25,391 nt of DNA. Source: Elsinoe ampelina. Lineage: Eukaryota. The position numbers were made by a program, and so were the translations under genes. The notes beneath the pieces were generated by a model that saw nothing but the letters and a program-made list of their open reading frames with translations, was not told where the DNA came from and ran no database searches. Where the stretch lies: positions 124,001 through 149,391 of the forward strand of contig ML992521.1 in assembly GCA_010093995.1 (NCBI GenBank). Direction: 5' to 3'. Numbering within the stretch: the stretch's first letter is position 1; each line of letters begins with the position of its first letter. Shown in pieces: positions 1 to 25,391 of the stretch.

Positions 1-171
1 CGGGAGTGTGATAGGTAGGGCTTTCCTAAATCATGACTGACCTATTCTCCCTATACGGCCCTCTTATACTGTCACAACCCATCTTTTTCCCATTCCTCTA
101 CCATTGAACTGCGTTCCAAGCTCCATTGTTCGAGAGCTCAGCATTCTTCACCTCGTTCTCCATCAGTAGTC

Positions 172-2301
172 ATGACACAAATTTACGACAACCTCAGCCA
201 TCTACCAAAAGTTCCAACAGTGCCTTCCAGCAATACCTTGTCAATCAAACCAGAGACCTCAGCATTTGATACCGACTGGTCGTCATACTCAAGCACCAAC
301 TCGTCTTTCCATGGGCAAGCATTGCTCGACTTTGCCCAACATGGCCCTCAAGCATATCGACCACGAGAGCCGTTACATCCACCGATTGCAGACATCCGAC
401 GAAAGCAGCTCATGAGATGCACACGACTGACCGATGAAGAATACAATGCCCGAGCAAGCAATTTATTCAGAGACTTCTTAGGATGCCCGGGCTTTCTCAA
501 CTACCGAACGAGGAGGAAGAAGAGGAAGGAAGACTCTGTTTGGCCTGACTACCTGGAATTTGCATTCTTTACAGTAGGGCTCTCAGGTCATATCTCATAG
601 CCGACACTGAACATCCCAGGCACTCGTGCGATATCCGCCTTGTGGTCGGACTCAATTTTCACATCCCGACATCAATGGTGGGAAGAAGATGGTATGTCGA
701 CCTTGACTGTGATGCCAAGTGATCGTTTCTGATGTACGAAGGGCCGAAACGAGCTTATAGGTCACTACATCAAGGTCACGACTGGAGTAGAGAGGCACAG
801 GAAGCAGGTGTCGAGTCATCTACAGGTCATTCGACCCTACGTGGTGGATAAGCCAGCATGTATGACCGCCTCGCATGACCAACGAGTATCTTTACTAACG
901 ATGACAGTACTTGGCTCTCTCATCTCTCAAAAGGACCTGCCAAGTTGGAATAAAGCTCAACAGCTGAAAGGCCGTCCAATCGGGGTGCTCACCAACCAGC
1001 GTATCAGCTCACACGTAGAGCCAATCGTCGGCTCCCTCGCAGACTTTGGTACTCAGATGCACGGCTTGACCTTCGAAGACAATCGCTCCGAAGGTTTGGC
1101 CCTCTGCGACTTCCAAATGTCTCTCTGCCCCGAGACAAACCCCACCGCCCTCCTTCACACCTACACCTGCACCAACGCCGACAGCCGCCTCCCCGACGTC
1201 AAAATCGAAAACTACCGCACCGCCTACGAGCTCTTCCCCGAGCTCTTCCAAAACCGCTTTCCCCGCCCCATCGGCTCCTCGATCCTCGCAATCGAAGCCT
1301 CCTTCTCCCTCCCACGCCTCCTCAAAACCCCTTCCGGCACCGAACTCGTCATCTACCTGCACCTCATCGGACCCTCCCTCCCCCACCCCGCCGTCGTCGA
1401 GACCACCACCACCTTCTGCCTCGGCCCTCACGTATCCGAATTCAACCGCAGCTTCGAAGGCAAACTCGTCCCCCACCCGTCCTGCCCCCCCGGCTCCTCC
1501 GTCTACCAAATCCCCTTCCACTCCAAACACTGGGCCACGCACCTCTCGCGTCTCGGACAGATCCACTCGCGCTCCCTCGACCCCTCCCGCCCTCCAACCC
1601 AAGCGGCTCAGATGCGCAAGAAAATCGACACCGAACTGCGCTCGCTCACCGCCCTGCAGCAAGTCACCATCTCCTCCCCTCAAGCGCGGGACGTGAAACA
1701 CAACGTCACGCTGAGGTGGCAGTTTCGCTTGTCCGCCAATAACGCCACCGGTGCGCCGGGCACGTTGAATTGGCGCCAGGTGGGCATCCCGCCGATCTTG
1801 ACGGAGCTGCCGAGTCCCAGCGAGGAAGGGGGCGCGGGGAGTTTTTCTAGTGGCGAGGGGAGGGGGAGTGAGCCTGCTACGCCCCCGGCAGGGGGGGAGG
1901 TGATGGTTGCGGCAGGAGGAGGGGCAGGGGCAGGGGCGTTGAGGAGTCCGATTGCGTTGAGGGGTGAGGGGTGGGGGGATGTGGGTAAGCAGGAGGTGGC
2001 GGGGTATGAGCCGTTTGATGCGATGGGGGAGGGGGGGATGGATATGGCGTATTTGCCGGAGGTGGATCTGGGGATGGTAGGGGTGGAGGAGGGGACGTTT
2101 GATTTTGCGGACTTTGGTTGTGGGATGGGGAGTGGGACGGTGCAGCAGGGGGTGGTGGTGGACCCGAGTTTGGTCGGGGAGGGGTGGGATGTGGTTTCGT
2201 CTGGAGTGGGGTTGGGGTTGGCGATGGAGTCCGGGGCGCAGCAGAGGCAGTATGGGTGGATGACGGAGATGGGGGAGGCAGGGGAGGGGATGTCTGGGTG
2301 A
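172..2301 (+). CDS. TEA/ATTS-domain transcription factor (AbaA/Tec1-like), 4 exons
   Basis: Exons 172-573, 620-691, 742-859, 908-2301. Introns are GTAGGG..CAG, GTATGT..AAG and GTATGA..CTAAC..CAG. The spliced product reads VWPDYLEFAFFTALVRYPPCGR...[33 protein letters not shown], the TEA-domain signature (VW..E..F..AL...GRNELI..YI...TG..R.RKQVSSH.QV). The C-terminus is acidic and Gly-rich. AbaA versus another TEA paralog cannot be decided here. Confidence 0.9.
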
Positions 2302-2463
2302 TATGGCATGAACGTGGATAGGTTGGAGACCTTGCTGAGATGGTAGAGCTTGATGGTACAACAGACTAATAGTAATCTTTCTTCACGATCTACTGAGCTT
2401 GTCTCCTTGCCACAGTCGCTCTATACCTATGACCTATCCTTGGCTTGACCACCTCGACCCTCA

Positions 2464-5448
2464 TTACTCCCACAAAGGCCTGACAACCTCCACCCCCCTC
2501 TCCACCACCGCTTGCACCCTGTCTTTGAACGACCTCGTCGCACATTCCACCTCCAGACTCTCCAACCACACCTTTGCCACCAATTTCTCCACCTTGACCT
2601 CCAACCCCGGCACCGGAATGCCAAGTCCATGCAACCTCTCCAACTCCCTGACCTCAGCAGCAGCGATCTTCTTCTGCCGTGCAATCTCATCGCCCTCGTC
2701 CCCGCTGATCAAATCGGCAGCCAACTTCGGCTTCTCAATCGGCGTCACCGCGTCACCACCAAAGTGTGATTCGAGGAACATGCACAACCTTGAGAGACGT
2801 TCTTGAGGCGAGAGGTGTGCGTGGAGATTCCGACGTTTAGAGTCCTGGCCGCGGGAGTGGGAGTGAGATCTGCTAGATTCTGTTCACGGTCAGTTCCGCA
2901 CGCATACGTATCGCAGGGGTGGACTCACGCTTGACAGCTGCAGGGCTGCTCTCCACGGTCAGCAGAACGGCCATGACGGCGTCGGCGATGCTGTCGTTGT
3001 GCACGTTGCCTTGCCATTCGACTGCGATTTCGCCTTGGGGTTTCAGGACGACGTTGACGGACCCCATGACTTCGTAGGTCAGCTCGTCTCTGCGGTCGAT
3101 TTCTTCGTCGGCGTCTTCCATTTTGACGTCTTTCTTAGTGACGCCGTTTGTTTCGCTGCCGTGGACTGTGATGCTGCCGAATGTACCCTCTAGTGCCCAC
3201 TTGATGAGGTCTGGTCCGGCGGCGCTCAGAGTGAGTCGCTGCCTGCATTGGATTGTCGTGGTCGTTAGTCCGGCGTACTCCTTGAGATCTTCCGGCGCCA
3301 TGAGGCTGAGCTTAAAGTCATTCTGAACTAGCACGCCGCTTACGATCTGCTCATCGTCGTTGGATATCTTTGGCTTCTTCTCGTCAGAGCCATTCTCGTC
3401 TCCTGATGAGGGAGGTGATGGCAGCGCTGTCGGTAGCTGAATGCGATTCGCCAGCTGTCCAACCACCTTTGCGATCTTGTCGCGACGGAAGGGGATGCGG
3501 AGCTCCTCGCAATTGGCAGGTGAGAAGACCTTTGTGGGTACAGCTTTGTGGGCATTGAGTGAAAGCAGTTTCGATTTGAAGCGCATCATGTTGGTCTTCT
3601 CCCCGTGTACAAGGATCTGCATCATGTCAGTAACCGGAAAGCAGTCTCGGTGTCTGCTATACTCACCACCACAGGAGCATTGACTTCCTCGACGAATTCC
3701 CTATTCTCCGTACCATCTACGTGGGCCGCGAAACTGTACTCCTGCACAGTGCACCTTCTCGGCACCATTACCTTTTCTTCGCCTCCTCTCATCATTCCCT
3801 TCACCCCACTCTGCCTCGCTGTCATGGTCGCCTGAATGCTCTCCGGCTCTGTCATGATCAACCTCGCCATAGTGCCCTCGACACTGTAACCAGTGATGAT
3901 TACGCCATTTTTCGGATCCGGCGCCCACCTCTCCAACAGCGCTCTGCTGACTCCATTCTGCATCATGCCTGGACTCGCCAGCATTACGCAGCCACCAACG
4001 TCCTCGAATCGCTCGAGACTCTTCAATGAGCGGATGAAGCGGAAATCCCATGGTCCGCCACCTGAACCTGTTCCATCTGCCGCTTCAGCGAGCCGTTTCT
4101 GAAACATGTTCTTGATATTGTCGTTCATAGCATCGATGTACGTCTGGTATACGACCATACATTTCTTGGCCAGATTACTGGCATAGTAGATCGGATACTT
4201 CTGATACTCTTCGTGGCGAGCCCAGTAATCCTCCAGAATAAGAAGGAGTTCCTGCGCACGACCAATGGCGAAGACGGGCATGAGCACCCTCCCGCCGCGG
4301 TTCAGGACACCAGTGATGGATTTCAGGAGGGCAGTCTCGCGCTCGAGCCGGGGTACGTGAGAGGCCACGCCGAATGTAGACTCTGTGATGAGGACGTCGA
4401 CTTTTGTACCTTTGGGGACGGAGGCAGGTATCAGATGACGGTCGTACTCGCGAGAGTAGTCGCCGGTGAAGAGGATGGAGAGGCCAGCGATCTCGATAAG
4501 ATACATGGCTGCGCCGAGGACGTGACCAGCTGGGTAGGCCGTAAATCGGATTGAGGAGTGGGTGTGGGTTGCGTAGAAGGCCACCGTCTGAATCATAGGC
4601 AGCGTCGTCATGACATCTTCTTCGTTGAAGAGTGAAGAGGAGGTTTCGGACGAGGATTGTGTGTTCTGGACGCGGACCGAGTCTTGCATGAGCCATTTGT
4701 AGATGGCTTTGGTCGGATGCGTCATGTAGACTTTGCCCTTGAAATTGGTCTTTGCGAGGACGTAGGGTAAGGAGGCAGCATGATCCATGTGGAAACTGTA
4801 GAGTGGTCAGCAGCGTGATTGTGAAGACCGCTTTTGTGTAGCGAGGACCAGCATCGGAGCAAGAACAAAGCGCAGAGAGACAAGTGTAGAAATGATTGCA
4901 TTCATTTGGCTATGTACAGAAGATCTGCAAGAGGACACCTGCAGGACTTTTGCAACCGGTGTAGAACATTTGCCATAGGCTTCGTAGAAGCGAACGGAGA
5001 GGGGAGAGTGCGGGAAGATTTGCCAACGATGTGTCTGTTTGCGCTCCGATGCTGTCCTTACCTACCTGGTGACTTCAATATACGAAAAGGCGGTACTCAC
5101 TGTGTGATGAGAAGGATGTCGACCGTGCTGAGATCGTATTCGTCGTAAAAGGGAAGTGCAGCGAGTCCCTCGTAGGCTGGATGTATGCCTGCATCGAGCT
5201 GGGATCATCAGACAGATGGTATGATTCGAAATTGTCCTCAACGTACCATAACCGTCTTGCCCTTATAGCTAAGGATGTGACAGCTGCGTCCAACCTTTTG
5301 AAGTATGAGCGCTGTGTGCCTCAAGAACATTTCCAAGATTCCGTACCTCGTTTCCACCACCCAGAGCTGTGAAGAGAAGCTCATCGCTGGGGTCGATGGG
5401 GTCTTCCTCTTCGAGCGGAGCACTGTCGAGCTTGCGTTTTGTCGCCAT
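2464..5448 (-). CDS. YSH1: Pre-mRNA 3'-end endonuclease Ysh1/CPSF73 (metallo-beta-lactamase + beta-CASP), 6 exons, 826 aa
   Basis: Exons (minus) 5448-5347, 5294-5247, 5198-5101, 4795-3667, 3616-2929, 2879-2464 total 2481 nt, in frame. Motifs: [37 protein letters not shown] (HxHxDH), [41 protein letters not shown]. Confidence 0.96.
4796..5100 (-). other. Unusually long (305 nt) structured intron 3 of YSH1
   Basis: Donor GTGAGT at 5100, branch GCTGAC at 4811-4806, acceptor TACAG ending at 4796. Removing it restores the His codon CA|T of ITHFHMDH. It contains an inverted repeat at 4844-4860 / 5043-5058. Confidence 0.9.
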
Positions 5449-6024
5449 TGTGCCTTCTGCTCTTCCCTTCAAGCAATACTGGATCCCTGGATGTTTTCGT
5501 CGATCCCAGAGCCGTAGGCAATCTCCTGGCGAGGGATTACTACATGTAGCGCATCGTACTGTGTCGAAAGAGCACAGCTCGACGAATCGATAACGAGGGA
5601 TTATCGGATCTTTAGCTCTTCAGTCGCGTACAAGATTGCTGATGAAGGTTCGACACTGATCGATTGTGAAAGTCTGTGAAAAGGAATGTGAGAACACGAG
5701 TGGAGCTTCACCTACCTCGACAATAGAAGCGCACGGACCATTCGTTAGTCATCCGCGATTCTGCGACAGCTACTCCGTCTTTCACTCCTATCAATACCAC
5801 GCCCGAATCATTGGACAAGCCGTAGCGCTCAGAGTGACACTGTCCCCTCTTTTCGGCGCCGTCAGATTCACCTGGAACGAACTTTGGATCCCCAGGACCG
5901 CCATCGCGACGACTAGGCGATGTGGATGAACGGCACTTGAAAGTCTACTTTGCGGCCCGTGAGGCATCAGCTTCACAGAGTCATAACGAGCGGCTGCTTG
6001 TAGCAGCAACCTGTCGCCGTCGTC

Positions 6025-6066
6025 ATGTCACATCAGATGTCGCCGCCGCAGAGGCCTCAGCAGTTT

Positions 6067-6098
<32 letters not shown>

Positions 6099-7920
6099 CC
6101 CGTTTTCGCCTTTCCAGCAGCAACCGGCTCACTCTCCGCCTGGGATCGCACTCCCTCCAGCGAAACGACAAAGGCTTTCTCCTGGAGTTGGGTCACCGCA
6201 ATTATCAAACAGTCCATTTCCCGAGTCACCCTATGGACCGTACTCGGCACCGGCGGGAAGCCCGCCTCCTTTCAATGTTCCACAACCACATGCGTACAGC
6301 GCTTCTCCTCCCCCCACGGGAGTCATGGGACCACCTCCTCGACCGACGGCAGAGCAAAAAGCGGCCAAGGAAAAGGAGGAGAAGGAGAAGGTCACGGACA
6401 TTAGCGACATCAGCGATGCAATGTGGGGGTCTGGAGTGGATCTTAGGGAGGAAGAGAATTATTTGTCGAGCACGAATCGGACATTCTATGGCTCGCAGTC
6501 TTTCTCACAGTCCTTTGGCGACTCACAATCGACCATCGTCAGCCCGAACAATAGCTTTGGCGCACTGACGCAGAACTTGTCGGGGAGTCAGATACAGGGG
6601 AGTGGACCGATTTCGCAGCCACCATCGAGTATGGAGAGCGTGGAGGCCGAGATCGAGAGGAAGCACCGGGATGCGGCGATGAAATACGCGAAGGAACACG
6701 AGCACCATTTGCGAGATCCATTCTTGCTGGGCAACAGCTTACGGCACAAGATCCACCGCATCGCAGTGAATCAGGGTGTACACTTGGACGTGAGAGGTCT
6801 CTACGAGCCGCCAAAATCCGCGCCAAAGCCTCCACAAAGACCGCAAGGTGTCAATGGGGTATACTCAGTTGGGGACAAAGACACTGGCGTGGCAGCTATC
6901 CGAGCAGACAGCATACCAGAAACACAGCATGCCTTTATCGAAGAGAGCGCGAGATACGCCGATATCCTGTCATTGGTGTCATTGGCGGCGAACGAGCGAT
7001 TACGATCTGTCATTGACGACGCGCACAAGATTGCTCGCGGACGACAGCTGGGCAGTCACGGTGTCGTACCGCCAGATTTCGCAGACATAGCAACGGGTCA
7101 AGGGCAAAGGAGTGCCAGTGTGAAGCCTGAAAGTGTGGTTGGTTCTGCTTGGGACGCGGCGAAGACGCCACCAGCCTCCGCCGATGGTAAACGTGCGTAT
7201 TCTGTGCTTAAGGGCAAGGGTAAAGTACTGACGCGCATCGCAGAAGAGACCGCATCGTTCACTTCATCGCTTCCCTTGCATCTCTCAAATCTCGCAATCA
7301 GTGAGCACAAGGCCGAAGCCGCACGGATCAAACGTCGACAAGAACGTGCTGCGAAAGCGGCAGCTGCAGCTGCAGCGTCCACAGCTCCCGATGGCGAGAC
7401 AGCAATTCCCGGGGCATCGCCCTTGACACCAGCTCCTGGTACGCCAGCTCCAGCTACGCCAATCTCGAACGATAGTCCCGCAAACTCGATCGCTCCAGAC
7501 AAACCTCTCACGAAGAAAGAACGTGAGAAGATGGCCAAAGCAGGGCAGAGTGAGGCTGTCATGCATCGGGCCGCCAACTCCACCGCAGCCATGCAACTCG
7601 GTTTCGGCAAGAAAGCCAAGAAGTACAGCTGGATGACGGGCGGATCTGGTGCAGCTGCCCCCACCAATCCTTTCGCTAAGCCTTCGAAACCTTCGGGTGG
7701 AGAAAGCAAGAAGGAAGACAGAAGTGGCGAGGTCAACGGTGATGTCAAAAAAGAGAAGAAAGGTCTCGGCAAAGAACGCAAGTTTGGGGATTGGAGAGAG
7801 GATGGCGAGCAGGGCAAGGGTGTCCAGCTCAGAGATCTTGTTGCGGTCATGGAGAGGGATGGCAAGAGTAGACGGGCATTGGAGCTTGCTTGGTTGAAGC
7901 TCGAAAAGGAGGGACAGTAG
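6025..7920 (+). CDS. TAF4: TFIID subunit Taf4 (histone-fold TAF4 family)
   Basis: The ORF has DISDAMWGSGVDLREEENYL, a histone-fold-like segment ILSLVSLAANERLRSVIDDA, and the TAF4 C-terminal block HRAANSTAAMQLGFGKKAKKYSWMTGG...VQLRDLVAVMERD. There is a probable 51-nt in-frame intron at 7193-7243 (GTGCGT..CTGAC..CAG). Confidence 0.88.
6067..6096 (+). repeat. (CAG)10 microsatellite encoding poly-Q in the Taf4 N-terminus
   Basis: Ten uninterrupted CAG units, read directly from the sequence. Confidence 0.95.
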
Positions 7921-8587
7921 ATCCTGATATAGGAGTCGCATCAAGAGGGGCTCGCTCTGGTACTGAGCCTGGTCGGTGCTCTCACTCGTGGCGAAGTGTA
8001 TGCATAGCATAGCGTTGGAGTTTGGTCACAGGCCTGCGATGGGCGCACTATGTGCCGGCATGAAATGACAAGTAAAACATTCTCATGACACAGCTCCGTG
8101 TTCTTATGCCGGATTGTTAGCAGCCGATGATGATGGTTTCATGGCCAACATGAGCAGCGCTTTCGGACCCACACAGAAGCCGATCCGAACTGGGAAGGAG
8201 GGCGTTTGTCCTTCAGACAAACCTCCACTTCCTTCCGGGAATTCCTTTTCATCCAATTCCACCACACGCTGCCCGACATGTAAGCACATGCAGTAGAGAC
8301 TGACGTGGGCAATCCCACAGATGTATCCAAAGCTTACCTTTACTGTCGTTTCTCCCGGAATCATAGAGGATTGGTCACTTGTCAGGTCATTCTGCCGGAT
8401 CACGGCTCCACCACTACACTTACTTGCCGTCCAACACAATCCGCAACGACAAGGAAGCCGCTCATGTATGAGAACGAAGTCGAGGAATGAACATCACATG
8501 TAAGTCCGAAGGTCATGATGGACATATAGTTCAAGGTTTTCCTTTCCATTCCAATCAAAACATACATCACCCAACCAGGTCACAACC

Positions 8588-9007
8588 ATGATTCCTTCAC
8601 GCCTGATTCTGCTGGCCTTACTCGCATGCTTTGCCATCACCGCTCCACTCATACCAGGTCAACCCAAACTATCCTTAGCAATTCCCCAATCAGACAGGCA
8701 CAGTGCTGTCTCTTCATCATCTGGTAATTCAGCACCTGTCAATCCAGCATCTGTCAACTCAGCACCCGCGGCACCTGTAGCATCCGCAAATGGCGGGACA
8801 CAATTCCCTTCTCCCGCAGGTGTTGTGAAGGCAGACCAGCAAAGTCCAAGTCCTGCCCTCAGTTCGGCCGCCTCCTCAACCGCCTCCTCGGCCCCATTTT
8901 GGTCTCCCACATCGTCGGGGGCTTCAACGCCAGCGACGCCAGACTCGCCACCACCTCAACTCTTGGTCGGGCCGATGATGGACTCGCCGCTTCCGATGAT
9001 GCGATAG
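8588..9007 (+). CDS. Small secreted Ser/Pro/Ala-rich protein, paralog A (C-terminus possibly frameshifted; alternative end 9099)
   Basis: Start context CACAACCATG, signal-peptide-like MIPSRLILLALLACFAITAP, TATA-like CATATAG at 8523. Shares PKLS..IPQS and APAAPVASANGG..QFPS with paralog B. Confidence 0.7.
   Translation: MIPSRLILLALLACFAITAPLIPGQPKLSLAIPQSDRHSAVSSSSGNSAPVNPASVNSAPAAPVASANGGTQFPSPAGVVKADQQSPSPALSSAASSTASSAPFWSPTSSGASTPATPDSPPPQLLVGPMMDSPLPMMR
8726..8770 (+). repeat. 15-bp x3 in-frame tandem repeat (NSAPV/NPASV/NSAPA)
   Basis: AATTCAGCACCTGTC, AATCCAGCATCTGTC, AACTCAGCACCCGCG. Paralog B has a single equivalent unit. Confidence 0.8.
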
Positions 9008-9923
9008 CCTTTGCTCTCAACAGTAACGGCAGCATCGACAGGGTGCCTGGGATATCTGGCTGGCCAAAATGCCGTATGCGCACATTTACAGATGTATAGG
9101 AGCATTCGAGCCCTTGGACGCCGACTTCGCCATTGGGAAACATGCAAACGGCCTATAAGAGCTTCCGTGGTTGGGCGGGATATTTAACGGGAGCGCAAAT
9201 TGGACATCACTAACGTTATGATGGTTCCGTTGACGATCAAAGAAAAAATGTCCCTTCACTCTCTTTGCTCAATCAGCTTTGATACCTGATGGGCAATGAA
9301 AGTGTCAATTATGGTATGCAGTCCCGTCACTCTGTATGCCGCCAAAGCGCTCTCGGTTCTAGTATCCTTCTTCATCTGATTTATGCCCCTTCAAACAGTG
9401 CTCCCAGAAAGGCCATTCTACTTGAGCTAACAATGGCATCAGGCCAAGTGAACCGACAGACTGAATGGAGTAGGAACGCTGTTGTACGCAGGTAGTCGGC
9501 CTACTTGTGCGATTCCAAGGCGGGTATCTCCACAACCTCGGGCACATGGTCACGTGACGTCTCAAGGGTAGGAGCTTAACTTGCTCAAACATCCGTCTCT
9601 TTGTTAAAGAAGCACAGGTTGATGCCAAACAAGGTTGATGACATTGGCTTAACAATGATTCTTTCTCGTCTTCAGGATAGAATCTGAAGTTGAATGCGTA
9701 ATGAGAGTTCTAGAAGACTGGCCACTTGTCAGGCCCCCTGACCAACCACTTCTTAGTTCCTACACGTTTCCATCGCCCAACATCCTTCAGTAAAACTATC
9801 ATTTGTGCATATATGTTGTCCACAATATTGGTAGGTAACGTAAAGTCCAACAACTAAGTAGGCATATATGCCTCTCCTTCCTCTTTCATCACATCGACTA
9901 CAGATCTCTTCTCCCGCTCCACC

Positions 9924-10393
9924 ATGCTTCCCTCACGCCTGATATTCACTGTTTTGTCCCTACTCGTATACTTCACCATTGCCATTCCACTCAAGGAACC
10001 CCCACCAAAGCTGTCGGTACAAATCCCCAGTCAAATCAGAACAAACCTGGCAACACAGCTCCTGCAGCACCTGTCGCATCAGCAAACGGCGGATCACCAC
10101 AGTTCCCATCTGCCCAAGGCGTGAAAGACAAGCAAGACCCTGTCCCGAACTCAGCAGCGTCTTCGGCACCGTCCACGCCATCATCGGCGTCATCAACTTC
10201 ATCAGCAGGATCAACACCGGCGACAGACTATGCCCCTTCTCCGTCTCCGCTGACGGCATCGACAGCGTCGATGCCCGCCACACCCGCGACACCGATCAAA
10301 AATCATCCAGACAACGTTGCCTTCTCACGCGAAGATCAGGATGATATGACTCCAGTCAATTCAGCGGGTCCCTGGCAGTGGCGGAAGGTTTAA
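9924..10393 (+). pseudogene. Small secreted protein paralog B, interrupted by a 1-nt frameshift (pseudogene or sequence error)
   Basis: MLPSRLIFTVLSLLVYFTIAIP...PKLSVQIP lies in one frame. Homology to paralog A (PQS...GNTAPAAPVASANGGSPQFPS...STPAT) continues in the -1 frame to the stop at 10393. One extra C in the C4 run at 10025-10028 fuses the two. Confidence 0.75.
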
Positions 10394-11096
10394 GAGGTTT
10401 CTGGGAGGCTTTGGGGGTGTCAATGGATGCCGGATGTATACTCTGGCCTCACATTTATTGTAGTCAATCGGGGCGCTCCGGTGGTATAGTGGCATAGACC
10501 CTTCATTGCAGCCGCCCATCGGAACGAATCGTGGTAGTTTCTTGCGTGCTAGATGACGCTGGTACGGAGGGGTGGTTTGTGGAAGGAACAAATGCGGCAG
10601 GATATGTGAAGTAGATACCTTGTTGCTGTGGTGGTACACCGGAAATGAGTTTCACGAGATCACTACGACCTGGTCTATCTACTGTGGTGACGGCACGCAT
10701 ATTGGAACGAGAATGCAGGAGTGATGTGGGGGAAGCTTTGGCTAGGATGGTGAGGTCACGTGGCCAGTTCACCACCAACATGTTGGCTGCCACGAAGCTG
10801 GAATCCCCAACTCCATACAACACAAATGTCAGAATACACTTGAGGATACCAACACAGGAACATCGATTGTGCGAACAAGCATTCGCAAGAGACCCTTTGC
10901 AAGGCGGCCATGCTTGCGAGCCTCTCCTCCTTCTTCCACCCCTCCAACCTGACACCCCGTGAATCCTCTCACGAAGGAGTTCGGATGAACATGTTCACAT
11001 CAAAGCCAGCTTTCCATTCCTTTGCAGTACTCAAAAACCATCCACGAGTCCATCATTCTGTCGTCATGGCCCCCTCATCGTCCATCCCAAAGCACA

Positions 11097-11794
11097 ATGC
11101 GCGCTCTCACCCTCCTACTACTCACCCTCCACATCACCCTCCCCATCCTCGCCGCGCCGCTCCCTCCCGACAAGAAGCCCTCCCATAACCCCTCCAGCCA
11201 ACCCGCACAAACAGGCCCCACCCAGCCCCCAGGCCAAACCTCTCTCCAACCCCCCACCCAAGCCTCCACCACCTCCACCTCCTCCACCACCCCCTCCCCC
11301 AAACTCGACCCCGTCTCCACCCCCCCGACCCCCCAAGGCACCAAATCCCTCGCCTCCAGCCCCTCCCCCAGCCCCGTCCAAACAACCGGCACCACCCCGG
11401 CCTCACCCAACACCCTCGCCCAGCTCCCCACGCCACCACACCGCGCCGCCCCCCGCCCAACGGCCCGCCACCGACGCCTCCGACCGGCGTGCCCCCGCCG
11501 TCGCAGGATCAGCAGGTGAGTCTGGCGCAGGCGGCGCAGGTCGCGCAGCAGGACAGGGCGGCGCAGGGCGGGACGCAGTCGCCGGGCGTGGGATCGTCTG
11601 GGACAACGGGGCCTGTGGATGGGCATGTGCTGGCGCAGAGACTGAGTCAGTTGACGGCGGGAGGGGGTGCGTCGTCGGGTGGGGCGAGTGCGGTGAGGAG
11701 TGGAGCGGGGACGCCGGGGGAAGGAGGGGGGGAGAGTCCGATTGTGGGCAAGGGGTCGCCGGCGAGGGAGGGAGGGGGGACGCCGACGGGGTAG
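11097..11794 (+). pseudogene. Secreted Pro/Thr/Ser/Gly-rich protein C, apparently interrupted by a 1-nt frameshift
   Basis: Start context CACAATG and signal-like MRALTLLLLTLHITLPILAAP. The first frame turns into Arg-rich sequence after ~11430, while the -1 frame continues with matching composition (PPPNGPPPTPPTGVPPPSQDQQVSLAQ...) to TAG at 11794. One extra C at 11426-11429 or 11449-11454 fuses them. Confidence 0.6.
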
Positions 11795-11882
11795 AAGGGG
11801 TGGTGGGAGTTGGGAGAGGTGGCGGGGAAGTGGGTGTTTCATTTCTGCATCTTGATATGGGGGTTTGGGTCTACCGATTGCT

Positions 11883-13020
11883 CTAGTCGTACCAGATGGC
11901 GTTCATACCGAAGCCTGGTTCGGGAATGTCCAGGTGTGCTACTCTGAGGAGGAACTCGTCTTGCCATCGGTAGATCTCGACGAAGCCCTTCTCATCGTCT
12001 GTCAAGGCGAGCCATTCGTCGCTCCAATCGCAAGGAGAAACGGCATTGCTGTGACCACCGCTGGTCGGGGTTGGGTTTAGGCAGATCTGACGTTCAATGT
12101 GCCCGGTCTTCTCGTCCAGTTTGAAAGCTGCGATGTAGCCTGTGAGGGATGGGCTATTGGACCTGGCTGTGGCGAAGAGATATTTGCCGCTGTGCGACGG
12201 GAATACCACGTCTGCTCGGTACATCTTTCGATTTGGGGTCGAGGGTGGGATGAGAGGGAATGATCTGTGGGTGTAGACAGGCGTGTGTGTAAGCGGGTCA
12301 ATCACGTATTCTGCTAGGGTGTTCCCAGCTTCCATGAGTGCCCAGAGGTATTTGCCAGAAGGATGAATGTGCACCCATCGAGGGTGGTCGCCAGCTGAAG
12401 GAGCTTCCACGTATGAGACAGTTGTCAGCTTGCCCTCGGCGTCCTTCTTGTGCGTCCATATCCTGTTTGCCCACATGTCGGCGCTGTACAGGTACGTCTC
12501 GGACGGGTCGAAGACCATGCCGTGGATGGCAGTCTGCGGGCAATATTCATAGTCCTGAACATTCTCGGCTAGACCACCATCGCCATCAACCTTGAAGATG
12601 TTGCCATATCCGGCATAATCGTAGAATGGATTGCAGTACACGTGGTAAGGCTCCTTCTTGGCGGGCAGCAGGAAGATGGCTCGAGTTTTTGTGTCGGCAT
12701 CTTTGGCTTTTGGATGTCCTCCTATGGGATGCGATGCAGTGTGGATAATGTCTGTCGGGCTGTTTACTCGAAAGCTATTCCACTTCTTCATGGCGGAGCC
12801 GTAAATGTTCTTCTTGTCGTGCTGTGGCAAGCTTAGATCAGTCGTGCGCTTGTCCATGAAGGCATGCTCACCATACACTAAACGCCATCCATGAAATTGG
12901 CTCATCTTGTGGAATCTCTGTACGCTTGACGAGCTTCAATGTCAATGCCTCGTCGTCGAATTGGACGGTAAAGATGGCACCTGGTGGTGTCCAGGTGCCG
13001 ATCATGAGATGGTGCAGCAT
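11883..13020 (-). CDS. cmcA: 3-carboxy-cis,cis-muconate cyclase (lactonizing enzyme, 7-bladed beta-propeller, EC 5.5.1.5), 360 aa
   Basis: Exons 13020-12877 and 12821-11883, with a 55-nt intron GTATGG..CTGAT..CAG. The N-terminus MLHHLMIGTWTPPGAIFTVQFDDE...EIPQDEPISWM, plus IHGMVFDP, DHPRWV, YRADV and C-terminal GFGMNAIWYD, match the Neurospora-type enzyme as I recall it. Confidence 0.93.
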
Positions 13021-13576
13021 GTTGGCGGTGCGGGAAGTGTGCCCAGGCCGGCGAACGAGCTGCAGAAGGAGTCAATGGCTGGATCGAGGTCTTGTGTTGT
13101 CGGTATTATGTTCGCGGGAGAAGAATTTCCCCCTCGGTCACGACGATTTTGGGCATTGACAGCAGCGAAGCCGGGCGTGTCTTCCGACGTCTCGGGCCCT
13201 CCACACGGGAAATGCTCGCGAGGTCGAATGGGTGTAATTTGGCCAGTCCGTATTGGCGGGGTAGAACCGCGTCAGGGGAAAAAAGCAAAATGTCTTGCCG
13301 GCCGAGCTGCCGGCCATCACAAGATGTCACCGATGCACTTTCTCACAAAGTCCAGCCGTCACGGATGCCACAAGCGGTAGAATGTTTGGCGCAATTGGCT
13401 TTGACCTGCTTTGACTTGCTGCAGCCGATGGATCTACCGGCCAAAGACTGATCCATCTGGCGGGGAGCTATTTGATCTTCCTCGTGCCCCTCATTTTTGG
13501 AAACTAAGTGTCTTTCCACAACACACACACACAACTCTACAGTATCATCCTTCATACCGCAAAACTCCTAATCACA
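13021..13576. promoter_or_regulatory. Divergent promoter shared by the cyclase and dioxygenase genes, with two CreA/Mig1-type sites
   Basis: 556 bp between head-to-head ATGs. TGGCGGGG (contains SYGGRG) occurs at 13254-13261 and 13458-13465, and there are many CGG/CCG triplets. Confidence 0.6.
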
Positions 13577-14535
13577 ATGGCCCCTACCCAGTACGACCCC
13601 AAGTTCACTCCCGGTGTCATTGGCACCACCGGCGAGAATGCCTCCCCTCGCACAAAGCAGATCTTCACCTCCATGTTCACTCACCTCCATGACTTCATCC
13701 GTGAGGTCGAGATCACCCCAGAGGAGTGGATGACTGCTGTTCACTGGATCAACCGCGTCGGTCAGATCTCCACCCCTCAGCGCAACGAGGCTCACCGCAT
13801 TTCCGACATCACTGGTGTCGAGTCACTCATTACTGAAATCGCCAACCACGTCGCCTCCGAGACTGGCGACGCTCCCACATCTTCGGCCATTCTTGGTCCT
13901 TTCTGGTCGCCAAATGCTCCATTCCGTGAGCTCGGTGCATCAATCATTGACTCGCCCGCCCCTGGCGGAGAGATCACCTTTATGCACGGTATTGTCAAGG
14001 ACATGGTCACCAAGAAGCCAATTGTCGGCGCCGTCGTCGATCTGTGGCAAGCTTCCACCAATGGCAAGTACGATTTCCAGGACCCAGAGAACCAGAAGGA
14101 CAACAACTTGCGCGGCAAGTTCAAGACCGATGAGAATGGAGAGTACAGACTCGTGTGCTTGAGGCCTACTGCCTACTCTCTGCCGACCGACGGTCCTTCG
14201 TACGAGCTCCTCACCCTGCTCGACAGGCACCCAATGCGACCTGCGCACATTCACATGATGGTAAGTATGAGATCAAACTCTCGGACATGTTTGACTAACA
14301 TATTCCCAAGATGACCCACCCAGACTACCAGACCGTCACGACCCAAATTTACCCCAAGGACGACCCATGGCTCTCCACCGACACCGTCTTCGCTGTCAAG
14401 GATGATCTTGTTGTCGACTTCAAGCCATACAAGGGCGAGAACGGCGTCACCAAGGAGCTCGAGCTCAACCTGATCCTTGCGCCAAAGGGCAAGAAGGCTG
14501 TCGCTTCTGAGCCAGTTGAGAACCCAGCTGCGTAG
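13577..14535 (+). CDS. prcA: Intradiol ring-cleavage dioxygenase, most likely fungal protocatechuate 3,4-dioxygenase, 302 aa
   Basis: Exons 13577-14260 and 14311-14535, with a 50-nt intron GTAAGT..CTAAC..AAG. Fe-ligand motifs: [46 protein letters not shown] and the RNEAHRISD segment resemble the PrcA clade, and the gene sits next to the cyclase. Confidence 0.88.
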
Positions 14536-15099
14536 ACATGAGAAGGATGGCAGAGTGTTATCAACAGCTGCATTGGGATATCGGAGCGCAATAAATTTGG
14601 ACATGTGAATGGGCTTTGTGTTCTGTATATACCATATTGTCCGCATGGGATGGAAAATGAAAAATGTCATGACCCCATGTTTGTTCAGATTGAAGCTGCT
14701 TGCGAGATACCTCATGCCTGTATTACAGATATCATCCATTGTGGCAGCAGACGATCACTCGCGACTTGCTCATCTGAAGCGCATGTGTCGCTTCACGTTC
14801 TTCTCCAATCTGCTCATCTGCCGTACGTCCCCTCCGTCGATCCAATTCGCCGCGTTTAAGTTACCGAGTCCATCTCCGTGTCTGCTTGCCCCGCCCCCAC
14901 TTCCCGCGGCTCTTCACTGTCTCGACAATCCGCTACCTATCCTTCCTCACACCAAAAAAACCTCACCACCAGCCATCGGCACCCTCTCCCACCACCAGCA
15001 ACCATACCACCACACCGATTCCCCAACCTCCTCCGCCCTCGTCCTCTCCACCCATCCAACCCCCATCTCAACCTCAACCCCCGCCAACAAACCCGCACA

Positions 15100-15744
15100 A
15101 TGCGCCTCCCCTACGCCCCCAGCACCCCATCCCCCTCGGCCCCCTCCTCCGAAAAATCAATCTACGACGCCATCAGCCAACGCCGCGCCCCCCGGCCCCT
15201 CCAAAAACTCGACCTCGCCCTCCTGCACAGCCCCCCCATCGCATCAGGCTGGAACGCCTTCCTCGGCGCCATCCGCTCGCAATCCATCCTGCCGCAGGCG
15301 TCGGTCCAAGAAGTCGCCATCTGTCGCGTCGCGGTGCTGAACCGCGCGGCTTACGAGTGGGATGCGCATTCGGTCCTGGCGGTCAAGGGGGAGGACGCGG
15401 TGGGCGCCGAGGGGATGGGGAGTATTCTCGGCGCTGGGGAGTTCACGGGGGAGGGAGCCGGGGGCAGGTTGAGGGAGGTGATGCAGAGGCTTGGGAGCGA
15501 GGGGAGGGAGGGGGGGTTGAGCGCGAGGCAGTGGGCGGTGGTGGCGTTTGCGGATCAGAGTACGAGGGAGGTGCAGGTGAGTGACGAGGTTTGGAAGTTG
15601 GTCAAGGAGGAGTTTTCGGATAGAGAGATGGTGGAGTTGACGGCGACCGTGGCGGCGTATAATTGCGTGTCGAGGTTTTTGGCGGCGTTGGATGTTGGGG
15701 AGAGGAATGGTGGGGAGATGGAGGTGCCGAAGGAGGCGAAGTAG
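15100..15744 (+). CDS. Carboxymuconolactone decarboxylase (CMD)/AhpD-like family protein, 214 aa
   Basis: Start context CACAATG. Motifs LDLALLHSPPIASGWNAFLGAIR, EVAICRVAVLNRAAYEWDAH and MVELTATVAAYNCVSRFLAALDV. It lacks the AhpD CxxC. The actual reaction is unproven. Confidence 0.85.
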   Translation: MRLPYAPSTPSPSAPSSEKSIYDAISQRRAPRPLQKLDLALLHSPPIASGWNAFLGAIRSQSILPQASVQEVAICRVAVLNRAAYEWDAHSVLAVKGEDAVGAEGMGSILGAGEFTGEGAGGRLREVMQRLGSEGREGGLSARQWAVVAFADQSTREVQVSDEVWKLVKEEFSDREMVELTATVAAYNCVSRFLAALDVGERNGGEMEVPKEAK

Positions 15745-15995
15745 ATGTCATCCATAAGGAAAGAGAATGTGAGGCAGAGAAATGAAGAGGAGGGAAGGAG
15801 TTGTCCGAGAGGGAAATCTGAAAAGCGGGCTTGGAATATAGAGATCAAATGAATGGAGATTCCTGGAGACGAGTCGCTATGTATATCTCCCTGTCAGGAG
15901 CCAAGTGACATACCCATGTTCATAATAATCCAATGCTGATCCCTGGCGATGCCCTGTCTACCAACTCCTGTTCTCAATGACTTCCGCCGACACAA

Positions 15996-18203
15996 TCATC
16001 TCAGAAAGTCCTGCTGCAAGTTCACAAACGCCCCTGCGCCCCCGTCTTCACTGAGCATCTCCAGCAAGATCGATGTTTGAGCGCAGAGCTTCTCGAGGAG
16101 TGCGGATCGGGGTTTACCTAGCGAGACTGTCGCTCGTCAGTCCTGTCATAGACAAAACGCACTGTAAATGGCTTACCGAGTATAGCCCCGTTCACCTGCT
16201 CCGCAATCTCGACTCGTCCTTTGCCTTCCATCATGTCCGCGAGCACACTGTCTCGCGCATCGTTATACGCAATCAGAGCGAACGTGTCCTTGAGAGACTT
16301 TTGAACCTCCGGTCGTGTATCGTGACTGAACTCGCCTTGCAGCTCCATGCCGTACGTGATAGCGTCATTCAGCAGATCATTGGAGAGCAATGCAGATGGT
16401 CTCGAGTCAGCAAAAGCAGGTGTGTCCTTGATCCCTTCGCTGCTCATATCCATTGCTTCAGTCGCTTCTTGCTTGCCATTATTAGTCGGCAAAGGAGCTC
16501 CATCTAGGTCCATGTCGGTATCATCCTGCTCTAGAGGCGCTCCGCCGTCACCATTGTGTCCATTCGTGCCATTTGAAAAGCCATCTTCTGAATGGACGGC
16601 AGGCGAACCAACTCTGCTTTGCATTTCGTAGCTTCGTAGTATCATTTCAATGAATTTGCGGCATCGTAGTCGGAAGTAGATATCTCGGTTCAACTCTTGA
16701 TCCAGAACATGTGGGAAGTACGTGCCTAGATATTTGCAGGCGTTGTCGATGTCTCCATCGAGAATTGCAGCACGGACTTCTGCGAGAATGTTAGCGGTTG
16801 ACACAACTGACCACGAGATTACTGACTTTGTCGATGTACAGCATTCAAGTCGTCAGGTTCGTCGGGCCCCCCAGAGCTGGCATCTCCGGTCTGCAGAGCT
16901 CTCTTCTGTTGCCGTACATCTTGCGCAAATTGATTCGCACTCTCGATAAACCCCTCATGTGCCAGATACTGCGAGATCAACTCATGGATGGTATCGGTTT
17001 CATCAAGTCCAGGTCTCAGCACCGAGTTGGACGTATCCACCCTGCTGATTTCGTTCAGCACATTCAATCGTTCTCTCTGCATGGCTTGTCAGCATCTTGT
17101 AAGCAGAAAAAGTAAGTCACTCACTTCAATTAAGCTATCAATGTCAAACACAAAAGGTGACTGTCCGAAGTTGGCCCGCAGATGCTCGCCTGGCTTCTTG
17201 ATGCCTACAGACGGATATAGCCGGTCCAGCGGCTTGATTCCATGAAATGCTTCTCCTGTCACGTGTCAGCATCTTCCCGTCTTCTGCTCAGATCACCCCT
17301 CATACCTAAGAATATCCCGTTCTTCGTGAAGAACGCCGTACCAGTCCGGAAGTTAATACCACACCCCACGACATCCAGACTCGAGAATTTCGGCCCATAT
17401 GGCTTTCCACTAGCACTACACGCAAAGCTGAACCCATCATCGCCATGATACCCCCAACTCTCCAGCTCCCACCCCGGCAGCCGATTCAGACTCGGCTTCC
17501 CACTGCTAAACCCAATCCCAATCAACCCCTCCTTCCCTCTCGACAACACCGTCACCTCAAAGTAATACACCCCCACCTCTCTCGGCACCGGCACATCACT
17601 CCTCACCGCCGCGGCATCATCCGGTGTCCTCACCGTCCCCTGATACTTGACCTCCATCCCACTAGTACTCCCCATAATCTCCAATCCATAGCACTTGTCC
17701 GTCTCACTCCACCGACTCGGCAGCGCCCGCAGTCCTTCGTCCCCCGTCAAAGGCGGCAACCGCTCGATGACATCCTGCACCACGCCCCGACTCTGCTTCG
17801 TCGCCGACACCCCGGCGTTCAGATTCGAGTGACTCCCTGTCCGACTCAGCCCTTCTCGTCCTCCCCCAAATGTCCCTGCTACTCCCCCTCCCCTCTCCCG
17901 TAGTTGACTCCGTCTCCACGCCCCTTCCAGCCGTTCGACATACCTGCTCCTCCGCAGGTACGAGGGCACGAAAAACGATCCCCCTTCCATGTTGTATGCG
18001 TCTCTTGGTATGCCTCCGCCTTCGAGCTCCGCTATGTGTGCCTGCCCTGTTCGTGCTGTGGAGTAATGCTGCGGTGTTGATTGTGATGACTCCGGGTCTT
18101 CATGCTGTGGGAGGGTGGCGCTGCGGGGTGGGCTGAAGAGTGGGTGGGTCTGGGGTGCGGTGCCGGCTGCTACGGAGGCGTAGGAGCTGCGGCGGTAGGA
18201 CAT
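15996..18203 (-). CDS. RanBP9/RanBP10 (Gid1/Vid30)-like SPRY-LisH-CTLH-CRA protein, GID/CTLH E3 ligase scaffold, 670 aa
   Basis: Exons 18203-17306, 17255-17125, 17076-16827, 16779-16177, 16126-15996 total 2013 nt, in frame. SPRY: YYFEVTV...LPGWELESWGYHGDDG...DVVGCGINF...LYPSVG...NFGQSPFVFDI. LisH: IHELISQYLAHEGFIESANQF. CTLH: VRAAILDGDID...FRLRCRKFIEMI. CRA: FALIAY...VNGAILVSLGK. Confidence 0.92.
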
Positions 18204-19085
18204 GGGGGTTTGGGGTGGTGGATTCGGAGGACAAGGCTGGCAGAAGGAACGATTGATGAGGTGAGGGTCGAGTGAGAGTCGAGAGGCAGGCGTGACTTTG
18301 CTCGCCCTGGAGTGTAAGGTTGCTTTGGTTTACCGCCTGGTCGTGGTTGGGGCTACCGGCGCGTGATGGGGGAGAAAAGTGAGCTTATCATGGTTCCATT
18401 GCGACGGATGGTGTGTCTTCAGACAGAATGGGAGATGTTGCAGGCCAGGTGGCACAGAAATGAATGTTTGAATGGATGTTGCTCGCCGAATGGGCTCTGT
18501 TGGTAGCAAGAGGTTGGTTGCAGGATGGCGACACTCTCGGCCTTTTCCCCGCCGCAGATGCACGCAATGCTCGATGGCACGAACCTGATTCGACAATCAT
18601 GGTGAGAGAATGCGCGCGGCATTGCACTTAATATAACGATAAGTTACTCTTTAATCATTCATCATGGTATCTATAGTACAATGTGCATCCTGCTCACTGA
18701 TGCTGGCTCAAGAGCACATGCTCGAGTCTTTCCCAAAAAGCAACCGAGACCTCCCTTTTCTTCATGCATTGGATACGATAATCTATGCAGACAGTGCCTT
18801 TGACTGATGGACGCCGATGCTGAATGAAATGCGCAGATGTGATTGTTAGCTCCTTGCCATAACCAGATAGAGTGTAGGTGAAGCGACGAGCCGATAACAA
18901 ATACAAAAGCAAGTTGGCGAGCAATATAGCCTAGATAAAGTGTGCTCTAGGTATTGTGTCGCTTACTTGTGACTGCCACCGGAACGATGACAGATCATGT
19001 CAAGATGCTGCAGACGCCACTTCGATCTCGAAGATTGCAGGATCAAGTGGAGGAACGCCATGCTGTGAACGTGTTGCTGCATGTC

Positions 19086-19912
19086 TTAGACAGGAATGGG
19101 CGCCGGCGAGCTCTCGATACCGTTCATTGGCAGGGTCGTATGGTCACCGCTGCGACTCGAGTCGCTAGGCACAGCGCTGCTGTCGAGGGTCGGCTTAACA
19201 TCCCCAGTGGAAGAGCTGTCGCTCTTGACATCACCGCTGAAGGTGGACGATGCACGTGTTGGTGCCGACCAAGAGCCGATAGCCCAGTTCACGCCAGTGA
19301 AGCTCTTGAGAGCGAAACCTTTGCGGTCCCACTTTCGACATGGCTTGCCGGTGCGGTCCAGAGCTCTGAGGTTGGCGTTGATGGCACCGGTGTTTGCTTT
19401 TGGGTTCAGCTTGTGTGCGGCAGTCGTCGTGGTAGGGGCGACAGGTTTGGCAGCATCTCCTGAGCGGTCGATTGTGCCGTCAGCACTGTAGTCATGTTAG
19501 CGAGGGCATCATCGACGAGGTGTGCGGTGGGAACTTACAGTCGAGGCTTTTTCTTTGGTCCAGGTCTGCCCTTTGGCTTTGGTGCTCCGTCGATTGCAGC
19601 TGATGAAGCAGTTCTCTTGATGCCAGCTCGTGCACCTGGCCCTTTCTTCTTTATAGCTTCTGGGTCAGGTGTGTCTTCTGCTATTGACGCCGGCATGGGT
19701 GTTCCGTTGGACTCTGATGCTTTGTCTGTGTGATCGACCTTGGGTGTACCTAATTGTGATGTCGTCGATGAATCCTGCTCTTTGGGTGACGAATCTGAGG
19801 GGAACTTGGAGAGAAGCTCAGGCCGCAAACGAAGTGTTATTCTTTTACTTTGCTTTGGCGTCTTTGACGAATTCTTGGCGGGAGTCGACGAGGTCATGGT
19901 GGTGGCCGACAT
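19086..19912 (-). CDS. IES4: INO80 chromatin-remodelling complex subunit Ies4-like, 257 aa
   Basis: Exons 19912-19539 and 19485-19086, with a 53-nt intron GTAAGT..CTAAC..CAG. Conserved blocks KPKGRPGPKKKPRL and HKLNPKANTGAINANLRALDRTGKPCRKWDRKGFALKSFTGVNW. Confidence 0.82.
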
Positions 19913-21252
19913 GGTGATGGTATAGATGGTAGGAAGAAAGAGTGTGGGTGGGCTGATGAGTCGTCTTTTGGCTTGCGACCGTGGGTTCGCTTGGCTGTTG
20001 AGTGGTGTGAATTACTGGTGAGCGCTATGCGAGGCACAGCTGTTGGCGTGAGCAAGGAATGGGTGCATGTGTATTCGTGTGGTGTGGTGATGATGTACTG
20101 TGGTGATGAGATACCAGGATAAGATGTTAGGGCGTGAGGGTGCTTGTGAAGAGATTTCATTTTGTCAACGCTTGTGCCAGGCGGCTGCGTGATCTGGTTT
20201 CGCATTATTCCAGTCCAGCTGTATCCGCACCGCGCAGACGGTCGCAGCCTTTAGGATCATCGGGACGCGCGAAGAGCAAAAGCGAGGCGTCCCCGTCAGG
20301 TGAGAGCACGGACGTTTCCCAAAAGGGTAATGGCAGCAGAATTAATCCACGTCTGCTTGTCAAGTGTGCATGTGTTTTCATTCATTATTGACTTGTTCAT
20401 ATTATTGTATGGTCTCATTGATGGGTATTCATGCATTGTACTCCATTCATCCCTGGGCTTGCCCTTTGTCGGACTCTTCCGGCCCTGAATCATTCTTGTC
20501 CCGGATCCGTAAGATCGCTTCATCCAACAGGGGCTGCTTCTCCTGGCTCTGGCTTTTCACCACGCCCGACGCCGATGCTGGAGAAAATTGGCGGTCGACC
20601 ATCATTTACCGAATCATGATCCTGTTTTTTCCATTCCAGAGTCGTGATCGTGCCATCATCGATCATCAGACTTCCGAGGTAGACCAGTCAGGATTTGTAA
20701 CAGCAGACTCGAAGCATATCCCATCAGCTTTAGTCACGCATATCCATGCTTCTTTTACTGGATAGACTCTACAGCCATTGAAGCCACTCGAGCAATTGCA
20801 TTTTCAAAGACTTTCTTCAACCGGGCAGCACAAGTTTGGGCATGAAGGTTTCAGCAATTCCCAGCTCACCGCGGCATGTTCGAGTAGACCTGTCGAACAA
20901 CGATTGACACTGGATGGTGATGACCCTGCTGTGTTACCTGTACCTTGCAGATGCAACTTGCCCATGACCCTACGCCTATGTGTTGTTTCGATATGTATCA
21001 CATGACTCTTGCCTCTGTGGTGAATCATATATGCCGTCAGGATCCTCTACATGTTCTACCTAGTATTTATCATGTGATTTGCAACCATGAACCCTTCGAA
21101 TGCTCATGCAGCCACTCATGTCCCAATTCGGCCTAGCAGGATCTCACTTCGGCTGGATCTCGGAGAACAACTTTTGCAGTCCGACCTCAAGCTCAAGTTC
21201 GTCTCCTGCTCAGACGCCGCTCGTGTGAGCAATTTCTGCACCCAACGCTGAG

Positions 21253-23736
21253 ATGCGTCTCCAGCTGGAGGTCTGTAGGCATCGCCTACCAGTTATCAAG
21301 ATACTATGGCAAGCAGACGAAGACACAATCGTGTCGGACCTGCTGTCCAACGTGGATTTGAGCGTCCCACTTCAAAGTGAAGAATGGGGTTTAGAAGACT
21401 ACGTGCTGGAGACCGCTGCTGGCTTCGAGGCACTACACTACCAAAAGGTTGGTGACATTCTGAGGGAAGATGACTATCTCAGGTGAGACCGCAACCAATT
21501 CCTTCCCACGTTCATGTGTAGCTGACGCTGCGACAGAGTCCGACCTCTCAGCACTAATGACCTGCGCGCACGTCGATTGACAGCCCGAACGCAGATCAAC
21601 CTTGCCGGCCGACATCTTACCGATGGTGTGGCGTATGGGCAACCTGCTCTGAGAACTCCTGTGCGTGCCAGGCTAGCTATCGCACCACGGAAGAGTGCAG
21701 AGTGGGTCAGCGCCTGCGACTCGAGCTTTGAAGACCCGGAACTAGTCTCAGACGACGGAGGAGAAAGCGACCAGGACTTCGACGACATGCAAGGACAAGA
21801 GGAAGATGACTCGATTCAGCCCCAGCGAAAGTCGAGAAGGCTCACTCGTGAGGCGTCGGAAGAGCAGAGTTCTGCGATGGTGGTGCTGAAAGATGAGGAT
21901 GACAGCGAGGATGAGATTGAGGATCAGGACTTTGACGACTCATCAGACTCCGACAGCTCATCATCGGAAGCTTCCTCATCTCCGGTCCCCGATCAAGCTC
22001 CAGCCAGGGGCCGTAAGCGTGTGCATTGGGACGGTGATGACGATCAGCATGACACCGCAGAAACCGAGCTTGATGGCAGAGCACAGCCTTCGACCTCAGG
22101 ACCTCCGCCCACCAAGCGCGTCAAAGTCGACTTCACAGTGAAGCCAGCGCCGAAGCAGAGACAATCCGATAGCGTGCCCCCTGGGCAAGGAAAGTATGCT
22201 ACACGCTCGCGTAATTATCGTCGTACGGCCACAAAGAAGCTCAGATTACTGAAGAGTCAAGGCGTTCTACCACCAGATGCAGGTCACGAAGCACTGCTGC
22301 AATATGAAGAGAAGCAAAGTACAAATCCTCCGACAGAGCAAAGCAATAGGGGCGCATCAAGTAGCGAATCCGGGGACATATCCGAAGAAGATAGTGATGA
22401 GTCTTCGGACAGTGATGAAAGCAAGAGTGAAGAATCCGAAGCATCGAGTGATGACGGCAGCGAGCCATCCGTCACAGCATCTAACAGGCCTGTGGCGAAT
22501 GGACACATTACGGAGCGCCACGTCAACGGCAGTGCTTCAGGAGAAGCTGCCGAATTCCAAGCGCGACGTGAAGCCTTACTTGCACAACTCGGGCAAGGAG
22601 GAGGTGTCGATATTACTGAGCTTAACACTCCTCCAAGAGCTGCCAATTCCAACGGAGTGGCGAAATCTCCGTTTACTCAGCCAGTGGAGGACGCCGGCCA
22701 GGATACGCCAGATACCACGACCCGCAACAAGAAGCTGGACGTCAGGGCATCGACACGTCTTCTGCTTGGCTCACTCGGCCAACGTGCTCCACGAAATGCC
22801 ACAGAGCGAGCTGCCTTGATGGACAAGATGTCAGCCACCTCACAGAAGAAACCATCTGCCACAGATGCACCCAAGACTAGTTCCATGGATCCAGTCACCA
22901 GCATCATCGCCGAGAAAGCGAAGAAGGACATGAAACTCAAAGTGCTGATGAAAAAGGTGGCGGCTGAGACCGCCACCAAGGACGAAAGGGAGAAATTCGA
23001 TCAGATCGTATCGCAGTGCAGAGAGGAGTACGAAGCTTCCCACAAGAAGGAGGATAAGAAAGATGCGACTGACCCAGACTACTGGAAGCAGCACATTGAG
23101 CTCACCGCTGTGGAATGCTGCGACGAGGACGTCAAGCTGAGCACGCCTCCATTCCCGTTCTATCAGAGATGGGACCCCTCTCAACGCAGGCAGAAGAAGC
23201 GCAAACGACGTAGCCATTACGAGGAAGAGCAGAACGACTCTTACTTCGGCAACGGAGATGATGGTGGCGATGGATTGATCTACGACGACGAGGAACTGCT
23301 CCAAGGACAGGAGTGGGACGGAATACAGGACGAGGGGCAAGGAGAAGAAGGAGCCGAGAGGGAGGACGACCTTCCACCTATCCCAGAGGACATCAGCACT
23401 CTGCCCGAGATCAAGGAAACAGACCTCAAAGTTGGAGACGTGATTGTGTTCAAGAACCTCGAAGTCTCGGCCGCCACGGGATGGACGCCTGCTGTCTCAG
23501 CTCTCAGGACAGCGAAAGTGTTCAACGAGAAATTCGAGGTTGGGCATCCCATCTTCCTGCAGCTTGCGAAGAGGGACTTGCCGGAGAGGACGTATGATGC
23601 GGAAGGGAATAGGATCTATGAGAAGTTTGAGATGCAGTCCGGGGAGGATGATGCAGAGGACGAGGGGCTCCTTGAGCTGCGTTTTGAGGAGCTCGTCGAA
23701 CCCAGGCTGTTGAGCAGGGATGTTCATATAGCTTAA
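21253..23736 (+). CDS. Coilin-like nuclear-body protein (N-terminal globular domain, acidic/basic disordered middle, C-terminal Tudor-like domain), 809 aa
   Basis: Exons 21253-21482 and 21537-23736, with a 54-nt intron GTGAGA..CTGAC..CAG, in frame. The C-terminus LP...KVGDVIVFKNLEVS...WTPAVS..RTAKV...KFEM...FEELVEPRLL follows the coilin Tudor-like pattern. The gene model is solid; the family call is by eye. Confidence 0.75.
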
Positions 23737-24322
23737 TAGTCGCCTAAGTAGCGATGATCAGAGGAAGTAAATAGCAGTGCTCAAACCAAGAGTGATCACT
23801 GAGCCCACATGCACATCTCACGTCAATGACCGTTTCTGATTGTGTAGCTGTGATCAAGAATCCACTGCTGCTGCTGCAACGAGGATCGAAGTACGATCGA
23901 GGCTTGTGCCAGAAGCCGTAGGACTGCTCCGTGCTTTTGAAGAGCTGAGGACAAGAGCAACAATGATTTAGTCCCTCCAGATGTTTTAGTATCGAACAAT
24001 CCCAGCTACGTTACTATACAGCCCCTTGGAAGCTGTCATGCCGTGATGTGCGAGATTCTTGTCTATAAATCGGCGTTGGAGCGCCGGCATCGGCTTTGTG
24101 ATATCAGGGGGTGGGGTATAGCAAATTTTCCGAACGGCAGATACCTCATGTTAGGGGGATCAAAAAACATGTTTTTGTGCTCATTCTGACCGCCGGAAGC
24201 AGTACTTTCGAATGGACCCCGACTATGCCCGTCCGGCCCACGTTTCGTAGCGTGGGCTTCATATATACACTACCCGACCGCTTGTGATCATCCCCGCCCC
24301 ATTCCTTCATGGAATCGGTTCT

Positions 24323-24426
24323 GTCTCTGTGGCGCAGTTGGTTTAGCGCGTAGGTCTCATATCATTCATGATCTACCTCAGTGTAGGGCCATCCTAAGGT
24401 CGCAAGTTCGAGTCTTGCCAGGGACA
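24323..24426 (+). tRNA. tRNA-Met (CAT), elongator type, with a 29-nt intron
   Basis: Acceptor stem GTCTCTG/CAGGGAC; D arm GCGC..GCGC; anticodon arm TAGGT-CTCATA^A-TCCTA with the U31-U39 pair typical of elongator Met; intron 24362-24390 at position 37/38; T arm GCAAG-TTCGAGT-CTTGC; T runs downstream. Confidence 0.95.
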
Positions 24427-25264
24427 CCATTTGTTTTGTTTTTGATATGGATATTCCCTCGCGGTATAGAGGAAGATCAGGGCTACCTGCTGGGTAAGTT
24501 TCAGCCGGATCCGTCGAGCGGTCGTGGAGATAATTATGTTTGAAATGTCGGGAGGAGAGGGGCGGCGGATTGGATGTGGGTCCCATGAAGGGTAAAACGT
24601 TCCCTGTACTGTAGGTATCTTTTTACTTTCCGATCTTTTTGACGTTGCGCCTGGCTTGTGTGAGCTACGCCTCTGGCGATCGCTGTGCATCCAGAGTGTC
24701 ATTTTGTTATACTTGCAGACTGACAATCTTGTAGCGCTAGATCTGCGGCACGCCTGGGGTGGCAGCACAGAAGAAAAAGACTACACACTTAGGGAACATC
24801 ATATGGTAAACCACGTGGGAGCATTACTGTATATCACCAGACATGATGTGTGTAATCTGGATATTCTATGAGCATGTGATGTAGCTGGTAGTCCCTCCGA
24901 CCGTACTATTAGGTCGAAAGGCAGTGCTAATGATCATGAAGGAGGCAACATGCTACTTCACCGTGCTGCTGGTTTCGGTGATGTGTCCCGCTCGGTCTAT
25001 TCCAAGCGTAACTGTGATGACATGCACCATGCCCTGGACAAATGCAATAGTAACACTCGCTGCGGTATATATCTGACTCAAAACCTTCGACCGACAGGCA
25101 ATAATCTGGTAGTGCAGCAGTCGACTACTTTTCAAGCAAGAATTCAAGGGTTTAAAGATAGGAACCGCTGCAAAGTCGCCAAACAATTTCATTTTCCATC
25201 GACTAATACGGATCACGCCGAACGCCATCGCTACAAAGACTATGTGCGCTGAACAGCGCTCTAA

Positions 25265-25391
25265 AGAGCCACAGACTGTAGTCATGGGCGGTTTGAGGGA
25301 GAGCCACAGACGGTAGTCATGGGCATTCTGAGGGAGAGCCACAGACGGTAGTCATGAGCATTTTGAGGGAGAGCCACAGACGGTAGTCATG
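25265..25391. repeat. 35-bp minisatellite, at least 3.6 copies, truncated by the window end
   Basis: GAGCC recurs at 25266, 25301, 25336 and 25371. Consensus is approximately GAGAGCCACAGACGGTAGTCATGGGCATTTTGAGG, with few substitutions. Confidence 0.93.

Follow-up and report, generated by a model that had tools for sequence, protein, structure and literature searches.

A Long Conserved Intron of YSH1 in Filamentous Ascomycetes Contains a Poly(A)-Signal-Like Module and May Limit Expression of the Cleavage Nuclease

Introduction

Why should a gene whose other introns are about 50 nt long keep one intron of 305 nt, placed inside the first histidine codon of its catalytic motif? This question is raised by the YSH1/CPSF73 gene of Elsinoe ampelina, which lies in the window analyzed here, the 25,391-nt stretch from 124,001 to 149,391 of contig ML992521.1. 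An initial annotation of this sequence proposed that the intron contains a polyadenylation site through which Ysh1 restricts its own expression.

Several animal 3′-end factors are already known to limit themselves by means of an early poly(A) site. CstF-77, for instance, limits its own expression through a site that is conserved and lies in an unusually large intron (PMC3708835). In the literature searched, which was mainly open-access, no description of an intronic poly(A) site in a fungal YSH1 was found. The reviews and papers searched do not list this kind of self-limitation for CPSF73/Ysh1, or for a coding-region intron of any fungal 3′-end factor. The isoform tables of Fusarium Iso-Seq (10.1101/2021.11.08.467853) and the 3′-end data of Magnaporthe and Neurospora may already hold the site unnoticed.

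The YSH1 Gene and Its Third Intron

The YSH1 coding region occupies positions 2464..5448 on the minus strand, on which all features described below also lie. The ATG is at 5448 and the stop codon at 2464, and the six exons encode 826 aa. The product includes the domains Lactamase_B_6, Beta-Casp, and CPSF73-100_C, and along exon 4 it shows 100% identity to the 826-aa NCBI protein "Endoribonuclease ysh-1 [Elsinoe ampelina]". The Pfam domains and the identity to the annotated ysh-1 indicate that the host gene is a core cleavage/polyadenylation factor. To our knowledge, YSH1 of Saccharomyces cerevisiae has no intron.

Introns 1, 2, 4, and 5 of the gene model are located at 5346..5295 (52 nt), 5246..5199 (48 nt), 3666..3617 (50 nt), and 2928..2880 (49 nt), and intron 3 is located at 4796..5100 (305 nt). 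The initial annotation described every other coding-region intron of the window as short. This holds for the four other introns of YSH1 (48–52 nt), the gene to which the confirmation applies; a crude intron scan of the remaining window returned candidates that were mostly false.

Intron 3 is a phase-2 intron dividing the first His codon (CA|T) of the motif HFHMDH. Its donor GTGAGT (5100-5095) begins after CA, and its terminal CAG ends before T. Reading into the intron gives 82 aa and Q, and then the in-frame stop codon TGA at 5099-5097 (CAG TGA), so that 83 residues are encoded, in agreement with the initial annotation. The sequence CTGAC at 4806..4810, which we take to be the branch site from the consensus CTRAC, is followed by 10 nt (4805-4796) before exon 4, the last three of which are the acceptor CAG (4798-4796).

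RNA contigs were available from four runs (X3, X4, X5, and X7) of this one species, with library types not on record; the runs hold RNA, because their contigs are spliced. The splice joints of introns 1–3 were found in these contigs, and the exact joint of intron 3, 4795/5101, was present in X3, X5, and X7. The interruption of the first His codon by a 305-nt intron, noted initially from the letters of the sequence, is thus established by both the gene model and the RNA.

Conservation of the Position and Length of the Intron

For comparison, 60 Pezizomycotina-like YSH1 loci covering the intron site were collected from metagenomes. Their best matches to named proteins classify them as Dothideomycetes-, Sordariomycetes-, Leotiomycetes-, and Lecanoromycetes-like. 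One lineage, L045, possibly belongs to the Eurotiomycetes, with a best named match of only 74%. Of the 60 loci, 59 have a phase-2 intron at this His codon; the exception is one Tuber-like locus, whose gene has an intron of roughly 296 nt elsewhere. The length of this intron ranges from 247 to 408 nt with a median of 313 nt. For the 114 other introns inferred in these YSH1 genes, the median is 58 nt, with 111 of them at or below 120 nt.

The donors are mostly of consensus type. Among 36 lineages, GTAAGT was observed in 14, GTAAGC in 11, GTACGT in 5, GTGAGT in 4, and GTATGT in 2. The immediate stop codon upon read-through is missing in the lineages with GTATGT or GTACGT. It is a side effect of the donors GTGAGT and GTAAGT when these follow CA.

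A Conserved Module Resembling Fungal Poly(A) Signals

An EM search over 53 distinct introns revealed one common 26-nt site in about 49 of them. This module of about 26 nt in the middle of the intron is the sole block conserved across lineages. It consists of UGUA, an A-rich hexamer 10–15 nt later, a U-rich stretch, and often HGUGAH, and the region past the U-rich stretch is rich in C and U with few A and G. The UGUA element is its best conserved part. Efficiency or CFI elements include UGUA and UAYRUA, and UGUA is a contact of the CFI type rather than the CPF type.

In E. ampelina, the module is located at 4894..4919, corresponding to intron positions 181-206. It contains UGUACAUA at 4918-4911, AAUGAA at 4906-4901, and the start of a U-rich stretch at 4895-4888. 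The positions given in the initial annotation for the mRNA strand, that is, TGTACATA at 4918-4911, AATGAA at 4906-4901, and a T/C-rich tract at 4890-4861, were reproduced exactly. The module is upstream of every catalytic motif of YSH1. In the window, UCAUUUCU is followed by ACAC. The downstream element HGTGAH is absent from the intron 3 of E. ampelina itself.

The specificity of the module was evaluated with a held-out position weight matrix (PWM), from which the tested lineage was excluded, by scanning both strands of each whole locus (2–25 kb). The top match of the whole locus is the module in 23 of 36 lineages, and the module ranks third or better in 28 of 36. The module of E. ampelina ranks 3 among the 50,732 positions of the window. 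When sequences from 33 lineages are anchored on UGUA, A accounts for 50–56% at +5..+24 and T for 53% at +25..+29.

TGTA followed at +6..+25 by AATWVA, AATGAA, or AATGGA was found in 19 of 36 lineages (300 shuffles: mean 1.03, maximum 4). By chance, this pair is expected in approximately 1.03 of 36 shuffled introns, or about 3% each. A TGTA/hexamer pair in one intron is thus not rare enough to be significant, and it stands above chance because it is conserved across lineages. With the strict AATWVA after UGUA, 14 of 36 lineages are retained. HGTGAH is additionally present at +54..+72 in 9 of 36 (shuffle mean 0.14, maximum 2). The module is weak or atypical in four of the 36 lineages (L021, L039, L051, and L058). 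The check suggested at the outset, conservation of intron length and motifs among Pezizomycotina, therefore gave a positive result, with the long intron in 59 of 60 loci and a module of UGUA and an A-rich hexamer in many lineages.

Poly(A) signals of filamentous ascomycetes have been characterized. In Fusarium graminearum, AATWVA is found at −25..−10, a U-rich peak precedes the site, and HGTGAH is downstream (bioRxiv 10.1101/2021.11.08.467853). In Neurospora, the hexamer found most often is AAUGAA, the region −30..−10 is A-rich, and the transcript is cut between C and A (PMC5869017). By sequence, the intron module matches these published signals in composition and spacing. One difference is that UGUA(Y)A(Y) is conserved at the module, and the efficiency motif reported from Fusarium is instead TAKMTA. 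Under the Neurospora and Fusarium rules, the predicted cleavage zone of E. ampelina is UACAC at 4884..4888, 15–20 nt past AAUGAA, with C|A at 4886/4885.

Motifs of other RNA-binding proteins were also considered. UNAAAC (Mmi1-type) and UCUUG (Nab3-type) were not conserved when the introns were inspected by eye. A Puf/Pumilio response element is not favored: UGUANAUA is present in the window, and, by a reading of the site list, most lineages have other sequences at the module.

Transcripts Truncated within the Intron

RNA that leaves exon 3 and enters intron 3 was observed in three of the four runs. X3 contains a 236-nt piece (5130..4895) that runs from exon 3 onward into the intron, and an Illumina adapter directly adjoins the template at 4895. 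X4 contains a contig from which introns 1 and 2 are removed and which extends into intron 3 to 4900, without a loose end. X7 contains a fragment (5130..5018) from exon 3 into the intron, and X5 contains the spliced form only. Positions 4796-4894 are not covered by any contig in any of the four runs, and the contigs reaching 4895 (X3, record 2) and 4900 (X4, record 7) end at the 3′ edge of the module. The ends from two studies are thus within 5 nt of each other. The gap in coverage is counted as evidence only in combination with these ends. The contig depths in X3, 473 for the spliced form and 145 for the intron branch, add up approximately to the 632 of the contig of exons 1–3, which is a rough hint only.

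The initial annotation proposed looking for a poly(A) site near 4895-4870. Ends inside the intron were observed, at 4895 and 4900, the upper edge of this range, and this outcome favors the proposal. The ends are only 0–6 nt past AAUGAA, which is too near to be cleavage sites themselves. No poly(A) tail was seen on the truncated RNA in the contigs, which cannot show true ends.

The same RNA could be explained without cleavage if the module is a binding site or structure for splicing control, such as a Puf-type UGUANAUA, which makes the intron detained or retained and subject to decay, and if the RNA ends are artefacts of decay or assembly. We consider this unlikely. It is consistent with the perfect UGUACAUA in the window, with the stop codon met at once on read-through, with the lack of poly(A) in the contigs, and with the fact that the module and the arms of a stem described below form conserved islands within two lineage groups. 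However, a retained intron is expected to be covered throughout, whereas the 3′ 100 nt are bare in all runs and, in X3, the depth of the 5′ 200 nt is about 30% of that of the spliced form. Contigs from two studies ending within 5 nt at the module also argue against it. As for the Puf-type site, UGUANAUA is seen at the module in only a handful of lineages, and most have UGUAUACG, UGUAUAUC, or UGUACCNN, as read from the site list without a formal count. The spacing of the hexamer, the U-rich stretch, and HGUGAH are foreign to a Puf site.

A Long-Range Stem Enclosing the Module

The module of E. ampelina is enclosed by two potential stem arms of 30 nt each. They are 73% complementary and 168 nt apart. 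The 5′ arm is located at 5036..5065, and the 3′ arm, at 4838..4867, falls in the C/U-rich tract that follows the module. The intron 3 of E. ampelina has a minimum free energy of −86.3 kcal/mol (z −3.41 against shuffles), and its helix score of 44 exceeds those of all 40 shuffles, the best of which reached 32.

Only about half of the lineages have a significant stem. The local helix score was better than all 40 mononucleotide shuffles in 9 of 32 lineages, and two or fewer of the 40 shuffles were as good in 16 of 32. RNAduplex between the intron flanks was noisy, with a mean z of −0.81 and with five or fewer of 100 shuffles as good in 10 of 49 introns. Covariation within lineage groups is weak, because compensatory changes are scarce in the consensus folds of two lineage groups, at 0 of 41 and 3 of 40 pairs. 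The support for the stem comes from its formation by unrelated sequences in different lineages.

Long introns in the short-intron genomes of fungi often carry snoRNAs. The good folding of the E. ampelina intron relative to its shuffles would fit a snoRNA or another small non-coding RNA hosted by intron 3, yet conservation across lineages is limited to about 26 nt, and there is no general excess of stability: introns and shuffles fold equally well, with a mean z of −0.14 and z below −2 in 4 of 53 introns (20 dinucleotide shuffles each). The RNA pieces, moreover, run on from exon 3 and are not excised. Rfam gave no match in intron 3 (E up to 10), in the window, or in 16 other loci. A hosted RNA is the least probable of the explanations considered.

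The arms could also be read as the 30-nt inverted repeats, 168 nt apart, of a MITE or another ancient insertion, the length of the intron being its neutral relic, or the conserved block could function in the DNA, as an enhancer within the intron, a promoter, or a nucleosome signal. These possibilities are very unlikely. The position and length of the intron and the module are retained between lineages in which the flanking intron sequence is unalignable, and strand specificity is seen both in the asymmetry of composition and in the transcript ends. The arms have no further copy in the 25-kb window. A recent MITE insertion is disfavored because the orthologous long intron is present in distant lineages.

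The arrangement of the stem resembles that of the zipper stems in long yeast introns, which bring the donor and the branch site together. In E. ampelina, the arms start 35 nt past the donor and end approximately 28 nt before the putative branch site. With the arms so placed, the paired intron would resemble a short one. Two features set it apart from zipper stems: a conserved signal occupies the loop, and significance is reached in only about half of the lineages.

A Possible Feedback on Cleavage and Polyadenylation

We lean towards the reading that the YSH1 intron contains a conserved poly(A) signal of the yeast type, and that early cutting there competes with splicing, which results in a negative feedback on 3′-end processing. 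UGUA would serve as the efficiency element and the A-rich hexamer 10–15 nt on as the positioning element, followed by the U-rich stretch and often by the downstream HGUGAH. The 3′-end machinery, whose nuclease is Ysh1, would cut the intron before splicing is completed. Such early cutting is possible because the signal is transcribed before the branch site and the acceptor, which are about 100 nt further. The product would be a short mRNA of exons 1–3 and about 200 nt of intron, encoding 83 residues and no catalytic motif, and the splicing route would lead to the full-length YSH1 mRNA. Negative feedback is likely since the gene product is the enzyme that uses the site, and we infer the loop by analogy with CstF-77, PCF11, and RBBP6.

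The flanking stem, found in about half of the lineages, may contribute by shortening the effective distance from the donor to the branch site. Once transcribed, it may also cover the downstream element, which would favor splicing. A more tentative proposal, in which we have rather low confidence, is that the intron is an ancient co-transcriptional switch common to many filamentous ascomycetes. The signal would be looped out of a basically short intron by a lineage-specific stem whose 3′ arm overlaps the downstream element, and the choice between cutting, which gives no enzyme, and splicing, which gives enzyme, would be set by the activity of the machinery and the speed of stem formation. If so, the YSH1 intron would be a set-point device for the capacity of cleavage and polyadenylation in a large fungal group.

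The intronic poly(A) site may instead be real and not sense Ysh1, acting as a constitutive attenuator or as a switch with other inputs, such as the fungal CFI proteins that recognize UGUA or UA elements (CfI25/Rbp35 and Hrp1), the growth state, or the splicing capacity. This is rather doubtful, although it is served equally well by all evidence for the site from sequence and RNA. The UGUA element, the best conserved part of the module, is generally assigned to CFI and would suit an input from these proteins. The truncated form was present in some runs and not in X5, which fits dependence on conditions and fits sequencing depth equally. In Magnaporthe, the CFI gene RBP35 has polyadenylated transcripts of its 5′UTR intron that increase on carbon starvation (PMC4288187; PMC12667328). 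Against such readings, the module is found in the gene of the nuclease itself over many lineages, which is most simply understood as feedback, as in CstF-77.

Comparison with Known Systems

The feedback reading of YSH1 is closest to CstF-77 (CSTF3) and its Drosophila counterpart su(f), in which the gene of a core 3′-end factor contains a site in an intron far larger than its neighbors (PMC3708835; PMC7614891). Intron size and site are likewise conserved over a whole clade, and the available text on CstF-77 describes a short isoform without apparent protein product. There are also differences. YSH1 encodes the endonuclease itself, the hosts are fungi and not animals, and the intron is 0.25–0.4 kb compared with tens of kb. 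The YSH1 signal is yeast-type and bipartite, whereas that of CstF-77 combines AAUAAA with a downstream element rich in G and U. The donor of CstF-77 is conserved and weak, in contrast to the mostly consensus donors of YSH1, and feedback is demonstrated for CstF-77 and proposed by analogy for YSH1.

PCF11 and RBBP6 are 3′-end factors that also use an early poly(A) site to restrict their own mRNA, although they are vertebrate genes for different subunits (PMC7614891; PMC6458999; PMC6428223). RBP35 of Magnaporthe oryzae is a CFI gene of a filamentous ascomycete with polyadenylated sense transcripts ending in an unusually long intron of 211 bp. Unlike in YSH1, this intron is in the 5′UTR, and in the available text its transcripts are discussed as carriers of uORFs in TOR signaling and not as feedback, with no conservation of a signal module across classes described (PMC4288187; PMC12667328).

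RNA14 of S. cerevisiae, a further fungal 3′-end factor gene, has internal poly(A) sites that yield truncated transcripts and are exonic, unlike the candidate site of YSH1. It is listed among genes with functional alternative polyadenylation (PMC12667328, Table 3).

If the feedback exists, the catalytic subunit would be under its own control in a very large fungal group that includes many crop and human pathogens and industrial species. The intron would also offer a compact, 0.3-kb model, amenable to genetics, for studying how splicing and polyadenylation compete, with several dozen natural sequence variants of the module and an optional flanking stem. For gene annotation, the module would account for an outlying long intron in genes whose other introns are about 50–60 nt.

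The YSH1 Gene and Its Long Intron

The YSH1/CPSF73 gene is encoded on the minus strand (ATG 5448, stop 2464) and is composed of six exons, whose translations match the domains Lactamase_B_6, Beta-Casp, and CPSF73-100_C. The gene model product is 826 aa, equal in length to the public protein "Endoribonuclease ysh-1 [Elsinoe ampelina]", to which exon 4 is 100% identical. The introns are 52, 48, 305, 50, and 49 nt long in gene order, and intron 1 ends with AAG. The third intron (5100..4796, minus strand) starts with GTGAGT after CA and ends with CAG before T, and thus falls within the codon for the first His of HFHMDH. The initial annotation had described this 305-nt intron, the split His codon, and the immediate stop (CAG TGA) upon read-through, as well as TGTACATA at 4918-4911, AATGAA at 4906-4901, and a T/C-rich tract at 4890-4861. 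All of these were found in the sequence, and the observation is confirmed. The contrast with short introns (46-55 nt) was borne out for the four other YSH1 introns, which are 48-52 nt.

Conservation of the Intron in Pezizomycotina-Like Loci

Ysh1 proteins from 26 named Pezizomycotina were aligned, and metagenome contigs were then scanned for relatives. A relative is encoded in 507 metagenome stretches, and the best 80 of them were used: 7 stop short of the site, another 13 are only distantly related (38-45% identity), and 60 are Pezizomycotina-like. No intron is present at the His-codon site in the 13 distant loci, while 59 of the 60 Pezizomycotina-like loci among these best 80 contain an intron at the same His codon and in the same phase (between CA and Y). 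Its length ranges from 247 to 408 nt with a median of 313, whereas the other introns of the same genes, as inferred from gaps between tblastn segments, have a median of 58 nt and are at most 120 nt in 111 of 114 cases. Lineage labels of the intron-bearing loci are approximate, assigned by the best match to named proteins, and include Dothideomycetes-like (Myriangium 89%, Aureobasidium 95-99%, Cladosporium 88%, and Glonium 83-85%), Sordariomycetes-like (Chaetomiaceae 97%, Podospora/Cercophora 96-97%, Cylindrodendrum 93%, and Xylariaceae 97%), Leotiomycetes-like (Scytalidium lignicola 80-92%), and Lecanoromycetes-like loci (Pleopsidium 92% and Xanthomendoza 80%).

The sole exception among the 60 is the metagenome locus L042, 95% identical to Tuber proteins. 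This locus has an A/T-rich intron of ~296 nt elsewhere (about 4054-4350), after PGMLQ at about residue 362, with TGTA and AATAAA in its sequence, and one further inferred intron of about 95 nt. The ~296-nt intron could be an independent analogue, or introns could just be longer in the Tuber-like lineage.

The 53 distinct introns were sorted into 36 groups with almost no 10-mers in common between groups. The long intron ends with AAG instead of YAG in six of them (L015, L018, L024, L030, L032, and L033); such an ending would be a weak acceptor and might contribute to slow splicing.

A Conserved Poly(A)-Type Module

EM motif search revealed one common 26-nt site with a consensus near YNUGUAYAYNAGANAUCAAUACAA, clear in about 49 of the 53 introns and mid-intron every time. 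It corresponds to 4919-4894 in the window and forms a module of UGUA, an A-rich hexamer, and a U-rich stretch. To avoid circularity, the matrix was rebuilt 36 times, each time leaving out the tested group, and the whole locus was scanned on both strands. The locus-wide best match was the intron site in 23 of the 36 groups, and the site was among the top three in 28; in the window, the held-out matrix ranked the module 3 of 50,732 positions. In four groups (L021, L039, L051, and L058) the site is weak or its spacing differs.

Counted from the UGUA anchor, A accounts for 50-56% at +5..+24 and U for 53% at +25..+29, followed by a C/U-rich region with few A and G to about +70. A strict pattern (TGTA, then AATWVA, AATGAA, or AATGGA at +6..+25) was found in 19 of the 36 groups, against a mean of 1.03 and a maximum of 4 in 300 dinucleotide shuffles; its TGTA-hexamer spacing is 10-15 nt, mostly 14-15. 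HGTGAH is present at +54..+72 in 9 groups (shuffle mean 0.14).

Poly(A) sites of Fusarium graminearum are reportedly preceded by AATWVA at -25..-10 and, immediately upstream, by a U-rich peak, with HGTGAH on the downstream side (bioRxiv 10.1101/2021.11.08.467853, accessible text). Those of Neurospora are A-rich at -30..-10 and U-rich at -10..0 with the cut between C and A, and their commonest hexamer is AAUGAA (PMC5869017, accessible text). The elements of the module resemble those described at genuine fungal poly(A) sites, and by these rules the cut in the window should be near 4886/4885.

The word (U)GUACAUAG(CC), close variants included, is also conserved and was found in 13 of the 36 groups (shuffle mean 0.76, max 4). 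It is the module's own UGUA element in Dothideomycetes-like groups, at 4917-4910 in the window. Seven groups (L011, L018, L026, L030, L033, L045, and L048) have a separate copy 75-105 nt past the main module, possibly a tandem second signal.

Other candidates were also considered. Most groups do not retain the window's Puf-type UGUANAUA, and a search against Rfam families gave no match to the intron, either in the window or at 16 other loci.

RNA Assemblies over the Intron

Four runs of the source organism from three studies (X3, X4, X5, and X7) were compared with positions 4200-5700 of the window; all are assemblies, and depths and ends need caution. The intron 1 joint was found in all four and the intron 2 joint in X3, X4, and X5, and therefore these runs hold spliced sense RNA. 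The joint of the long intron (4795/5101) was found in X3, X5, and X7, X5 showing the fully spliced form only. X3 also includes a separate 260-nt record spanning 5130..4895, in which exon 3 continues into the intron and 24 letters of Illumina adapter directly adjoin the 4895 end. In X4, which belongs to another study than X3, a 655-nt record lacks introns 1 and 2, continues from exon 3 into the intron, and ends at 4900. A 113-nt piece in X7 spans 5130..5018. From ordinary unspliced RNA or carried-over DNA, cover of the full intron and also of introns 1 and 2 would be expected, which the four runs do not show; none of their records covers 4796-4894.

The ends at 4895 and 4900 carry no A-run and fall 9-14 nt short of the predicted cut, as expected of assemblies from randomly primed libraries, which is not proof of it. 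In X3 the depths are 632 for exons 1-3, 473 for the exon 3/exon 4 joint, and 145 for exon 3 into the intron; as 473 and 145 sum to about 632, roughly a quarter of transcripts may be truncated, only a hint since contig depth is a poor measure.

The long intron likely harbors a poly(A)-type signal that is conserved, functional, and used in vivo. The initial annotation had proposed an autoregulatory switch: the conserved signal and the truncated assembly records partly support it, polyadenylation at the site and feedback being steps that we infer, and a loop on 3'-processing capacity is somewhat favored.

Circuits of this kind are already known; one in the catalytic subunit and in fungi would be new. 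CstF-77 has a conserved medium-strength site in an unusually large intron, which responds to the CstF-77 level and yields short isoforms without a protein product (PMC3708835, accessible text). In the filamentous fungus Magnaporthe, RBP35 has polyadenylated transcripts that come out of its 5'UTR intron (PMC4288187, accessible text). The accessible text of a review from 2025 on alternative polyadenylation in fungi names SUA7, RBP35, KLCYC1, CBP1, AEP2/ATP13, RNA14, SIR1, and RPB2, and YSH1 is absent from that gene list (PMC12667328). No description of the long intron of fungal YSH1 was found in the openly accessible literature.

A Partly Conserved Stem around the Module

Folding of the window intron is more stable than that of its own shuffles (z -3.41) because two 30-nt arms, 5065-5036 and 4867-4838 (minus strand), pair; no second copy of the arms is present within the window. 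This added structural feature is only partly conserved. Excess stability is absent family-wide (mean z -0.14; below -2 in 4 of 53 introns). A helix joining the sequences on either side of the module was scored in 32 groups: in 9 it beat every one of 40 shuffles, and in 16 no more than 2 of the 40 scored as well; in these 16 groups, the 5' arm starts 15-90 nt past the donor. The start of the 3' arm is usually 26-74 nt past UGUA, at the position of the downstream element. Arm sequences vary from group to group. In two groups the conserved islands of the alignment are the arms and the module, with few compensatory changes. The stem may favor splicing once the arm is transcribed.

Neighboring Features

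The divergently transcribed neighbor of YSH1 (6004-7920, plus strand) is a long open frame of 638 codons from stop to stop, with a GCT/CAG repeat run encoding poly-Gln near its start (about 6062-6095). A tRNA gene (Rfam RF00005, 53.5 bits) at 24323-24426 on the plus strand probably has an intron, since it spans 104 nt against a 71-position model. A tandem repeat of 35-nt units with 93% identical copies occupies 25265-25391, up to the window end.
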